DNA of 64,000 nucleotides, taken from positions 224,001-288,000 of the forward strand of contig CBDEUM010000029.1 of assembly GCA_965242925.1 (NCBI GenBank), written 5' to 3'. Positions 1-64,000 of this stretch are shown piece after piece. Position numbers and translations under genes: made by a program. The stretch comes from Roseibacillus sp. (lineage in GTDB: Bacteria > Verrucomicrobiota > Verrucomicrobiia > Verrucomicrobiales > Akkermansiaceae). The notes beneath the pieces are model-generated. The model searched no databases. It was given only the letters and a program-made list of their open reading frames with translations, and was not told the origin of the DNA. Positions within the stretch are counted from its first letter, which is position 1; every line of letters begins with the position of its first letter.

Positions 1-1320
1 TATGCGGAAGACCAGGCGCACCAGGTGGGCAATAACAGCAAGTTTTTCTATCCCCATTCGCACGAGTACCGTCGGTGGGTGATCGAGGCCTTCAATCGAG
101 ACCTGCCCTTTGACCAGTTCGTGCGCCTGCAACTGGCCGCCGACCATTACGGGGACGAAGACCTCGCGGCGCTCGGATTCCTCGGTCTCGGTCCGCAGTA
201 TTACAACCGTAAGCGGCTTGACGTCCAGGCCGAGGAGTGGGAGGACCGGGTCGACACCGTAACGCGGGGCTTTCTCGGGCTCACCGTTGCCTGTGCCCGT
301 TGTCACGATCACTTCTACGATCCGATCACCACCGAGGACTACCATGCCATGGCGGGAATCTTTGCCAGTGTCTCGATGGACAGCCGGAAGGTTGGAGACC
401 GGACCTTCCATGTCGTGAAGGAGTCCAAGGTCCAGGATCTCAACGTCTTTGTCCGTGGTAACGTGGAAGAGAAGGGACCGGTGGTGCCGCGGGGATTCCT
501 CAAGGTCCTGGCCAGGGGCGGCGAACGGCGCACCTTTGCGGAAGGGAGCGGCCGGAGGGAGCTGGCGGAGGCGATCGCCGATCCGGAGAACCCCTTGACT
601 GCCCGCGTCATGGTTAATCGGATGTGGGGGGAACTATTCGGCGTTCCGCTGGTAAAGTCAGCGAGTAACTTCGGTAGCACCGGGGATCGGCCAAGTCATC
701 CCGGGTTGCTCGATTACCTCGCGATCAAGTTCCGGGAAGGGGGGTGGTCCCTCAAGGCGCTCGTGCGCGAGTTTGTGCTCTCCGCCACCTACCGGCAGGC
801 CACCACCCGGAAGAAGGATAATACCCTGCTGGCCGGAATGAACCGGAGGCGCCTGAGTGCGGAAATGCTCAGGGACGCCATGCTGGCGGCGAGCGGCGAG
901 CTGGAGTCCGCCGATCCCGGGGGGGCGTCCCTGAAGGTGAGCGACAAGAAAAACCTACGGAGGACGGTGTATGCCCGGATCAGCCGGAAGGAACTGGATT
1001 CCTTCCTGAGGCAGTTTGATTATCCGGATGCCAATGTGCATGCGGCCGGCCGGGTGGTAACCACTACCCCGATGCAGAAGCTCTATCTTCTGAATAGTCC
1101 CTTTGTCGCGGCCCGGGCCGCGAGGTTGTCAGAGCTGGATAAGGACCTTGAAGGCGAGGAGCGGATCCAGAGCCTCTTCCGCAAGGTGCTCGCCCGGAAC
1201 CCGAGTGCGAGCGAGCAGGCTGGAAGCCTTCGCTACTTTGAGGGCTCCACGAGCGATCGGGACTGGGCAGGTTTCGCCCAGGTGTTACTGTGCAGCAACG
1301 CGTTTCTCTACCGTGATTGA
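1..1320 (+). CDS. DUF1549/DUF1553 (PSCyt2/PSD1) planctomycete-type cytochrome domain protein, 5'-partial
   Basis: Motifs AFNRDLPFDQF, GLTVACARCHDH (CxxCH), NPLTARVMVNRMW, PSHPGLLDYLA, RRLSAEMLRDAML; frame open to the window edge; followed by its usual DUF1501 partner. Confidence 0.9.
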   Translation, partial: YAEDQAHQVGNNSKFFYPHSHEYRRWVIEAFNRDLPFDQFVRLQLAADHYGDEDLAALGFLGLGPQYYNRKRLDVQAEEWEDRVDTVTRGFLGLTVACARCHDHFYDPITTEDYHAMAGIFASVSMDSRKVGDRTFHVVKESKVQDLNVFVRGNVEEKGPVVPRGFLKVLARGGERRTFAEGSGRRELAEAIADPENPLTARVMVNRMWGELFGVPLVKSASNFGSTGDRPSHPGLLDYLAIKFREGGWSLKALVREFVLSATYRQATTRKKDNTLLAGMNRRRLSAEMLRDAMLAASGELESADPGGASLKVSDKKNLRRTVYARISRKELDSFLRQFDYPDANVHAAGRVVTTTPMQKLYLLNSPFVAARAARLSELDKDLEGEERIQSLFRKVLARNPSASEQAGSLRYFEGSTSDRDWAGFAQVLLCSNAFLYRD

Positions 1321-2729
1321 ACCCCGCTATTCAGGATTAAGCAGGCGTCAGATGCTTGGCCGCCTCGCCGGGGGTGCGGGTCTGCTTGGTCTGGCCGGGG
1401 TGATGCAGCAGAAGGGAGGGTCGGCCTTCGCGGCCAATCCGTCCCTCAACCTGCAGGGAAACCTCCCGGCCCGGGCGAAGCGGGTGATCTTTCTCTTTCT
1501 CAACGGAGGGCCCTCCCATGTGGATACCTTCGACCCCAAGCCGGCCCTGCTGAAGCACGAGGGACAGAAACCTGCCGAGAAGCTCTACCGCGACGGGAAA
1601 AAGGGAGGATTCATGCCCTCGCCCTTCAAGTTCACCAGACACGGGGAGAGTGGGCTGGAGTTCAGTGAGAGCGTTTCGCACCTCGCTAAGCTGGCTGATG
1701 ATGTCTGCATTGTGCGATCGATGCACACCGACGTGCCGAACCATGAGCCGGCCCTGTTGCAGATGCACACCGGAGTGGTGCAGCCCACCCGTCCGTCGCT
1801 GGGATCGTGGGCGCTCTACGGACTGGGATCAGAAAATGAAAACCTCCCGGGCTACGTGGTGCTGCGGCCCAGCCCGAGAACGGTGGTGGGGCCGGCCCTC
1901 TGGAGCAACGGCTTCCTGCCCGCCCGCTACCAGGCGACCAGCATCATCACTCGCGAAATGGCTATCGAGAAGCTGTTGCCTCACATCAAGAGCCGAACCT
2001 TTGACTATGGTGCGCAACGCCGGCAACTCAACTTGTTGGGAGCCCTCAACGAGGAACATCTGCGGGAGCGTGGTGGTGACGCGGAGCTGGAGGCCGATAT
2101 CCGTGCCATGGAGACGGCCTACGCGATGCAGATGGAGGCCACGGAAGCGCTCGACCTCAGCGGGGAAACAAAAGCCACCAGAGAGATGTACGGCACAAGC
2201 CGCTTCGCGAATTCCTGCCTGCTGGCCCGGCGTCTGGCGGAGCGGGGCGTCCGCTTTACCACTGTCTATTACACCAATGACAAGAACAACCAGCCCTGGG
2301 ACACGCACAAGGATCATAACGAGGGGCACAAGGGTCCTCTGTGCTGATGCCGACCGGGCTGCGGCAGGTTTAATCGAGGATTTGAAGCAGCGGGGGCTGC
2401 TCGATGATACCCTTGTCATCTTCGGGGGTGAATTTGGACGGACGCCCTTCGCGGAACAGAAGAAAGAGTCCAAACCGGGTCGAGACCATCACAGCACGGC
2501 CTTTTCCTACCTACTGGCGGGCGGCGGGGTGCAGGGTGGATTTGCCTATGGCTCTTCCGATGAGTTCGGCATGCACGTACAGGACAATCCCATGCATGTG
2601 CACGACTTCCACGCCACCGTCCTGCACCTGCTCGGGATTGATCACGAACAGCTTACCTATCACTATGCCGGTCGTGATTTCCGGCTCACCGATGTCCACG
2701 GCAAGGTGGCGACGGGGATTCTGCAGTAG
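1313..2729 (+). CDS. DUF1501 family protein with Tat signal, frameshifted near 2332-2334
   Basis: GTG at 1313 overlaps the upstream stop; SRRQML Tat motif; [27 protein letters not shown]. The C-terminal part ([39 protein letters not shown]) is in the next frame; removing one G from GGG 2332-2334 joins them. Confidence 0.85.
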
Positions 2730-2764
2730 CATGTGGATCGGAGTGGAGGGGGATCTCATACCGG

Positions 2765-3377
2765 ATGAACGGATCGGTGTTTCAGTCTCTCCCGCCGCCA
2801 GATACTCGTTCTCGCGGTTGGGGTTGAAGCAGGAATGGGCCTGCTGGCATTGGGGCTTGGATGGTTTTTCCGCCTGCCGGTGACCGCATGGGTGCGGCCT
2901 GATGCGACGGGGATCGTCCTTGGGGTGGTGGGTGCCACGGTCCTCTTTGGGATCCTGCTGCTGTGCCGACGCTTTCCGGTGGGACCGATTGGACGGCTCA
3001 TGCGTTTTGTGGATGCCACGGTGAAACCGCTTTTCCTGAAGTGTCGCCCGGTCGACCTCCTGCTTATTGCGCTTTGTGCCGGCGTGGGTGAGGAACTCCT
3101 TTTCCGGGGCTTGATTCAAGGTGGACTGGCCCGGTGGTGGGGAGAGTGGCCGGCCCTGGCGGTGGCAAGCGTCGTCTTCGGCCTCGCCCACTGCATGACG
3201 AGAGAATATGCGGTTTTTGCCACCGTGCTGGGGTTTCTTCTGGGATGGCTGGTAATCGTGACCGGCGATCTTACCGCTGCCATCGTGGCCCATGCAGGAT
3301 ATGATTTCGTAGCCTTGCTTTTGCTGACGAAGAAGGGTGGGGACGATGAAGTTTCAGGGTCTGGAGGCTGGGATTGA
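2765..3377 (+). CDS. CPBP (CAAX/Abi) family intramembrane metalloprotease, probable 5' frameshift
   Basis: EELLFRG, FGLAH and HAGYD motifs with hydrophobic helices. ORF track starts at 2835, but ATG 2765 joins the frame (MNGSVFSLSRRQILVLAVGVEAGMGLL) if one T of TTT 2780-2782 is removed. Confidence 0.85.
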
Positions 3378-3455
3378 GCGGTCCTTTTCAGCCTTGGTGA
3401 GAAGATTGCCAATTTCATTGCACGGAAGGGTTGATCCGGCCACCTTTCCATACTC

Positions 3456-4385
3456 ATGAAGGCTCTCCTTGTAATGGTTCTCTCCCTGCTGGTGATTCCC
3501 CTCGCTGGAGCGGAGATGCGGGAATGGAAAACTGCTGATAAGTCAAAGACTCTCGTGGCGGAATACGTCAGTTCCCGTGATGGCAAGGTTACTATTCGCC
3601 GCAAGCGGGACCGGCGCTCGTTTACCCTCTCGCTCGACAAGCTTTCAGAGCAGGATCGGGAATACGTCAAGCAGAGGGAGGAGGAAGCGTCTGGTGATGA
3701 GAGCGGGGAAGCCAAGGACGCGGAGGGGGAATTCGCCAAGCTGATCACCGGCGACTGGGAGCGCGCGGAAGGGCACGGATTGAAGTACCGCATTTATGGC
3801 GCACGCAAATTGCGGAGGGGGAAGGGAGAGGGATATCCCCTGGTGGTCTACCTGCATGGCAGGGGTGGCGATGTAATGAGTCCGCAGGAGCCGGGGGGAG
3901 CCAATGCCTTCACTCGGGATGACAATTACCGCCGGCGGACCTGTTTCGTGATCGCTCCGCAGAATCCCGATCAGCAGGGATGGACCGGGGCCAAGGCGGA
4001 TGGAGTGGTCGAAATCGTGGAGGAATTGATCAAGAAGCTTCCGGTTGATCCCAAGCGGATTTACCTGACCGGCTATTCGATGGGGGGCTATGGAACCTTT
4101 CAGCTGCTGGCCCAGGAGCCCAGGATGTGGGCGGCAGCGGTGCCGGTCGCCGGCGGGGGGAATCCGGGGGCGGTGAAGGATTACCGCAAAGTGCCCATCT
4201 GGGTCTTTCATGGGGAGGACGACAAGGTCGTCCCGGTGAGCCAGAGCCAGGCCATGGTGGAAGCCTTGAAGAAGGCCCGCTCGGAAGTAAAATACACCGA
4301 GTTCCCTGGTGCGGGTCATGGCGTGTCCGGCAAGGTCTACGGTGACGAAAAGGTCCACGAGTGGATGTTCGAGCAGGCGCAGTAG
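3456..4385 (+). CDS. Secreted SHD1-domain alpha/beta hydrolase (esterase/peptidase)
   Basis: Signal peptide; SHD1-like REWKTAD...LDKLSEQDREYV; PLVVYLHG, nucleophile GYSMGG, FHGEDD and GAGH triad motifs. Confidence 0.85.
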   Translation: MKALLVMVLSLLVIPLAGAEMREWKTADKSKTLVAEYVSSRDGKVTIRRKRDRRSFTLSLDKLSEQDREYVKQREEEASGDESGEAKDAEGEFAKLITGDWERAEGHGLKYRIYGARKLRRGKGEGYPLVVYLHGRGGDVMSPQEPGGANAFTRDDNYRRRTCFVIAPQNPDQQGWTGAKADGVVEIVEELIKKLPVDPKRIYLTGYSMGGYGTFQLLAQEPRMWAAAVPVAGGGNPGAVKDYRKVPIWVFHGEDDKVVPVSQSQAMVEALKKARSEVKYTEFPGAGHGVSGKVYGDEKVHEWMFEQAQ

Positions 4386-4469
4386 GCGCTTTGTGCCATT
4401 CTGGATTCTGGATGCCGGGGAGGGATTTTTTCTGAATACCCGGACGGCCTCTTCAGTCCAATGGGCATC

Positions 4470-4736
4470 ATGAAACGACGACTCATCCTCCTGGCGGCAG
4501 CATGTTCCCTGATTGTGATTTGCGGCACGAGCTGTACCACCATGTATGATTCGGCCGGGCGTCCGGTGGATGTCATCACCCCCGAAGGTGCGGCCCTGGC
4601 AGTGGTGGCGGCCGGCGTGGTGGGCTATGCAATCGCCGACGACGGGCACGACAACAGGCACCACCGCAGACATGGCCATGCCCGGAGACCGGCTCACTGC
4701 CGACATGGGCATGACCGGTGCAGGCATTGCCATTAG
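4470..4736 (+). CDS. Small lipoprotein with His/Cys/Arg-rich C-terminal tail
   Basis: MKRR plus hydrophobic stretch and lipobox-like GTSC; glycine-zipper-like AALAVVAAGVVGYAIA; tail HDNRHHRRHGHARRPAHCRHGHDRCRHCH. Confidence 0.65.
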   Translation: MKRRLILLAAACSLIVICGTSCTTMYDSAGRPVDVITPEGAALAVVAAGVVGYAIADDGHDNRHHRRHGHARRPAHCRHGHDRCRHCH

Positions 4737-4806
4737 GTCCGGACAGAGGGCCGGGGCAAAAGGATTTTCGAGTTCCTGTGCCTCCGGAGGAACGTTAGGG
4801 TCGTGC

Positions 4807-5712
4807 GTGCGCACGATCCTGATGTGGTTCCTGGTGGGGCTGGGGCTGATGACGGCAGAACAGCTGCCCCGGGGCGCGGCGAATGCCGAGACAGGCCTGG
4901 TGACCTTCCCGGGTTGCCGATTGATCGACGCCGAGTGGGCTGACGGGGATAGTTTTCCGGTCCGCTTTCCGGACGGAACGATCCACACCGTTCGTCTCTA
5001 CGGGGTCGATTGTCTCGAGACCACGGACCGGCATGAGACGGATCAGCGCCGCCTCCGTTCCCAGCGGGCCTACTTCGGCATTGCCAGGGCCGGGGGTAAT
5101 GAGTCGGCCTCCATCCAGGGGGCCAAGGTGCTTGGGATCGCCGCGCGGGATCGTGTCGGGGAGCTTCTACGCCAGCCGTTCTCCGTGCACACCGCCTGGG
5201 CCGACGCTCGGGGCCATCCCCATTACAAACGGTATTATGCATTCATCACCGGTGGGAAGGGGAAGGACATGGGAAGTGTTCTGGTAAGGGAAGGTCTGGC
5301 GCGGGCCTTCGGGGTTGCCCGGTCGCGCAAGGCGGGAGTGAGCCGGGATGAGTACAAGGAGCGACTCAAGGATGAGGAACTGGCGGCCGCCTCCCGTCGG
5401 GTGGGGATCTGGAAGCTCACGAACTGGGATTCGCTTCCGGAAGAGCGCCGGGTGGAGCGGGCACAGGAGCAGGAAGAGCAATTGGAGGCGCTGCCGCTCA
5501 AAGAGAACTCGATCAATCCGAACACTGCCTCGCGCGACGAGCTGATGCGGTTGCCGGGCATTGGGGAGGTGATGGCGGCCAGGATCATGGAGGCAAGGGA
5601 AGCCGGAGCATTCCGGACGGCGGCGGATCTGGGACGGGTAGCGGGAATCGGGGAAAAGACCGTTGCGAGGATTGCACTGTATCTGTCTTTCCGGGGGCAG
5701 CCGTCGCAATGA
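4807..5712 (+). CDS. Secreted thermonuclease (SNase) fused to ComEA-type helix-hairpin-helix domain
   Basis: Hydrophobic N-terminus; DGDS, VRLYGVDCLE, KRYYAF, LVREGLARAF, GIW (SNase); INPNTASRDELMRLPGIGE...RVAGIGEKT (HhH). Start at GTG 4807 or ATG 4822 is inferred. Confidence 0.85.
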   Translation: MRTILMWFLVGLGLMTAEQLPRGAANAETGLVTFPGCRLIDAEWADGDSFPVRFPDGTIHTVRLYGVDCLETTDRHETDQRRLRSQRAYFGIARAGGNESASIQGAKVLGIAARDRVGELLRQPFSVHTAWADARGHPHYKRYYAFITGGKGKDMGSVLVREGLARAFGVARSRKAGVSRDEYKERLKDEELAAASRRVGIWKLTNWDSLPEERRVERAQEQEEQLEALPLKENSINPNTASRDELMRLPGIGEVMAARIMEAREAGAFRTAADLGRVAGIGEKTVARIALYLSFRGQPSQ

Positions 5713-5795
5713 ACCGAACGACTTTGTTCTTTCTGCTCATCGCTGCCATGATCGCAGTGGCGGTGGCGGTGACCTTGAGTGCCTTTGCGGGATGA
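5709..5795 (+). CDS. Putative 28-aa single-helix small protein MNRTTLFFLLIAAMIAVAVAVTLSAFAG
   Basis: ATG 5709 overlaps the upstream TGA (ATGA) and its TGA 5793-5795 overlaps ATG 5792 of the SNF2 gene (ATGA); almost entirely hydrophobic. Confidence 0.5.
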   Translation: MNRTTLFFLLIAAMIAVAVAVTLSAFAG

Positions 5796-8700
5796 GGGAG
5801 GTGGAACTGACGCGGGATCTTCTCATGGAGGCGGGGGGGTGGAGGGAGATGAAGTCCGCCCGCGGGATGCACCGCGGGGGCCTGGTGAGCGAGGCGTCCT
5901 ACGAGAACGGCTGGCTGGAGGGGATGGTATTGATGGGCGGGGAGCGCAAGAGGGTTCGCATGCAGGTCGTGTCGCGCACGCACATGGAGAACAGGTGCAG
6001 CTGCCTCCTGGCCCGGCGTGAGGGACGGGTCTGTGCGCACGCAATGGCGGTCGGACTCGAGGTCATTGAGCCCGGCACCGCTCCCGAAGAGATCCCGTTG
6101 GATCCCGGGGGAGACCCTGTGGGGGGGCGCTGGCCGGTTGTCACCGAGGAATTTGACGAGGAAGCCTATCCCGTGCAGTGCAGGGTGATGCTTCCGGTCA
6201 AGGTCGCGGACTCGTGGAACCGGGGACAGCTTCTGGTGGTGTTCGGGACTGACTACGGGGGGGAAGAGCATCTCCTCGCGACCTGGGGTGCGGATTACGT
6301 GCTGCAGGCAGGAGAGAACGACGGTCGCCTGCTGGAGACCCTGCAGCGGCTCTTTCCGGATGAACCGCCGGGAGCAGTGAACCTGGATCGCGGGCAATTT
6401 CTCCAGATGCTGGATGCCCTGGCCGGGCATCCCCGGGTGAGTTTCGGGAAGAGGGAGGCGGCCATGGTGTCCTGTCACCGGGCCCGTCCGGGGCTGGAAT
6501 TGCAGAAAGGTCGCCTGCGCGTTCAGTGGCCGGCCGGATGGGTTCCGCTGGTGGAAGCGGGGGATGTGTGGGCCCTGGACAGCGAGGCGCGGAGCTTTCA
6601 CGCGGTGGCCGCCGGGGTGCCGGAATCGCTGCGGGAGGTCTTCGGGCCAGGCATGATTCCAGGGCCGGTGGAAGTGCCAGCTCTTCTCACCACGCTCCGT
6701 CAGTGGTTTGAGATCAGCGGGGACATCATTGCAGGCCTGCCGCAATCTGCCGCACCGCAGGTGGAAGTGAGCTTTGAGGGATCGCTCAATCACTTGGAGG
6801 GGCGCATGGTCTTTGTCTACGGGAAAACCCGACGCCGGGCCGGAATGATGGAAGTCGAGCTCCTCACGATGGAGAATGGAGAGAGCGTGCTGGTCAGTCC
6901 GGACCTGGAACGCATGGCGGAAGATGCCCTGCGCCAGTGGGGTTTCGAGGGCCCGGGCAGGCAGGGTGAGTTTGTGCTGCGTGAACCACAGGCCATTCTG
7001 CGCTTTCATGCTCACGGGGTGGGGTGCCTTGATCCGGAGTGGATCGTCATCAGGGGTGAGCGCTTCTCGGAGTTTGCCAGGGACATTGTCCCGATCAAAC
7101 CCGTCTACCGGTTTGCGGGAAGCACGGAGGACTGGTTGGAGATGGAGTTGACCTATCAGGCGGGTGACGGCACGCCCATCACGCGGGAGGAGGTCCAGCG
7201 GTTGCTGGATACCGGACGTTCTGACCATTCGCTGGGGGGTGATCGCCTGGCGGTGCTGGATCCGGAGCAGGCTGATCAGGCCATGGAAACCCTGGCGGAC
7301 TGTGATCCCCGGCAGGGTGCTCCCGGGGTCTTCCGCATGGATGCACGGCAAGCCGCCTACCTGCGGGAGAGCGTGATTGAACTGGGGCTGCTCGCCGGGG
7401 AGCAGCAATCTCAGGCCGGGGACGGCGGGACGGCACTGGAGCTGGGCCCCCTGGAAACGGTCCTGCGCCCCTACCAGCGGGAGGGAGTGGCCTGGCTCGG
7501 GAAGCTGTCAGAACTGCGGATGGGGGGTATTCTGGCCGACGACATGGGATTGGGAAAGACGTTGCAGGCCCTGGCATTTCTTGCGGCCCGCAGGGGGACC
7601 GCGCTGGTTGTGTGCCCCTCGTCCCTGGTCCACAACTGGCTGGCGGAAGCAGGGAAGTTCGTGCCGGACCTGAAGGCCGTGGCGATCGAGGGACCGAAGC
7701 GGAAGGAGGTTCTGGCAGCACACCCCGGAGCCGATCTTCTCATCACCAGCTACGCTCTTCTGCGGCTTGACATCGATCTCTACCGCGAGCGGGAGTTCGA
7801 AGTGGTCATTCTCGATGAAGCGCAGCACATCAAGAATCCTGAATCGCAGGTCTCCCGGGCGGCCTTTCGCCTGCCCGGGACCCATCGCTTTGCCCTCACG
7901 GGAACGCCCATTGAAAACTCGGTGAAGGATCTCTGGTCGATCATGAATTTCGTCATGCCGGGATACCTCGGTGAGCGCTCGCAATTTGGGGATCGTTTTG
8001 AGAAACCCCTGGCGCGTGGTGATGCACCCGAATTGCAGCGGAGACTGGCCCGCCGCCTCAAGCCGGTGATCCTGAGGCGGCTCAAGGAAGATGTGGCGAA
8101 AGACCTTCCTGAGAAAATAGAGCAGGTGCGTTACTGTGAGCTGAGTGACTCGCAGCGGCAGGTCTACAAATCGATTCTCGAGGAGAGCCGGGGAATGATT
8201 CATGACGCGGAGGGCGGGCGCAGGCGGATGCTGGCCCTGACGGCCCTGCTACGCTTGCGCCAGGCCTGCTGTGACCTGCGCCTCCTGAACCTGCCGGGGG
8301 TGGATGAGGAAAACGGATCGGTGAAGATGGAGGAACTGGAAGGCCTGCTGGAGGAAGCGGTGGCGGGAGGGCACCGTGTTCTCGTCTTCAGTCAGTTCGT
8401 TCAGATGCTGCAGGGAATTGTTCCCGTCCTGATGGAGAAGGGATTCGAGTTCTGTTATCTTGATGGACAGACGAGGAACCGGGGAGAAGTAGTGAGGCGC
8501 TTCCAGGAGTCGTCGGTTCCCGTTTTCCTCATCAGTTTGAAAGCAGGAGGAGTGGGCCTGAACCTGACGGGTGCGGACACGGTCATCCACGTTGATCCCT
8601 GGTGGAACCCGGCGGTGGAGGCCCAGGCCACCGACCGTGCCCACCGGATCGGTCAGAAGCGGGTGGTGACGTCCTACAGGTTGATCACGCGCAATACGGT

Positions 8701-8824
8701 GGAAGAGAAGATCCTGGCCCTGCAGGAGCGTAAGCGGAAGTTGATTGCCTCTACGCTCGATCAGGATGTTTCAGGATCTGGTGCCGGTCTGAGCGAGAAC
8801 GAGATCTTCGAACTCTTTGGATAG
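5792..8824 (+). CDS. SWIM zinc finger + SNF2 family helicase-like ATPase
   Basis: CSC...CAH SWIM motif; LRPYQREG, GILADDMGLGKT, DEAQ, LTGTPIEN, SLKAGGVGLNLTGAD, QATDRAHRIGQ. Confidence 0.95.
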   Translation: MREVELTRDLLMEAGGWREMKSARGMHRGGLVSEASYENGWLEGMVLMGGERKRVRMQVVSRTHMENRCSCLLARREGRVCAHAMAVGLEVIEPGTAPEEIPLDPGGDPVGGRWPVVTEEFDEEAYPVQCRVMLPVKVADSWNRGQLLVVFGTDYGGEEHLLATWGADYVLQAGENDGRLLETLQRLFPDEPPGAVNLDRGQFLQMLDALAGHPRVSFGKREAAMVSCHRARPGLELQKGRLRVQWPAGWVPLVEAGDVWALDSEARSFHAVAAGVPESLREVFGPGMIPGPVEVPALLTTLRQWFEISGDIIAGLPQSAAPQVEVSFEGSLNHLEGRMVFVYGKTRRRAGMMEVELLTMENGESVLVSPDLERMAEDALRQWGFEGPGRQGEFVLREPQAILRFHAHGVGCLDPEWIVIRGERFSEFARDIVPIKPVYRFAGSTEDWLEMELTYQAGDGTPITREEVQRLLDTGRSDHSLGGDRLAVLDPEQADQAMETLADCDPRQGAPGVFRMDARQAAYLRESVIELGLLAGEQQSQAGDGGTALELGPLETVLRPYQREGVAWLGKLSELRMGGILADDMGLGKTLQALAFLAARRGTALVVCPSSLVHNWLAEAGKFVPDLKAVAIEGPKRKEVLAAHPGADLLITSYALLRLDIDLYREREFEVVILDEAQHIKNPESQVSRAAFRLPGTHRFALTGTPIENSVKDLWSIMNFVMPGYLGERSQFGDRFEKPLARGDAPELQRRLARRLKPVILRRLKEDVAKDLPEKIEQVRYCELSDSQRQVYKSILEESRGMIHDAEGGRRRMLALTALLRLRQACCDLRLLNLPGVDEENGSVKMEELEGLLEEAVAGGHRVLVFSQFVQMLQGIVPVLMEKGFEFCYLDGQTRNRGEVVRRFQESSVPVFLISLKAGGVGLNLTGADTVIHVDPWWNPAVEAQATDRAHRIGQKRVVTSYRLITRNTVEEKILALQERKRKLIASTLDQDVSGSGAGLSENEIFELFG

Positions 8825-8884
8825 TGGATTGCTCCTCGCCGGGAGCTCGCCGGTGATCAGAGGATTTCCGGTGTGCCCACAAGC

Positions 8885-8919
8885 AAAACCGCCAGAGGAT
8901 CGAGATCCACTGGCGGTTT
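8885..8919 (-). terminator. Intrinsic terminator (possibly bidirectional)
   Basis: Inverted repeat AAACCGCCAG/CTGGCGGTTT with inner GGATC/GATCC; on the minus strand it is followed by TTTT; lies between convergent genes. Confidence 0.75.
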
Positions 8920-9109
8920 AGTTAGAGACTTCTGTTCGCCCGCACTCACGGACTGGGGAATCTGTTAGCTGCTGATCACCCTTTTGTAAGAACTCACGAT
9001 TAATCGCGAATTCCAGAGAATGAGACTTCTATCCTGGCAATATGTTCGAAGGTTTCTGTAAATTTTACAGGGGGGATCGAAATTCCCCGGACAGTCATTG
9101 GCGCAAGAC

Positions 9110-9556
9110 CTATAAAACAGTGGAAATCCGGGTTTTTACCGAATTGGCGAGAAAACATTCCTCGTGTGCCTTTTGGTGGAGTTCTTCCAGTTTTTCGGCA
9201 GACACCGTAATGCCCTCCGCCCATACCGTCACGGGATGGAGCTCGATCCGGCTCAGGACCGGTTTGCCGTTCTCTCCTTTCTCAAGATAGCCCACCGCTT
9301 CGTCGGCGTAGCTCTCAAGGGTGAGGTTCTGCAGTGAAGCGAAGGCGAGAAAAGTGAGCATGTGGCAACTCGAGAGGGAGGCCACGAAGGCCTGTTCAGG
9401 ATCTGGAATTTCCGCAGTGCCGAGGTAATCGGCGGCTGCCGAGGCCCGCAGGGTGACGCCATGGCCGAAGTCAAGATCGTGATCACGGGGGTATTCCTTG
9501 TAGCCGAAGTCCTTCCCGTCGCGGTTCCAGTTGAGAGTGATGGTGTGAGAGCTCAT
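9110..9556 (-). CDS. OsmC/Ohr family protein
   Basis: DPEQAFVASLSSCHMLTFL and AHEECFLANSV with the two conserved Cys. Confidence 0.9.
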   Translation of the reverse strand: MSSHTITLNWNRDGKDFGYKEYPRDHDLDFGHGVTLRASAAADYLGTAEIPDPEQAFVASLSSCHMLTFLAFASLQNLTLESYADEAVGYLEKGENGKPVLSRIELHPVTVWAEGITVSAEKLEELHQKAHEECFLANSVKTRISTVL

Positions 9557-9636
9557 GTGCAGCAGGCAGGATACAGGGGAAGTTCCAGAATGGTTTCCGG
9601 GGCCGTGCCTATACGGAACACCGGATCCTGAACACC

Positions 9637-10776
9637 CTAATTTGGGTTCAACTTCTGGTGGAACTGTTGGAGGGAGGCGAGGATGGGATGGAAGCCGGCC
9701 AGCTCTTCCGCCGATGTCACCCGGCTGCTGGCCTCAATCCGTTTCGCGATCAGTGCCCGGATCGCCTCAATCAATGCGGGCTCGTTCCGGATGACGAGAT
9801 CGAGTTCGGCGGCTTTCTGGAGGGAGAAGATGTTCATGTTGCAGGAACCGGTGAGAACCAGTTCATCATCGAAGAGGAGCAGCTTGGCATGGATCATGGT
9901 TCCGGTGAGATAGACCTCGATGGGGGCCCGGGTGTAGAGGTCGTGGATGGCCCAGTAATTGACGTCATTACCGATGTTGGCCTCCCTGGAGAAGAGGACG
10001 GTAACCCGGACGCCCCGCCGGGCTGCGGCCACCAGGGCATCAGAGAATTCGGGATCCCCGATGTAGGCCACCTCGATGTAGATCGACTCCCGGGCCTCCT
10101 CGATGAAACGCAGGACCTCCGGTTTGATCTCGAAAACAGATCCTCCCTCATCGCGGTGGGTGTTGCAGAGAAAGTCTATATTACGCTCCGGATCGTAGGG
10201 AACCTCTCCCGCCATGCGCGTTCGCAGGCGCCGGACGAGGTCGGGATCCTCAAGGGCCAGCATGTAGTCGAAGTAGTTCTGGTGCCGGTCCTCGATGTTG
10301 ATGCTTCCAGTGACGATGAGCTGCTCATCAAAGATGTAGTACTTGGTGTGGGTCTTGTTGGTCCACTCGACCGTGACATTGGGGTGAGCCAGAAGGCGGG
10401 TTCCGAGCTCCTGGTCGTGTTCGTCCTCGACAAAGGTATCGGGAAACGTGCGTCCGATGATCTTGTAGATGATCCGCTTGAGGAGGGAGATCCTGCGCGG
10501 GAAGAAGGGTTTGCGGTTCATCTCGATGACTTCGCACATGATGGCCCCGATGTCCTTGATGACGTGGACCTTCACTCCCCGGTCGGCGGCGGCGAGAACC
10601 GCCTCTCCCACCCGCGTGCCAGCCTCATCGGAACGCCAGACGTACATGAAGATCTCCACGCTTTCCCGGGCCTTCTCCAGTTCTTCCACCACGAGGTCGA
10701 AGGTGGGATCTGCCACTCGTTCCGGGGGGAAGGAGGCGGTGAGTGGAGGATGAAGGAGTTGGCATTTCGTGTTCAT
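9637..10776 (-). CDS. Phospholipase D / cardiolipin synthase-like protein
   Basis: Two HKD motifs: HTKYYIFD...TGSIN and HAKLLLFD...TGSCN; no N-terminal TM anchor. Confidence 0.9.
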   Translation of the reverse strand: MNTKCQLLHPPLTASFPPERVADPTFDLVVEELEKARESVEIFMYVWRSDEAGTRVGEAVLAAADRGVKVHVIKDIGAIMCEVIEMNRKPFFPRRISLLKRIIYKIIGRTFPDTFVEDEHDQELGTRLLAHPNVTVEWTNKTHTKYYIFDEQLIVTGSINIEDRHQNYFDYMLALEDPDLVRRLRTRMAGEVPYDPERNIDFLCNTHRDEGGSVFEIKPEVLRFIEEARESIYIEVAYIGDPEFSDALVAAARRGVRVTVLFSREANIGNDVNYWAIHDLYTRAPIEVYLTGTMIHAKLLLFDDELVLTGSCNMNIFSLQKAAELDLVIRNEPALIEAIRALIAKRIEASSRVTSAEELAGFHPILASLQQFHQKLNPN

Positions 10777-11054
10777 GTTTCAATGTTCAGCCGGCTGCTC
10801 CGGGGAAACTCATGTCTGAACTCCGGAACCTGAATACGAAACACAAAAATGCAGAATCGGAGCCCTTCGGACGGGGAACCTGCTCGGGACAGGGCGCCGA
10901 AGGCGGAGCGCATTCAGAATCGTGAACCGGATTCTGGCCAATCCGGGAGGAGGGAAGACTTTGGCGGAGGGCAGGGGTGGCACATGCAATCCTGAGAAAT
11001 TCAGAATTTGTGGTTTGAGATTGCGGCGGGGGGCATCCTACATTCTCCCCGCCT

Positions 11055-11765
11055 ATGGGACGCGCATTTGAGTATCGACGGGCCGCTAAGGAGAAGCGGT
11101 GGGACAAGATGTCGAAGGTCTTCCCCAAGCTGGCGAGGACCATCACGATGGCGGCCAAGGAGGGAGGTTCGGACCCGGACAGCAACTCCAGGCTGCGCAC
11201 TGCGATTCTGAATGCCAAGGCGCAGAACATGCCCAAGGACAACATTGAGACCGCCATCAAGCGGGCCGCGGGCAAGGACATGGCCGAGATCTCGGAGGTC
11301 AACTACGAGGCCAAGGGGCCGCATGGGGTGATGCTTTTCATCGAGACGGCCACCGACAACACGAATCGGACCATTTCCAACGTCCGCACCCCCATCAACA
11401 AGGCGGGCGGGGAAATCCTCAACAGCGGTTCGCTGCAGTTCCTCTTCGACCGCAAGGCCGTCATCCAGTTCGAGAGAAAGGAAGGGGACGACCTTGAGGA
11501 AATCGAACTCGAGCTCATCGATCACGGCCTGGAGGAAATGGAGGAGAACGAGGGGACGGTGTTCGTCTACGGGGACTTCACCAATTTCGGTTCGCTCTCT
11601 CAGGCCTGCGAGAAACTCGGGATCGAACTGAGCAAGGCCGGTCTACAGCGCATTCCGAACAATCCGCAGGAGTTCAGCGAGGGTCAACTCGACGAGATCG
11701 AGTCCCTGATCGACAAGCTGGAAGACGATGAGGATGTGCAGGCCGTCTACACCAACGTGGCGTAG
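11055..11765 (+). CDS. yebC: YebC/PmpR family protein
   Basis: [46 protein letters not shown]. Confidence 0.95.
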
Positions 11766-11778
11766 TTCCTGCCGATTC

Positions 11779-12561
11779 TCAGGCGGAGTGCACGGTGTAG
11801 CCGCCGGAGCGTTCGTCCGCTTCGAGCCGTAGCAGGCCGTTCTCTTCCGCCTCGAGGAGGACTTCATTGAAGGAACGGAAACCGTGGGCGCGTTCGTTAA
11901 AGCCGGGGTTCCGCCTTTTGAGTGCCTGTTTGATCATGGAGCCCCAGATGGCTTCGTCGTTGCCCCGCTCCTCCAGGAGGGCCTCGAAGGTGTCGGCGAC
12001 CTGCTCGAGAGCCTCCTCGGTGGTGGGACCCTCAGAAGTCTTCCCCGCCGCGGCCTTCTTCTTGGCCGTCTTGCGGGGGGGCTGCTTTCTGGCCGCTTTC
12101 TTGGCCGGGGACTTGCGCACGAGGTCATCGTAGTAGATGAACTCGTCGCAGTTCCTGATGAAGAGGTCGGAACTGGAGTTCTTCACTCCCACCCCGATGA
12201 CGGTCTTGGCGTTCTCGCGGAGCTTGCTGACGAGAGGGGAAAAATCCGAGTCCCCTGAGATAATGACAAAGGTGTCGACGTGGCCCTTGGCGTAACAGAG
12301 GTCGAGGGCGTCCACCACCATGCGGATATCGGCGGAATTCTTGCCCGACTGCCGGAAATGCGGGATTTCAATGAGCTCAAAGGCCGCGTCGTGCAGGTCC
12401 CGCTTGAATTCCTTGAAGCGTGAAAAGTCGCAGTAGGCCTTTTTCAGGACAATGTGCCCCTTGAGAAAGAGGCGCTCGAAGACCTTGGCGATGGAAAAGG
12501 TCGGATAGCGGGCGTCACGGGCGCCGATGGCGATGTTCTCCAGATCGAGAAAGACCGCCAT
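11779..12561 (-). CDS. NYN (LabA/DUF88) domain protein with C-terminal OST-HTH
   Basis: FLDLEN, GKNSADIRMVVDA, SGDSDFSPL, CDEFIYYD; C-terminal PGFNERAHGFRSF. Confidence 0.9.
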   Translation of the reverse strand: MAVFLDLENIAIGARDARYPTFSIAKVFERLFLKGHIVLKKAYCDFSRFKEFKRDLHDAAFELIEIPHFRQSGKNSADIRMVVDALDLCYAKGHVDTFVIISGDSDFSPLVSKLRENAKTVIGVGVKNSSSDLFIRNCDEFIYYDDLVRKSPAKKAARKQPPRKTAKKKAAAGKTSEGPTTEEALEQVADTFEALLEERGNDEAIWGSMIKQALKRRNPGFNERAHGFRSFNEVLLEAEENGLLRLEADERSGGYTVHSA

Positions 12562-12726
12562 GGTGGCGTTGGGGGCGTTGTGGGAAGTGCTGATGAGTGA
12601 ACTCTAGGGAAGCGGGGACCAGGGAGCAAGAAGTGAGCCCGTCTTTGCCTTGTCATGCCATGGCGGGGCACGTTGCTGGCCTGCGGGTGCCGGGTCGGAT
12701 GCCCTGACCACGAAGGTGATCCGCCT

Positions 12727-14199
12727 CTACCTGTTCTTCTTCGGCCGGGCTTTCCCGTATTCGATGCCCAGGTCGTTGGTGCGGATCGTCTGGAGCCTGG
12801 CCGCGAGGCGGTGCTGGAATGATTGAGTGATCCTGGCGTGCGAGGGCTCTTCAGCCAGGTTGGTGAATTGTCCCGGATCCTTCACCATGTCGAAGAGTTC
12901 TCTCCCGCCACCGGCATCCTCGCCGTACTGCAGGTAGGCCCAGTTCCTGTTTCGAAGCAGGAATCCCTTGCGCATGGGTGCCACACAGAAGGCCTCCTCA
13001 CGCACCTTGTGCGAGGGATTGCCGAGCATCTTCGAGATGTCCTCCCCCTGCAGGCGGGCGGGGACATCCAGTCCGCAAAGGCTGGCGGTGGTGGGATAGA
13101 GATCCAGCAGTTCGACAAAGGAATGGCAGATCGCGGGTTTCTTCCCGGGGACACTGATGATGAGGGGAACGCCCGCGGATTCGTCCCGGAGGCTGACCTT
13201 GGCCCAGAAGTCGTGTTCGCCGAGGTGAAAGCCGTGGTCACTGGTGAAGATGATGATGGTTTTCTCGGTGAGACCCGCCTGGTCGAGGGCGTCGAGAACC
13301 TTGCCAACCTGGGCGTCCATGTAGGCCACCGAGGCGTAGTAGCCGCCGATTGCCTTCCTTTGCCGACGGAGGTCCATCTTCATGTTGGCACTGGTCTTGT
13401 AGTTGATGCCCGCCCTGGGGATATCGTCCCAGTCCCCCTTGATCCTGGAGGGGAGCACCATCCTGCTGTAGGGAAGGAAGGGCTTGTAGTAGGGACGTGG
13501 TGCCACGAAGGGTACGTGTGGCCGGACAAAACCCACTCCCAGCCAGAAGGGTTTGCCGGCGTCCTTCTGCCTGGAGATGAGTTCACAGGCCTTGGCGGCG
13601 GTCTTCCCGTCGGAATGCACGAGGTCATCGCCGTCCGCTTCCACCACCACGAAGGTGTTGCCACCCACCGCGGGCTTCTTGCCATCGGGATTATTCTCCA
13701 GGGTTTCACCATCGCCCCTGGCCTTCCACTCCGGTCCGGGGCTGTTGAAGCGCTCGTTCCACGAGAGGGCGTCGTCAGCTCCGTGCCCCCCGCTCTCGAT
13801 GCCGCCCGGCACGCCCATGTGATAAATCTTGCTCACCCGGGTGGCGTGGTAGCCGTTGTTCATGAAGTGCTGTGACCATGTGGTGCGGTCCCCGATGCGG
13901 GGCCGGGGGTTGCGGTAGCCGAGTTCCCCGGTGGCATGGGGATAATAACCCGACATGAAGGAAGCCCGGGAGGGACCGCAGTAGGTTCCCTGGCAGTAGG
14001 CCCGCGTGAAGCGCGTCCCACGGGACGCAAGGCGGTCGATGTTGGGGGTTTTGCAGACCTTGTTCCCGTAGCAGGACAGCGCGGTATAGGTGAGGTCGTC
14101 CGAAATCAGGAAGAGCACATTATACTTCGGATGGTCCACCAGGGCGGACGGAAGGGTGCCGGGAAAGAGAAGGATGGCGAGCAGGAGAAATGGCCTCAT
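12727..14199 (-). CDS. Secreted sulfatase (iduronate-2-sulfatase-like)
   Basis: Signal peptide; NVLFLISDDL, CGPSRAS, GFVRPHVPF, TSDHG. Confidence 0.92.
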   Translation of the reverse strand: MRPFLLLAILLFPGTLPSALVDHPKYNVLFLISDDLTYTALSCYGNKVCKTPNIDRLASRGTRFTRAYCQGTYCGPSRASFMSGYYPHATGELGYRNPRPRIGDRTTWSQHFMNNGYHATRVSKIYHMGVPGGIESGGHGADDALSWNERFNSPGPEWKARGDGETLENNPDGKKPAVGGNTFVVVEADGDDLVHSDGKTAAKACELISRQKDAGKPFWLGVGFVRPHVPFVAPRPYYKPFLPYSRMVLPSRIKGDWDDIPRAGINYKTSANMKMDLRRQRKAIGGYYASVAYMDAQVGKVLDALDQAGLTEKTIIIFTSDHGFHLGEHDFWAKVSLRDESAGVPLIISVPGKKPAICHSFVELLDLYPTTASLCGLDVPARLQGEDISKMLGNPSHKVREEAFCVAPMRKGFLLRNRNWAYLQYGEDAGGGRELFDMVKDPGQFTNLAEEPSHARITQSFQHRLAARLQTIRTNDLGIEYGKARPKKNR

Positions 14200-14279
14200 G
14201 GAAAGTCACGACTGTAGCGGTGGGTCGCGGGCGAGCAATCAGATTGACCTGACTTGTGCCGCCGGTACTAGTGTGAGGG

Positions 14280-15488
14280 ATGAAGCGCAGATCTTTCCTT
14301 GCCCTGGGCGGGGCCGTCACCGCCGGGATGCCGCAGCTGATTGCCGTCGAGGAAGTCTCGCGCAAGAACCTGAGGGTAGGGGTGATCGGGCACACCGGGC
14401 GGGGGGACTACGGGCACGCCCTCGATACGGTCTGGTCCAGGATCAAGGGTGCCGACGTGGTGGGGGTGGCCGACCCGGACGAGGCCGGCAGGCAGCGGGC
14501 GGTGCAGCGGCTCAAGGCGAAACAGGGCTTCCAGGATCATCATCAATTGCTCAAGGAAACGGAACCCGAGTTCGTTTCCATCTGTCCGCGCTATGCCGAT
14601 CAGCATGCCGATATGATGGTGGCCTGTGCTGCGGCGGGAGTGAGGGGGATCTACGTCGAGAAGCCCTTCTGCCGCACCCCGGCGGAGGCCGACCACGTGC
14701 GGGAGGTTTGCCGGAAGCATGGAACCAGGGTGGCCGTGGCCCATCGCAATCGCTACAATCCCGCCCTGAAGCATATCGCCACCCATGTGGCGGAGGGCGG
14801 CATCGGGAAGCTGCTGGAGATCCGGGGACGGGGGAAGGGTGACCGGCGCGGGGGAGCGGAGGATCTCTGGGTCCTGGGCTCGCATGTCATGGACATGATC
14901 CGGTTCTTTGCCGGCGATCCGGTCAACTGCTCGGCGGAGATGCGGAAGGACGGAAAGTTGGTGACTGCGGATGATATCTACGAGGGAGCGGAGGGCCTCG
15001 GACCGCTGGCGGGAGATGAACTGCACGCTCGGTTCCGGATGGCGAACGGAGTGATGGCCACCTTTGACTCCATTGCCAATGATGACACCTCCAACTTCGG
15101 ATTCGGCCTGCAGTTGATTGGCAGCCGGGGGATCATGGCGATCAGGGCCGACCGCGACCCCCTCGCGCACCTTATTGAGGGGAATCCCTTCATGCCTCCC
15201 AAGAACCCGCGGGAGTGGAAGCCGATCACGACCAGGGGAATCGGACGGAAGGAGGATCGTCCCCAGTTCATCAAGGAGATCCATGAACACGTGGTGGCAG
15301 TGAGGGACCTCGTTGTGGCGGTGGATGAAAACCGTGAACCGGTCTGCGGCCTTGAGGAGGGGGCGGGGACGGTGGAGATGATCTGTGCCGTCTTTGAGTC
15401 CCATCGGCAGGGCGGGAGGGCGGTAGCCTTTCCCCTCAAGGAACGGGGGCATCCGCTGGCCAGGATGAGGGAAGGGGGGAAGAAGTAG
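14280..15488 (+). CDS. Gfo/Idh/MocA family oxidoreductase with Tat signal
   Basis: MKRRSFL Tat motif; VGVIGHTGRG, YVEKPFC, LGSHVMD. Confidence 0.9.
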   Translation: MKRRSFLALGGAVTAGMPQLIAVEEVSRKNLRVGVIGHTGRGDYGHALDTVWSRIKGADVVGVADPDEAGRQRAVQRLKAKQGFQDHHQLLKETEPEFVSICPRYADQHADMMVACAAAGVRGIYVEKPFCRTPAEADHVREVCRKHGTRVAVAHRNRYNPALKHIATHVAEGGIGKLLEIRGRGKGDRRGGAEDLWVLGSHVMDMIRFFAGDPVNCSAEMRKDGKLVTADDIYEGAEGLGPLAGDELHARFRMANGVMATFDSIANDDTSNFGFGLQLIGSRGIMAIRADRDPLAHLIEGNPFMPPKNPREWKPITTRGIGRKEDRPQFIKEIHEHVVAVRDLVVAVDENREPVCGLEEGAGTVEMICAVFESHRQGGRAVAFPLKERGHPLARMREGGKK

Positions 15489-15574
15489 TGCCTGGGAGTC
15501 TTCTCGCTGCTCCACCGACCGTTATCGCATGGGATGCAGATCCGGTCACCTGAGTCCTGCGTCCCGGATTTGTC

Positions 15575-17002
15575 CTAGGCCCGGATCTGGTCGATGTTGC
15601 GGGTTTCACGCTTCGCAGGTCCCAATCGGCCCGGAGCACCCATGGTGCGGATCATGGTGTTGTAGACATCGAGGCCTTCCGCTCCGATATCCATGATCTG
15701 CCCGGTTTTGAAGAGGCCGTTAGCACTCGTAATGGCGTGGAACACGCCGGAGAGTTCGCGTTGCACGTTGTTGTGTCGTCCGTCGCCCGATTCGGTAGAG
15801 ATGGTGAAGAGGGAATTTTCCAGGATGCTTCTGCCGTTGGCTTCTCTTGTCTTGGCCAGGCGCTGGAGGAAGTAGGCGACCTCGTGCATCTTCATATGGG
15901 CGTGGGCCCGCAAGGCTTCATTCTTCGTCTTCTCGTTGAACTTGTGCCACCACTCATGGCTGCAGCCCTTGTCTCCCGTGGCATTCTGCTGACGCGCGTC
16001 GTCGAAAGTGAAAATCTTGCGGCCATTGTAGTGGTAGTCTCCCGTAAGGCGGATGCGTTCCCCGGCAGCCAGGAAGGTGAGAGATCCGAATCGCACCCGA
16101 TCGGTCTCGATGGCCAAGGCATACAGATCGGCCATCAGGCGCCACTCGGTGGTCAGTTCCTCAAGGGTGATGTCGATGCCCTGTCCTCCTGGATCGGCTG
16201 AGCCGCCGTGCAGGACCTGTGAGCGGGGAGGCCGCGCGGGCCCATCCTTCCTGCGCTTCATGGCATAGGCCCGCTGCTCGTACTCACGGATGCGCTCGAG
16301 GTGTTCAGTAACGCGCGCCCTGGAGGCGGATCCAAGCGGGGAATTATTGCCGGTGTAATAGCGGTACTCGTCGACCACCGAGTCAAGCACGCTGCGCTTG
16401 AGTCGCGCACGTCGGGCGTCGGGATTCTTGTCGTCAATGGTGACCGATCCGAACACGCGCTCGAAGAGATCCCGCGGGCGTTCCTGCATGGTGGCAGCGA
16501 CCGTGCCGTTCGGGTTGTAAGAGTGGACGTAGCGGCTCACCCGGCTGCGACGGAAGTAAGTGCCCCCCACAAGAGTGGGGACCATCCCGGCGGGCAATCC
16601 CCTGGGGTAGACACCGTGGCGGATCATCTGGTCGAGAGAGGCCCCGCCCGATTTCGCCTCGCCGTTGGGTGGGGTGGCGGTGAAGGCTCCTGAGGCACCG
16701 TCGAAGTGGGCATTGATTCCGCTTTCATCACAGCGAACCTGGTTCACCTCCCGCATGATGAGAAGTTTGTCACGGAGGGGCTTGAGAGGTTCCAGGACAC
16801 TATCGAAGCCCTCGCTCTGGATTGGTTTCGGGATGCCGAGTCCGAAAAATACATTGAAGGCCCGGACGGGAATTCCCCCATTCGCCGGGGCTGGTGTGGC
16901 CAGAGCCCTCGAGACGAGCATTTCCTCCAGGAAAGGCAGCCCAATGGTGGCGGCACCAACTCCGCGAAGCATGGTGCGGCGATTGATGCTGTTCTTTTTC
17001 AT
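15575..17002 (-). CDS. DUF1552 (HXXSHH) family protein with Tat signal
   Basis: NRRTMLRGVGAATIGLPFLEEM, LEPLKPL, SLDQ, SVLDSV, His cluster CSHEWWH; downstream of the DUF1592 gene. Confidence 0.85.
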   Translation of the reverse strand: MKKNSINRRTMLRGVGAATIGLPFLEEMLVSRALATPAPANGGIPVRAFNVFFGLGIPKPIQSEGFDSVLEPLKPLRDKLLIMREVNQVRCDESGINAHFDGASGAFTATPPNGEAKSGGASLDQMIRHGVYPRGLPAGMVPTLVGGTYFRRSRVSRYVHSYNPNGTVAATMQERPRDLFERVFGSVTIDDKNPDARRARLKRSVLDSVVDEYRYYTGNNSPLGSASRARVTEHLERIREYEQRAYAMKRRKDGPARPPRSQVLHGGSADPGGQGIDITLEELTTEWRLMADLYALAIETDRVRFGSLTFLAAGERIRLTGDYHYNGRKIFTFDDARQQNATGDKGCSHEWWHKFNEKTKNEALRAHAHMKMHEVAYFLQRLAKTREANGRSILENSLFTISTESGDGRHNNVQRELSGVFHAITSANGLFKTGQIMDIGAEGLDVYNTMIRTMGAPGRLGPAKRETRNIDQIRA

Positions 17003-17057
17003 GGCAGCCAATGCTGATATCTCATTATCCACTGGAAAGGAAGTTGGGAATGCAGGG

Positions 17058-19691
17058 TTACTGCGCTTCGGTCCGGGTCAGGCGCACGAGATCGCTGGTA
17101 ATCAGGGCCGTCATGAGGGCTGGCCACGTGCCGCCCTTCTTCTGTGCCTCGGCGTGGATTTTCTGCACGACGGGAGCATCTCGGAAGCCGAGGGGACGTC
17201 CGAGCGAGAATTGGCACACCTTCCAGATCAGGGACTCGCGCACCCGGTCGTTTGTGGCGAGGAGATCCATCAACTCGGCTGCCGACTTGTATGCCACCGG
17301 TCTGGCCTGGCCAGGGAAGAGCACTTCCCCATCCTCCCGCAGACTGTTGTCGTGCGAATCCTTCTCGTGAAAAGTGCCCAGCCCGTCGTACTTTTCGAGA
17401 GCAAAGGCGAGCGGTTCGAACTTTGAGTGGCAGCCACCACAGGACTTGTCTGCAATGCGTTTCTCAGCCGCACCCCGATGCGAAAGACCAGGCCGGGCCG
17501 GAACGGGAGCGGTGTCCGCCTCGGGTGGGGGATCCTTTACCACCCCTCGCAGAAGGTTGTTCATGACGAAGAGACCGCGGGTGACCATGGAGGCGTCATC
17601 CCCTCCCATGGTAAGAACGCTACCCTGGGTGAGAAGACCGCCCCGGGCCGGATTGGCAGAGAGGTCGTAGCGTTCGGCTTGCTCCTCGCCTGCCCGTTCC
17701 TCCGGGGTAATACGGCCACTGTAATGATCGGCGAGGCGGGGAGTCAGGAAGGTGACCTGGGCGTTGAACAGGTCGGTGAGAGGACGTTTCTCAGTCCAGA
17801 CTACTTCCTTGAAGAAGCTGATGGTTTCCCGGCGCATGTCCTCTGCCAATCGTGTGTTCCAGCGGGGAAATTTTTTGGGATCCGGACGCATATTGGCGAG
17901 GCGTCGAAGGTTCAGCCACTGTTCCAGGAACTGCACCGAGCGTTCGATGGCACGGGGATCCTCAAGCATGCGGCCGACCTGCCTGGCGAGCACATCCGGA
18001 TCCGGGAGGTTGCCGTCCCGGGCGGCACGCATCAATTCCTCATCGGGAGAGGCACCCCAGATGATGTAGCTCAGGCGGGAAGCCAGCTCGTAGTCGTCCA
18101 CCGGCCAGGATGATCCGTCGCCGCGCTGGTTCTCGATCCGATAGATGAAGCGGGGAGACTGCAGCATGGCCTGAATGATGTAGCCGACCGCTTCCTTCAG
18201 GCTGCCACTCCCGGCCGCGACCGCAGTAGAGACTCCACGGTAGGTGATGATCTCGCGTTGCTCGAGAGGTCCTCGCAGGATCCATGTGCCCATGGGGCGG
18301 ATGAGTGCCTCCATGCTCTTGTCGGTGAAGCGGCGATCGCGTGAGAAGCGCGCAGCGAATTTCTCGGGATCCATCCGACCCACGATGATTTCGGCCAGCC
18401 TGGCGTAGGCCTCAATGTGCTTGAGATCAACACTGAGATTGTAGGCGGTGTTGGCAAACCCGTCTGCGCGGAGATCGGGGGGAAGGATCTTGTGCGCTTC
18501 CGCCGTGATATCGACACCCACGGTGGCCTTTACGGTTGCGATATATTCTTCCACGGTGAGCCGCTGGATCCACTGCTCTCCGATCCCGCCACTGCTCTGC
18601 ACGTAGTTGGCGGGATCGATGCGAGCGAGAGGCCAGACTGCCCCGCCCTCGATCCACTTCCTGAGGGTAGCCTTCTGCTCCTTGTTCAGCGGGTCATTAT
18701 CCTCAGGCATCTCGTCGTGAAAGACGGTCTCCCAGAGCAGGCTCTGTTCAGGATTGCCGGGGACGATCGAAATGCCGTCCTTGAGGGTAACGAAGGCGGT
18801 TGACCTGCGGGTGAGGTCGAGCTTGCCCTTCCGGGTGCCCGGGTCGTGGCACTCGATGCAGTGGTTGGCGAGAATGGGAGCGACTTTGTTCTCGAAGTGT
18901 ATGGCCCGGGGATCACGTTGCCCGGGGACCACCTCTCCTTCGGACGGCCCGGCCTTGAAATTGGCCATCACCTCGGATGAGGAGAGCCCGCGGCTGTAAA
19001 CGGCTACGAGGTGGTAACTACCCAGCCAGGGCCGGCTGCCATCCCTCTCGTTTCCCAGGAGGAGGTGGTAGTCCTGATTCCAATTGGCGGGATCTCCGGG
19101 AATGGATGTTTCGGCCGCCTTTTTGCCATTGAGGTAGATCCGGCTCCTGCCCGAGCGTTCCCTGGTGTAGATCAGGTGGGTGAGTCGGGTGGTCAGGCTG
19201 CGCGTTCCGGTGGAGAGGGAAGGGATGCCATTGTTGCTTGTCCTGGTAGAGCGGAAGCGCACGTCGAACTTGTCGCCATCCTGTCCCAGAGTGATGTTAC
19301 GGTTGGTGCTGTTGTGGGAAAGCGAAACGATACGGGCCGGACCGCTCTGCCTGGTGTCCGCAGGTTTGATCCAGGCTTCTACCGTGATCTCGCCGCTGCG
19401 CTTGACCGCCTCGACCAACCGGCGGGCTGGTTTGTGCGACTGCACGAGGGTCCCCCTGCGGATCTTGAGAGTTCCCTTCGAGCGGCCCACGCCCTTGGCG
19501 TCACCGAGACGCAGGTCGATTGGTTGCCCGGTTCCTGAGCGGTCCTTGATGACGGGACCGCTGGCGGAGCTGAAGTCATAGAGCGCCTGCAAGTCGCGGG
19601 TGGCACGCTGGGCCGGAGCCTGGGAACTGCCCACCCCTGCCAGAATCGAGATCAGGGCCCACGCAGGCAGGATTAGGCGGCTAGCGCGCAT
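17058..19691 (-). CDS. LamG-like + planctomycete cytochrome c (CxxCH) + DUF1587/1595/1592/1588/1585 multidomain protein
   Basis: Signal peptide from ATG 19691; ITVEAWIKP...YSRGLS (LamG); CIECH; QRLTVEEY; ELASRLSY; RGGLLTQGSVL; CGGCH...PLAFALEKYDGLG. Confidence 0.88.
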   Translation of the reverse strand: MRASRLILPAWALISILAGVGSSQAPAQRATRDLQALYDFSSASGPVIKDRSGTGQPIDLRLGDAKGVGRSKGTLKIRRGTLVQSHKPARRLVEAVKRSGEITVEAWIKPADTRQSGPARIVSLSHNSTNRNITLGQDGDKFDVRFRSTRTSNNGIPSLSTGTRSLTTRLTHLIYTRERSGRSRIYLNGKKAAETSIPGDPANWNQDYHLLLGNERDGSRPWLGSYHLVAVYSRGLSSSEVMANFKAGPSEGEVVPGQRDPRAIHFENKVAPILANHCIECHDPGTRKGKLDLTRRSTAFVTLKDGISIVPGNPEQSLLWETVFHDEMPEDNDPLNKEQKATLRKWIEGGAVWPLARIDPANYVQSSGGIGEQWIQRLTVEEYIATVKATVGVDITAEAHKILPPDLRADGFANTAYNLSVDLKHIEAYARLAEIIVGRMDPEKFAARFSRDRRFTDKSMEALIRPMGTWILRGPLEQREIITYRGVSTAVAAGSGSLKEAVGYIIQAMLQSPRFIYRIENQRGDGSSWPVDDYELASRLSYIIWGASPDEELMRAARDGNLPDPDVLARQVGRMLEDPRAIERSVQFLEQWLNLRRLANMRPDPKKFPRWNTRLAEDMRRETISFFKEVVWTEKRPLTDLFNAQVTFLTPRLADHYSGRITPEERAGEEQAERYDLSANPARGGLLTQGSVLTMGGDDASMVTRGLFVMNNLLRGVVKDPPPEADTAPVPARPGLSHRGAAEKRIADKSCGGCHSKFEPLAFALEKYDGLGTFHEKDSHDNSLREDGEVLFPGQARPVAYKSAAELMDLLATNDRVRESLIWKVCQFSLGRPLGFRDAPVVQKIHAEAQKKGGTWPALMTALITSDLVRLTRTEAQ

Positions 19692-19746
19692 GGCAATGGA
19701 TAAAGGCTGTTGGAGGAGCCGTTTTGCGGGCTGGTCCACCTTGCCC

Positions 19747-20637
19747 TTACTTGATGACGCCGGAGAGATCATAGGCGGTGACCTTGTTCTCCAGCATCTG
19801 GGGGACGATGAGCAGTTTCTTCTTGGAGAGGTAGGCGATGTCGGCCGAGCCCTTGGGAAGATCGAGGACGGAGGTGACCGCGCCCTTGGCACTGATGTGG
19901 AGGACCGCGCCTTCGATCCAGTCGGTGACGAGGAAGCCCCCCTTGCCATCCAGTTCGAGGCCGTCCAGATTGCCCACAGTTGCCTTGGTAACGGGTTGCA
20001 CCTTGCGGGTGCGGAGGTCGAGAGCAAGGAGGCGTCCGAGCGTCAGGGTCTCAAAGGACGCCTGGATGTCGCGTCCCCAGCCCGCAATGTAAAGAGTGCC
20101 TCCGTTCACCAGCAGGCCATTGGGGCTGTCCAGTTCGACTCCTGAAGCCACCTTGGAAACCTTGCCTCCCTGAAGGGCGTAGATTGTACTGGCGAGCATG
20201 TCGGAAACGAGGACGCTGCCCCGTTTTGTGATCGCAACATCATTGAGGAACTTCGCCCCGGCTACCTCGTGGATCGCGTGCGTGGTGGCGTTTTCGATGG
20301 TGATGCCGACCAGGCGGTCAATGTCGGCGACCCAGAGCACTCCCCCGCTGGAGCGCAGCCCCTTGGGGGCGTTCAACCCTGAGAACCACCGTGGGTTGAC
20401 CACGGTTCCGTCCGGCTTGAGAATGGAGATCACCCCATCGCCATCCTTGCCCAGGCCTCCTCCCTCACCGACCTGTGACAGGAAGATGTTGCCGGTCTCC
20501 TTGTCAAAGTAGGCACTCTCCGGGGACTTGATTCCCTTGGAGAGCTCCCAAACCACCTTGGGAGCCTGGGCAGCGGCCGGGATGACGAGCGTGACAATTG
20601 CGGAACCGACTGTGAGAAAAGTGCGAGGAGTCTTCAT
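19747..20637 (-). CDS. Secreted SMP-30/gluconolactonase-like beta-propeller protein
   Basis: Signal peptide; propeller blades SPES, GLNAPKG, FLNDV, SPNGL, NLDGL, GSADI. Confidence 0.8.
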   Translation of the reverse strand: MKTPRTFLTVGSAIVTLVIPAAAQAPKVVWELSKGIKSPESAYFDKETGNIFLSQVGEGGGLGKDGDGVISILKPDGTVVNPRWFSGLNAPKGLRSSGGVLWVADIDRLVGITIENATTHAIHEVAGAKFLNDVAITKRGSVLVSDMLASTIYALQGGKVSKVASGVELDSPNGLLVNGGTLYIAGWGRDIQASFETLTLGRLLALDLRTRKVQPVTKATVGNLDGLELDGKGGFLVTDWIEGAVLHISAKGAVTSVLDLPKGSADIAYLSKKKLLIVPQMLENKVTAYDLSGVIK

Positions 20638-20836
20638 GGCTGGGGAGTGAATCTAGGGCCGGAATTCGTCACTGCCCAGTGGATTTTCGGGGGATGGGAG
20701 TGGCACCGGACGCCTCCCCGGGAGTTCAAAGGACCTGAAATCCGGGCGGGGAGGGCAAACTCCGGGTCCAGGGACCCGGAGGTTTCGCCGGGATGTGTGT
20801 CTTGACGAAGGGACGTGCAGGGACTGAGCTAGTGGG

Positions 20837-23779
20837 ATGAACGCGCGCCCACTACGTCTCGCCCTTTCGGTCGGCTTGCTTTCCCTGGCGGTTACGCATG
20901 CCGAGCCGCCCAAGGAGGCTGCCTTCAAGTATCTCTCACCCAAGGAAGCGATCGCCAAGATGACGCACCCTGAGGGCTTCGTGGTGAATGCCTTCGCGGC
21001 GGAGCCCGATTGCCAGCAGCCCTTCGCCTTCACCTTTGACGAGCGGGGCCGGATCTGGCTTTGCGAGAACCTGAACTACGAGACGCGGGGATCGGACCTC
21101 TACAAGCTCGGTCCACAGGGCCGTATCGTGATCCTGACCGACACCGATGGCGATGGAGAGATGGACGAGCGCAAGGTCTTCAAGGACAAGGTCATGTTTC
21201 CCACCGGAATCGCACTGGGACACGGTGGGGTATGGGTCGGTTCACCGCCGAACCTGCTCTTTATTCCGGACCGCAACCGCGACGACATTCCCGATGGCGA
21301 GCCTGAGATCAAGCTCGATGGATGGGGACGGCAGGACCGTCACGAGACCCTCAACAGTTTCCTCTGGGGACCGGACGGCTGGCTCTACGGCACCCACGGG
21401 GTCTTCACCCACTCGAACGTGGGCAGGCCCGGCGCACCCGACAGCGAACGCCAGCGCATCAATGCCGGGGTCTGGCGCTATCATCCCCTCAACGAGAAGT
21501 TCGAGGTCTTCGCCTGGGGCACGAGCAATCCGTGGGGTCTCGACTTTGACGAGAACGGTCAGGCCTTTGTGACCGCCTGTGTCATTCCGCACCTCTTCCA
21601 CATGATCCAGGGAGGTCGCTACCACCGGCAGGGAGGCAAGCATTTCAATCCCTACGTCTACAATGATATCAAGACCATCGCGGATCATCGGCACGCTTCC
21701 GCCCATGGAGGGGCGCGTTTCTACCTCGCGGACCAGTTCCCGGAGAAGTACCGCAAGAAGCTCTTCATGTGCAATATCCACCTGCACGGGGTGCTGGTCG
21801 ATGACGTCAAGCGCAAGGGTTCCGGCTACACCGCCAGCCACGGTGAAGAGTTCTGCATGTCGAACGATCCGCAGTGGCTGGGATTCAACATGGAGATCGG
21901 TCCTGACGGATCGGTCTATGCCATCGACTGGCACGACTCCGACATCTGCGGGCGCAAGGTACTCCATCGCAAGACCGGGCGTGTCTGGCGGATCAGCTGG
22001 GGCAAGGCCAAGTTCCCGGTGGGAATGGACCTTACCAGGCTGCCTGACGAGAAGCTGGTCGAGATGCATCTTCATGCCAACGAGTGGTACGTGCGGCAGG
22101 CCCGTCGGCTCCTGCAGGAGCGTGCCCTGGCGGGCAGGATCAAGCCGGCCACCCTGGCAGGACTGCGGAGGATCCTCGATGGTCATGCCGATCCGGCACG
22201 GCGCCTGCGGGCGATGTGGACCCTGCAGCTGGTTGGGGGGCTGGGCGATGTCATGCTGGCCCCGCTTCTCGATGACAAGGCCGAGTATATCCGGGCCTGG
22301 GCCATCCAGTTGATCGCGGAAGACAAGCGGGTGCCCGATGCGGTGCTCCAGAAGTGGGCCGTGATGGCGAGGGAGGACAAGAGCGCGGCGGTTCGTCTCT
22401 TTCTGGCCTCGGCCATGCAGCGCCTTGAGCACGACAAGCGCTGGGATGTCCTCACCGCTCTGGTGGCCCACGGAGAGGACAAGGATGATCACAACCTGCC
22501 CCTTCTGATCTGGTATGCCCTCGAGCCGCTGGTGGTTCTCGATGAGGACAGGACCGCGGCGGTAGTGGCAGCCTGCAAGTTCGACAAGATCAAGGGTTTC
22601 ATCGAGCGTCGGCGGAAGGCCGGCGGCAAGTCAGCCACCGCCAAGCCCAAGCCCAGGGGACCGAAAGCCAGGCCTGCGGTATCGGTTCCCGATACGGGCC
22701 TGGTGCTGCACCTCAAAGCCGGGGACATTGCCAGCGGTGGAAAGTGGGGTGGAGCCACCCAGGCCCAGGCGGCCTTCCGACCCTCCGTGGTGGCGTCCCT
22801 CGGCGGACGGCGCGCCTACAAGTTCGACGGTGCAGATGACCGTCTCGAGATTCCCCACCGGGCCGAGCTGGCCTTCGGGAAGAACGAGGCTTACTCCCTG
22901 GCGGCCTGGGTTTACTGCGAAGGGGCCGGTAATGGTTGGACTGCGCTGGTCAACAAGTCGCGGGAGAAGTCCCGGTGGTATGGCCTGTGGATTGACCCGG
23001 CGGGCAACTGGCTCATGGGGGGGGAAAAGGCCAACGTGGAGGGAACCCGGGTGACGACCGGGTGGCATCATGTCTGCATGACCCAGGACAAGGGAGAGAG
23101 GTTCCTGTTCGTGGATGGTCACCTTGCGGCCTATGGCGCCGGGTCGGTGGCTGCCGACGGGGCAGGTGTGCTCTGGATCGGGGGCGCTCCCTCGGTAGAG
23201 GAGTTTTTCCGGGGAGGAATCAACGAAGTGCGCATTTACCGCCGGGCCCTCAGCGCAGGGGAAGTAAGTTATCTCTCCGATCAGCCGGTGGGGCTGGCGA
23301 GTCGCGGGGCGCGGGCGGAGGAGAGAACCCCGGAATTGTTTGCGCACTACCGGGATCTCCTATCCGATAAGAGCCTCAGGGGAGCGGATCTGGAGCATGG
23401 TCATTTTGTTTTCACGGAGAGCTGTGGCCGCTGTCACACCGTGAACGGAGAGGGGGGAACGGCGGGTCCAGCCCTCAGCGGCAGTGAACTCGGGAACCTG
23501 GAGTATCTTCTTCCACATGTTCTCGATCCCGATGGCGAGATTGATGAGGACTACCGCTACTACAAGTTCGAGTTGAGGGACGAGCGGGTGGTCCTGGGGG
23601 TGATTGCCGGGGAGAGTGAGCAGAGCTACACCCTGGAGTCCAACGTGGGTCGTTTTGAACTGGAGAAGGCCAGCATTGCCCACCGGGATGTCCTTCCCTA
23701 CTCCCTGATGCCCGATGCGGTCTTCCAGACCATGACGGATACCGAGGTGCGCGACCTGGTGGCTTTCCTGCGCAAGTGA
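20837..23779 (+). CDS. PVC-type membrane-bound dehydrogenase-like propeller + HEAT repeats + LamG + cytochrome c
   Basis: FAAEPD, FDERGRIW, WGPDGWLY, GTSNPWG, GPDGSVYAIDW; HEAT repeats (EYIRAWAIQL); LamG (GWHHV, INEVRIYRRAL); CGRCH and SLMP at the C-terminus. Confidence 0.88.
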   Translation: MNARPLRLALSVGLLSLAVTHAEPPKEAAFKYLSPKEAIAKMTHPEGFVVNAFAAEPDCQQPFAFTFDERGRIWLCENLNYETRGSDLYKLGPQGRIVILTDTDGDGEMDERKVFKDKVMFPTGIALGHGGVWVGSPPNLLFIPDRNRDDIPDGEPEIKLDGWGRQDRHETLNSFLWGPDGWLYGTHGVFTHSNVGRPGAPDSERQRINAGVWRYHPLNEKFEVFAWGTSNPWGLDFDENGQAFVTACVIPHLFHMIQGGRYHRQGGKHFNPYVYNDIKTIADHRHASAHGGARFYLADQFPEKYRKKLFMCNIHLHGVLVDDVKRKGSGYTASHGEEFCMSNDPQWLGFNMEIGPDGSVYAIDWHDSDICGRKVLHRKTGRVWRISWGKAKFPVGMDLTRLPDEKLVEMHLHANEWYVRQARRLLQERALAGRIKPATLAGLRRILDGHADPARRLRAMWTLQLVGGLGDVMLAPLLDDKAEYIRAWAIQLIAEDKRVPDAVLQKWAVMAREDKSAAVRLFLASAMQRLEHDKRWDVLTALVAHGEDKDDHNLPLLIWYALEPLVVLDEDRTAAVVAACKFDKIKGFIERRRKAGGKSATAKPKPRGPKARPAVSVPDTGLVLHLKAGDIASGGKWGGATQAQAAFRPSVVASLGGRRAYKFDGADDRLEIPHRAELAFGKNEAYSLAAWVYCEGAGNGWTALVNKSREKSRWYGLWIDPAGNWLMGGEKANVEGTRVTTGWHHVCMTQDKGERFLFVDGHLAAYGAGSVAADGAGVLWIGGAPSVEEFFRGGINEVRIYRRALSAGEVSYLSDQPVGLASRGARAEERTPELFAHYRDLLSDKSLRGADLEHGHFVFTESCGRCHTVNGEGGTAGPALSGSELGNLEYLLPHVLDPDGEIDEDYRYYKFELRDERVVLGVIAGESEQSYTLESNVGRFELEKASIAHRDVLPYSLMPDAVFQTMTDTEVRDLVAFLRK

Positions 23780-23824
23780 GTGACAGGCAAACTGACTGGT
23801 TGCTTGCAGCCCTAGTGTATCGGC

Positions 23825-25009
23825 ATGATTTATCTCGATTCCAACGCGACTTCGCAGGTGCACCCGGAGGTGGTGGAGGCGATGCTGCCCTATCTCACCG
23901 ACCAGTGGTATAATCCCTCCAGCGGATATCGATCCGCCCGGGCGGTCAAACAGGCCATCACCACGGCGCGGGAGCAGGTGGCGGCCCTGATCAACGCCCA
24001 CCCGGAGGAGATCGTCTTCACCGGTTGCGGCACGGAATCGAACAACATGACTCTCAAGTGGCTGGCCCGTCTGGTGGGTCGCGAGGAATCGAGGATCGTG
24101 ACCAGTGTGATCGAACACAGCGCGGTATTGCGCCCCTGCGAGGCGATGGAGGCGGTGGGCTACGAGGTGTCTCAGTGTGCGGTGAAGCCGGATGGCCGTC
24201 TCGACCTGGACGAATTTGCCAGACTGGTGGATGCGGAACGCCCGGGATTTGCCTCGGTGATGTGGTCCAACAACGAGACCGGGGTCATCAACCCGGTGGC
24301 GGAGGCCTGTGCCATTGCCGGGGAGGCGGGCTGGGCCTTTCACACCGATGCCATCCAGGCGGTTGGGAAGATGCCGGTCGATGTCAGGGCGGTCCCGGTT
24401 GATTTCCTCTCCCTGAGTGGGCACAAATTCCATGCCCCCAAGGGCGTGGGCGCGCTCTACGTCCGCGAGGGTATTCGTTTTGAACCGATGATCCGCGGCG
24501 GCGGCCAGGAGGATGGGCGGCGCAGCGGGACGGAGAACGTGCCCTTCATCATCGGCCTGGGAAAGGCCGCCGAGATCATGAAGGCGGAACTGGAACGCGA
24601 CGGGCACGCCGACGTGCGCCGCCGCCGCGACCGTTTCGAGGAGAGGCTGATGAGCGAAATCGAGGGCGTGACCCTGAACGGATCCCGCGAGCATCGGGCG
24701 GGCAACATCGTGCACGCTTCCTTCGAGAATTGCGAAGCAGCCGGCCTGCTCATTCTCCTCGACGAGGCGGGGGTGCAGTGCTCGGCGGGGAGTGCCTGCA
24801 TGACCGGCAAGCAGCAGCCCAGCCACGTGCAGAAGGCGATGGGCCTTTCCGACGAGCAGGCCAGGAGCAGCCTGCGCATTTCCCTTTCAATCTTCACCAC
24901 TGACGAGGACGTGGAGGAGGCCGCCACCGCGGTGGCCCGGGCGGTGCACAAGCTGCGGAGCGTGCAGGGCCCCCCGGGGGTGGGTCCGGTCGCGGTCTAC
25001 GGTGGCTAG
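23825..25009 (+). CDS. iscS: Cysteine desulfurase (IscS/NifS family)
   Basis: IYLDSNATS, NNETG, HTDAIQ, SGHKFHAPKG (PLP Lys), SAGSAC (catalytic Cys). Confidence 0.92.
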   Translation: MIYLDSNATSQVHPEVVEAMLPYLTDQWYNPSSGYRSARAVKQAITTAREQVAALINAHPEEIVFTGCGTESNNMTLKWLARLVGREESRIVTSVIEHSAVLRPCEAMEAVGYEVSQCAVKPDGRLDLDEFARLVDAERPGFASVMWSNNETGVINPVAEACAIAGEAGWAFHTDAIQAVGKMPVDVRAVPVDFLSLSGHKFHAPKGVGALYVREGIRFEPMIRGGGQEDGRRSGTENVPFIIGLGKAAEIMKAELERDGHADVRRRRDRFEERLMSEIEGVTLNGSREHRAGNIVHASFENCEAAGLLILLDEAGVQCSAGSACMTGKQQPSHVQKAMGLSDEQARSSLRISLSIFTTDEDVEEAATAVARAVHKLRSVQGPPGVGPVAVYGG

Positions 25010-25093
25010 TGGGAGGGGACATGCTGGAGCTACCTCGCGGCTTGACGAGTGCGCACTGCTGCCGCAGTCTCCGCGCCCCACCAAGATACCATC

Positions 25094-26146
25094 ATGGCCA
25101 CCAAAATTTATACTGACAAGGATGCCAACCTGAATGCCATCCGGCGCAAGAAGCTCGCTGTGATCGGCTTCGGTTCCCAGGGACACGCCCATGCCCTCAA
25201 CCTGAAGGAAAGCGGCTGTGACGTGACGATCGGCCTCTACGCCAAGTCCAAGTCCCGCCCGGTGGCCAGGAAACTCGGATTCAAGGTGATGAACACCAGT
25301 GATGCGGTGAAGCACGCCGATGTCATCTTCATCGCCACCCCTGACACCGTCATCCCCTCGGTCTACGAGAAGGATGTGGCTCCCAATCTCACTCCGGGCA
25401 AGACCCTCCTCTTTTCCCACGGGTTCGCGGTGCACTTCGACCTGATCGAGACCCCCGACGACGTGGACGTCATCATGGTGGCCCCCAAGGGCCCCGGCCA
25501 CACCGTGCGCAGCCAGTTCCTGGAGAAGAAGGGCGTGCCTACCCTCATCGCGGTGGACAAGGACGCCACTGGCAGGGCGAAGCAGACCGCCCTGGCGTGG
25601 GCCAAGGGAATCGGGGGAACCCGCGCGGGCGTCTTCGAGACCAATTTCCGCGAGGAAACCGTGACTGACCTCTTTGGTGAGCAGTGCGTGCTGTGCGGGG
25701 GAGCATCCGCTCTGGTCAAGGCGGGCTACGAGGTGCTGGTGGAAGCGGGCTACTCGCCCACGATGGCCTACTTCGAGTGCCTGCACGAACTGAAGCTCAT
25801 CGTGGACCTCATGAACGAGAGCGGAATCGCCGGAATGCGCTTCTCGATCTCGGAAACCGCAGAGTATGGGGATGTCACGGTGGGACCAAAGATCATCAAC
25901 GAGTCGGTCAAGAACCGCATGCGGCGCCAGCTCAAGACCATCGAGAGTGGCAGGTTTGCCAAGGAGTGGGTCGGGGAGTTCAAGGGCGGCTGCAAGAACT
26001 TCAACAGGATCCGCAAGGCGGAGGAAAGGCACGGCATTGAGAAGGTCGGAGCCAAGCTGCGCGGGATGATGAGCTGGCTGGGCAAGAAGACCAAGAGCGT
26101 GGGCAAGGGCGTGAGCCAGGCCAGCTACGTTTCGACCTCAAAATAG
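25094..26146 (+). CDS. ilvC: Ketol-acid reductoisomerase (class I)
   Basis: VIGFGSQGHAHALNL, MVAPKGPGH, TDLFGEQCVLCGG, AYFECLHELKLIVDL, SISETAEYG. Confidence 0.97.
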   Translation: MATKIYTDKDANLNAIRRKKLAVIGFGSQGHAHALNLKESGCDVTIGLYAKSKSRPVARKLGFKVMNTSDAVKHADVIFIATPDTVIPSVYEKDVAPNLTPGKTLLFSHGFAVHFDLIETPDDVDVIMVAPKGPGHTVRSQFLEKKGVPTLIAVDKDATGRAKQTALAWAKGIGGTRAGVFETNFREETVTDLFGEQCVLCGGASALVKAGYEVLVEAGYSPTMAYFECLHELKLIVDLMNESGIAGMRFSISETAEYGDVTVGPKIINESVKNRMRRQLKTIESGRFAKEWVGEFKGGCKNFNRIRKAEERHGIEKVGAKLRGMMSWLGKKTKSVGKGVSQASYVSTSK

Positions 26147-26329
26147 GGAAGCGGAGCATTCCCTGTGGGTGATCCGGAACCTGTCAAACCGCGACCGTCT
26201 CCCGGGAGAAGAAAACATTTTCAAGCCGCTCCCACCTAGGGAGCAAGAGGCTTTCTCATTTTTACGCAAAAGATTGAAGAGAGCTGTGTCATCTGCTCAA
26301 TGGACGGCAGATGGGGGCTTATGAAGGGC

Positions 26330-26357
26330 TTGTCTTCTAAAGATTGATCGTCATAAT
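26330..26357 (+). promoter_or_regulatory. Putative sigma70 promoter of the MFS gene
   Basis: TTGTCT-16 bp-CATAAT ending 31 nt upstream of ATG 26389, in an AT-rich intergenic region. Confidence 0.5.
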
Positions 26358-26388
26358 TCCCTAGCTTCAACCACACTAGCAACACGAC

Positions 26389-27960
26389 ATGAAAGACCGT
26401 AACGACAAGTTAGTTTTTTGGGGGTGCTTCATTGCTCTCATCACGACTGCCTTCGCCTTCATCACGAGGGCGTTCATGGTAAATATGCCCGATCTCTGGC
26501 CGAAAACCTTCGGGCTCGACGGGGTTCAGGCCCAAGAGCTATTTGGTGCAGGCATCTGGCCCTTCGCCATCAGTATCATCCTGTTCAGCCTGATTATTGA
26601 CAAGATCGGCTACCGGGTTGCGATGGTGTTCAGCTTCGTGTGCTACGCGGCGTATGCCGCCCTTGCGTTCATGGCATACGGAACAGTCAACGCGGAAGGT
26701 CTGGACGGACAAGCTCTCAAGGACGCGCAATCACAGGCCTATAGACTGCTTTACGTTGGTTCGATTATCCTCGGTCTCGGGAACGGAACGGTGGAGGCCT
26801 ACATCAACCCGGTGGTGGCCACCATGTTTAACCGGGAGAAGACCAAGTGGCTCAATATCCTGCACGCAGGTTGGCCGGGGGGATTGGTCCTTGGTGGGAT
26901 TCTGACTATTATGTTGGGAGCGAAGGTGGCCGATGACTGGCGGGTTCTTATCGTGATCATCGCGATTCCAGCCATCATCTTCCTCGTCATGCTGATCAAG
27001 GCCCGCTTCCCGGTGAATGAGCGGGTAGCGGCCGGAGCAACCTACCGTGAGATGCTCGGAGAGTTCGGGGCAATCGGGGCAGCCATTGCTGGATTCCTCA
27101 TCACGAAGGAGCTCGGAAAAGTGTTCGGGTGGAGCGACCTGATGGTCATCGCCATCGTAGCGGTCCTCGTGGTGGCCTACGGTTTCTATTGCAAGTCGCC
27201 CGGCCGGCCTATGATGATTTTCCTGTGTATTGTGATGTTCCCGTTGGCAACCACTGAACTGGGGACAGATGGAGCAATCACCGGAATTATGGAAGGGCCT
27301 TTGAAGGAGGCCGGGCAGAACCCTCTCTGGGTACTGATTTACACTTCCGCGATCATGACGGTCCTGCGCTTCTTTTCCGGACCGATTATCCAAAAACTCA
27401 CCCCGCTTGGCCTCCTGGCAACTTGTGCCGGCCTTGCGACGGTTGGCCTGCTGCTTCTCTCGGTCACCACGACCCTGATTGCGATCTTCGCGGCCGCGAC
27501 TCTCTACGGGATCGGCAAGACCTTCTTCTGGCCCACCACTCTCGGGGTTGTCTCGGAGCAGTTCCCCAAGGGTGGGGCGCTGACCCTGAACGCCATTGCA
27601 GGGATCGGGATGCTCAGTGTGGGTATCGTCGGCGGTCCTCTCATCGGTGCGATGCAGGAGAAGTCCGCAGAGACGGCTGTCGGAAAGGAAATGGAAGGCA
27701 CCTACGCGAAAATCTCGGAGGAGCGTTCTTACTTCCTTGGGAAGTACAATGCTGTGGTGGATGACAAGGTGAAGGCCTTGCCGGAGGCGGACGCGGAAAA
27801 GGTTGGGGAGGTGACCAAGGGGGCCAAGCAGGGCGCTCTAGCCAAGGTGGCTGTCTTCCCCGCCATTATGCTGGCCTGCTACATCGGGTTGATCATGTAT
27901 TTCAGATCGAGGGGTGGCTACAAGCCCGTCGAGATTGGTGGCGATGGTGGCGGTCACTGA
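26389..27960 (+). CDS. MFS transporter (probable sugar permease)
   Basis: Many TM helices; IIDKIGYR, GLGNGTVEAYINP, LHAGWPGG, GKTFFWPT. Confidence 0.88.
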   Translation: MKDRNDKLVFWGCFIALITTAFAFITRAFMVNMPDLWPKTFGLDGVQAQELFGAGIWPFAISIILFSLIIDKIGYRVAMVFSFVCYAAYAALAFMAYGTVNAEGLDGQALKDAQSQAYRLLYVGSIILGLGNGTVEAYINPVVATMFNREKTKWLNILHAGWPGGLVLGGILTIMLGAKVADDWRVLIVIIAIPAIIFLVMLIKARFPVNERVAAGATYREMLGEFGAIGAAIAGFLITKELGKVFGWSDLMVIAIVAVLVVAYGFYCKSPGRPMMIFLCIVMFPLATTELGTDGAITGIMEGPLKEAGQNPLWVLIYTSAIMTVLRFFSGPIIQKLTPLGLLATCAGLATVGLLLLSVTTTLIAIFAAATLYGIGKTFFWPTTLGVVSEQFPKGGALTLNAIAGIGMLSVGIVGGPLIGAMQEKSAETAVGKEMEGTYAKISEERSYFLGKYNAVVDDKVKALPEADAEKVGEVTKGAKQGALAKVAVFPAIMLACYIGLIMYFRSRGGYKPVEIGGDGGGH

Positions 27961-27989
27961 TCGTTCACGCTGACAATCAGCTTTCCAAG

Positions 27990-28019
27990 GCGGCTCCGGG
28001 AAACCGGGGCCGCTTTTTT
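27990..28019 (+). terminator. Intrinsic terminator
   Basis: GCGGCTCCGG-GAAA-CCGGGGCCGC followed by TTTTTT. Confidence 0.9.
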
Positions 28020-28052
28020 CTGGAGGGCGTCAATGGGGTAGCCCCTCCGTCG

Positions 28053-29330
28053 CTACGGCCCCGGCACGAAGCTCCAGGCGCCACCCTCCAGAGGGTCGGC
28101 CGAGTTGAGGAGATCGGAACCCGAAAGACGACTGGGGTTGGCGAGGACCGGGATGGAGAAGGGCGGAGACCCGTTGGACCAGGCGAGGTCGTAATGGAGG
28201 GTGAGGCGGTAGGTTGGCTGGTTCCCGGTGGTGGGAGTGAGTTGGAATTCCCGGGCGTAGGGTGTGCTCACAATCCGGGGAATGACGAACTCACCGGATC
28301 CGAAGGAGCCCTGGTAGGTCCCGGAATACCCGGTCCCATCGAAGAAACAGGTGAGGTTCACAATTCCCCGGTTGGGATCGCGAAAGTTGAGGAGGATGGC
28401 GGAGTTGGCGAAAATCCGTTCGGTGGAAGGCCAGTGGGGATACTCGACCACCCCGCCCCGGAAGAAGGCCCGGGGTGCGAGGGCGAAGTTGGGGGTGAGA
28501 TCATAGCCCAAGGACTCCTCGCCCGGGGCATTGAGGAGGGTGAGGGGGCCGAGCCAGGTCCGGAGATCGAGGGAACTCCAGAGGAGGAGGGAGGATCCCG
28601 GGGTGCTGTCCCAGTCGAGGAAGGTTGCCGTTTCCTCCCGCCGGAAGCTGAAGCGGGGCTCGCGGGCGGAGGGCAGCAGGAAGAGGGAGAAGTGGTCAGG
28701 ATCGAGCAGGTTGCGCCGGAAAGTGAGGTCGCCCGGGGTCAGGTAGCGGATCCGGACCGAATCGATGAGGTGGAAGCCCGGAGCGCTGTTGGCGATGGCT
28801 GCCACCGTGAGTCGGCCGTTGCCCCCGGGCGGGGTGGTGGCCTGGAGGACCCGCCCCACCGCAGTGTAGTGCCCGCCCGCCCGCCCGGGGTTGGCGTTGG
28901 TGGTGGCCGGGAGGTTGATGAAGAAGCGGCTCCCGTTGGAGTTGGGCCCGTCGTTCTCCATGAACAGGGTGTAGGTTCCTCCGCCCGGGCTGGTGAAGTC
29001 ATCCCGGATGGTCCATCCGGGATGGTCGTCTCCATTACCGGTGCGGGAACCGCCTGCGATTTCCACCCCCGCGGTCACCGAGTGGAAGGTCAATCCATCG
29101 TAGAAGGGTTCCTTCCGCACCTTGCCTGCCGATCCGTCGAGCCAGGGGACCAGTCCCTCCGCGAGGCGGATGAAATTGGCGGCTGCGTGGGGGGAGTTGT
29201 AATGGTCGAATTGGACCGTGAAGCGTCCGAATTCCTTGTCCTGCAGCGAGATCTCAAAGTCAGCCAGGATCTGGGCCGGGGCACAGGGCGCGAGGGGGAG
29301 AAGCAGCAGGGGCAGGGCGAAGCGGGGCAT
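28053..29330 (-). CDS. Secreted cyclophilin-like protein (degenerate active site) with C-terminal beta-rich extension
   Basis: Signal peptide from ATG 29330; AANFIRLAEG, FYDGLTFH, GPNSNGSRFFI, HYTAVGRV. Confidence 0.8.
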   Translation of the reverse strand: MPRFALPLLLLPLAPCAPAQILADFEISLQDKEFGRFTVQFDHYNSPHAAANFIRLAEGLVPWLDGSAGKVRKEPFYDGLTFHSVTAGVEIAGGSRTGNGDDHPGWTIRDDFTSPGGGTYTLFMENDGPNSNGSRFFINLPATTNANPGRAGGHYTAVGRVLQATTPPGGNGRLTVAAIANSAPGFHLIDSVRIRYLTPGDLTFRRNLLDPDHFSLFLLPSAREPRFSFRREETATFLDWDSTPGSSLLLWSSLDLRTWLGPLTLLNAPGEESLGYDLTPNFALAPRAFFRGGVVEYPHWPSTERIFANSAILLNFRDPNRGIVNLTCFFDGTGYSGTYQGSFGSGEFVIPRIVSTPYAREFQLTPTTGNQPTYRLTLHYDLAWSNGSPPFSIPVLANPSRLSGSDLLNSADPLEGGAWSFVPGP

Positions 29331-29383
29331 GGGGTGAAAATCGTTTAGAGCCGCCAGAGAGGACGCTCGGGGGGCGGAACCGG

Positions 29384-31132
29384 TCACTTGGAGACCACAA
29401 TGCGCAGGAGGGCGGTCCTGGTGGCGGGGGAAGTGATGGAGGTGTCCTCGACGGTGAGCTGCCATGTGTTCCCCAAGTCATCAATGGCAATCACCGGGGC
29501 GGCCATGGTTCCATCGCCCGTCTCCCAGTAGGTCGTCCAGTTTTGTCCGTCGAGGGAGCTCTGCACCTCGTAGGAGAGATTGGCGGGCTCTTTTTCGTGT
29601 TGGAAGGTGATAGTGGGATGATCGTTGGCGGAGAGACCGGTCCGGAAGTCGAGATCGAGGACGCAGTAGGAAAGTTCGACCGGGAGGACGGTGCTGTCGA
29701 GGTCGCTCACCTCGACGGTGAGGGTGGAGGTTCCGGTGGCCCCGGGAATGGGATTGAGGGTGAGTTCCGTTCCGTTGAGCGAGGCGGTCACAAGGGAAGG
29801 GTTGCTCACTGGACCGAGGCGGTAGGAGAGCAGCTCCTGGAGGCGTCTGGCCTGCACGATCTGGACCAGTTCCCCGACAGCGGGCGTGTTCCCCTCCGGC
29901 TCGGCGGTGGTTGGCCAGTCGGTGAGCGTCTGCTCAGTGTCGTCGACAGTGGCGGAATAATTGCCCCGGGGCCGGGCATGCATGTCAGCCAGGACGGGAA
30001 GCGATCCGGAGGTGGCCCGGCCGAAGACGGTGTATCCGCCATTGGATCCCGGACCATCGAGGGTGGTGTTGTCAATGGTGTTGAAGTAGACTTGGCTTGA
30101 TCCGCTGTTGGGAGCGTTGGTCTTTGCCATGGCGAGGGTGCCGGTCCGATTGGAGAGCCCGGGCTCATCGACCACGTTCGGGTCCGTTACCACCAGGGTG
30201 TAGTCTCCGTTGCCGTCCGGTTTCATGAGGCCGGCCTGGACCACTGCCACGCCGGAGGAGGCCAGGGTCGCCGAGCGATGGAAGATCACCCCGTCGTAAT
30301 CGCCCCGGTCGATATAGTTCAGGAGGTTTTCGATGTGGGCGGGGCAGGCCTCCGGGTAGAGAATGGAGTCGATGTCCCCCAGGTTGGTCTCAAACCGGAT
30401 CGCGATGGGGGTGTCCGGATCGCGGAAGTGCGGGGCCAGATCGTGGCGGATCTGGCCGGAGGGCGGGGCAAGGAAGAGGAAATCCGGCACGGGGGAGTGC
30501 TCCTCCGGTCCCGCGGGGGCGGGCTTGATGCGGAAGGTGACGAAGGTGGTGGCTTCGCTCGTTCCATTGGTGGCGGACACCATGGGGCGGTAGACGCCGG
30601 GAGCAGCGGGGGTTCCCGAGATCACGCCCGTGGTGGGATCAAAATCCCAGCCCGGGGGGAGGTCGGTGACCCCGAAGCTGGAGGCCGTTCCCTCCCCCGG
30701 GGCGGTGTAGATCTGCAGGGCCGGTCCGGTGAGCGGTTCTCCCACGGTGCCTCCGACGAACTGACCGGCTTCGATGGCAAATCCTGAGGGGAGAGTGACT
30801 TCAACCCCCTCGGTCCACTCCGAGTGACCGTCCGGTCTGACGGTCCGCATCCGGAAGGACGCGGTCGTGTTGGGGCTGCCTCCTCTCAGGGAAAGCAATG
30901 TGCTGTTGGCGGGAGCGGTGGCGATGGTGAGCCAGTCCTGTCCCTCGGGCAGGACCTGGAATTCATACTCGGTCTCATCATCGCAGGTGTCCTCCCACGA
31001 GATCTCCAGGGAGGTGGAGGAAAGAAAGGGGATTGCGACCCGGACATTGGCGGGTTCGCACTCTGCGCGGAGAAAACCGCTGGCCAGCATGATCGAGGTG
31101 GTCGCCACCAGGGCGGGGGGCAGGGGGGTCAC
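29384..31132 (-). CDS. Secreted Fn3 + putative Ig (He_PIG) + cyclophilin PPIase multidomain protein
   Basis: ISWED...SEWTE (Fn3); LPPGWDFDPTTGVISGTP (He_PIG); YDGVIFHR, GTLAMAK, NSGSSQ, GYTVFGR (cyclophilin). Start at GTG 31132 is inferred. Confidence 0.82.
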   Translation of the reverse strand: MTPLPPALVATTSIMLASGFLRAECEPANVRVAIPFLSSTSLEISWEDTCDDETEYEFQVLPEGQDWLTIATAPANSTLLSLRGGSPNTTASFRMRTVRPDGHSEWTEGVEVTLPSGFAIEAGQFVGGTVGEPLTGPALQIYTAPGEGTASSFGVTDLPPGWDFDPTTGVISGTPAAPGVYRPMVSATNGTSEATTFVTFRIKPAPAGPEEHSPVPDFLFLAPPSGQIRHDLAPHFRDPDTPIAIRFETNLGDIDSILYPEACPAHIENLLNYIDRGDYDGVIFHRSATLASSGVAVVQAGLMKPDGNGDYTLVVTDPNVVDEPGLSNRTGTLAMAKTNAPNSGSSQVYFNTIDNTTLDGPGSNGGYTVFGRATSGSLPVLADMHARPRGNYSATVDDTEQTLTDWPTTAEPEGNTPAVGELVQIVQARRLQELLSYRLGPVSNPSLVTASLNGTELTLNPIPGATGTSTLTVEVSDLDSTVLPVELSYCVLDLDFRTGLSANDHPTITFQHEKEPANLSYEVQSSLDGQNWTTYWETGDGTMAAPVIAIDDLGNTWQLTVEDTSITSPATRTALLRIVVSK

Positions 31133-31295
31133 GTGGTCTAACAAAGGCGAGAGTTTCGGGTCTGGCAATACCGCTTTTCTGGAACAGAGACCAATTCCTC
31201 CATTCTCCCTGAAGATTGCAGTTGCCAGAAGGGAACGGGATGGAGACGGTACGCGTGCTGTCTTACAGGGGAACGGCAACCACCAGAAAATTCTC

Positions 31296-32045
31296 ATGCC
31301 GAAGGAACACGGGAAGGGCGGGATTGCTCTCTTCGATCTCGATCAGACTCTCATCGCCTGGGACACCCAGCTGCTCTTCTGCAACTGGGTCCTGCGGCGC
31401 GAACCGTTGCGCCGGTTGTACCTCCTGCTCTTCCTGCCCTTTCTGGTTCTGGCCACGGTGCTCGGATCGGAGGGGCTGAAGCGGGTCTTCCTGTCCTTTC
31501 TCTGGCGCATGCCGCGGACGCGGCTGGAGGAACTGGTGGAAGGATTCGTGCGGAGCTGCGTGCCCTCGGAGTTTTACCCCTCCATGCAGGAAGTTCTCGG
31601 GGCGGAGAGGGCCAGGGGCCGCCGTCTCGTGCTGGTCTCGGCCAGTCCCGAGTTCTATGCCCGGCCCCTGGGCGAGGCTCTCGGGTTCGATGCGAGTTAT
31701 GGCACAAGGGTGGAGTTTGAAGACCTGATGCCGCTCTTCCCCGATTTCACCGGAGGGAACAACAAGGGGGAGGTGAAGGTGGCGCGTCTCCTGGAGGAAG
31801 GCGAGATCGCACATGAGGGGATTCAGGAGAACAGCAGCGGATTTTCGGACAGCATGGTGGACCTGCCCATGCTGCGACTCTGTGAGGAAGTAACGGTGGT
31901 CAATCCGGGAGAACGATTGCTTGCCCTCGCCGAGGGGGAGGGCTGGGAGGTGCTACGACCGGAGCGGCCCTTCCTTGGCAGTCGCCAGATGGGCTGGCGA
32001 GGATTGAAGCAGATGGTCGGATTCGATGGCGCCTTCGATGAGTGA
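31296..32045 (+). CDS. HAD-IB family hydrolase
   Basis: FDLDQT, LVSAS, NNKGEVK, FSDSMVDLPML, VVNP. Confidence 0.88.
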   Translation: MPKEHGKGGIALFDLDQTLIAWDTQLLFCNWVLRREPLRRLYLLLFLPFLVLATVLGSEGLKRVFLSFLWRMPRTRLEELVEGFVRSCVPSEFYPSMQEVLGAERARGRRLVLVSASPEFYARPLGEALGFDASYGTRVEFEDLMPLFPDFTGGNNKGEVKVARLLEEGEIAHEGIQENSSGFSDSMVDLPMLRLCEEVTVVNPGERLLALAEGEGWEVLRPERPFLGSRQMGWRGLKQMVGFDGAFDE

Positions 32046-32087
32046 GAAAATCGTTGGGAAATTGGGGAGGATTGGTATAGGGCTCCC

Positions 32088-32205
32088 TTCCAACCGAGAA
32101 CACTAAATCGAAGACGAGCTACCGGCAAGGAGCGTCGGTCGACGCTCAGCGACACGGCTTCCCGCCGCCGGCATCTGCCTCTTGAGGCAGACTTGGCGGT
32201 TTTTT
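32088..32205 (+). ncRNA. Candidate structured leader RNA or sRNA ending in an intrinsic terminator
   Basis: Upstream TTGGGA-16 bp-TATAGG with extended TG; hairpin GAGCGTCG/CGACGCTC (32130-32147); terminator CCGCCGG-CA-TCTGCCTC-TT-GAGGCAGA-C-TTGGCGG-TTTTTT. Confidence 0.45.
32165..32205 (+). terminator. Intrinsic terminator upstream of the ABC operon
   Basis: About 14-bp GC-rich stem followed by T6. Confidence 0.85.
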
Positions 32206-32271
32206 ATTAGTGCTCATAGAGCGGAAAAATCCGCGGGTTGCAGCCATGAACAACACTCATCAGATTGAATC

Positions 32272-33168
32272 ATGCTAAGGAATTTTACCAAGGGTCTTAT
32301 CAGTTGTGGAATAGTGGGCCTCGTCGTGGGCTGTGGAGGGAAGGAAACCAGGGATGGTGCTGAAGAGAGCGCCAAGGTGCTGCGGTTTTCAGCCATCCCG
32401 GATGAGGACACTACCGCACAGAAGGAGCGCTTTCAACCGGTGGCCGACTACCTTTCGCAGGAGCTGGGAATCAAGGTGGAGTTTGTCCCTTCAATCAACT
32501 ATGGTGCATCGGTGGAGAAGTTCGAAAACAACGACATCCAACTGGCCTGGTTCGGAGGGGTAACGGGAGTGCAGGCGATGACGGCGGTTGAGGGAGCGCG
32601 TGCACTGGTTGCCGGAGAAAACGATCTCGCTTTCAAGTCCTACTTCATTGCGAATTCGTCGACCGGGCTGGAGGCGTCGGATGAGTTTCCGGGCGCGATA
32701 GCGAATCTCACCTTCACCTACGGGAGTTCCAGTTCGACGTCAGGCTGTATCATGCCCAGCCACTTCATCATGGAGAATACCGGCAAGGCGCCCCTCGAGT
32801 TCTTCAAGAATAAGCCCGGCTTTTCAGGTGCCCATGACAGGACCGCAATGCAGGTTCAGGATGGGACGTTCCAGGCCGGGGCCCTCAACTACCGCACCTA
32901 CGAGAAGCTGGTTGCAGAGGGAAGACTTGATCCCGAAAAGTGCGTGAAGATCTGGGAGACTCCGCCATACGCGGACTATAACATGACCGCCCACCCGTCT
33001 CTTGAGGAGACCTTCGGGGAGGGGTTCCTCGACAAGCTCCAGGCCGTTCTGGTCGAGTGCGGGGATGAGGCAGCGCTGAAGGCTCTCAATCGGAAGAAGC
33101 TGGTGAAGGTCGATAACGACACCTTTGCAGGCATTGCGACTGTCATGGAGAAAGTGAAGTTCGACTGA
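32272..33168 (+). CDS. PhnD-family ABC substrate-binding lipoprotein ('putative selenate' clade-like)
   Basis: Lipobox LVVGC; FSAIPDED, QLAWFGG, FKSYFIAN, STSG, GAHD, WETPPYADY. Confidence 0.85.
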   Translation: MLRNFTKGLISCGIVGLVVGCGGKETRDGAEESAKVLRFSAIPDEDTTAQKERFQPVADYLSQELGIKVEFVPSINYGASVEKFENNDIQLAWFGGVTGVQAMTAVEGARALVAGENDLAFKSYFIANSSTGLEASDEFPGAIANLTFTYGSSSSTSGCIMPSHFIMENTGKAPLEFFKNKPGFSGAHDRTAMQVQDGTFQAGALNYRTYEKLVAEGRLDPEKCVKIWETPPYADYNMTAHPSLEETFGEGFLDKLQAVLVECGDEAALKALNRKKLVKVDNDTFAGIATVMEKVKFD

Positions 33169-33183
33169 TCCTGCCCCGGTTCC

Positions 33184-33951
33184 ATGGAGATGGTGTTTGA
33201 GCTCGACAATGCGTGCCGGAGCTTTGGCGCGGTGAAGGCGCTTGAAGACATCAATCTCTCGGTTGCAAAAGGTGAGCGAGTTGCGCTCATTGGCGCTTCA
33301 GGGAGCGGGAAGACGACCCTTCTGCGCCTGCTCGGGGCCCAGTTGGCGCCAGACCGGGGATCGGTGCGGGTCCTGGGCTGCGACCCGCTGGGGATGGGCG
33401 AACGGGGCCTGCGCGCCCTTCGTTCGCGCCTGGCGTTCCTTCCGCAGGATCTGGGGCTCGTTTTAAACCTGCGCGTGCTGCAGAACGTGGTGGCAGGTCG
33501 CTGCGGGCGGCGGTCGATTCTCGGAACATTGCGTGATTTGATCTTGCCGGGTCTCGATGTGCGCCGGGAGATCTACGCCCTGCTCGACCGGGTGGGGATT
33601 GGGGAGAAAATGTACGATCGAGTCGACACCCTCTCCGGCGGTCAGCGGCAGAGGGTGGCGGTGGCGCGAGCTCTCTTCCAGGAACCCGTGGCTCTTCTGG
33701 CCGATGAACCGGTATCGGCCGTGGATCCAGCGCGGGCTCGCGATGTCCTCGAATTGCTTGCGCGCTTGTGTGAGGAAGAGGAGTTGACCCTGCTTGTTTC
33801 CATGCATCAGCTCGAACTAGCGAAGGAATTCTTTCCTCGACTGGTCGGCCTGAAGGCGGGCCGCATCGTATTGGACGGCGAACCGTCCGCCCTTGGGGAC
33901 GATAAACTGGACGCTTTGTTCCGACTTGGAGAGGGGGCGGAGGCCTCGTGA
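33184..33951 (+). CDS. PhnC-like ABC ATP-binding protein
   Basis: GASGSGKT, LSGGQRQRV, LADEPVSAVDP, SMHQ. Confidence 0.92.
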   Translation: MEMVFELDNACRSFGAVKALEDINLSVAKGERVALIGASGSGKTTLLRLLGAQLAPDRGSVRVLGCDPLGMGERGLRALRSRLAFLPQDLGLVLNLRVLQNVVAGRCGRRSILGTLRDLILPGLDVRREIYALLDRVGIGEKMYDRVDTLSGGQRQRVAVARALFQEPVALLADEPVSAVDPARARDVLELLARLCEEEELTLLVSMHQLELAKEFFPRLVGLKAGRIVLDGEPSALGDDKLDALFRLGEGAEAS

Positions 33952-35813
33952 AGATACCGGCCAACCTGTGGCTGGGTAAGCGTCTGGTGGTGTTTGCCCT
34001 CGTGTTCGTGTTCGCGGGATGCGCTTTGGTGCTCGGTCCGCGTGTGATCCAGTTGAGAGAGGGCGCCGATCCATTTGCGGAGATCGGGCGCTTTGCTGGA
34101 GCGGCATTTGCACCTTCCCTGGTCGACCAGAATGCATCCCTTCCATCCGACGCGACGCCCTTTCTGGAGCGTCTCGGAGGCAGTATGGGGCGAACCTTCC
34201 GCTACGCCTTGATTGCGATGAGCCTCGCGGTGCCGGCTGGTCTGGTGCTCGGATTCTTCGCCTCCTCGGCGTGGTGGCCGGGGGTAATGACCTATGGACG
34301 GGTCTCAGCGAAGCGGCATATGCTGCGCGGGGCTCTTCGCCTGCTGCGCTGGAGTTGCCGCCTTCTCATCACGCTGGGGCGCTCCATCCATGAACTGGTG
34401 TGGGCCCTGCTCTTCCTTTCGGCGCTCGGGGATGCACCCATTGCGGCCTGTGTGGCCCTCGCCCTTCCCTTTGCGGGAACACTCGGGAAAGTGTTTTCGG
34501 AACTCATCGATGAACAATCGCAGGGCCCGCGGGCTGCTCTCCTGGCCACCGGGGCTTCCCCGCTGCAGGCCTTTGCAGGTGCTCTTTTCCCGCCTGCCCT
34601 TCCCGAGATGCTGACCTACACGGTCTACCGGTTCGAGTGCGCCCTCCGTTCCTCCGCCGTGCTCGGATTTATCGGCGTAGAAACGATCGGGCTGGGCATC
34701 CGCCAGTCCTACGAGAACCTCTTTTATGGTGAAGTGTGGACCCAGCTCTACGCGCTGGTTATTGTTGTTGTAGCGGTTGATGTGGTTGGTGCCCGGTTGC
34801 GGGATCGCCTGAACCGAGGCACCCTGCGGAATCGCGTAGCCGAGACAGCGGGAAAGAGCCTGGAGCGGGCCGAAGAGCTCCTTCGCCGGACGGCCCCGCG
34901 CGATTGGCTCGTGCGGGGTGGGGGGATTGCGGTGGTGATGGTCGTCCTGCTCTCCTGGAATTTCGGGGAGCGACTGGGAACAGATCTCACGCGCGACCAG
35001 CGGACGGAACGTATGGGGCGATTTCTCACCAAGCTCACGCCCGAGCCGGCCCGACCGGATGACAGATTGGCCTCGGGAACAGAACGGGTGGGAGCCCTGT
35101 GGGAGAATTCAGGCGCGGTGGGGGATTGGGCGCGTGATCTCTGGACCCGCAACGGAGCGGAGGCCCTTCTCAATACCGTGGCAATTGCCAGTGCGGCTAT
35201 CGTGCTGGCAGGGATCGGTGCGGCCTTGCTTCTGCCGCTGGGCAGCAGGGCCCTCGCACGGGGAGATCCTTTTGGTGTCCTGGGAACGGCTTCGCGAGGG
35301 GTGCATCTGCTCTGGGCCCTGGTGGGGTTTATGACCCGTGGAGTCTTTGTGCTGGGACGGGCGGTGCCGGAGTATGTCTACGCATTTCTCCTGGTGGGTC
35401 TCCTGGGACCGAGTGCCTGGCCGCTGGTCCTTGCCCTGGCCCTTCATAACCTGGGGATCCTCGGTCGCCTGTGGGGCGAGGTCATGGAAAACCAACGGCC
35501 GGAAGGACCGCGTTACTGGGTTCAGAGCGGGGCAGGGCGCGGCCAGACCTATCTGGGCAGTCTCGCTCCGCTATCCTTCAACCGCTTCCTTCTCTTCTTC
35601 TTCTACCGGTGGGAGACCTGTATCCGGGAAGCCACCATCCTCGGGATGCTTGGGATCTCGTCGCTCGGCTACTACGTCTCGATCTCGCATAACTGGCTTC
35701 GCTACGACCAGATGCTCTTTTATGTCCTGCTGGGAGCGGCGGCTGTCTTTGCAGGGGACCTTCTCTCGGACTGGATGAGACGGAGGCTGCGCGGCACGCC
35801 TGTCAGCCTCTGA
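33948..35813 (+). CDS. PhnE/PtxC-like ABC permease with two fused domains
   Basis: Duplicated motifs: RSIHELVWALLF / RAVPEYVYAFLL and YRFECALRSSAVLG / YRWETCIREATILG; GTGA overlap with the ATPase gene. Confidence 0.9.
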   Translation: MKIPANLWLGKRLVVFALVFVFAGCALVLGPRVIQLREGADPFAEIGRFAGAAFAPSLVDQNASLPSDATPFLERLGGSMGRTFRYALIAMSLAVPAGLVLGFFASSAWWPGVMTYGRVSAKRHMLRGALRLLRWSCRLLITLGRSIHELVWALLFLSALGDAPIAACVALALPFAGTLGKVFSELIDEQSQGPRAALLATGASPLQAFAGALFPPALPEMLTYTVYRFECALRSSAVLGFIGVETIGLGIRQSYENLFYGEVWTQLYALVIVVVAVDVVGARLRDRLNRGTLRNRVAETAGKSLERAEELLRRTAPRDWLVRGGGIAVVMVVLLSWNFGERLGTDLTRDQRTERMGRFLTKLTPEPARPDDRLASGTERVGALWENSGAVGDWARDLWTRNGAEALLNTVAIASAAIVLAGIGAALLLPLGSRALARGDPFGVLGTASRGVHLLWALVGFMTRGVFVLGRAVPEYVYAFLLVGLLGPSAWPLVLALALHNLGILGRLWGEVMENQRPEGPRYWVQSGAGRGQTYLGSLAPLSFNRFLLFFFYRWETCIREATILGMLGISSLGYYVSISHNWLRYDQMLFYVLLGAAAVFAGDLLSDWMRRRLRGTPVSL

Positions 35814-35830
35814 CTGCCCCCCTGATCCCG

Positions 35831-36853
35831 TTAGCCCCGGCTCTCGATCTGTGAAATGGCCCAGGTGGCGTGTTCGGCGATGAGGGGGTCCTCATCCGCG
35901 GCCGCGATATGGAGGGCGGGGAGATCGCGTGCTTCGCCGATGTTCCCCAGGACCACGCAGACGTTGCGGAGAAAGCGGGGACGCTTGATGCGCTTGATGG
36001 GGGACTTTCGGAAAAGACGGCGGAATTCCTCCTCGGAGAGAGCGAGAAAGTCGCGCAGTTCATGCTGGAAGACGTCCTTCCGGGCATGGAAGCGCAGGTC
36101 GCGGCTGGTCTTTGCGAAGCGGTTCCAGGGGCACGCGTCCAGGCAGTCATCACAGCCGTAAAGGCGATTTCCTATCAGGGAGCGCAGTTCCAGTGGGATG
36201 GATCCCTTGTGCTCGATGGTGAGGTAGGAGATGCAACGGGGGGCATCCACGAAATGGGGCCGGGGAATGGCGTTGGTGGGACAGGCGTCCAGGCAGGCGG
36301 TGCACTTTCCGCAATGGTCATTCTCCGGTGGATCGGGTGGGAGAGGAAGGGTGGTGATGAGCTCTGCGAGAAAGAACCAGGCTCCGAGTTTGCGGTGGAT
36401 CTGGACGGTCGATTTTCCGTTCCATCCGAGGCCTGCCTCGGATGCGAAGTCCCGTTCGAGGATCGGTCCGGTGTCGACGTAATAACGCTGCTTCCCGCCC
36501 ATCTCCTGCATGGCCCGGTCGAGAACTGCCAGTTTTTCCTCGATGACATCGTGGTAATCGTCATTCCAGGAATAGCGGGCGATGCGGTAAGCCGGGTTGG
36601 GCTCCTGTGGGCCGGGGTAGTAGTTGAGGGCCAGGCAGACGACTGCCCGGGCACCGGGCAGGATTTGGCGTGGGTCAGTCCGGCGCTCCGGGTTGCGTTC
36701 GAGCCACTTCATGTCCCCCGCCTTGCCCCGGGCCACCCAGGCCAGGAATTCGTCGGCATGCCGGGCCCGTCCAGCGGGCGCCACCCGGCAGTCGTCAAAG
36801 CCGATCCGGGTGGCAATCGACTGCAAGTTGTTTTTGGCGACCAGTGGGTCCAC
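35831..36853 (-). CDS. queG: tRNA epoxyqueuosine(34) reductase
   Basis: IARYSWNDDYH, YVDTGPILER, CGKCTACLDACP, RCISYLTIE, YGCDDCLDACPWN. Confidence 0.96.
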   Translation of the reverse strand: MDPLVAKNNLQSIATRIGFDDCRVAPAGRARHADEFLAWVARGKAGDMKWLERNPERRTDPRQILPGARAVVCLALNYYPGPQEPNPAYRIARYSWNDDYHDVIEEKLAVLDRAMQEMGGKQRYYVDTGPILERDFASEAGLGWNGKSTVQIHRKLGAWFFLAELITTLPLPPDPPENDHCGKCTACLDACPTNAIPRPHFVDAPRCISYLTIEHKGSIPLELRSLIGNRLYGCDDCLDACPWNRFAKTSRDLRFHARKDVFQHELRDFLALSEEEFRRLFRKSPIKRIKRPRFLRNVCVVLGNIGEARDLPALHIAAADEDPLIAEHATWAISQIESRG

Positions 36854-36942
36854 GAGTCCGGGTTTGCAGGCGTTTGGTTAAGAGGGAGCTGAAAGCGTAT
36901 GATGCCCGTGAGCATTGCTCAACACGTGAAAGTAGATCGCAA

Positions 36943-37491
36943 TCACCGGGCGAAGAAGTAGCGGGCGGATTCCACAATCCCGGTGGTGATCTCCGGGAAG
37001 GTGAGGTCATCGGTTTCGATTTCCTGGTGAGCGGTGCCGCGGTAGAGTTCGCAGCGCTCCTTGAGCAGGCGGCCGATGGTCCCCTTCTGGTCCTCGTTAT
37101 TGAGGAGGGGGCGATCCCTGTTCTTGCCCGTGCGCCTCATGATTTCCCCGGCCGAAACCACCAGCCAGACCACGAAACCCAGTCGGCGCAGGATTTCCCG
37201 GTTTTCGGGGCGAACGATAACACCCCCACCGGTGGCGATGATGCGACGGGTGGGCAGGGATTCTTCGAGTTTGCGCAGAATGGCCGATTCCAGGTCCCTG
37301 AAGGCGTCCTCGCCCTCATCCTCGAATATTTTCCGGATTGGTTTGCCCGCCTGCTTGACGATCAGGACATCGGTATCGACCACGGGATATCCGAGGGTAT
37401 GGGAGAGTTCCCGGGCAATAGAGGACTTTCCGGAGCCCATGAAGCCGATCAGGACGATGTTTTTTGGTGGAGACGGGGATTCGGCTGCCAT
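36943..37491 (-). CDS. aroK: Shikimate kinase
   Basis: IVLIGFMGSGKS, GEDAFRDLE, IATGGG, RPLL. Confidence 0.95.
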   Translation of the reverse strand: MAAESPSPPKNIVLIGFMGSGKSSIARELSHTLGYPVVDTDVLIVKQAGKPIRKIFEDEGEDAFRDLESAILRKLEESLPTRRIIATGGGVIVRPENREILRRLGFVVWLVVSAGEIMRRTGKNRDRPLLNNEDQKGTIGRLLKERCELYRGTAHQEIETDDLTFPEITTGIVESARYFFAR

Positions 37492-37557
37492 GGAGGCAGG
37501 AGTTTAGGGCCGAAATTCTAAATTCTAAACCCTAAGTGTTATTTGTTACAGCGGGGC

Positions 37558-38583
37558 GTGCAGACACGCGTGGAAAATGCCGACTTTGAGAATTGGGGTG
37601 CCGCGGCCGGGGAGGCCGCCAAGGTGCTGGCCGCCGGCGAAGTGGTGGCGGTGCCGACCGAGACGGTCTATGGATTGGCGGCGGTGGCCTTCAACCCGAA
37701 GGCGGTGGCCAAGGTGTTCGAAGCCAAGGAGCGCCCGTCCTTTGATCCCCTCATTGTGCATCTGGCCGGCATCCGGGATCTCCACCGGGTGGCGGTGGTG
37801 CCGGAAGGACTCGAGGGGGTGGTACGCCAACTGGCGGAGGCTTTCTGGCCCGGTCCCCTTACTCTTGTGCTGCCGAAACACGAAGACGTTCCGGACCTGG
37901 TGACGAGCGGGTTGCCCACCGTGGCGGTGCGGGTGAGCAAGCACGAGGTGATGCGCTATCTTGCCAGGGAACTTGGTCCCATCGCCGCGCCCAGTGCAAA
38001 TCGCTTCGGACGTATCAGCCCGACTTCGGCCGGTGCGGTGATGAATGAACTGGAAGGCCGTATCCCGCTGGTCATCGATGGAGGGGCCTGCTCGGACGGC
38101 TTGGAGAGTACAATCGTGGCAGTGGAAGTCGGAGAGAAACGCCCCACCCTGCGACTGCTGCGTCCCGGGCCGGTTACGCGTGAGGATCTTCGAAAGTTTG
38201 GTCGGGTGGTGAAGGCCGGACGCGTGACCGACGATCGACCGGAGGCGCCCGGCACGCTGGAGTCGCATTACGCTCCGGGTGTGCCGGTCCTTCTCTTTGA
38301 CGACCCCGGGGAGTTCGAGCCGGAAGAGGGCAGGAACTACGCCCTCCTGAGTTACCGGGGTGATCCACGGGACGGCTATCTTGAGCGTCATGCGTGGACC
38401 AGGGTGGAAGTCCTCAGCCCTGGGAAGGGAAAGCTGGCAGAAGCGGCAGTGCGCTTCTTTTTCACCATGCGGGCCCTCGATACCGAAGGAATCGACGCCA
38501 TCGTGGCCGAACCGGTGAGCGATGTGGGGATCGGCTCCGCCATCATGGACCGTCTGCGACGTGCGGCGGCCAAGTCATCCTGA
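37558..38583 (+). CDS. tsaC: L-threonylcarbamoyladenylate synthase (Sua5 type)
   Basis: PTETVYGL, KERPSFDPLIVH, FWPGPLT, AAPSANRFG, APGTLESHYAP, AIMDRLRRAA. Confidence 0.95.
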   Translation: MQTRVENADFENWGAAAGEAAKVLAAGEVVAVPTETVYGLAAVAFNPKAVAKVFEAKERPSFDPLIVHLAGIRDLHRVAVVPEGLEGVVRQLAEAFWPGPLTLVLPKHEDVPDLVTSGLPTVAVRVSKHEVMRYLARELGPIAAPSANRFGRISPTSAGAVMNELEGRIPLVIDGGACSDGLESTIVAVEVGEKRPTLRLLRPGPVTREDLRKFGRVVKAGRVTDDRPEAPGTLESHYAPGVPVLLFDDPGEFEPEEGRNYALLSYRGDPRDGYLERHAWTRVEVLSPGKGKLAEAAVRFFFTMRALDTEGIDAIVAEPVSDVGIGSAIMDRLRRAAAKSS

Positions 38584-38644
38584 ATCCAGTGGTTCTGAGT
38601 ATGGGCATTGAACAACGGGCCTGATTCGGGCATTCTAGGCCCGG

Positions 38645-40738
38645 ATGTTGCGGGCGATGATGACGGTGTCCGGGTTCACTTTGGTGAGCCGGATTCTGGG
38701 ATTCGTGCGAGATATTCTGATTGCCCGGTTCATAGGGACCGGTCCAGTTGCGGATGCCTTCGTGGCGGCCTTCCGGTTTCCCAACATCTTTCGGCGCATC
38801 TTTGGGGAAGGGGCCTACAATGCCGCCTTCGTGCCGCTCTTTGGACGGAAACGGGAAGAGGAGGGGGAGGAGGCTGCAGTGAGTTTCGCTCGCAACACCT
38901 TTTCCGCCCTGGTCTGGGGGGTCGGGATTCTGACCCTGGTCGCGATTCCCTGCATGCACTGGCTCATGATGGCGGTCGTGCCCGGGTTCCTGCCCAAGTA
39001 TGAGGAGGACCTGGGCTCCATCGGACCCGGACAGGCCTTTCATGAACGTAAGGTCAATACGAGGGGTGCACGGGAGATTTATTTCCAGGTCACGGGGGAA
39101 TCGGAGGCTGCGGTGAGGCACTGGTCGGCGCGGACGAGGATAAAGGACATGCGCTTCGTCGATGCCGACGGGAAGGAGTTTCCGCTGCTGGCCAGGCTGG
39201 AGGCGAAGGAATCTCACATGATCCTGGGGGAAGATGAAGATCAGGTCGTGGATTCCAGCGGCTTCATCCGGACCCGTCTCGCCTTGAGTGGTGACAGTCA
39301 CAGTGGTGTCAGACGCGAAGTGGATCCGCGGGAACGGTTCTTCCCGAGAGAAGGAGAGAAGATCCTGGAGGTTGTCCACGGACTGGCATCCGGCGGTTTG
39401 GCACGCATCGTGTTGCCCGAGGGGCACCGACTGGAATCGTTCCATGTGCGGGTGGCGATCGATCCGGCATCCGGCGGTGCGGACTTTCCGCAGGCCACTC
39501 TGCGACTCTACCGCAATCATCCCGACAATTTCGATCTCACGGTGGCGCTCTCGCGCATCATGTTCTGCTACCTGTTCTTCATGGCGCTGGTGGCGCACCT
39601 GAGTGGGGTGCTCAATACCTTCAAGCATTTTGCCATGCCGGCGGCTGCGCCCATCCTGCTGAACATCGTGCTGGTGAGCGCACTGGGACTGACCTGGATG
39701 ATGCGCTGGGAGGGCGACCTTCAGATTGGGAAGACCCTTGCCTGGGGCGTGGCGCTGGCCGGGGTCCTGCAGTTTGCCGCCCTCTGGGTGACCTGTAGCC
39801 GTGCCGGGGCCGTCATGGTGCCCCACAAGCCGCTGTGGAATCCCGAACTTAAAAAACTCCTTCTCCTGATGGGACCGGGTGTGATTGCGGCTGGAATCCA
39901 GCAGGTCAATCTCCTGGTGGGTGGTATCATTGCCTCCTTCCAGCAGGGAGCGATTTCCACGCTTTATTATGCCGACCGGGTCAGCCAACTTCCCCTGGGG
40001 ATGATCGGGATTGCCCTGGGCGTAGTGCTCCTGCCCGAAGTAACTCGGCGCCTTCGCAGCGGCCGCGAAAGCGAGGCGGCCGACAGTATCCTGCGCGGGA
40101 TGGAGTTGGCCATGCTGCTGACCTTGCCTGCCACCGCCGCCATGATTGCCATTCACGAGCCATTGATCGGAGGACTCTTCGGGGGAGACAGGTTCGATGC
40201 GGAAGATGTCAGCAAAACGGGCTGGGCCCTGGCGGGATTCGCCCTGGGACTGCCCGGCTATGTCCTGATCAAGGTGCTGCAGCCGTCCTACTTCGCGCGC
40301 GAAAACACCAAGGCCCCCATGTTCATGGCGGGAGTGGCGGTGGCGGTGAACATTGTGTGCAGCCTGATCCTTTTCAATCTTCTGCGACCCACCGGATACG
40401 GCCACGTGGGGATCGCGGTCGCGACTGCAATTTCCGCCTGGGTGAACGTCGCCCTTCTCTGGCGCGGAATGGATGGATTCGTGAAGATCTCATCCGATGA
40501 GTGGAAGAGATTGATCCGTATGATCCTGGCCAGCGTGGTGATGGGAGGAGTGGTCTGGCTCGCGGGGATGGCCCTGGGTCCCTGGTTGTCCGGGACGCAG
40601 TGGCAGAAGATCATGGCATTGGTCCTGATTGTGGGCACGGGTATGACGGTCTACGGCATCCTTGCCCTCGCGATGCGGGCGACGTCCCTGGCGGCGCTCA
40701 GGGCGGGCTTCGATGAGGCGCGGTCATCCCCCAAGTGA
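38645..40738 (+). CDS. murJ: Lipid II flippase MurJ/MviN with a large inserted soluble domain
   Basis: SRILGFVRD, ADAFVAAFRFPNIFRRIFGEGA, YYADRVSQLPLG, YFARENTKAP; 697 aa versus roughly 510-520 aa for typical MurJ. Confidence 0.93.
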   Translation: MLRAMMTVSGFTLVSRILGFVRDILIARFIGTGPVADAFVAAFRFPNIFRRIFGEGAYNAAFVPLFGRKREEEGEEAAVSFARNTFSALVWGVGILTLVAIPCMHWLMMAVVPGFLPKYEEDLGSIGPGQAFHERKVNTRGAREIYFQVTGESEAAVRHWSARTRIKDMRFVDADGKEFPLLARLEAKESHMILGEDEDQVVDSSGFIRTRLALSGDSHSGVRREVDPRERFFPREGEKILEVVHGLASGGLARIVLPEGHRLESFHVRVAIDPASGGADFPQATLRLYRNHPDNFDLTVALSRIMFCYLFFMALVAHLSGVLNTFKHFAMPAAAPILLNIVLVSALGLTWMMRWEGDLQIGKTLAWGVALAGVLQFAALWVTCSRAGAVMVPHKPLWNPELKKLLLLMGPGVIAAGIQQVNLLVGGIIASFQQGAISTLYYADRVSQLPLGMIGIALGVVLLPEVTRRLRSGRESEAADSILRGMELAMLLTLPATAAMIAIHEPLIGGLFGGDRFDAEDVSKTGWALAGFALGLPGYVLIKVLQPSYFARENTKAPMFMAGVAVAVNIVCSLILFNLLRPTGYGHVGIAVATAISAWVNVALLWRGMDGFVKISSDEWKRLIRMILASVVMGGVVWLAGMALGPWLSGTQWQKIMALVLIVGTGMTVYGILALAMRATSLAALRAGFDEARSSPK

Positions 40739-40807
40739 AGGGAGGATCCGGCAAAATCGCGGTTGCGGGAATTGAAATGAGGCCTAGGTTCTCGGGCAGT
40801 TGCCCCG

Positions 40808-41443
40808 ATGAAGATTCGCGTGTTTTCCCAAGGCTCCCTGGTCTGCGTGGTGATCTGGGTGCTGGTTCTGGCGGCGCAGGGATATTTCCGGAGTCTGCGG
40901 AGCACGGCGGAGAACCTGGGGAAGATGGTGGAGAAGGAGGAATTTGCGGATTGGACCGCCAGCAAGGGTGAACCGGGAGGCGAAGAGCGGCAGTTGCGCG
41001 ATGGCCGGATCCGCGAGGTAGTGTCGCTGCTCGCCGGTCAGGAGTTCAATCCCGAGACCAGGATGCGGCTGACCGAACTGAAGGATCAGTTCTATTCCAG
41101 ATTGTCCCCGGGGGAGAGGAAACTGTTCGTGAACCTCGTCCTTGAGCAGATCGATCCCTACATCGTTCTCTTTGACGCTCTTCCTGTTGAGCGTCGCCGG
41201 AAACTCATCAAGCGAGCGGTAAGGGCCGCGAGGGAGGAACTTCCCCCGGAACTCCTGGGCAGTTACGAAATCCTGAGTGCCGGGGAGGAGCAGGAGAGGA
41301 TTGGTGAAACTGGATGGCGCAGGGCGATGAAGGGGAAGAGCCCTGACCAGATCATGGAATACCTGCAGCTGATCGAGATCGCGGGGGAGCTCATTCAGCG
41401 GCTGCGGATCCCGAAGTGGGAAGGACAGATTCGCGATGAGTGA
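40808..41443 (+). CDS. Hypothetical membrane-anchored helical protein
   Basis: N-terminal TM helix and charged helical body; overlaps the start of the ABC ATPase gene. Confidence 0.7.
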   Translation: MKIRVFSQGSLVCVVIWVLVLAAQGYFRSLRSTAENLGKMVEKEEFADWTASKGEPGGEERQLRDGRIREVVSLLAGQEFNPETRMRLTELKDQFYSRLSPGERKLFVNLVLEQIDPYIVLFDALPVERRRKLIKRAVRAAREELPPELLGSYEILSAGEEQERIGETGWRRAMKGKSPDQIMEYLQLIEIAGELIQRLRIPKWEGQIRDE

Positions 41444-42368
41444 AACTGATCCCGAAGTCATCCTGGAGGCGGTCAATCTCTCCAAATCCTTTGGCGGAAA
41501 ACCAGCCCTGCAGGATCTCTCCTTTTCCGTGCGGCGAGGAGAGATCTTCGGGTTGTTGGGCCACAACGGCGCGGGGAAGAGCACCGCTCTGGGCATCTTC
41601 CTCGGGATGGTGGAACCCGACGGGGGAGAGGCTCGCATCGGGGGGGAGTCAGTGCAGCGGAGAAGGGAGCGGGCCCTGCGGCAGGCGGGTGCGATATTCG
41701 AGGCACCTGCTTTCTACGATTATCTGAGCGGCTGGGAGAACCTCAAGGTTCTCATGAGTTACTCGGGAGGATTTGATGCGGACGCGGCGCAGCAGGTTGT
41801 GGAGGAGGTGGACTTGTCGGACCGGGTTCACTCCAGGGTTTCGTCCTACAGTCATGGGATGCGGCAGCGGCTGGCCCTGGCCCAGGCCCTCCTGCCGGAA
41901 CCGCGGCTCCTCCTGCTTGATGAGCCCACCGACGGCCTTGATCCCGAGGGGATCAAGTGGTTCCGCGACTTTATCCTGCGGTTGCGGGCAGAGCGCGGCA
42001 TCACGGTCCTCTTCAATTCGCACCTGCTTCCGGAAGTGGAGCAGATGTGTGATCGCGTCGCCATCGTGCGACGGGGTCGCAAGGTCTACGATGGAGAACT
42101 GGCAGGAATAGCAGATGACCACGTGAAGCTGGAAATCGAGGCCGATCCCGCCGAGCAGGCAAGTGCCTGCTACCGTAAACTGGGCGGGCGGGAGCTGGAG
42201 GAGGGCAGAAGGGTGATTTTTCCGGAGGGCACTGATCCGGCGGAGGTGGCCCGGGCGCTGATCAAGGCAGGGGTGGATCTGAGAAAACTGATTCCCGTGC
42301 GGCGTTCACTGGAGGATGTCTACCTGGAGGTAATTGGGTGTCTGGATGGAGAGGAAGGGGAGCAGTGA
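41436..42368 (+). CDS. ABC exporter ATP-binding protein
   Basis: GHNGAGKST, YSHGMRQRL, LLDEPTDGLDP, SHLL. Confidence 0.93.
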   Translation: MSETDPEVILEAVNLSKSFGGKPALQDLSFSVRRGEIFGLLGHNGAGKSTALGIFLGMVEPDGGEARIGGESVQRRRERALRQAGAIFEAPAFYDYLSGWENLKVLMSYSGGFDADAAQQVVEEVDLSDRVHSRVSSYSHGMRQRLALAQALLPEPRLLLLDEPTDGLDPEGIKWFRDFILRLRAERGITVLFNSHLLPEVEQMCDRVAIVRRGRKVYDGELAGIADDHVKLEIEADPAEQASACYRKLGGRELEEGRRVIFPEGTDPAEVARALIKAGVDLRKLIPVRRSLEDVYLEVIGCLDGEEGEQ

Positions 42369-43216
42369 AGCTCTTCCTGATCCAGTTACGCAGCGAGCTC
42401 AAGAAGCTCTTTGCGCGCCGTCGGACCTATATCGGATACGGCGCCTTCCTTGTTCTCGAGCTGGTTATCCTCTGGGTCTTTCATCTCGACGGGCCCCGCG
42501 AGGAGATAGCGAAGATTCTCTCGGACACCGGACTTGAGGTGGAGCACTACTATTCCGCACTCACCGTCACCTATTGGATGATCGGGTTCAGCATGGCAAT
42601 GCTCGGGGCGATCTACCTTGCGCTGGTTTCCGGAGATATAGTAGCCAAGGAAAGTGAGGACGGCAACCTGCGGATGGTGCTCGCCCGTCCCATCAGCCGA
42701 CTTCGGATCCTCACCCTCAAGTACCTTGCGGTCCTGATCTACACAGTGACCTTTGTCTGGTTTGTCGGGGTGTCTGGCTACCTCATGTCGTCCATCGCCC
42801 TGGGATGGGACGGCGGTCTTTTCGTATGGAATTACGATCTCAAGGTGTTCTCGTTTTTTCCCGCCGCGACTGTCGGGATCGGGCGACTCTCCCTGTCCCT
42901 GGTTTTTCTCAGCCTGAGCATGTTCACGCTGTCCTCGATTGGATTCGCCTTTTCCTGCCTCAGGATCAAGCCGGCGTCGGCAACCATCCTCGCCCTCAGT
43001 GTCCTCTTCGTTGACTCGGTCCTGCAGATGCTGCCCTTCATGGCTCCCTACCGGGAGCATCTGCTCACCTTCCGCATGAGCAACTGGATCTACGTCCTTG
43101 AGAACACGGTTTCCTGGGCCAAGCTGGCTGAGAATTATACCTTCCTGGTCGGGTTGGATCTCACTCTCTTTGTACTCGGCTGGATGGCATTCAAGGTGAG
43201 GGATTTCAAGACCTAG
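42365..43216 (+). CDS. ABC-2 type permease
   Basis: GTGA overlap; GDIVAKESEDGNLRMVLARPISR; about 6 TM helices; C-terminal RDF. Confidence 0.88.
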   Translation: MKLFLIQLRSELKKLFARRRTYIGYGAFLVLELVILWVFHLDGPREEIAKILSDTGLEVEHYYSALTVTYWMIGFSMAMLGAIYLALVSGDIVAKESEDGNLRMVLARPISRLRILTLKYLAVLIYTVTFVWFVGVSGYLMSSIALGWDGGLFVWNYDLKVFSFFPAATVGIGRLSLSLVFLSLSMFTLSSIGFAFSCLRIKPASATILALSVLFVDSVLQMLPFMAPYREHLLTFRMSNWIYVLENTVSWAKLAENYTFLVGLDLTLFVLGWMAFKVRDFKT

Positions 43217-43359
43217 GATCTCCGGGACCCTGGGTGGCCGGCCGTCGGCGGAGTGGAGGTCCTTCTGCCCGGTTATGCATTACTCCTGAGAGGATGGGGA
43301 ATTGGGCCGAGGGTCTTTCTTCAGTTGCTGTAGCGGCTGGTTGTGCTTGAGTCCCTTCG

Positions 43360-44430
43360 GTGACCAAACGAGAGAAGGAATTTTTGTTCGAGCTGCTGGA
43401 GACCCCGAGTCCGGTGGGATTCGAGATGCCGGGTCAGAGGGTATGGGCCGATTATGTCAGGAAGACCGCCGATGCGGTGGAATGCGATGCCTACGGCTCG
43501 ACCTGGGGGACTCTGGGGGAAGGCAAGAAGAGCGTGATGCTGGCGGCGCACGCTGACGAGATCGGCTACATGGTCAAGCAGATCACTTCGGATGGGTTTC
43601 TCCGGATCGATCGCCTGGGCGGAAGTGACAGTGCGACGGGTCGTGGGCGGCGGTTGCGTATCTTCGGTGACAAGGGTGAGGTGCCGGGGATCATCGGAAA
43701 TACGGCCATTCACCTGCGGGCTGATCTGGCCAATGAGAAGGCTCCCAAGTCTCACCAGCTCTGGGTGGATGTGGGGGCTTCCTCGGCGGAGGAGGCGGAA
43801 GGGCTCGGGATCCGAGTGGGGCATCCGGCGGTGTATTCAGACGGCCCGTTGGAACTGAACAGGCAGCGGGTGGTGAGCCGCGCCATTGATAACCGGATCG
43901 GGGGTTTCATCATCGCCCAGGTCATGAAGAAAGTGGCCGCAGCCAAGCGCAAACCCGCCTTCCAGCTTGTCTGTCTCAATGCGGTGCAGGAGGAGATTGG
44001 CGGCAATGGTGCGCTCATGGCGACCCATCGCCTGATGCCGGACGTGAGCCTTTGCCTGGATGTGACCCACGCCACCGATACCCCTGGCATCGACAATGCC
44101 CGGCACGGCCAGGTGAAGCTCGGGGGTGGTCCGACACTCACCCACGGAGGGGCCAACCACCCGTTGGTGATTGAGCGACTGGAGAAGGTGGCCAGGGCGA
44201 AGCGCATTTCGATCCAGCATGAGGCATCCAGTCGATTCACCGGGACGGATACCGATCGGATTTTCACGGTGCGCGAAGGAGTTCCGAGCGCCCTCGTTTC
44301 CCTTCCTCTGCGTTGTATGCACTCGGTGGTAGAGACTGCTGATCTGGGGGATGTGCAGCACACCATCAACCTGATGGCGGGCTTTGTGCTTTCGCTCCGG
44401 GCCCGGGAAAGTTTTCATCAAACACTGTGA
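43360..44430 (+). CDS. M42 family metallopeptidase
   Basis: TPSPVGFE, AAHADEIG, RAIDNRIG, QEEIG, DVTHATD, GTDTD, MHS. Confidence 0.92.
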   Translation: MTKREKEFLFELLETPSPVGFEMPGQRVWADYVRKTADAVECDAYGSTWGTLGEGKKSVMLAAHADEIGYMVKQITSDGFLRIDRLGGSDSATGRGRRLRIFGDKGEVPGIIGNTAIHLRADLANEKAPKSHQLWVDVGASSAEEAEGLGIRVGHPAVYSDGPLELNRQRVVSRAIDNRIGGFIIAQVMKKVAAAKRKPAFQLVCLNAVQEEIGGNGALMATHRLMPDVSLCLDVTHATDTPGIDNARHGQVKLGGGPTLTHGGANHPLVIERLEKVARAKRISIQHEASSRFTGTDTDRIFTVREGVPSALVSLPLRCMHSVVETADLGDVQHTINLMAGFVLSLRARESFHQTL

Positions 44431-46466
44431 ATCGGAGCGCGGTGATCAGGAACGCACTTTGTCTTGCCGCATTTGCTCTGGTGGGGACGGTTGTGCCGGT
44501 CCAGGCAATCGAACCGGGCAAAGCGGCGCTGGCATTCCTCGTTGACCTGCGTGATGAGGGGCGGGCGCTCGACGAATTGCTGAACGACAGCATGCTTTCA
44601 GCGCACACCGGAGAGATCCGCCGTTCCGCAATCTCCCAGCGGCTGGGTCGTGTCGGCCGCTATCTCCGCGACAACCATTACGAGTTGGAGGTGACGGACG
44701 AGAAGCGTGACGGCGACCTCGCGGCGGTGATCCTGACCGCGGTGAGCAGGCATGACCCGCTCGAAGTCGATGTCTTTGCCCTGGGATTGCGCGAGAAGAA
44801 GGATGTGCGCTGGAGGGTGGCGCCTGTGCCCGGCAGCTTTGACAATGTTGACCTGGGCTATGACGAGGCGCTGGAGAAGCGGGCAGAGGTTCTTGAGTTG
44901 TGGATGGGAGCAGAGCGTCTGGTGAGATTGCGCGCCCTTCACGAGGAGGTCCTCGGAGCCCTGCGTGAGCGCATGAACGGGGCGGTGCCCCGGGCCCGGA
45001 TCGAAGGGGCCGGGCCAGTCCAGTTGGTGACCGCCTTCGTGGAAGCCTGCAGGGAGGGGGATCTGCCGGCTGCGATGGTTCTTCTGGGGCAGTTCGAGGG
45101 GGAGCTTACGGAGGAAGACCGTCGCCTGCAACGCGTCATTTCGCGCGGACTGCAGGGGCTGGACCGTCGTGGTTACTGGCATCTCCTCACCAGTCCGGAT
45201 GTTGTCCGGGTGGCCGTGCAGGAAGACGGTGGGGACGATCTTGACGCGGAGGTGCTTCTGCTGATCTTCGACCCCGACCGCGGCAAGCCGGTGAGTCTGG
45301 TGCGCTTCGTTCTTCTTTATGCGGGTAAGCGCTGGACCATTGAGCTGCCGAACGGTCTGCGCCTGGCTGACGCGGACCGGGTCACCTTCCAGAGGGCGCT
45401 CCTCCGGGAGCAGGATTACGACGAGGACAATGAATTCCGGAACAAGTTTGAGAAGCAGTTTGAGGAGCAGCACGAACCGTCGCGAGCGGCCACCTTGAAG
45501 GAGGCCGGGGCCCGGATCGGAAAAATTCTAAAGGAGGGTTCTCTGGGGGATTTCTTCCGGTTCGTGCACCGCAGTGAGGATCTCAGCGGATCGGAGCGTC
45601 GCACGGCCTACCGCTATCTGGGAGCGTTCTGGAACGAATTCCAGAAGAACAGCAAGGCGGCTTCCGACGGCAAGTTGCTGGAGGTGATTGAACACGGGGA
45701 CGCGGGGGTTCTCGTGTTCCAGCTCATTTCCACAGCCCAGATCGAACGCCTCAATCTGACCCCCCTCGTCCTCATCAGGGATGAGAACGGCTGGGCTATT
45801 TCGCCGGGAGTGACCACGGGTGGCAACTATGCGAAGCTGGACGAGGGCAAGCGCGGGAGGCAGGGGGAAGTACGCCGCCGGTTTGAAGAGCAGAAGGACG
45901 AATTGACCAGAAAGGCGACCACCGAGCTGCTGAGCCACTTCGTGGAAGCCAGGGCCCAAGAGGGCAAGGTGGTCGGTGAGCGGGAAGCTGGCCAGCTGGT
46001 ACGAAAATTCCGGAACCTCCTGCGGGAGGGAAAACTGCTGGAGTCCTTCGAGTGCGGCTCGCTGCTCGATCCGGAAGAGGGCGTCTGGGAAGCCCTCAAG
46101 GCCATGAGTTACGAATATCGAGGGGCGCGGCAGTCCTCTACCCCCGATCGCGAAATCCAGGTAAAGGGCGGAAAGGCCTGGGCCGCAGTCACCCTGCGGG
46201 TCGATTCAGGCCCGGGATTGGAGCCGAATTATCCCATGTATCTCGTGGTGGCCACCACCGAAGGTCCCCGGATTGTGGTAGATGTGGGGTTGCGTCTCGC
46301 CACTAACAAGGGTCGCGAAGTGCTGAATAAGCGCGTTTGGGAACGGATTGATGCGCACCTCGAAGAACAGGAGAGCGCCCTTGTGCGAACCTTGTTTGAG
46401 GGACATGTTGAACAGAGCAAGATGGATCTGTCCGAATGGGAGAAGAGCAACAAATTGTCCCCCTGA
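44427..46466 (+). CDS. Secreted hypothetical protein with tandem NTF2-like repeats
   Basis: Signal peptide; four helix-plus-strand units ending WRVAP, WTIEL, WAISP, PRIVV; overlaps both neighbouring genes. Confidence 0.7.
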   Translation: MNRSAVIRNALCLAAFALVGTVVPVQAIEPGKAALAFLVDLRDEGRALDELLNDSMLSAHTGEIRRSAISQRLGRVGRYLRDNHYELEVTDEKRDGDLAAVILTAVSRHDPLEVDVFALGLREKKDVRWRVAPVPGSFDNVDLGYDEALEKRAEVLELWMGAERLVRLRALHEEVLGALRERMNGAVPRARIEGAGPVQLVTAFVEACREGDLPAAMVLLGQFEGELTEEDRRLQRVISRGLQGLDRRGYWHLLTSPDVVRVAVQEDGGDDLDAEVLLLIFDPDRGKPVSLVRFVLLYAGKRWTIELPNGLRLADADRVTFQRALLREQDYDEDNEFRNKFEKQFEEQHEPSRAATLKEAGARIGKILKEGSLGDFFRFVHRSEDLSGSERRTAYRYLGAFWNEFQKNSKAASDGKLLEVIEHGDAGVLVFQLISTAQIERLNLTPLVLIRDENGWAISPGVTTGGNYAKLDEGKRGRQGEVRRRFEEQKDELTRKATTELLSHFVEARAQEGKVVGEREAGQLVRKFRNLLREGKLLESFECGSLLDPEEGVWEALKAMSYEYRGARQSSTPDREIQVKGGKAWAAVTLRVDSGPGLEPNYPMYLVVATTEGPRIVVDVGLRLATNKGREVLNKRVWERIDAHLEEQESALVRTLFEGHVEQSKMDLSEWEKSNKLSP

Positions 46467-47416
46467 CGCGACCCGCTTTCGAGAAGGCTGTTGAAACGGC
46501 GCGCCGGCTGGAAGAGTCCGTCTGCCGCGTTCTTCTGGGACAGGAGCACACGGTGCGCCGGGTGCTGGCCTGTTTCGTTTCAGGCGGACATCTCCTCCTC
46601 GAGGATTATCCGGGCACGGGCAAGACCACCCTGGCCAAGGCCATAGCTGCCTCGGTCGGGGATGTGAAGTTTTCCCGCCTGCAGTTCACCCCCGATCTTC
46701 TTCCCTCCGATGTGCTGGGGGTATCGGTCTACGATCAGAAAACACAGGAGTTTCGCTTTCTGCCCGGCCCCGTATTCACTGACATCCTCCTCGCTGATGA
46801 AGTCAACCGGGCTTCCCCCCGCACACAGAGTGCCCTGCTGGAGTCGATGGCGGAGCGGCAGGTCACGGTGGATGGTCAGAAGTATGAACTGGACGGGCTC
46901 TTCTTCGTGGTGGCTACCCAGAACCCCGTTGAGTTCCGGGGGACCTACCCGCTCCCCGAGGCCCAAATGGACCGATTCACCATGCAGTGTGCCCTTGGCT
47001 ACGTTGAGCCCGAACATGAAGTAGCGATTCTCTCGGATCAGGCGCGGGATCATCCCCTTGACCGCCATGATCCGGTCGCCAACCGTGACGAACTCATGGA
47101 CCTTGTTGCCGCTGTCCGCGATGTTCGGCTCACGGACGATCTCAAGGAGTATATCGTGGCCCTGGTGGCCGCCACCAGGGAGTGTAAGGATGTGCAGCTG
47201 GCTGCCAGTCCCCGTGCTTCGCTGTCGCTCATGCGGGTGGCGCAGGCTCTTTCGCTCTTCGAGGGACGGGACTTTGTGGTGCCGGAAACCATTCAGGATC
47301 TAGCGGTGGACGTGATCGCTCACCGCCTCGTGGTGGAGCCCGAGGCGAAGTATTCCGGCCGTTCGGGGCGTGTTGTGGTGGAGAAACTGCTCCAGGAAAT
47401 TCCTGTCCCTGTCTGA
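46436..47416 (+). CDS. MoxR family AAA+ ATPase
   Basis: HLLLEDYPGTGKT, QFTPDLLPSD, ADEVNRASPRTQSALLE, ATQNP, PLPEAQMDRF, SPRAS. Confidence 0.95.
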   Translation: MGEEQQIVPLTRPAFEKAVETARRLEESVCRVLLGQEHTVRRVLACFVSGGHLLLEDYPGTGKTTLAKAIAASVGDVKFSRLQFTPDLLPSDVLGVSVYDQKTQEFRFLPGPVFTDILLADEVNRASPRTQSALLESMAERQVTVDGQKYELDGLFFVVATQNPVEFRGTYPLPEAQMDRFTMQCALGYVEPEHEVAILSDQARDHPLDRHDPVANRDELMDLVAAVRDVRLTDDLKEYIVALVAATRECKDVQLAASPRASLSLMRVAQALSLFEGRDFVVPETIQDLAVDVIAHRLVVEPEAKYSGRSGRVVVEKLLQEIPVPV

Positions 47417-47459
47417 AGAGCGGAGCTGGGCAGGACCGCACAGGAAAGGAGATCAAGTC

Positions 47460-48866
47460 ATGGCTGAAGGTGGAATCGCGAAGCGACCGGTCCCCCAGGT
47501 GCCCTTGCTCTATCGCCTCCTCTACCGGAGTTACGCGCGGGGATCGGATCTCTCCGTGTCCCTCAATCGGCGGGTGACTGCTGCGGGCTGGGTGGTCCTG
47601 GCCCTCCTGTTGCTGACGGCCATCCTGGGAGTCGATCTCTCCAAGTCCACGCTCTACCAGATCTTCTCGCTGGTTTTCGGTGTGCTGGTGGTATCCCTGC
47701 TGTGGTCCTGGTCCCGGCGCGCACGATTATCGGCCCGGCGGGAACTGCCGCGCTACGCCACGGTCGGTGAATCCTTTCCCTACATGGTGACGGTTACCAA
47801 TGAAGGACGGCGTCCGGTGCGCGGCTTTCTTCTTTCCGAGTGCGCTCCCGATGCCAGGCCGTCGCTGCCCAACTTCGCCTTCACGCCGGAGCCGGGCGAG
47901 GGGGAACGAAACGTCTTTGACCGGTTCTTCGTGTACTATCGCTGGCGCTGGCTCATGGAGCAGCGCCTCCTCTTTGAGAGCGAGGACCGGGGAGAACATC
48001 GCACGGTGCGCCCGCATGAGTCCTTGCGCACGCTGCTGCACCTGAAGCCGCGGCGGCGCGGGGTGGTGCGCCTGAATGATCTCAGAGTGCGTCTGCCGGA
48101 TCCCTTCGGCCTCTTCCAGCGCTGCCGCAAGGTGGAGGCAGGGGGAGATGCCCTGGTTGTATTTCCCCGGCGTTATCGCCTCCCGGATCTGGACCTGCCC
48201 GGGGAGGCCTGTCTGCAGCTCGGGGGTGAGGCCGTCTCAAACACCATCGGTCAGTCGGGCGAATTCCTCGGATTGCGCGACTACCGCAGCGGCGACGCCC
48301 TGCGCCGCATTCACTGGAAGGGCTGGGCCAAGACCGGGCGGCCCGTCGTGAAGGAGTTCGAGAACATGTACTTTCCACGCTACGGGCTGGTACTCGATAA
48401 TTTCACGGAGGAGGGGGACGAAAATCTCTTTGAGGAGACGGTGGCGGTGGCAGCTTCCTTTGCGTGCTCTATTGATACCAGGCGCAGCATGCTTGACCTC
48501 ATGTTCATCAAGGATGAAGCCATCGTCGTGAAGGCTGGCCGGGGAGAAGCCAGGGCCGAAAAACTCCTGGAAGTGCTCGCTGGGGTGGAGGCCGAACCGG
48601 AAGAGCATCTCGATGATCTGGAGCGGCTGGTCAAGCGGCATGGCGACCGGTTGACTGCCTGCATCTGCGTCTTCACCGGTTGGACAACTGGACGGGCGCG
48701 CTTCCTTCGGCACCTCGTCAGCGCCGGAATGGAAGTCATGCCATTCATCCTTTGTCGTTGTGCCTCGGAAACCAAGGCTATGATCGATGCCGATCCGCTT
48801 CCCTGTCGCCATCTGTTGCTGGAACCACCCAACGTGCAGGAGGGACTGCTCAAACTTCAGCTGTGA
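47460..48866 (+). CDS. DUF58 domain membrane protein
   Basis: AAGGAG before ATG 47460; two TM helices; DPFGLF, EFLGLRDYRSGDALRRIHWK. Confidence 0.9.
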   Translation: MAEGGIAKRPVPQVPLLYRLLYRSYARGSDLSVSLNRRVTAAGWVVLALLLLTAILGVDLSKSTLYQIFSLVFGVLVVSLLWSWSRRARLSARRELPRYATVGESFPYMVTVTNEGRRPVRGFLLSECAPDARPSLPNFAFTPEPGEGERNVFDRFFVYYRWRWLMEQRLLFESEDRGEHRTVRPHESLRTLLHLKPRRRGVVRLNDLRVRLPDPFGLFQRCRKVEAGGDALVVFPRRYRLPDLDLPGEACLQLGGEAVSNTIGQSGEFLGLRDYRSGDALRRIHWKGWAKTGRPVVKEFENMYFPRYGLVLDNFTEEGDENLFEETVAVAASFACSIDTRRSMLDLMFIKDEAIVVKAGRGEARAEKLLEVLAGVEAEPEEHLDDLERLVKRHGDRLTACICVFTGWTTGRARFLRHLVSAGMEVMPFILCRCASETKAMIDADPLPCRHLLLEPPNVQEGLLKLQL

Positions 48867-51094
48867 ACCGCAGCCTGGACAATCCCCAGAGTCCTCCCCG
48901 GCTTCTCGAGGGAGCCACCCTGTTGTTCTGGGGAGGGGTGACCGGCCACCCGGTGGTGGGTCTGATCTGTGCGCTGCTGGCGGAGGGCCGCTCCTGGACC
49001 GACCTGCGCTGGCACTTCGGCGAGCGGGGCTTTGTCCGGGCCTGGTACCTGGCCCTTGTCCTGGGGGTGCTCACCCTGGTGTGGACGTGGTTGCAGGGGT
49101 CGAGTCAGATTCTTCTCTTCGATGTCCTTGCGTGGATGCCGTTTTACCTTTTGCCGGTTCTTCTCGCACAGAACTACGCCATCGAGCCGGCTGTGCCACT
49201 CAATACCTTTTCTCTGATTGCGCGGCGCAAGATGCTCATCGACCGCAGAGCGGGTCGCAAGGTGGCGCCCATCCAGGTCCATATCGGCTATCCCTATCTC
49301 TGCCTCGTGATGGTGGCTGCCGCACTGAGTCGGATCGACGAGCTGGCCTTTTTTACGGGCATGATCTTTCTTGCATCCTGCGCGCTGGTCTTTGCCAGCC
49401 CGGTGAGTCGCCTGCGCCCCTTCAGCATCGGGGGGGCTCTTCTGCTGGCCGGTGTCCTGGGGGCAGGGGGATCGATTGGTCTCAAGGCCCTGTGGATGAG
49501 CCTGGACAGCGTGTTCAGCATCCCGTCCGGGGGTTACACGACGGGAGACAGTTCCCAGACCGCCATCGGTCAGCTTGGGAGGATCAAGCAGTCGAAGCGT
49601 ATTCGATGGCGGGTGCGTGACACGGAGACAGGAGGGTCGCGCCTCTTTCGTGAGGCTGCCTACAATCATTACACGGGGGGGCAGTGGTGGCACCGTCCGG
49701 TGCCCGAACGTGGAGGCGGAGGGCAGGGTGGCACGCCAGGGAACAGGGAGAAAGTGCCGGGAGGGATCGAACTCGACAAGCGAGAGGGTGACTATGAGCC
49801 CCTTTGGGACCGCACCCTGCCCAACGGCTTGTTGCAGTTTGCCTTCGATCCTGCCGAGTTTGACCGCGATCCCGGCATCCGGCGCAAGCTGATTGTGAAA
49901 GGAAAGGTGGGGACCAAGACTCCCCTTCCTCTGCCCTCCACCACCCAACGGCTCTCGGGATTCCGGGTTGCCGATGGTGGCGTCGACTGGAATTCCCTCG
50001 GAACGGTCCGACTTGAGAATCCCGATCACGGAGTGGCTTCCTTTGAAGTCTTCGCCGGGGGACGGCCCCTTTACGAGGCGTTGCCTGATCCCGAACTTGA
50101 TCTGCAGGTTCCGCTGGCGGAGCGCCTGCCCGGGCGCCTGAATGCGGATGAGGAGTGGATTCCCGATCCGGAGCGGAAGGGTATCCGCGATCTCTGCGAC
50201 GAGTGGGGATTGCGGGGGCTCCCCGCCCGCGAGGCCACCAAGTTGATCAAGGAGCGATTTTTCGGCCCCGATTTTTCTTACAGCATGTTCCTTGGACACC
50301 AGCGTGCCAGCAGGGAGAACTGGGCGGTGTCCAGGTTTCTCAGTGAGACTCGGATTGGGCATTGTGAGTACTTCGCCACTGCGGCGGTCCTGCTCCTTCG
50401 GGAGGCCGGAATTCCGGCCCGTTACTGTGTGGGATACTCTGGCCAGGAGCGGAGCAGGGACGGCGAGTGGCTGTTGCGGGGTAGTCACGCCCATGCCTGG
50501 TGCCGGGTCTGGCACGGAACGATGCCTCCGGATGAGATTCCCGATGGAGCGGATACAGCTTCCTATGGGCGCTGGGAAAATTTCGATGCCACCACCCCGC
50601 GATGGCTCGACTATGAAGGATCAGGGCTGCCGTGGTCATGCCACCTGATCGATTGGTGGCAGAAGATGCGCGAGGATTTCCTAGTCTGGAGAACGTTGCC
50701 GGGAAATACCGGGATGGTCAACTGGCTCATCATCACAGTGGGGGCCCTCCTCTTCGCCTGCCTCGTGGTGCGTCTATGGCAAAGCAGGACCCGTCGCCGG
50801 GGGGAAGTCGGTGGGACTACGCGGGCAGAGATCATGCGAACTCCCCTCCACGACCTGACCCGGCTCGCCGAGCGCCGCCTGGGTCCCCGGAATGAGAGCA
50901 GAGCCTTCACTGAATGGATCCTCGGACTGGGTGAACTCGTTCCTGCTGTGGAGTCCGATCTGCGCCGGGCGGTCAGTTATCATTGGAAGGCTCGTTTTGA
51001 TCCCATCGGTCTCGCCCCCAGCGAGGAAGGACAGTTCAGGGAGTTGTGCCGTGGATTGCGGGAGCAGATCGGCAGGGCCCAGCGGGGGAAGTAG
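48863..51094 (+). CDS. Membrane transglutaminase-like domain protein (TgpA-like)
   Basis: GTGA overlap; N-terminal TM bundle; GHCEYFAT, GIPARYCVGY, HAHAW, FDAT (Cys-His-Asp triad). Confidence 0.9.
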   Translation: MNRSLDNPQSPPRLLEGATLLFWGGVTGHPVVGLICALLAEGRSWTDLRWHFGERGFVRAWYLALVLGVLTLVWTWLQGSSQILLFDVLAWMPFYLLPVLLAQNYAIEPAVPLNTFSLIARRKMLIDRRAGRKVAPIQVHIGYPYLCLVMVAAALSRIDELAFFTGMIFLASCALVFASPVSRLRPFSIGGALLLAGVLGAGGSIGLKALWMSLDSVFSIPSGGYTTGDSSQTAIGQLGRIKQSKRIRWRVRDTETGGSRLFREAAYNHYTGGQWWHRPVPERGGGGQGGTPGNREKVPGGIELDKREGDYEPLWDRTLPNGLLQFAFDPAEFDRDPGIRRKLIVKGKVGTKTPLPLPSTTQRLSGFRVADGGVDWNSLGTVRLENPDHGVASFEVFAGGRPLYEALPDPELDLQVPLAERLPGRLNADEEWIPDPERKGIRDLCDEWGLRGLPAREATKLIKERFFGPDFSYSMFLGHQRASRENWAVSRFLSETRIGHCEYFATAAVLLLREAGIPARYCVGYSGQERSRDGEWLLRGSHAHAWCRVWHGTMPPDEIPDGADTASYGRWENFDATTPRWLDYEGSGLPWSCHLIDWWQKMREDFLVWRTLPGNTGMVNWLIITVGALLFACLVVRLWQSRTRRRGEVGGTTRAEIMRTPLHDLTRLAERRLGPRNESRAFTEWILGLGELVPAVESDLRRAVSYHWKARFDPIGLAPSEEGQFRELCRGLREQIGRAQRGK

Positions 51095-51514
51095 GCGGGG
51101 ACGGATCAGGGAGGGCGAGTCCGGGGTCGATCCCCGGGCATGGGAGGAGCAGGAGGGCTGCGAGCAGCACGCCCCTTGACGAGTGAGGTGGTTTTATCCA
51201 CGGGCTGCAGATCCCAAATGGTCGCCCGAAAGCAGGGCTCGTTCTCATCCCGCGAGCATGGCGATCCGCCAATCCGGGTCAATGGCCCGGACATCGGTTG
51301 CCCTCAAGAAGGATGAAGACTTCATCTTGAGCGTGTTCATCGACACATTCAGGAAAGTCCGAACATCCGCTTGTCCGCCAAGGGTGGGGATGCGAGTATC
51401 AGATCGATCAAGGCGTGGAAGATGCAGACGATCGGCCAAACGCCTTAGAACCGGGACTGGCTGAACCGGAAAGGCTGATTCCGGGTGACGGACCCGGTGC
51501 GCAGTATTTTGTCC

Positions 51515-52624
51515 ATGGCCATTCCAGAGACTCGAACTCATCATCGCCCCATCGCGATCTGGCTCCTGATCTGTTGTGTGACCCTTGCGGGAATGGTCTT
51601 GCTGGGCGGGGCAACCAGGCTGACGGGTTCGGGACTCTCGATGGTGGAATGGAAACCGGTTACCGGTGTTCTTCCCCCGTTGAGCCAGAATGATTGGGAG
51701 GAGGTTTTTGATCTCTATCAGCAGTCGCCGGAATTTCAGCTGGTGAATCGCAATATGAATCTAGAGGGGTTCAAAGGCATCTTCTATCTCGAATACTTCC
51801 ATCGCCTTCTCGGGCGCCTGATCGGGCTTATCGTCATGCTGCCGCTGATCTACTTCGTGGTCAGGAGGAAGATCGATCGGACGCTGGCCCTGAAACTGGC
51901 AATCATGGTGGTTCTCGGTGGGCTGCAGGGGGTGCTCGGTTGGTACATGGTCCAGAGTGGGTTGGTGGATGTTCCCCATGTCAGCCAATACCGGCTGACC
52001 GCTCATCTCGGCCTGGCGTTCCTGATCTACGGATACATTCTCTGGATTGCGTTTGATCTGCTGTGGCCGAACTTTGTTGGCAAATCAGACACCGATCTTC
52101 GAGGGCTCCGGCGCTTCTCTGTAGTCATCCCCTGCCTGGTCTTTGTGACCGTTCTTTCAGGAGGATTTGTGGCGGGCCTGGAGGCCGGCCTCATTCACAA
52201 TACCTTTCCCCTGATGGGCGGTCGGGTGGTTCCGGAGGGGCTGCTGTATCTTGATCCGGCATGGAGAAATGTCTTCGATAATCCCGTTACCGTGCAATTC
52301 AATCACCGGATTCTTGCGACGCTCCTGTTTGTCTTGGTTCCGGTTTTCTGGCACCACGCAAGACGCCATGCTCTGCCCCGCCGGATCAGAATCGGCTTCC
52401 ACCTCCTTCTGGCACTCCTGTTGATCCAGGTTGCGCTGGGTATCTCGACTCTGCTTCTGCGCGTACCGGTGTCGATTGCCACCATTCACCAGGGTGGAGG
52501 GCTGGCTCTTTTCTCGGCGGCCTTATTTCTCGCCAACCAGCTGCGAAGGAGCATTCCGTCGGGTAATACGGGTGGGAAGATCCCGGTTCAAGAAAAGGAT
52601 CGGCATGCCTTCGGCACCGATTAG
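51515..52624 (+). CDS. ctaA: Heme A synthase (COX15/CtaA)
   Basis: GGATRLTGSGLSMVEW, EYFHRLLGR, GWYMVQSGL, RLTAHL, QFNHR, IHQ. Confidence 0.95.
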   Translation: MAIPETRTHHRPIAIWLLICCVTLAGMVLLGGATRLTGSGLSMVEWKPVTGVLPPLSQNDWEEVFDLYQQSPEFQLVNRNMNLEGFKGIFYLEYFHRLLGRLIGLIVMLPLIYFVVRRKIDRTLALKLAIMVVLGGLQGVLGWYMVQSGLVDVPHVSQYRLTAHLGLAFLIYGYILWIAFDLLWPNFVGKSDTDLRGLRRFSVVIPCLVFVTVLSGGFVAGLEAGLIHNTFPLMGGRVVPEGLLYLDPAWRNVFDNPVTVQFNHRILATLLFVLVPVFWHHARRHALPRRIRIGFHLLLALLLIQVALGISTLLLRVPVSIATIHQGGGLALFSAALFLANQLRRSIPSGNTGGKIPVQEKDRHAFGTD

Positions 52625-52636
52625 CATTCGCCCATC

Positions 52637-55324
52637 GTGAGATCTTTTCGCTGGATAGTTCCTGCAGCTTTGTTCTGCGCAGGCGTCGCTCCGGTGGCAT
52701 TTGCTCAGGTCATCATTCCCGGGATCGTTTCCAGTCAACTCGCTCCGGACCTCAAAGGCCTGATTCTGCTCGAGGAATTGAATTGCGCCGCCTGTCACGC
52801 GAGCGAGGCGCCATTTGCAGACCAGGCGAAGAAGGCGCCCCGGCTCTCTGCGGTCGGATCGCGGGTCAATCCACATTATCTTGAGGCCTTTCTCCGCGAT
52901 CCGCATGGGACGAAACCCGGCACTACCATGCCGGACGTGCTGGCGCACCTCGGTGCCAGGGAACGGGGAGAAGTTGCCAAGTCGCTTACGCACTTCCTCC
53001 TGTCCCTGAAGAAAAGCGACTTTGCGCTGCAGCCACCCGATGCGGTGGCTGCGCGACATGGCGAGCAATTGTTCCACTCGCGGGGCTGCGCGGCCTGTCA
53101 TTCGCCCCGTGATGAAGGGGGAAAGGAGCTGCTCGGTAGAACCTCCGTTCCGCTCGGGGCCCTGCAGAAGAAGTACAGCGTCAAGAGTCTGGCCGAGTTT
53201 CTGCGGCGGCCGCACGCCAGTCGCCCCTCCGGGCGCATGCCCGATCTGCGCTTGCAGGGAAAGGATGTCGAGCGGATCACCCACTACCTCCTGCAGGGCA
53301 CGCGGGTGCCGGGATCACTGGCCTATACGCTGTATCGCGGGCAGGTGTGGGAGGGACTGAATAGCGACAAGGTGGAGGCCGAGCAGGCTGGACACGTGGA
53401 GGATTTTTCCCTGGAGAGCCTCGGGAAGGTGCATCATCAGAGTGCGATCGCATACAAAGGATGGCTGAAGATCCCGCAGTCCGGTCGTTATACCGCCTAC
53501 CTCAAGATGAACGGCGGATCGCTGCACGTGGATGGAAAGGAAATTGTCCGGGAGGAGCCGAGCAACCGGCGTGGAGCAAGGAAGCTACAGGGCAGGGCCG
53601 ACCTGCAGGCGGGCTGGCGGAAGATTGAACTGACCTACTTTCACACCGGGCGGGAACCGGAGTTCTCCTTTGAACTGGAAGGACCCGGCTTCAGGCGGCA
53701 TGCCATCCCTTCCTCGATGCTCTCGGTATCCGACGAGCCGCTACCTGCCTTCGCGCCCCTTCAGGTGGATGCCGATCTCGCGGCGCGGGGCCGGACCCAG
53801 TTCGCCAGTCTCGGTTGTGCCAGTTGCCACGACGATCTCCGGATCCGTTCCGAGGCCGGACCGGTCTTTGCGCAATTGGATCCGAGCCGCGGATGCTTGA
53901 GCGAAGCCGCCGGACCGTGGCCCCGGTTCGACCTCGATGCTGAACAACGTGGATTGCTCTCGCGAGTGCTGCCCCGGGCGGAAGGTCGACGGCTCGATGA
54001 CCGGCAACGGCTCGAGAAGACCCTGGTGACCTTCAATTGCATCGCTTGTCACGACCGGGCCGGGCTGGGGGGAATCGCTCCGGAGCGCAACGTGCTTTTT
54101 ACCGGAACGCGGGAAGCGCTGGGGGACCAGGGTCGCCTGCCTCCGCCGCTGTCCCATGTCGGTGCGAAATTGAAGCCCGAGTGGTTGACCGAGGTGTTGC
54201 TGCACGGGAAGCGCCAGCGTGACTACCTGGACGCGAGCATGCCGCAGTATGGCGGAGAGAACGTCGGCCATCTGGTTGAGCTGTTCGGCAGAGTCGACGA
54301 ACTGGAAGCGGTCACGTTCCCGGAGATTGCCGACATCCGGGAGTCCAAGGATGCCGGCTATGAGATGATGGGGACCACCGGATTCAGTTGCATCGCCTGC
54401 CACGATTTCAACGGGCAGCGGGCGGGTGGGGCAGGGGCGCTCGACATCGTGCACGTGACGGAGCGCGTCCGGAAGAGCTGGTTTCACCTCTACATGCGGC
54501 AGCCATCGCGCTTCCACCCCACCGTGATCATGCCCAGCTACTGGCCGGGAGGAAAATCGATTCGTCCCGGCATTCTCGGCGGCGATACCGCTCAACAGAT
54601 CGAGGGGCTGTGGGCCTATCTTGAGGACGGGACCCGGGCGAAGAAGCCCAGGGGACTGTCGCGGCAATCGAGCGAGCTCCGGGTCACCGATGTGGCGGAG
54701 ATGTGCCGGGGCCGGGGCACGGCCGGCTACCGCGGGATCGGCGTGGGCTACCCGGAGCGTATCAGCCTGGCCTTTGATTCCGAGGAGATGGCCCTGCGCC
54801 TGCTGTGGAAAGGGGAGTTCGCGAGCGTCAATCACGGATCGTTCCGGGCCCGTGGTGGCGAGCGGATTTCCTTCCCGGCCGGGATTCCCTTTCACCGCTT
54901 GAAGTCGATGGATGATCACTGGCCCTACAAGGGGAAGACCGATTACGCTTTCCCTCACGACCATGGCTACCAGTTTCGCGGCTATCGCCTGGATGCGCTG
55001 CGGAGACCCACTTTTCAATACCGCTACGGCAATATCGTGGTGGAAGACTTCTTCGAGGACCTTCTCGATGCCGACGGCCGGGCGTATTTCAAGCGAACCA
55101 TCCTGTTTGAATCACCGGACGCACCGCCGCTGTTCCATTTTCGTGCGGGTTCCGGGAAGAAAATCACGTCGCAATCGGACCATGACTTCGTCATTGATCA
55201 ACTCCGGTTGCGCACGGCAGGCGATTACAGGGGAGTGGTCCGTGATGGCGATCCCGCGGAATTGCTGATCCCGCTGACGCTGTCTGCCGGGCGCTCCACT
55301 CTCACCCTTGAATACCGATGGTAA
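52637..55324 (+). CDS. Secreted multiheme cytochrome c (5 CxxCH) with PA14-like domain
   Basis: CAACH x2, CASCH, CIACH x2; PGTTMP, SGRMP and ASMP axial-Met motifs; PA14-like YKGWLKIPQSGRY...LEGPG. Confidence 0.88.
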   Translation: MRSFRWIVPAALFCAGVAPVAFAQVIIPGIVSSQLAPDLKGLILLEELNCAACHASEAPFADQAKKAPRLSAVGSRVNPHYLEAFLRDPHGTKPGTTMPDVLAHLGARERGEVAKSLTHFLLSLKKSDFALQPPDAVAARHGEQLFHSRGCAACHSPRDEGGKELLGRTSVPLGALQKKYSVKSLAEFLRRPHASRPSGRMPDLRLQGKDVERITHYLLQGTRVPGSLAYTLYRGQVWEGLNSDKVEAEQAGHVEDFSLESLGKVHHQSAIAYKGWLKIPQSGRYTAYLKMNGGSLHVDGKEIVREEPSNRRGARKLQGRADLQAGWRKIELTYFHTGREPEFSFELEGPGFRRHAIPSSMLSVSDEPLPAFAPLQVDADLAARGRTQFASLGCASCHDDLRIRSEAGPVFAQLDPSRGCLSEAAGPWPRFDLDAEQRGLLSRVLPRAEGRRLDDRQRLEKTLVTFNCIACHDRAGLGGIAPERNVLFTGTREALGDQGRLPPPLSHVGAKLKPEWLTEVLLHGKRQRDYLDASMPQYGGENVGHLVELFGRVDELEAVTFPEIADIRESKDAGYEMMGTTGFSCIACHDFNGQRAGGAGALDIVHVTERVRKSWFHLYMRQPSRFHPTVIMPSYWPGGKSIRPGILGGDTAQQIEGLWAYLEDGTRAKKPRGLSRQSSELRVTDVAEMCRGRGTAGYRGIGVGYPERISLAFDSEEMALRLLWKGEFASVNHGSFRARGGERISFPAGIPFHRLKSMDDHWPYKGKTDYAFPHDHGYQFRGYRLDALRRPTFQYRYGNIVVEDFFEDLLDADGRAYFKRTILFESPDAPPLFHFRAGSGKKITSQSDHDFVIDQLRLRTAGDYRGVVRDGDPAELLIPLTLSAGRSTLTLEYRW

Positions 55325-56808
55325 ATGTCCGATTCATCCTGGTCCTGGTGATCGCCGCGATCCCTCATGCCCTTGTTGCCGAGGACCTCGGGGAAATGTG
55401 GGGCACGGCCCGGGAGGAAGAAAAGTACTACCCGATCGTGAACATCCCGATTCCGCCGGAGGTTCCGATGCGTCCGGGCAGTTTTGAGATCCTCCCGGAC
55501 GGGCGGCTGGCGGTGGGCACCCGGCGGGGTGACATCTATTTCATCAAGGGCGCCTTCCAGTCTCCCCCCGAGCCGCGGTACCACCTCTTTGCCAGCGGGC
55601 AGGACGAGATCTTCGGACTCGCCTGGAAAGACGGAGCGATGACGACGACGCAGTTCGGGGAGGTCACCCGCATTTCCGATGTCGACGGGGACGGGATCGC
55701 GGATCGCTACGACACGTTGAGCAACAACTGGGGTTACGCGGAGGGCCACGAGTTTGCCTTTGGATCCAAGCATGATCCGGAGGGCAATATCTGGGTGGCC
55801 CTCGGGTTGAGCGGATCGTATCACTCGCGCAACCTCTTCCGGGGATGGGCGGTGAAAGTGACGCCGGACGGGAAGATGATACCGGTGTGCAGCGGACTTC
55901 GGAGTCCGGGCGGGGTGGGTCCGAATGCGCAGGGGGTCATGTTCTGCATCGAGAGCCAGGGGCCATGGAACGGATGCTGCTCGTTGAAGCATCTCAAGCA
56001 GGGCGCTTTTCTCGGCCATCCTGCCAGTTACAACTGGTATCCCTTCGTTCCCGGCCTGGATGCGCCCGCGGTGGAGCCCGACAGCCCGTCCCGTCTGCAG
56101 GTTGAGAAGAAGCGGGTCAGGGAACTGGTGCCTCCCGTGGTGCGTTTTCCCTACATCAGGATGGGCCGCTCGATCGCCGGCTTCCGGCTCAACCAGACCG
56201 GAGGAAAGTTCGGTCCCTTCGAAAACCAGATCTTCCTGGGCGATTACACCCTGAGCATCATCCTGCGAGTGACCACCGAACAGGTCAACGGGGTGTGGCA
56301 GGGCGCGTGCTATCCCTTTCGGGAAGGCCTCTCCACGGGGATCATGCACGTGGAATTCTCCCCCAGGGGGCAATTGATTGTCGGCGGCTTCACGACCAAC
56401 CGGCAGTGGCCGGTGCGCGGAACGGAACCATTTGCGATCCAGCGCATCGACTGGTCCGGCGTTGTGCCGTTCGAGATCAGGGAAATCAATATCAGGAAGG
56501 ACGGGTTCCTGGTCACCTTCACCAAGCCAGTGGACAGGGGTATCGCCTCCAGCACCGAGACCTACACCGTGACGACCTACACGCACAACTACGCCGCCGG
56601 CTACGGTAGTCCGGAGGTGGATCACACCACGCCCGAGGTGATCAGAGCCGTGCCCTCTGCCGACGGGTTGTCGGTGATGGTGCACCTGGACAAGACCACG
56701 GAAGGCCACATCCACGATTTCGATCTCGCCGGAATGGTGGGCCGGGACGGCGAGCGTCTCCTCCACACCAAGGCCTACTACACGGTGAACGAAATCCCGG
56801 ATCACTAG
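55318..56808 (+). CDS. Secreted PVC-type beta-propeller (sorbosone dehydrogenase-like) protein
   Basis: Signal peptide; LPDGRLAVGTRRG, DVDGDGIAD, GLRSPGG, FGPFENQIFLGD, WQGACYPF. Confidence 0.8.
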   Translation: MVNVRFILVLVIAAIPHALVAEDLGEMWGTAREEEKYYPIVNIPIPPEVPMRPGSFEILPDGRLAVGTRRGDIYFIKGAFQSPPEPRYHLFASGQDEIFGLAWKDGAMTTTQFGEVTRISDVDGDGIADRYDTLSNNWGYAEGHEFAFGSKHDPEGNIWVALGLSGSYHSRNLFRGWAVKVTPDGKMIPVCSGLRSPGGVGPNAQGVMFCIESQGPWNGCCSLKHLKQGAFLGHPASYNWYPFVPGLDAPAVEPDSPSRLQVEKKRVRELVPPVVRFPYIRMGRSIAGFRLNQTGGKFGPFENQIFLGDYTLSIILRVTTEQVNGVWQGACYPFREGLSTGIMHVEFSPRGQLIVGGFTTNRQWPVRGTEPFAIQRIDWSGVVPFEIREINIRKDGFLVTFTKPVDRGIASSTETYTVTTYTHNYAAGYGSPEVDHTTPEVIRAVPSADGLSVMVHLDKTTEGHIHDFDLAGMVGRDGERLLHTKAYYTVNEIPDH

Positions 56809-56828
56809 CCCCCGGGCCGAACCCGATC

Positions 56829-57873
56829 ATGATCAGACTATTGCTTCCCTCACTCTGTCGCGCGGCCCTGCTTTTGAGTTGCAGCCCCCTCCTGGCCCAT
56901 CCCGTTCCGGACAGTCCGCAGTGGTTGACGTATTCCGGAAAGAAGGGCCCCGGCAAGGGCAGGCATATCGTGCTGATCTCCGCCGACCAGGAGTACCGTA
57001 GTGAACAATCGATGCCGATGATGGCAGGAATCCTGAGCAGGCATCACGGATTTGACTGCACCATCCTGTTTGGGGTCAATGACAAGGGGGAAGTCGATCC
57101 CACCATGCCGGTCTACCCGAAGAAAGGACAGGAGGCTGAGTTCAAATCCCACAACATACCCGGTCTCAAGCATCTCGCTTCGGCTGACCTGGTCGTCTTC
57201 TTTACGCGCCTCCTGACCCTGCCCGGTGAGCAGCAGGAGCGCATCGTCAGTTACATCGACTCCGGCAAACCGATGATCGCGCTGCGGACTGCGAATCATG
57301 GTTTTCGCGGAGCCTTGCCCTACAAGATTGATGGCAAGACCGTGAACTTCGGCCGGGATGTGCTCGGGGGGTCCTTCATGGGTCATCACGGCCGCTGGCA
57401 CGCCGACTCGACCCGCGGCACGATTGTCAAGGAGCTGAAGGGGCATCCTATCGCGGTCGGGGTCGACGACATCTGGGGACCCTCGGATGTCTACCGGACC
57501 TACAAGGAGGGAACCGGGCTGCCGGAAGGGTGCACGGCCCTGGTCTGGGGACAACCACTGACAGGGCGAAACCATGACGACCCTCCCAATCCCGGGAAGG
57601 AACCGCTTCCCGTGGCGTGGTTCAAGACGTGGCAGACCAGCGAGGGAAAGAAGGCCCGCGTCTTCCAGTCCACGATGGGCAGCGGCAAGGACCTGGAGAG
57701 TGCCGGGCTCCGCAGGTTGATCATCAACGCTGCGTATTGGGGACTCGGAATGGAAGCTGCCATCTCTCCCACTCGGCAGCGTCGACTACGTGGGCCCCTA
57801 CGAGCCACTCGCAAGCGGCTTCAATTACGAGAAGCTGGGAGTGGTCCCCAAGCTGCCTGCTGCCTACAAATAG
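56829..57873 (+). CDS. Secreted ThuA-like domain protein, frameshifted near the C-terminus
   Basis: HIVLISADQEYRSE, ALRTANH, RVFQSTMG. Removing one G of GG 57775-57776 gives ...PTRSVDYVGPYEPLASGFNYEKLGVVPKLPAAYK and TAG at 57871-57873. Confidence 0.78.
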
Positions 57874-58020
57874 CAACCGGAGTCGGAGCTTGTGGAGCAC
57901 TCGCTACCGCGTTTCAGAGAAGCGGGGAGGCAAGTAACGAGGGAGGGCATGGCGAGGTGCTTCATGGCAGCCGGTTGCGGGGTTCTTTCCGATCGGAACG
58001 GCACCGGAGGATGGGGGAAT

Positions 58021-58221
58021 TCACCTGGTTGGGGGTCGGTCCTTACCCATCACGGCCCAGGTTTCTTCGGGAGAGACATCAGCAATATCCGGGCCGGGCG
58101 GATCCGAGGGGGCCAGAATGGCAAGAAACGTGACGTCCTGATCGAACGGGTTGCAGGTTCCGTGGACGATGTTCTCGGGAATGAGGACCATCTCGCCGGA
58201 ATTGACCCAGCCTTCAGGGCC
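58021..58221 (-). pseudogene. 5'-truncated cupin domain gene remnant
   Basis: Minus frame reads [38 protein letters not shown]...W...stop. Cupin motif 2 (G-x5-P-x4-H-x3-N) is present; motif 1 is absent and an in-frame TGA lies just upstream. Confidence 0.65.
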
Positions 58222-58238
58222 TCAACCGTAGGTTTGAG

Positions 58239-58315
<77 letters not shown>

Positions 58316-58477
58316 ACTGTGGGCGGGGAGGATGGGTCAATTCCGGCGCGGGGCAAGCGGAAAGGGGGTTTGGGAAAATTTTAGGAGAGCCCTCTGCTGG
58401 AGGAACGTCTTCAAAGAACCGGGCACATGTGTTTGATTGCCGGGAGGCTTCCGGTTAAGAGCAGTCAACCTACTGTG

Positions 58478-59950
58478 ATGCGCTTCCCGGTTGTCCTGTT
58501 TCTTCTCCTCACGCTTCTTCCCGTGGTCGGCAGGGAGCGTCCCCACGTCCTCTTCCTCGCGGTGGACGACCTCAATGACTGGATCGGTTGTCTGAAAGGT
58601 CATCCCCAGGCGCACACCCCGAACATGGACCGCCTTGCCGCCCGGGGCGTGCTCTTCACCAATGCCCACTGCGTGGCCCCGGCCTGCAATCCTTCCCGGG
58701 CGGCGGTCTTCAGCGGTCGGAGGCCGGGCGTGACCGGGGTCTGGTCCAACCAGAGCGGCTCCCTCGCGCGCCGCTACCCGCAGGCCCGTCTCCTCAGCAC
58801 CGCCTTCGCGGAGTCCGGGTACGAAACCCTCGGGGCGGGTAAACTTCTCCACTCCCGGGGAGGGAAGTCCTTTGGAGAATACTTCGGAGTGAGCCAGCGC
58901 TGGAGTCCCCTGTCGAAGGAGGCGGTGAAGTACACCCGGAAGGAGCTTCCCAGCAAGGCAACGGCGAATCCACGCCATGTCACCAGGGACAGCCGTGGCC
59001 GCAAGGTGGTTCTGCCCCTCAACCGCATGCCTTCGGATCGCAAGCCGACGGAGACTGATGGCGAGTCTTTCGACTGGGGAGGATGGGATGTGCCGGATAC
59101 GGATTTCGGGGATACCCGGATTACGGACTGGGCGATTGGTAAACTGAAAGAAGAGGCAAAGAAACCGCTGTTCCTCGCGGTGGGTTACTACCGTCCCCAT
59201 ATTCCTCTCTGGGCCCCCAAGCGGTTTTTTGACCGTTTTAAGGATGAACCGGGAAACCTGCCTCCCGCCAAGGAGTCCGATCTGAATGACCTCGGTGAAG
59301 GGGGCCGCAAGTGGGCGCGGGAGGCGGTCACGGCGGGTAGCCATGCCACGGTAATACAATACGGCCAGTGGCAGGCTGCGGTGGAAGCCTACCTTGCCTG
59401 CACCACTTATGTGGATCATGAGATCGGACGGCTGCTCGAGGCTCTCGACCAGAGTGCGGTTGGCCAGAATACGTGGATCGTGCTGTGGTCCGACCACGGC
59501 TGGCACCTCGGGGAGAAGGAGCACTGGGGAAAGTGGACCGGCTGGGAGCGGTCGACCCGGGTTCCTCTCATGGTGGTCCCCCCCCGGTCACAGGCCGGGG
59601 AGTTTGCCGCAGGGGGATCGCGTTGCCACCAGCCTGTCAGCCTGCTCGACCTTTATCCCACCCTCGTGGAGCTTTGCGGGTTGAAGGGCCCGGGTAAGCT
59701 GGATGGCCAGTCCCTGGTTCCCCTGCTGCAGGAACCCTCCCGGTCTACGGGACGGGTAGTGGTCACTACCTTTGATCGGGGCAATGTCTCCCTGCGTAGC
59801 GACCGCTGGCGCTACATCCGGTATGGCAACGGGGAGGAAGAGCTCTACGATCTGAAGGCGGACCCCAATGAGTGGTTCAACCTCGCCGGTCGACCGGAAC
59901 ATGCCGCCACAAGGAAAAGGTTCGCCGCCCGTGTCTCGGGGGAGGATTAG
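58478..59950 (+). CDS. Secreted sulfatase (iduronate/choline sulfatase-like)
   Basis: PHVLFLAVDDLND, CNPSRA, YYRPHIP, WSDHGW. Confidence 0.92.
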   Translation: MRFPVVLFLLLTLLPVVGRERPHVLFLAVDDLNDWIGCLKGHPQAHTPNMDRLAARGVLFTNAHCVAPACNPSRAAVFSGRRPGVTGVWSNQSGSLARRYPQARLLSTAFAESGYETLGAGKLLHSRGGKSFGEYFGVSQRWSPLSKEAVKYTRKELPSKATANPRHVTRDSRGRKVVLPLNRMPSDRKPTETDGESFDWGGWDVPDTDFGDTRITDWAIGKLKEEAKKPLFLAVGYYRPHIPLWAPKRFFDRFKDEPGNLPPAKESDLNDLGEGGRKWAREAVTAGSHATVIQYGQWQAAVEAYLACTTYVDHEIGRLLEALDQSAVGQNTWIVLWSDHGWHLGEKEHWGKWTGWERSTRVPLMVVPPRSQAGEFAAGGSRCHQPVSLLDLYPTLVELCGLKGPGKLDGQSLVPLLQEPSRSTGRVVVTTFDRGNVSLRSDRWRYIRYGNGEEELYDLKADPNEWFNLAGRPEHAATRKRFAARVSGED

Positions 59951-59962
59951 GCGACCCTGTTG

Positions 59963-61981
59963 TCACTCCTCCACTCTCTGGAGGCGGAAGAACTGCTGTG
60001 ACGCGTCAGGGAGTTGGATGGTGAAGATCTGCTCGGTGCTGTCCTGAAACGAATGGACCGATCCTTCCACACTCTCCCAGTTCTCCAGATCAGACGAGCT
60101 CTCTAGATGGTAACGGCTGGAGTCGTCGAAGCCGGCATAATCGATATGGAGCTGGAAATATCCGTTCCAGTAATTCACTGGCACAAGGTCGAACCGGAAC
60201 AGGGTCTGGAGATATTCTTCCAGGTCACTCAGTTGGCTCTCCCTCGCGGTCTCCAGCAGGGTGGACTCGGCAAAGACGTTTTCGTGGTGCCCGATCAGGT
60301 AGAGGGCCATCTCTGCCTGCCTGCTTTCCATGGCCTGGATGAGAGGGGTCAGGTTCCCGGGGTTGCCCTCGGAAGCTGGTTCGACTGTCTGGAGGTCCAG
60401 CCCTTCCTCCTGGTAGGCCTTAACGAGCTCCAGGTTTCCGGTGCGAATGGCATCCCAGAATGAGATGCCATGGCCTGCGGGGGCCTGCCGCTGCTGGAGC
60501 AGATTGAGGGTCTCCCCGGTGGCCACGTCGAGCGGGGTTGCTCCGAAGGCGTTGAGCGCGGCCATCGAGTCGGCACTGGCCAGGTGCCCAGCCACGTCCA
60601 GGCTGTCATGTTGGGCCGCAAGGTGAAGAGGAGTGTTGAGCTGCTGGCTGAGGCTGGCTCCGTGGTCGAGCAGGAACTGAACGCCGGACACGTTGTTCTC
60701 TTCAAGCATCACGATCATCGGAGAGACAACACCGCCGAGGGTGAAACTGCAGTATTGCAGGTTCACATTGGCTCCCATGCCTCACCAGCAACCGGGCGCA
60801 TTCCATCGCAGTTATCCCTGAAGGGCCGTGACGGTCACCGGGGGGATAGAGGGTGGGGAGCCCTGGCCGGGGTTAGTTCTCCAGGCGGCAGGTCCGGGAT
60901 TGGCCGCAATCTTGGGGGCGGTAATCAGCATCCCCTGGTCCAGATAGGAGGCCAAGACGGCAACGTTGTCGTCCTCAATCGCCTCCTGATAGCTGGGCAA
61001 ACTACTTTCCGTTCCGCCGTTTTCCATTAAGTAGTCGGCCACATCGCTCCTGTTCCGCGCACGGGCCAGCATCAAGGGGGTCTCGCCATTGATATTGACC
61101 GCGTTGATGTCCGCCTCCGCCTCCACCAGTAATTCAAGGACTGGGAGGGACATCGAACGCTGGATCGCAAAGTGAAGGATTGTGGTGAGGTCCTCAAGAG
61201 CGCCTCCGATCCTAATTCCATTATTCAACAGCCACTCCAGTTCATCAGGATCAACCCGTGATTCGGGTCCGTTTGGATCAAGGACGTTGAATTGCGTCGT
61301 CAGTAAATCGAGGAGCGAAGTTTCATCCAGCACGGCTCCGTAAGCCAAAGGTAGTTGCAGAAACTGCCGGTTAAACCTGCCGCGAAATTCTTTGGGAATT
61401 CGAACTCCGTTGATTGTGGCTCCATATTCGATCAGAAGGTCCATCGCTTCAGCGGTCTGGGCCGCAAAGATTTGCGAGCTTGGGTTGGCTCCATTATCCA
61501 GGAGGAAGCGGGCGGTCTGGAGTTGACCAGATGTCAGGGCAACTCCGAGAGGCGTAGTGACAGGAGAGCTGAATAAGGGGTAATTCGGAACGATGCGGTC
61601 TACATCTACGCCAGCAGCGATGAGATGCCTTAGCGTCTCGGTCTGTCCATTTTGCGCGGCAGAGTGTGTGTATACCAAGCAGCCAAAGAAACCAGCGCAG
61701 CCGAATCCATGTGGATCGGCCCCGGCATCAATGAATAGCGGAATGAGGTGCGGTTGGTCGTGATGGATACACAATCCAATTGTGGGATAACGCCCTTGAG
61801 GTGACAGCCCTACCGTGATCCGCCCTGGAACGACTTCGACAAAATGTGGATCAGCCCCGTTGGCGAGGAGTTGTTGGACGGCTTCGGCATCCCCGGAGGA
61901 GATCGCCTCTCGCATGGGATCTGCTGAGGCAGGGAGAATGAGTGCAATGCTGCAGAGAATTGAAAACCAGAGATGTTTCAT
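59963..61981 (-). CDS. Secreted ankyrin-repeat protein interrupted by compensating indels at about 60775-60820
   Basis: Signal peptide at 61981; repeated ankyrin motifs (LLANGADP, TPLGVA, GETPLMLA, TPLHLAA). The two ORFs share a frame, and the short gap reads MECARLLVRHG in another frame, continuing into ANVN. Confidence 0.8.
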
Positions 61982-62230
61982 CGGGGGGGTAGCGGTAACC
62001 TGATCACCGGTGAGAGAAGCGGCAAGGCGGATCTCCCTGCGCGGTGCTCTCTGGCGTGACATCCGGCATGCCGACGGCGAGGAGGAGCTCTACGCTGGCA
62101 GGCCGATTTTAACGGGTTTGCAGCGCTTGCCGTGGGGAAGGCTGGACCGACTACACCGGGAACCCTAGCATCCCGGGGCCCGCTGGAGGCCCGACTCTTT
62201 CTCCCCTTCCCGTTGGAGAGGAAACCTGTG

Positions 62231-63706
62231 ATGAAATTGCTTCCTGTCTTCTTTTGCCTCGCCAGCGTGTGCGGTGCTGTTGCGCAGGCGGCGAAGCCCA
62301 ACATGGTGGTGGTCCTGGTGGATGACCACGCCTTGGAAGCGATCTCGGCCTACGGTACCCATCTCAAGGATCACGCCAGAACCCCTGCCATTGATCGACT
62401 CGCCAGAGAGGGGATGCGTTTCGACAACTTCAGCTGCGGGAACTCGATCTGCTCGCCGAGCCGCGCGTCCATCCTGACCGGCCAGTACAGTCACCGGAAC
62501 GGGGTGCTTGGCCTGAACGGGGCGATCAACGGGGACTCTCCGCAGTATCCGGTGGAACTGCAGAAGGCGGGGTATGACACCTACCTTGTCGGCAAGTGGC
62601 ACTTGAACAGCAAGCCCAGGGGCTACCGCAAATACATGGTGGTGAAGGGGCAGGGAAAATACTTCGACCCGGTCTTCACCGGTTCCGAGGGCACCTGGGA
62701 GCGGGAAGGCTACTCCACCGACGTCTACACCGACATCGCGATGAAATGGCTCAAGGAGCGTGACCGCTCCCGGCCCTTTCTCATGTGCCTCCAGTTCAAG
62801 GCTCCCCATCACGACTACGGACATGCCAGTCGTTACGACGAACTCCTGGCCGGAGTGACCATCCCCGAGCCAGCGACACTCCATGAGGATCTCGCCAACT
62901 GTGACTCGAACCTGAAGCGTGAATTCCTGAAGGCGACCAAGTTCCACATGCTGCACTCAAAGGGCCGGGGTGGCCGGAAGGATCCCGGGGGCAGCTACTA
63001 TGCCCGTCACCTGAAGGACAAGGCTCCCAACACAATGTGGAAGCATGATCCCGCTGATGACAGGGACAAGATCCGGGTGGCCTACCAGCACATGATGCAC
63101 AAGTACATCCGCTGTCTGGCCGGCAATGACGACAACCTCAGGCGGGTGCTCGATTATCTTGATACCGAGGGCCTCACCGGGGATACGGTGGTCATCTACA
63201 CCTCGGATCAGGGCTACTGGCTGGGCCAGCACGGGCTCTACGACAAGCGATTGATCCTCGAGACCTCCATGCGGATGCCGTTCCTGGTCCGTTACCCCGG
63301 GCTGATCAAGGCGGGTTCGGTCAACCGGGACCTGTGTATGAACGTCGACATCGCCCCGACCCTGCTGGAACTGGCCGGGGTGGAGATACCCGTGGCCATG
63401 CAGGGGCGCAGCATGATGCCCCTGCTGAAAGGGAAGCAGGTTGCCGACTGGAGGACGGCCCAGTTCTACACCTACTGGAGCAATCCGGGCCATTACGGGA
63501 TCCGGACCGGGCGCTTCACCTACCTGAAGGTGACCGGTCACCCGGCCGAGTTGTTTGACCGGAAAAAGGATCCGGACCAGCGCTATAATGTGGCGGGGAG
63601 GGAGGTCTACCGGGAGGTCATCAAGGAGCTCGAACTGGAACTCAATCGCCAGATCAGGGAGGCCGGGATCTCCGCCTCTGAACTTCCAGGAGCCAAAAAA
63701 AAATGA
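62231..63706 (+). CDS. Secreted sulfatase (N-acetylglucosamine-6-sulfatase/MdsA-like)
   Basis: KPNMVVVLVDDH, CSPSRAS, GKWHL, KAPH, YTSDQG. Confidence 0.92.
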   Translation: MKLLPVFFCLASVCGAVAQAAKPNMVVVLVDDHALEAISAYGTHLKDHARTPAIDRLAREGMRFDNFSCGNSICSPSRASILTGQYSHRNGVLGLNGAINGDSPQYPVELQKAGYDTYLVGKWHLNSKPRGYRKYMVVKGQGKYFDPVFTGSEGTWEREGYSTDVYTDIAMKWLKERDRSRPFLMCLQFKAPHHDYGHASRYDELLAGVTIPEPATLHEDLANCDSNLKREFLKATKFHMLHSKGRGGRKDPGGSYYARHLKDKAPNTMWKHDPADDRDKIRVAYQHMMHKYIRCLAGNDDNLRRVLDYLDTEGLTGDTVVIYTSDQGYWLGQHGLYDKRLILETSMRMPFLVRYPGLIKAGSVNRDLCMNVDIAPTLLELAGVEIPVAMQGRSMMPLLKGKQVADWRTAQFYTYWSNPGHYGIRTGRFTYLKVTGHPAELFDRKKDPDQRYNVAGREVYREVIKELELELNRQIREAGISASELPGAKKK

Positions 63707-64000
63707 AGTTCCAACCGTTACTTCTCATGCTGGTGGCGATGGTCGCCGTTGCGGGTCCGATGGCCGGGGCGGTGGAACGCCCGAACATCGTCTTTGTCCT
63801 GTTTGACGATTTCGGGTGGGGACAGCCCCCGAGCAACCGGGGGGATTCCCCCTTCAAGACCCCCTCCTTCGATGGCCTGGCACGGGAAGGAATGCGATTT
63901 ACGGACGCCCATTCCGCGGCGGCCAACTGCACGCCGACCAGGTATGGTCTCCTTACTGGCCGTTACCCGTCCCGGATCGGACAATTCGGCGTCCTCAACA
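63703..64000 (+). CDS. Secreted arylsulfatase-like protein, 3'-partial
   Basis: ATGA overlap at 63703; MKFQPLLLMLV signal; RPNIVFVLFDDFGWG, FTDAHS, CTPTRYGLLTGRY. Confidence 0.9.
   Translation, partial: MKFQPLLLMLVAMVAVAGPMAGAVERPNIVFVLFDDFGWGQPPSNRGDSPFKTPSFDGLAREGMRFTDAHSAAANCTPTRYGLLTGRYPSRIGQFGVLN

Follow-up and report, generated by a model that had tools for sequence, protein, structure and literature searches.

A conserved SECIS-like hairpin and intrinsic terminator, probably an attenuator, in the leader of PhnD-like transporter and porin genes of Roseibacillus and related genera

The 64,000-nt stretch of Roseibacillus sp. DNA analysed here (positions 224,001 to 288,000 of contig CBDEUM010000029.1, henceforth the window) contains a 226-nt spacer (32046-32271) with a gene for a HAD-IB hydrolase on its 5' side and a three-gene operon for a PhnD-like ABC transporter on its 3' side. 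Judged from the comparison of related sequences, a hairpin and a terminator within this spacer form a real, conserved element. The element is very probably a genuine cis-regulatory attenuator. Its best reading, held with about even confidence, is a transcription attenuator placed in a short translated leader and possibly sensed via SelB/Sec-tRNASec. Taken by themselves, the coupling of the attenuator to translation was considered an evenly balanced proposition, and its sensing through SelB, which is argued by analogy, a tentative one. A preliminary description of this spacer had listed a promoter-like site, a hairpin, a strong terminator and a gap of 66 nt between the end of the terminator and the ATG at 32272, and the sequence and coordinates of all of them were reproduced (Table 1).

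The HAD-IB gene was delimited as the longest open reading frame (TGA stop at 32043-32045), and its homologues suggest a later start and a protein of about 249 aa. The first gene after the leader was assigned by the NCBIfam model TIGR04553 ("putative selenate ABC transporter substrate-binding protein"; cut-off 250 bits). The word "selenate" in this name presumably goes back to phylogenetic profiling, and the substrate of the family is a guess only. The gene order, i.e., HAD gene, element and binding-protein gene, was kept at all 16 loci that were compared.

Table 1 Coordinates of the leader features and of the flanking genes (positions refer to the window)
Feature	Positions	Strand	Basis
HAD-IB family hydrolase gene	30867..32045	+	Pfam PF12710, 111.5 bits; NCBIfam TIGR01488, 56.7 bits (above cut-off)
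Promoter-like site: TTGGGA (32054-32059), 16 nt, TATAGG (32076-32081), with TG at 32073-32074	32054..32081	+	sequence
Leader reading frame, CTA at the start position, 35 codons, stop TAG at 32208-32210 just past the T-run	32103..32210	+	comparison with relatives
Invariant in-frame CGA codon, 12 nt 5' of the hairpin base	32115..32117	+	45/45 distinct sequences
SECIS-like hairpin GAGCGTC-GGTC-GACGCTC, 7 bp, tetraloop GGUC at 32137-32140	32130..32147	+	covariation
Intrinsic terminator, interrupted GC-rich stem and T6, overlapping the end of the leader frame	32164..32205	+	covariation
Small GC hairpin GCGGA-AAAA-TCCGC with adjoining bases, between terminator and ATG	32221..32236	+	MFE and centroid folds
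PhnD-like substrate-binding lipoprotein, first gene after the leader	32272..33168	+	TIGR04553, 272.5 bits; Pfam PF12974
PhnC-like ABC ATPase	33184..33951	+	Pfam PF00005; TIGR02315, 221.5 bits, under cut-off 266.1
Fused double PhnE-like permease	33948..35813	+	TIGR01097, 253.1 bits (above cut-off), two matched stretches; Pfam PF00528, two stretches

In 15/15 same-genus sequences, the TG of the extended -10 was invariant, as was part of the -10 itself, in agreement with the conserved plus-strand cis element with its own promoter-like site that had been proposed before; in the other genera, a TGnTAnnn-like motif was seen by eye 25-45 nt 5' of the start codon. The terminator was found to have what defines the intrinsic type, i.e., a GC-rich stem-loop directly followed by a U-run on the transcribed strand: CCGCC (32165-32169) pairs with GGCGG (32195-32199), an inner stem is formed by TCTGCCT/AGGCAGA at 32174-32180 / 32185-32191, and TTTTTT occupies 32200-32205. 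A U-run after the terminator stem is also present in the relatives, except in the weak match L179 and in the shortened form of L106. Simple promoter and terminator scanners returned no terminator, the stem having an internal loop that the scanner disallows, and the sole promoter-like site that they reported lay on the minus strand. In folds of 32085-32275, the hairpin and the terminator appeared in both the MFE and the centroid structure, and the fold was mildly better than its shuffles (z = -2.11). As this score is mild and the scanners remained blank, the case rests on comparison. Additionally, one RNA-library contig spans 32103-32290, over the terminator into the first gene, and a second spans 31890-32120, from the HAD gene into the element; both were taken as weak hints since their depth is about 3 and they may stem from DNA carry-over.

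Covariation was determined on a set of 39 distinct sequences, drawn from four genera of one family and from marine metagenomes, with 500 shuffles and slid-partner controls. The hairpin was paired in 100% of the cells, with five of its seven pairs changed on both sides, and the terminator in 94.1%, with eight of its ten pairs changed on both sides. None of the 500 shuffles attained the observed pairing values, and the slid controls paired in 36-52%. The expectation that the upstream regions of orthologous genes would share the element was thereby borne out, both of its structures being conserved and covarying in this set. The G-U wobbles of the hairpin are legal on the plus strand only, which rules out a DNA palindrome and a minus-strand RNA, and the GGUC tetraloop was invariant in 45/45 distinct sequences.

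A search of all column pairs for an extra helix or pseudoknot yielded no further run of at least four pairs with more than two cells changed on both sides, and RNAalifold on shortened alignments recovered the hairpin only. Only the hairpin and the terminator covary; there is therefore no multi-helix aptamer. Of the further pairings that were tried, the antiterminator CCGGC/GCCGG, previously put forward as mutually exclusive with the terminator, was paired in 57.3% of the cells of the 39 sequences and is not conserved, CCGGC being private to this genome (CCAGC in its closest relatives). The outer stem GAAGACG/CGGCTTC of the same proposal is present in the window, yet it was paired in 51.0% of the cells and likewise had to be given up as unconserved. 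Pairing of CGGC with GCCG reached 75.2% of the cells without covariation, and pairing of the purine-rich 5' strand with the U-run was attributed to composition only.

BLAST of the spacer against 60 relatives gave matches in 15 of the 19 other same-genus genomes and in 0/41 genomes of other genera. In the distant same-genus matches, the hairpin and the bases after it were retained at 85-93% identity, with flanks beyond alignment. A covariance model built from 14 sequences located the element in 20 of 151 family genomes, with per-genus counts of 14/15, 2/2 and 3/9 in three genera, and a broader model located it in 9/41 genomes of a fourth genus (g11). Two genomes, G029 and G033, were negative in the 151-genome search, and in them the element scored only with filters switched off; because the filtered search missed them, the covariance counts are lower bounds. 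Under strict filters, the element was detected in 0/114 genomes of the order outside the family and in 0/36 further family genomes (31 of them from one genus), which is to be read as "not found" and not as "absent", given that such filters missed two true members. A pattern scan of metagenome contigs returned 114 stretches, and 18 of the 80 loci that were fetched proved to be true members, mostly marine and close to known members, with one divergent member (L106).

Four same-genus genomes harbour second copies of the element, which lie behind a rhamnosidase gene and before a gene for an OprO/P-like porin (henceforth g1 porin; Porin_O_P PF07396, 48.5 bits). Wherever it was found, the element either directly preceded or formed the beginning of a porin or binding-protein gene, always on the same strand. 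Within the window's own genome, BLAST of the element gave chance-level matches only, and no element was present within 1.5 kb upstream of the porin homologue of this genome (C42, 78% identity to the query porin). Matches to TIGR04553 elsewhere in the phylum were found in 5/301 genomes, including that of the window. Upstream of TIGR04553-type genes of other lineages, no such hairpin was detected (none at L194, and one 5-bp GGUC hairpin about 500 nt upstream at L192), and no GGUC hairpin was found by the TIGR04553-type gene at L191 and L195, where the strand was not fixed. Searches against Rfam 15 returned tRNA only for the whole window at the gathering score, two chance matches for 31950-32350 at E<=10, and no match on the element for six diverse homologous loci at E<=1 (riboswitch classes and SECIS_2-5 included), so the earlier remark that the RNA could not be matched to a recognised riboswitch class stands. 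A literature search, with most subscription journals outside its scope, retrieved no description of this element.

A reading frame runs through the element. ATG or, in few sequences, GTG was found at the start of the frame in 42 of the 45 distinct sequences, and CTA occupies this position in three, namely in the window and in the metagenome contigs L111 and L052; as the two contigs share it, an assembly error can be ruled out for CTA. Start and hairpin were 21, 24, 27 or 30 nt apart, always a multiple of three (the scripted value of 33 nt for L179 was counted from an in-frame GTG located farther upstream). None of 35 sequences had an in-frame stop ahead of the terminator, and the leader always ended within the terminator's 5' arm or beyond it; the stop in L038 overlaps the ATG of the binding-protein gene as ATGA.

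The frame was encountered in two forms. As a detached ORF of 22-59 codons it precedes the PhnD-like operon in all four genera and, in the four same-genus genomes with a second copy behind the rhamnosidase gene, a porin gene with its own signal peptide. In the genera g9 (L037, L060, L097), g15 (L039, L167) and g11 (6/9 loci) and at the metagenome locus L106, it runs on into a porin ORF. The fused porin gene encodes about 440 aa, and the element makes up its first ~45 codons, i.e., the signal peptide. This signal peptide is long and composed of a basic N-terminus, the residues of the hairpin (G-x-G-S-T) and those of the terminator, which supply the hydrophobic core, the U-run being read as Phe/Leu. 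No other signal peptide was found between the terminator and the mature protein in the fused forms of g9 and g15, and in L173 and L174 no start codon lies inside the terminator region, the terminator itself encoding the hydrophobic core of the signal peptide. The porins of g11 and g1 are homologous (35% identity, E = 1e-62); the L106 protein and the g1 porin are unrelated (BLASTP E = 1.0), the former being only weakly porin-like (Porin_4 24.2 bits, under the cut-off of 27). The 5' module is therefore portable and sits on two unrelated outer-membrane genes. A protein search with the first 60 residues of a fused porin returned the query's own cluster only.

The residues encoded by the hairpin vary freely (ERRSAL, GRGSTS, GCGSTA, EDGSIF) while its pairing is kept, which argues that the RNA and not the peptide is under constraint in the hairpin. 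In the 9-nt linker, differences among close relatives fall by eye mostly on codon positions 1 and 2 and not on position 3, which argues against coding-type selection there. No Shine-Dalgarno sequence was conserved in the 20 nt upstream of the AUG. The copy in the window has CTA in place of the start codon and intact RNA features; translation is therefore dispensable or this copy is decaying. Among the features by which uORF attenuators are recognised, a conserved in-frame start (outside the window's lineage), an open frame and whole-codon indels were all present. A run of codons for a sensed amino acid together with an antiterminator was not found, the frame being Arg-rich and the genes not Arg-related. 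On the available sequences, the conserved frame running into porin genes seems more in keeping with a translated leader or attenuator than with a riboswitch or a stand-alone sRNA.

Within this frame, the CGA codon was located exactly 12 nt before the hairpin in 45/45 distinct sequences (44 by script, L172 by eye). The spacing between start and CGA differs in whole-codon steps, the other Arg positions use several codons, and CGA accounts for 8.6% of the Arg codons in long ORFs of this genome; hence, CGA, the 12-nt spacing and the GGUC hairpin were taken to act as one unit. The genome possesses selB (287.5 bits, cut-off 242.25), and selD contains an in-frame TGA in this genome and in 5/5 other element-bearing genomes, followed in this genome by a GGUC-containing hairpin. 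One in-frame TGA was also present in 20 of the 21 matches to an FG-GAP/UnbV_ASPIC/AhpC-like protein family (Pfam) in five element-bearing genomes. At 12 of 13 such selenoprotein loci examined, 11 nt separate the TGA from a GC-rich 6-7 bp stem with a GGUC loop. The loop is positioned at +23 from CGA in the leader and at +21 from UGA in the true SECIS hairpins. The leader hairpin thus appears to copy the SECIS of its host in loop, stem type and, to within 2 nt, register, with CGA replacing UGA.

The loop has the GGUC of a SECIS with the GU recognised by SelB, and the host has SelB, SelD and selenoproteins, as expected for an element of the selAB type. The in-frame UGA of a bacterial SECIS was not found; the sole UGA (inside AUGA) is out of frame, and frame +1 is closed. 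A GGUC loop alone is weak evidence because 89 hairpins of at least 6 bp with such a loop were counted in this genome. Similarly, the co-occurrence of selD and the element says little, as selD was present in 36/41 genomes of g11 and the element in 9/41.

From these parts, a course of events can be proposed. Transcription would start from the promoter at ~32054-32081 and yield a leader RNA of ~118 nt. In the relatives, a ribosome would initiate at the conserved AUG, read a few basic codons and arrive at CGA, with the 7-bp GGUC-loop hairpin 12 nt further on and the frame then entering or crossing the terminator. A ribosome close behind the RNA polymerase would mask the 5' arm of the terminator, and transcription would continue into the transporter or porin genes, whereas a ribosome held at the hairpin would uncouple from the polymerase and the terminator would form. 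The agent holding the ribosome would most likely be SelB loaded with Sec-tRNASec because the hairpin mimics the organism's own SECIS hairpins, and plentiful selenium would then presumably turn the uptake genes down. In a more specific version, SelB-Sec-tRNASec would sit on the SECIS mimic while the ribosome is at CGA, one base from UGA, so that the tRNA could not be delivered and the resulting stall would lead to uncoupling and termination; this version was regarded as rather unlikely. With its start codon lost, the window copy may have partly decayed and now mostly terminate transcription; alternatively, it may function purely as RNA.

Among known systems, the E. coli pyrBI and pyrE leaders have a frame that overlaps an intrinsic terminator, and UTP is sensed there via polymerase pausing in U-rich tracts. 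The leader described here likewise has a frame overlapping the terminator, a close ribosome would prevent the terminator hairpin, and an antiterminator helix is unneeded. Unlike in pyrBI and pyrE, sensing would fall to a hairpin that the ribosome has to pass, and the "leader" of many genomes is in fact the part of the regulated gene that encodes its signal peptide. The E. coli selAB leader contains a SECIS-like hairpin without UGA that is bound by SelB-GTP-Sec-tRNASec and represses the operon; it is located in the UTR, 3 nt from the Shine-Dalgarno sequence, and blocks the initiation of sel genes (PMC13449736). With that element the present one shares a SECIS apical loop without a UGA before it, the position at the start of a regulated mRNA and a selenocysteine-using host and, by analogy, might share the role of reporting the supply of Sec-tRNASec through SelB. 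It differs from selAB in that its hairpin lies inside an ORF, 12 nt past CGA and followed by a terminator, in that its targets are transporter and porin genes, and in that SelB binding is putative.

The GGUC loop is also that of the minimal E. coli SECIS (PMC3834832). Like true SECIS hairpins, both in E. coli and in the FG-GAP genes of the host itself, the leader hairpin has GGUC on top of a 6-7 bp GC-rich stem and is placed in frame at a fixed short distance from its codon. In contrast to them, it has CGA (Arg) for UGA, a spacing of 12 instead of 11 nt and a stem that is one pair longer, and selenocysteine insertion is impossible. In Treponema primitia, selenium controls the transcription of fdhF(Sec) through translational coupling (PMC3892789). 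In the reading proposed here, selenium status would similarly reach elongation via the progress of the ribosome at a SECIS; unlike at fdhF, which is described there as a selenoprotein gene whose real UGA is decoded, the leader has no UGA and uptake genes are regulated. The uORF candidates with a terminator stem, e.g., the fthC and ilvB motifs (PMC11109978), resemble the element in their conserved start, their in-frame stop in or near the terminator stem and their constant type of downstream gene. The element differs from them in lacking an enrichment of codons for a sensed amino acid and an antiterminator, in its variable stop and in being also fused to the main ORF. In sum of its kinds, the element has a narrow distribution and combines SECIS-like regulation with translation-coupled attenuation, both of which are known.

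Four other explanations were weighed against a translation-coupled attenuator. In a metabolite or ion riboswitch, a small aptamer for an oxyanion or a similar compound would be made up of the conserved 5' strand and the hairpin, with the terminator as expression platform. Such an arrangement would suit a 5' part of conserved sequence, a subsequent terminator that keeps its structure while its sequence varies, the location before two kinds of uptake genes, the absence from Rfam and the persistence of the RNA features in the window despite the lost start codon. Neither the several covarying helices or pseudoknot nor the mutually exclusive antiterminator and terminator of riboswitches were found, however; the candidate aptamer is a single short hairpin with a 4-nt loop and has no covarying second helix, pseudoknot or alternative pairing. 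Moreover, the conserved unit keeps a reading frame and is apparently translated within porin genes, and its invariant features are the CGA codon and a loop identical to the SECIS loop. A riboswitch was accordingly graded as improbable. Of the earlier proposal of a riboswitch or attenuator, the attenuator part very probably holds, and the metabolite-riboswitch part has become less likely. Another trans-acting factor, i.e., an sRNA or an RNA-binding protein other than SelB, might instead bind porin-type mRNAs at their hairpin or around their start, and termination would follow from this. Both the invariant loop and the conserved purine-rich single strand that surrounds the start codon hint at recognition in trans, and porin mRNAs are common targets of sRNAs near their first codons. 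This explanation is unlikely, since it leaves the CGA register and the identity of the SECIS loop unexplained and since no partner was found, the chance-level BLAST matches in the own genome being all that was returned.

A stand-alone sRNA of ~118 nt with its own promoter and terminator that acts elsewhere, as raised in the preliminary description, would explain why a promoter-like site and a strong terminator bound a discrete unit that is kept in 15/19 other same-genus genomes. Its constant placement on the same strand directly before, or as the start of, porin and binding-protein genes, its use as coding sequence in the fused forms and, weakly (depth ~3), the RNA-library contig that continues over the terminator all speak against this, and the frame that runs into porin genes fits a leader better, which makes an sRNA very improbable. 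The element might also lack a regulatory role and be what is left of the 5' end of a porin gene since lost, its hairpin now merely terminating the HAD transcript. The start codon of the window copy is indeed gone, charged residues occur in the hydrophobic part of its peptide, the stretch from the HAD stop codon to the element is free of terminators, and an RNA-library contig (31890-32120; depth ~3, possibly DNA) joins the HAD gene to the element. A relic of this kind is nevertheless very unlikely in view of the 100% pairing with compensatory changes and the invariant loop and codon over 45 sequences from four genera with unalignable flanks, and of the detached form, which turns up in each of the four genera as well as in front of a porin gene with its own signal peptide. 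The second copies behind the rhamnosidase gene and before the porin gene likewise show an element independent of the HAD gene.

If the translation-coupled attenuator did operate by a stall at CGA, it would be a selenium-sensing attenuator of an undescribed kind, by which selenium-replete cells shut off an OprO/P-like porin and the TIGR04553 transporter. It would then also be the first independent, RNA-based evidence that this porin and this transporter are uptake genes for selenium oxyanions, and in several genera, signal peptide, sensor hairpin and terminator would all be specified by a single stretch. The suggestion that the RNA could reveal the substrate of the transporter was upheld in that the element points to a substrate, but it does so via a SECIS-like hairpin and not via a small-molecule aptamer; a control element that copies a SECIS would be independent evidence for selenium as the TIGR04553 substrate. 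It would provide a directly testable case of the regulation of selenium uptake in bacteria, a little-known subject, and would add transcription attenuation and transport genes to the reach of SelB-based regulation, for which E. coli selAB is the single example. Selenium aside, one RNA stretch is under three constraints, as a signal peptide, a covarying hairpin and a covarying terminator, and the module moves between unrelated genes.

In the interval between the terminator and the ATG, a second promoter (TTGCAG-17-CAGATT) had been suggested to drive the operon. This candidate received no support, as it would start transcription at or after the ATG and is alignable in the closest relatives only. 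At the position of the small GC hairpin of this interval (Table 1), a different GC hairpin was seen by eye in the relatives.

In the window's own genome (G000) and in the five relatives examined, the active site of selD is encoded with a TGA in frame, and in a neighbouring genus the same was found for 35 of 36 selD matches. Large FG-GAP / UnbV_ASPIC / AhpC-like proteins form a family present in several copies (as many as seven paralogues in one genome); of its 21 matches in five genomes, 20 contained a TGA. This codon occurs once in frame per gene, within a "...DL-U-S..WR" motif, and downstream of it (11 nt) lies a canonical SECIS with a 6–7 bp stem and a GGUC loop. The group has the appearance of a selenoprotein family that has expanded.

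Many loci from three genera share a conserved T/C-rich sequence, TTTTCC(C)TTTC(C)GG, ahead of the -10-like site (see table); in the window its place is taken by TCGTTGGGAAA. This motif may represent a -35 element or a site for an activator. Between the terminator and the binding-protein gene, the window contains a second small hairpin, whose position is occupied in relatives by a different GC hairpin. Within the upstream HAD gene, a CRISPR-DR9-like match (31978-32010) was weak (16 bits, E = 0.95) and was regarded as chance.

Coordinates and positions of features in the window, its genome, and related loci
Feature	Location	Remark
selD in-frame TGA	L180 position 1531 (G000:C14)	active-site position, CAG-U-ASK
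FG-GAP / UnbV_ASPIC / AhpC-like large protein gene	L187 = G000:C12:49642-52245	other members: L196-L207
OprO/P-like porin gene	L169 = G000:C42:56386-57585	minus strand
TTTTCC(C)TTTC(C)GG motif	L008, L010-L015, L036, L040, L041	20-25 nt upstream of -10-like motif
Second small GC-rich hairpin	window 32221-32236	no U-run; between terminator and binding-protein gene start
Class-V aminotransferase gene (PF00266)	L106 positions 363-1499	

The OprO/P-like porin of G000 shares 78% identity with the porin that is under leader control in relatives, and no copy of the element was found within 1.5 kb upstream of its gene. In the G027 copy (L038), the leader ORF comprises 54 codons and its terminal TGA overlaps, as ATGA, the start codon of the binding-protein gene, a stop/start arrangement that is the usual sign of translational coupling. 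The divergent metagenome copy L106, fused to an unrelated porin-like gene, sits immediately behind a class-V aminotransferase gene, a family whose members include cysteine desulfurases and selenocysteine lyases.

What the first reader, a model, noticed from the sequence alone, without database searches (positions are those of the whole stretch)
38996..39517. MurJ flippase with a ~174-aa insert resembling a circularly permuted NPCBM/NEW2 carbohydrate-binding module
Seen: canonical MurJ sequence stops after VVPGFLP and resumes at HPDNFDLTVALSRIMFCY, with 174 hydrophilic, beta-rich residues in between. Knowledge: this is the TM3-TM4 loop, which is short and outward-facing in typical MurJ. Inference: the first part (YEEDLGSIGPGQAFHERKVNTRGAREIYFQVTG...RTRIKDMRFVDADGKE) resembles the C-terminal half of NPCBM, and the last part (HGLASGGLARIVLPEGHRLESFHVRVAIDP...QATLRLYRN) resembles its N-terminal half. 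That is the permuted order I recall from PVC proteins. A glycan-binding lid on a lipid II flippase could hold the flipped precursor or hand it to a polymerase. I do not recognise this architecture as described.
Basis: partly seen in the sequence, partly recalled or inferred. Interest (0 to 1): 0.82.

Follow-up and report, generated by a model that had tools for sequence, protein, structure and literature searches.

The report
MurJ flippase with inserted lectin-like domain
The only cell-wall precursor flippase (MurJ) of this marine verrucomicrobium carries a well-folded extra domain on its outer face that appears to descend from a sugar-binding module; the variant is kept across a whole clade, but what the domain does has not been tested.

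Summary
Window 38645-40738 (+) encodes a 697-aa MurJ (TIGR01695 5.9e-116). A 174-aa segment (aa 118-291) replaces the very short TM3-TM4 periplasmic loop of solved MurJ proteins.

The insert is not an assembly artefact. It occurs in all 19 same-genus genomes searched and in four further genera. Insert-bearing MurJs form one branch of the MurJ tree (SH-aLRT 97). It folds confidently as a beta-sandwich (pLDDT 91.7) and is under purifying selection (dN/dS 0.17-0.47, against 0.07-0.16 for the core).

Kinship to a circularly permuted NPCBM module is supported at profile level. hhalign of 27 inserts against 23 naturally permuted NPCBM domains of PVC-type heme proteins gives probability 94%, E 1e-7, 114 collinear columns. 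All controls score 25 or less. Pfam's own NPCBM model and the structure searches do not detect the kinship.

Glycan binding or lipid II hand-off remains inference only. The scan met the same feature before in another genome (e1-5268090) and judged the NPCBM link unsupported there. It is a new variant of a known kind, of moderate interest.

The parts
38645..40738 (+). MurJ (lipid II flippase) coding sequence, 697 aa plus stop. It is the only MurJ orthologue in the genome.
   Evidence: ORF. PF03023 9.1e-97 and TIGR01695 5.9e-116. The full-length AF2 model matches solved MurJ 7waw (TM-score 0.93 normalised to target, rmsd 2.6). The only other PF03023 match in the own genome is a weak one (28.5 bits) in a 499-aa ORF on contig C14.
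38645..38995 (+). TM1-TM3 (aa 1-117), ending in the conserved PGF motif.
   Evidence: Aligns to residues 4-118 of 7waw. R16, R22, D37 and R50 are invariant in 39 orthologues. They correspond to E. coli R18, R24, D39 and R52 (PMC4790310).
38996..39517 (+). Inserted periplasmic beta-sandwich domain (aa 118-291).
   Evidence: Absent from solved MurJ and from insert-less relatives. AF2 pLDDT 91.7. Conserved in 29 MurJs that form one branch. dN/dS 0.17-0.47.
39035..39187 (+). First sub-part (aa 131-181), alignable to the canonical C-terminal half of NPCBM, which is the first half of natural permuted NPCBM domains.
   Evidence: hhalign: insert 16-66 against permuted NPCBM 23-70. The insert profile also hits this part of a bona fide permuted NPCBM in G126 and G289 at E 8.5e-5 and 1.4e-4 per genome.
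39188..39271 (+). Variable middle elaboration (aa 182-209), missing or different in short-insert forms.
   Evidence: Alignment occupancy is 0.54-0.70 here. It is absent in the inserts of G324, G007 and P0024 and is largely gapped in the hhalign alignment.
39272..39475 (+). Second sub-part (aa 210-277), alignable to the canonical N-terminal half of NPCBM. It contains the invariant L257-P258-x-x-H261 motif.
   Evidence: hhalign: insert 95-162 against permuted NPCBM 75-137 within one collinear alignment. The divergent-insert subset alone hits this half (score 29.7, E 4.9e-4). H261 is kept in 27 of 27 inserts, L257 and P258 in 26 of 27.
39476..39520 (+). Last beta-strand of the domain and its junction to TM4 (aa 278-292; R290-N291-H292).
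   Evidence: Strand E169-175 in the model. N291 is kept in 27 of 27 inserts, H292 in 25 of 27.
39518..40735 (+). TM4-TM14 (aa 292-697).
   Evidence: Aligns to residues 119-492 of 7waw. D444 and R445 (E. coli R270 position) are nearly invariant.

Best explanation
This is the cell's single, presumably functional MurJ lipid II flippase. In it, the very short periplasmic loop between TM3 and TM4 has been replaced by an autonomously folding beta-sandwich domain of about 175 aa.

Shown: the insertion happened once, in an ancestor of a sub-lineage of this verrucomicrobial order (the window's own genus plus at least four other genera). The insert has been kept under purifying selection while its middle part was remodelled.

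Supported at profile level (my estimate about 0.8): the domain descends from the circularly permuted NPCBM (CBM51-like) module found at the N-terminus of PVC-type heme-binding CxxCH proteins of the same organisms. It is now too divergent for Pfam's model.

Inferred only: the domain sits on the periplasmic face of the N-lobe of MurJ and acts as an accessory binding module. The most likely ligand class is a glycan. This could be the disaccharide head group of flipped lipid II or peptidoglycan strands, which would retain or position the substrate next to the polymerases (my estimate about 0.35). A protein partner is nearly as likely.
For: - MurJ identity and integrity. The family models are met. 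The full-length fold matches solved MurJ (TM-score 0.93 to 7waw). The essential cavity residues are invariant. It is the only MurJ in the genome.
- Insert is real and conserved. It is found in 19 of 19 same-genus genomes. The insert profile finds it in MurJ of 9 of 400 other genomes of the order: g22 5 of 6, g19 2 of 2, plus G324 and G354.
- Single origin. On a tree built without the insert columns, 29 insert-bearing against 16 insert-less MurJs need one change (SH-aLRT 97).
- Fold. pLDDT 91.7, pTM 0.85, all-beta plus one helix. The same fold appears within the full-length model.
- Selection. dN/dS is 0.17-0.47 for the insert and 0.065-0.16 for the rest, over 9 pairs.
- NPCBM descent. hhalign of 27 inserts against 23 natural permuted NPCBM domains gives Prob 94.3, E 9.7e-8, score 51.1, 114 collinear columns. 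Reversed profiles score 15.3 and 14.0. Eighty column shuffles reach at most 16.2. Forty 8-column block shuffles reach at most 25.4.
- Specificity. Other beta-sandwich families from the same genomes score 18.5 (F5/8 type C, 29 sequences) and 11.8 (Laminin_G_3, 28 sequences).
- Robustness. The result is stable with three target subsets (Prob 88-94.7). The two halves are each hit by a different insert subset.
- Permutation. Against canonical NPCBM, the insert's N-terminal part aligns to the canonical C-terminal part.
- Independent hits. The insert HMM hits a Pfam-confirmed permuted NPCBM in two genomes. In the atlas, 22 of 30 neighbours are NPCBM clusters, score 0.93.
- Donor-type domains exist in the same genome.
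Against: - Pfam PF08305 does not detect any of the 20 inserts scanned at E<=10.
- HMM-against-sequence scores within the own genome are not significant. The permuted-NPCBM HMM places MurJ 13th of 17,931 ORFs at E 18. The insert HMM places the two NPCBM proteins 17th (E 27) and 143rd.
- A2 as an HMM finds nothing else in the own genome at E<=10. It finds no solved chain at E<=10.
- With the narrower 20-sequence alignment, hhalign reached only Prob 74% and covered only the first half. Against single NPCBM sequences it reached Prob under 3%.
- The atlas match shares 161 of 256 features, below the 170 typical of same-family hits.
- The acidic/aromatic NPCBM motif is not conserved, and the invariant LPxxH motif is specific to the insert. 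Even if the domain is homologous to NPCBM, sugar binding may have been lost.
- No ligand, partner or position relative to the MurJ cavity could be computed.
Confidence: 0.6

Rival explanations
1. The insert is a beta-sandwich unrelated to NPCBM. It would be either an independently evolved jelly-roll-like domain or a descendant of another family, and the profile similarity would be convergence or alignment noise between beta-rich profiles.
For: There is no Pfam or NCBIfam hit. HMM-against-sequence E-values in the own genome are not significant. The earlier follow-up on another genome found the kinship unsupported.
Against: The hhalign score of 51.1 is far above reversed, shuffled and block-shuffled controls (at most 25.4) and above two other beta-sandwich families (at most 18.5). 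The alignment is collinear over both halves. It reproduces with subsets, and each half is found independently. The HMMER hit at 8.5e-5 falls exactly on the predicted half of a bona fide permuted NPCBM. The language-model neighbours are NPCBM clusters.
Confidence: 0.2
2. Whatever its origin, the domain no longer binds sugar. Instead it is a protein-protein or regulatory module. It might dock a periplasmic partner such as a synthase, hydrolase or regulator, or gate the outward-open state of MurJ.
For: The NPCBM sugar-site-type acidic/aromatic motif is not kept. New invariant residues appear: G141, L257-P258-x-x-H261, N291. The middle part is remodelled between lineages, as expected for a lineage-specific interface. 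CBM51 members already show three different recognition modes (PMC9513282, passage read), so sites are labile.
Against: No partner was identified. The neighbouring genes are unrelated housekeeping genes: shikimate kinase, Sua5/TsaC and an ABC ATPase. The nearest detectable relatives are carbohydrate-binding modules.
Confidence: 0.3
3. The insert is a tolerated passenger domain with no function of its own. It would be retained because deleting it cleanly is unlikely or because it stabilises folding.
For: It evolves 2-3 times faster than the TM core. Its length varies from 128 to 177 aa. A 24-aa mini-insertion at the same site in G020 shows that the loop tolerates additions.
Against: dN/dS is well below 1 in all 9 pairs. 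The insert is retained in all 29 members of the clade sampled, across at least five genera, with no loss. There are invariant residues and a confident compact fold.
Confidence: 0.1
4. The insert is an assembly chimera or an annotation artefact.
For: None found. The genome is a 42-contig assembly estimated at 89.9% completeness.
Against: The same in-frame insert occurs in many independent assemblies and metagenomic proteins. Its G+C content equals that of the flanks.
Confidence: 0.01

Closest known systems
Canonical MurJ/MviN lipid II flippase (E. coli MurJ 6CC4/7WAG; 7WAW/7WAX; Thermosipho MurJ 5T77)
   Same: It has the same 14-TM MOP-superfamily core: TIGR01695 5.9e-116 and TM-score 0.93 to 7waw. 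The equivalents of the essential residues R18, R24, D39, R52 and R270 are conserved.
   Different: About 175 extra residues form a folded domain where solved MurJs have a loop of a few residues between TM3 and TM4.
Mycobacterium tuberculosis MviN (Rv3910): MurJ with a C-terminal pseudokinase and an extracytoplasmic carbohydrate-binding domain
   Same: It is a MurJ that carries an extracytoplasmic module of carbohydrate-binding type (PMC12599244, passage read; the structural details of Gee et al. 2012 are recalled, not seen).
   Different: In MviN the module is a C-terminal extension after an extra TM helix and a cytoplasmic pseudokinase. Here it is an insertion into the TM3-TM4 loop. There is no kinase-like domain and no C-terminal extension. 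No sequence similarity to any solved chain was found with the insert profile.
NPCBM/NEW2 (Pfam PF08305; CBM family 51), especially its naturally circularly permuted form at the N-terminus of PVC-type heme-binding CxxCH proteins (TIGR02604)
   Same: Profile-profile similarity is collinear with the permuted form over 114 columns (Prob 94%). The fold class is a beta-sandwich. Shared motifs include hydrophobic strands around V-x-V-x-x-x-G-x-x-x-[LIY]-x-[LFV] and [LV]-P-E-G-x-x-x-F. Such domains are present in the same genome.
   Different: It scores below Pfam's threshold. It lacks the D-x-A-D/x-W acidic motif, has an extra helix and a variable middle elaboration, and carries its own invariant LPxxH motif. 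It is embedded in a membrane transporter loop instead of a soluble or secreted protein. No carbohydrate binding has been shown.
Earlier finding of this scan, e1-5268090 (another genome)
   Same: It describes the same architecture: MurJ with a beta-rich periplasmic insert of about 158 aa that arose once and is kept in a subgroup of Akkermansiaceae.
   Different: That follow-up judged the NPCBM kinship unsupported. Here a broader insert alignment, compared with natural permuted NPCBM domains, gives a specific signal that passed controls.

Membership tests
MurJ/MviN lipid II flippase (TIGR01695, PF03023) | Score above the curated cut-off of the family models | tested here: met
   TIGR01695 scores 388.2 bits against a cut-off of 235.55. 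PF03023 scores 324.9 bits against 27.4.
MurJ/MviN lipid II flippase (TIGR01695, PF03023) | 14-TM MOP fold superposable on solved MurJ | tested here: met
   The AF2 model has pLDDT 83.2. Foldseek to 7waw gives E 1.8e-21, TM-score 0.93 (target-normalised) and rmsd 2.6.
MurJ/MviN lipid II flippase (TIGR01695, PF03023) | Essential cavity residues (E. coli R18, R24, D39, R52, R270) | tested here: met
   R16, R22, D37 and R50 are invariant, and R445 is nearly invariant, in 39 orthologues. The residue list is from PMC4790310.
MurJ/MviN lipid II flippase (TIGR01695, PF03023) | Lipid II flipping activity | not testable with these tools
   This needs complementation of a MurJ depletion or an in vivo flipping assay.
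NPCBM/NEW2 (PF08305) = CBM51 | Match to the Pfam model above the gathering score (23.9 bits) | tested here: not met
   None of the 20 inserts scanned matches PF08305 at E<=10. I therefore do not file it as a member as Pfam defines the family.
NPCBM/NEW2 (PF08305) = CBM51 | Detectable homology to bona fide family members (profile-profile) | tested here: met
   hhalign gives Prob 94.3, E 9.7e-8 and 114 columns against 23 Pfam-positive permuted NPCBM domains. All controls score 25.4 or less.
NPCBM/NEW2 (PF08305) = CBM51 | CBM51 beta-sandwich topology shared with solved members (2VMG, 7JS4) | tested here: inconclusive
NPCBM/NEW2 (PF08305) = CBM51 | Conserved acidic/aromatic motif (D-x-A-D/x-W region) seen in the NPCBM alignments built here | tested here: not met
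   The insert consensus has 'S-x-x-A-x-x-H-W-S-x-R' in this region, and the acidic residues are not kept.
NPCBM/NEW2 (PF08305) = CBM51 | Carbohydrate binding | not testable with these tools
   This needs glycan arrays, ITC or pull-downs with the isolated domain.
Actinobacterial MviN type (MurJ + pseudokinase + C-terminal extracellular carbohydrate-binding domain) | C-terminal extension with a kinase-like domain and an extra TM helix | tested here: not met
   The protein ends about 20 residues after TM14. No kinase family appears in the Pfam or NCBIfam scans.

The most novel reading that the evidence does not exclude
The inserted domain is a built-in receiver for the flipped substrate. It would bind the GlcNAc-MurNAc(-peptide) head group of lipid II, or nascent glycan strands, at the periplasmic mouth of MurJ, and so couple flipping physically to polymerisation. 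That would make this a natural flippase with its own hand-off module. It would be recruited from a permuted sugar-binding domain of PVC-specific heme proteins and re-specialised through the invariant LPxxH site.
Probability: 0.25. Interest if true: 0.8.

Novelty: new variant of a known kind. Interest (0 to 1): 0.55.

Why it matters
How lipid II leaves MurJ on the outer face, and how it reaches the SEDS and class A PBP polymerases, is unresolved. A clade in which the sole, presumably essential flippase has permanently acquired a lectin-derived periplasmic domain is a natural experiment on that step. murJ is essential in Verrucomicrobium spinosum (PMC12283558, table passage read).

The domain can be expressed alone for ligand screening. 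It can also be deleted or swapped, and imaged on the transporter.

The finding also documents a clear case of domain insertion into a transporter loop from a circularly permuted donor module present in the same genomes. And it shows that NPCBM-like domains extend beyond what Pfam's model recognises.

If the domain turns out to be a passenger or a lineage-specific docking site, the interest is mainly evolutionary.

Tried and rejected
- Pfam and NCBIfam scans of the insert alone gave 0 families at E<=10. A Pfam scan of all 20 members of alignment A2 gave only four unrelated one-member hits at E 0.15-0.22.
- phmmer of the insert against 1.84 billion representatives gave 4 hits. Three sit at the same place (residue 114-118 onward) of MurJ-length or MurJ-fragment proteins; the fourth (P0023) is a 155-aa fragment. 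No other context was found.
- hhalign of A2 against single NPCBM sequences gave Prob 2.6-2.8%, which is uninformative.
- A2 as an HMM against the own genome hit only itself at E<=10. Against PDB sequences it gave 0 hits at E<=10.
- HMM-against-sequence ranks in the own genome were suggestive but not significant.
- Foldseek against the PDB gave 0 matches at E<=0.001.
- A phylum-wide sample found the insert profile in 0 of 400 genomes at E<=0.001.
- A single-sequence survey of the order missed the divergent inserts that the profile search later found.
- Recent foreign origin by composition is rejected: G+C is flat across the insert.
- Mtb-type architecture is rejected (see membership test).
- The model's coordinates and PAE are not available to scripts. 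Whether the domain caps the outward cavity could therefore not be examined.
- Literature: three searches found no description of a MurJ loop insertion or of permuted NPCBM in this context. A search for CBM51 binding-site residues gave only a secondary description. Gregg et al. 2008 was not available to me.
Full report
OBSERVATION. The window holds one uninterrupted ORF at 38645-40738 (+) of 697 aa. Pfam MurJ (PF03023, 9.1e-97) and NCBIfam TIGR01695 (5.9e-116, 388 bits against a 235.55-bit cut-off) both match it in two stretches. Against solved MurJ chains, the match is query 2-116 to 7waw residues 4-118 and query 291-670 to residues 119-492. The two halves abut in the solved protein, so about 174 residues lie between them here. 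G+C content is flat across the insert (0.60-0.61).

TOPOLOGY. E. coli MurJ has 14 TM helices with both termini in the cytoplasm and D39 in periplasmic loop 1 (PMC4790310, passages read). The TM3-TM4 loop is therefore periplasmic by homology. This rests on homology and was not tested directly.

IS THE FLIPPASE INTACT, AND IS IT THE ONLY ONE?
- The equivalents of the essential E. coli residues are present. R16, R22, D37 and R50 are invariant, and R445 is nearly invariant, in an alignment of 39 orthologues. They correspond to R18, R24, D39, R52 and R270.
- A full-length AlphaFold2 model (39-sequence alignment; pLDDT 83.2, pTM 0.82) superposes on solved MurJ. The best matches are 7waw (TM-score 0.93 normalised to the target, rmsd 2.6), 7wax and 7wag.
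- The own genome (42 contigs, 89.9% complete) has no second MurJ. The only other PF03023 match is a weak one (28.5 bits) in a 499-aa ORF on contig C14, probably another MOP-family transporter.
- The neighbouring genes are unrelated housekeeping genes: shikimate kinase, Sua5/TsaC, an unnamed 211-aa ORF and an ABC ATPase.

IS THE INSERT REAL, AND HOW FAR DOES IT REACH?
- A word-seeded search with aa 110-300 found 20 proteins. Eighteen are 678-697 aa long and 43-100% identical over this region. Two are fragments. One carries a public name as a Roseibacillus sp. MAG MurJ.
- All 19 same-genus genomes searched carry an insert. Sixteen give a continuous full-length match, one is cut by a contig end, and two have shorter inserts. 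Five genomes of five other genera of the same family have none; one of these, G020, has only 24 extra residues. Among 16 genomes of other families of the order, only G040 has an insert.
- A profile of 20 inserts (alignment A2) was searched over 400 further genomes of the order. It found MurJ inserts in 9 genomes: genus g22 5 of 6, g19 2 of 2, plus G324 and G354. A 400-genome sample of the phylum (185 genera) gave 0 further hits.
- phmmer of the insert against 1.84 billion representatives returned only 4 proteins. Three carry the match at the same place in MurJ; the fourth is a 155-aa fragment.
- On a maximum-likelihood tree of 45 MurJs, built with the insert columns removed, the 29 insert-bearing proteins are one side of a branch (SH-aLRT 97). 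One change explains presence of the insert. Two rows under 430 aa were dropped (L017, L089). The method was IQ-TREE 'quick', and the insert-less rows have long branches.
- Long (155-177 aa) and short (128-150 aa) forms are interspersed on the tree (4 changes), so the middle of the domain has been remodelled repeatedly.
- Nei-Gojobori dN/dS between the window's gene and 9 orthologues is 0.17-0.47 for the insert and 0.065-0.16 for the rest. dS is saturated in the more distant pairs. The least saturated informative pair, L022, gives 0.25 against 0.09.
- The insert is thus a conserved, selected, clade-wide feature.

FOLD.
- The insert alone (aa 116-292, 20-sequence alignment) is predicted with mean pLDDT 91.7 and pTM 0.85. 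It has 13 strands and one helix at insert residues 39-48. The same elements appear in the full-length model.
- Foldseek against the PDB found nothing at E<=0.001.
- Solved CBM51/NPCBM entries (2vmg, 2vmh, 7js4, 7jrm, 7jrl, 8pvs; identified) are not among the rows shown. These aligners are sequential, so they cannot settle a circularly permuted relationship. I count the structural test as inconclusive.

THE NPCBM QUESTION.

Negative results:
- Pfam's NPCBM model does not see the insert: 0 of 20 members at E<=10.
- An HMM of the inserts finds nothing else in the own genome and no solved chain.

Positive results:
1. The language-model atlas lists NPCBM clusters as 22 of the 30 nearest neighbours. 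The score is 0.93, and 161 of 256 features are shared, below the 170 typical of same-family hits.
2. The own genome encodes two large proteins in which Pfam's NPCBM model matches in swapped order, with profile positions 86-136 before 3-82. One of them is a 'PVC-type heme-binding CxxCH protein' (TIGR02604 5.4e-135 plus TIGR02603). The other, scanned only as a 785-aa part, matches the heme-binding domain TIGR02603 alone.
3. From a 150-genome sample of the class I built two alignments: 23 natural permuted NPCBM domains and 7 canonical ones. These match each other at Prob 99.4%.
4. The 20-sequence insert alignment hit the permuted profile at Prob 74%, E 2.7e-5, score 37.3, covering insert 17-66. 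Reversed profiles scored 12.0, and 100 column shuffles scored a mean of 12.4 and a maximum of 22.4.
5. After I added the divergent inserts of g19, g22 and g64 (27 rows), the match rose to Prob 94.3%, E 9.7e-8, score 51.1. It spans 114 collinear columns, insert 16-162 against permuted NPCBM 23-137.
6. Controls for this larger alignment: reversed profiles 15.3 and 14.0; 80 column shuffles with mean 10.8 and maximum 16.2; 40 shuffles of 8-column blocks with mean 17.9 and maximum 25.4.
7. Specificity: two other beta-sandwich families taken from the same genomes score 18.5 (F5/8 type C, 29 sequences) and 11.8 (Laminin_G_3, 28 sequences).
8. Robustness: three subsets of the target alignment give Prob 88-94.7%. 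The 19 own-genus-type inserts alone hit the first half (score 35.9). The 8 divergent inserts alone hit the second half (score 29.7, E 4.9e-4). Both hits are in the permuted register.
9. Against canonical NPCBM, the insert's N-terminal part aligns to the canonical C-terminal part (insert 14-62 against 106-151). This is weak (score 21.1) but in the direction predicted.
10. In the order-wide HMMER survey, the insert profile hit a non-MurJ 1523-aa ORF in two related genomes (G126, G289; E 8.5e-5 and 1.4e-4 per genome). The hit falls exactly on the first part of a domain that Pfam calls NPCBM (2.6e-20) in permuted order.

Results against the kinship:
- HMM-against-sequence scores inside the own genome are not significant. 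MurJ ranks 13th of 17,931 ORFs for the permuted-NPCBM HMM (E 18). The two NPCBM proteins rank 17th and 143rd for the insert HMM.
- The acidic D-x-A-D/x-W motif of NPCBM is not kept. The insert's own invariant residues are G141, H261 and N291 (27 of 27) and L257 and P258 (26 of 27). The LPxxH histidine lies in a two-residue insertion relative to NPCBM.

Caveats: the alignments were built by me from six-frame translations. No secondary-structure term was used. hhalign E-values are for a single-profile comparison.

My reading is that the insert is very probably (about 0.8) a divergent descendant of the permuted NPCBM module. It is not a member of PF08305 as that family is currently defined.

MECHANISM.

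Shown: a folded, selected, clade-specific domain sits in the outward-facing TM3-TM4 loop of the sole MurJ.

Inferred: its location on the periplasmic face of the N-lobe (from recalled knowledge of MurJ architecture; I could not inspect coordinates).

Inferred: its role. Its only detectable relatives are carbohydrate-binding modules, and its host protein delivers a glycolipid. The most economical hypothesis is therefore that it binds a glycan, either the lipid II head group or peptidoglycan strands, and so retains, orients or hands over the flipped precursor (about 0.35). CBM51 members already use three different recognition modes (PMC9513282, passage read), and the NPCBM motif is lost here. 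A switch to a protein partner or a gating role is therefore nearly as likely (about 0.3). A functionless passenger is unlikely (about 0.1), given the selection and the absence of any loss in the clade.

COMPARISON AND NOVELTY. The closest precedent in concept is M. tuberculosis MviN. That MurJ bears a carbohydrate-binding domain and a pseudokinase (PMC12599244, passage read; the primary paper by Gee et al. 2012 is recalled, not seen). There the module is a C-terminal extension, not a loop insertion. Three full-text searches found no description of a MurJ loop insertion or of this use of a permuted NPCBM. PMC3000692 (indels in PVC bacteria) and PMC12283558 (V. spinosum essential genes, murJ essential) were checked by term search and do not mention it. 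Supplements were not consulted. This scan has met the same feature before in another genome (e1-5268090). That follow-up agreed on the observation and on the single origin, but found the NPCBM link unsupported. The present analysis contradicts it on that point by using natural permuted NPCBM domains as the target and a broader insert alignment. I class the finding as a new variant of a known kind, with interest 0.55.

Noticed in passing
own genome, contig C3:23225-26374 (-) = L038:226-3375, and contig C38 around 221742-222149 (+) (outside the window): Two proteins of about 1050 aa carry a naturally circularly permuted NPCBM domain, with Pfam positions 86-136 before 3-82. In the C3 protein the domain is N-terminal, ahead of the TIGR02604 region. 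In the C38 protein it lies mid-protein, at about aa 567-716 of the 1052-aa ORF. C3 matches TIGR02604 'PVC-type heme-binding CxxCH protein' plus TIGR02603. C38 matched TIGR02603 only, in the 785-aa part scanned. They are probable relatives of the donor of the MurJ insert.
   Followed up: partly
L079 (G126:C1:376880-380059) and L080 (G289): A 1523-aa ORF that the MurJ-insert profile hits directly. It carries a permuted NPCBM (Pfam 2.6e-20) in mid-protein. The flanking domains were not scanned.
   Followed up: partly
L017 (G020:C313:1-1700): A MurJ of another genus of the same family has a 24-residue mini-insertion at the same TM3-TM4 site. The contig is cut, and the row was too short for the tree.
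   Followed up: no
L013 (G036:C93:31000-36500): The MurJ reading frame of this genome stays open for 1142 aa, about 610 residues upstream of the MurJ start. This could be a fusion or just an open frame.
   Followed up: no
window 40808-41443 (+): A 211-aa ORF directly downstream of murJ has no Pfam family. It overlaps by 8 bases the start of an ABC-transporter ATPase gene at 41436-42368.
   Followed up: no
window about 18969-19400 (-) and 22826-23269 (+) (C29:242969-243400 and C29:246826-247269): Two ORFs of about 990 aa with Laminin_G_3 domains lie in the window. The genome as a whole has 45 Laminin_G_3 matches and 12 F5/8 type C matches at E<=1e-8, a large repertoire of lectin-like domains.
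   Followed up: no
own genome, contig C14:359961-360494 (-) and C14:361473-361805 (-): A second, weak MOP-family (PF03023, 28.5 bits) ORF of 499 aa lies next to a 339-aa ORF with an F5/8 type C domain. It may be a polysaccharide flippase locus.
   Followed up: no
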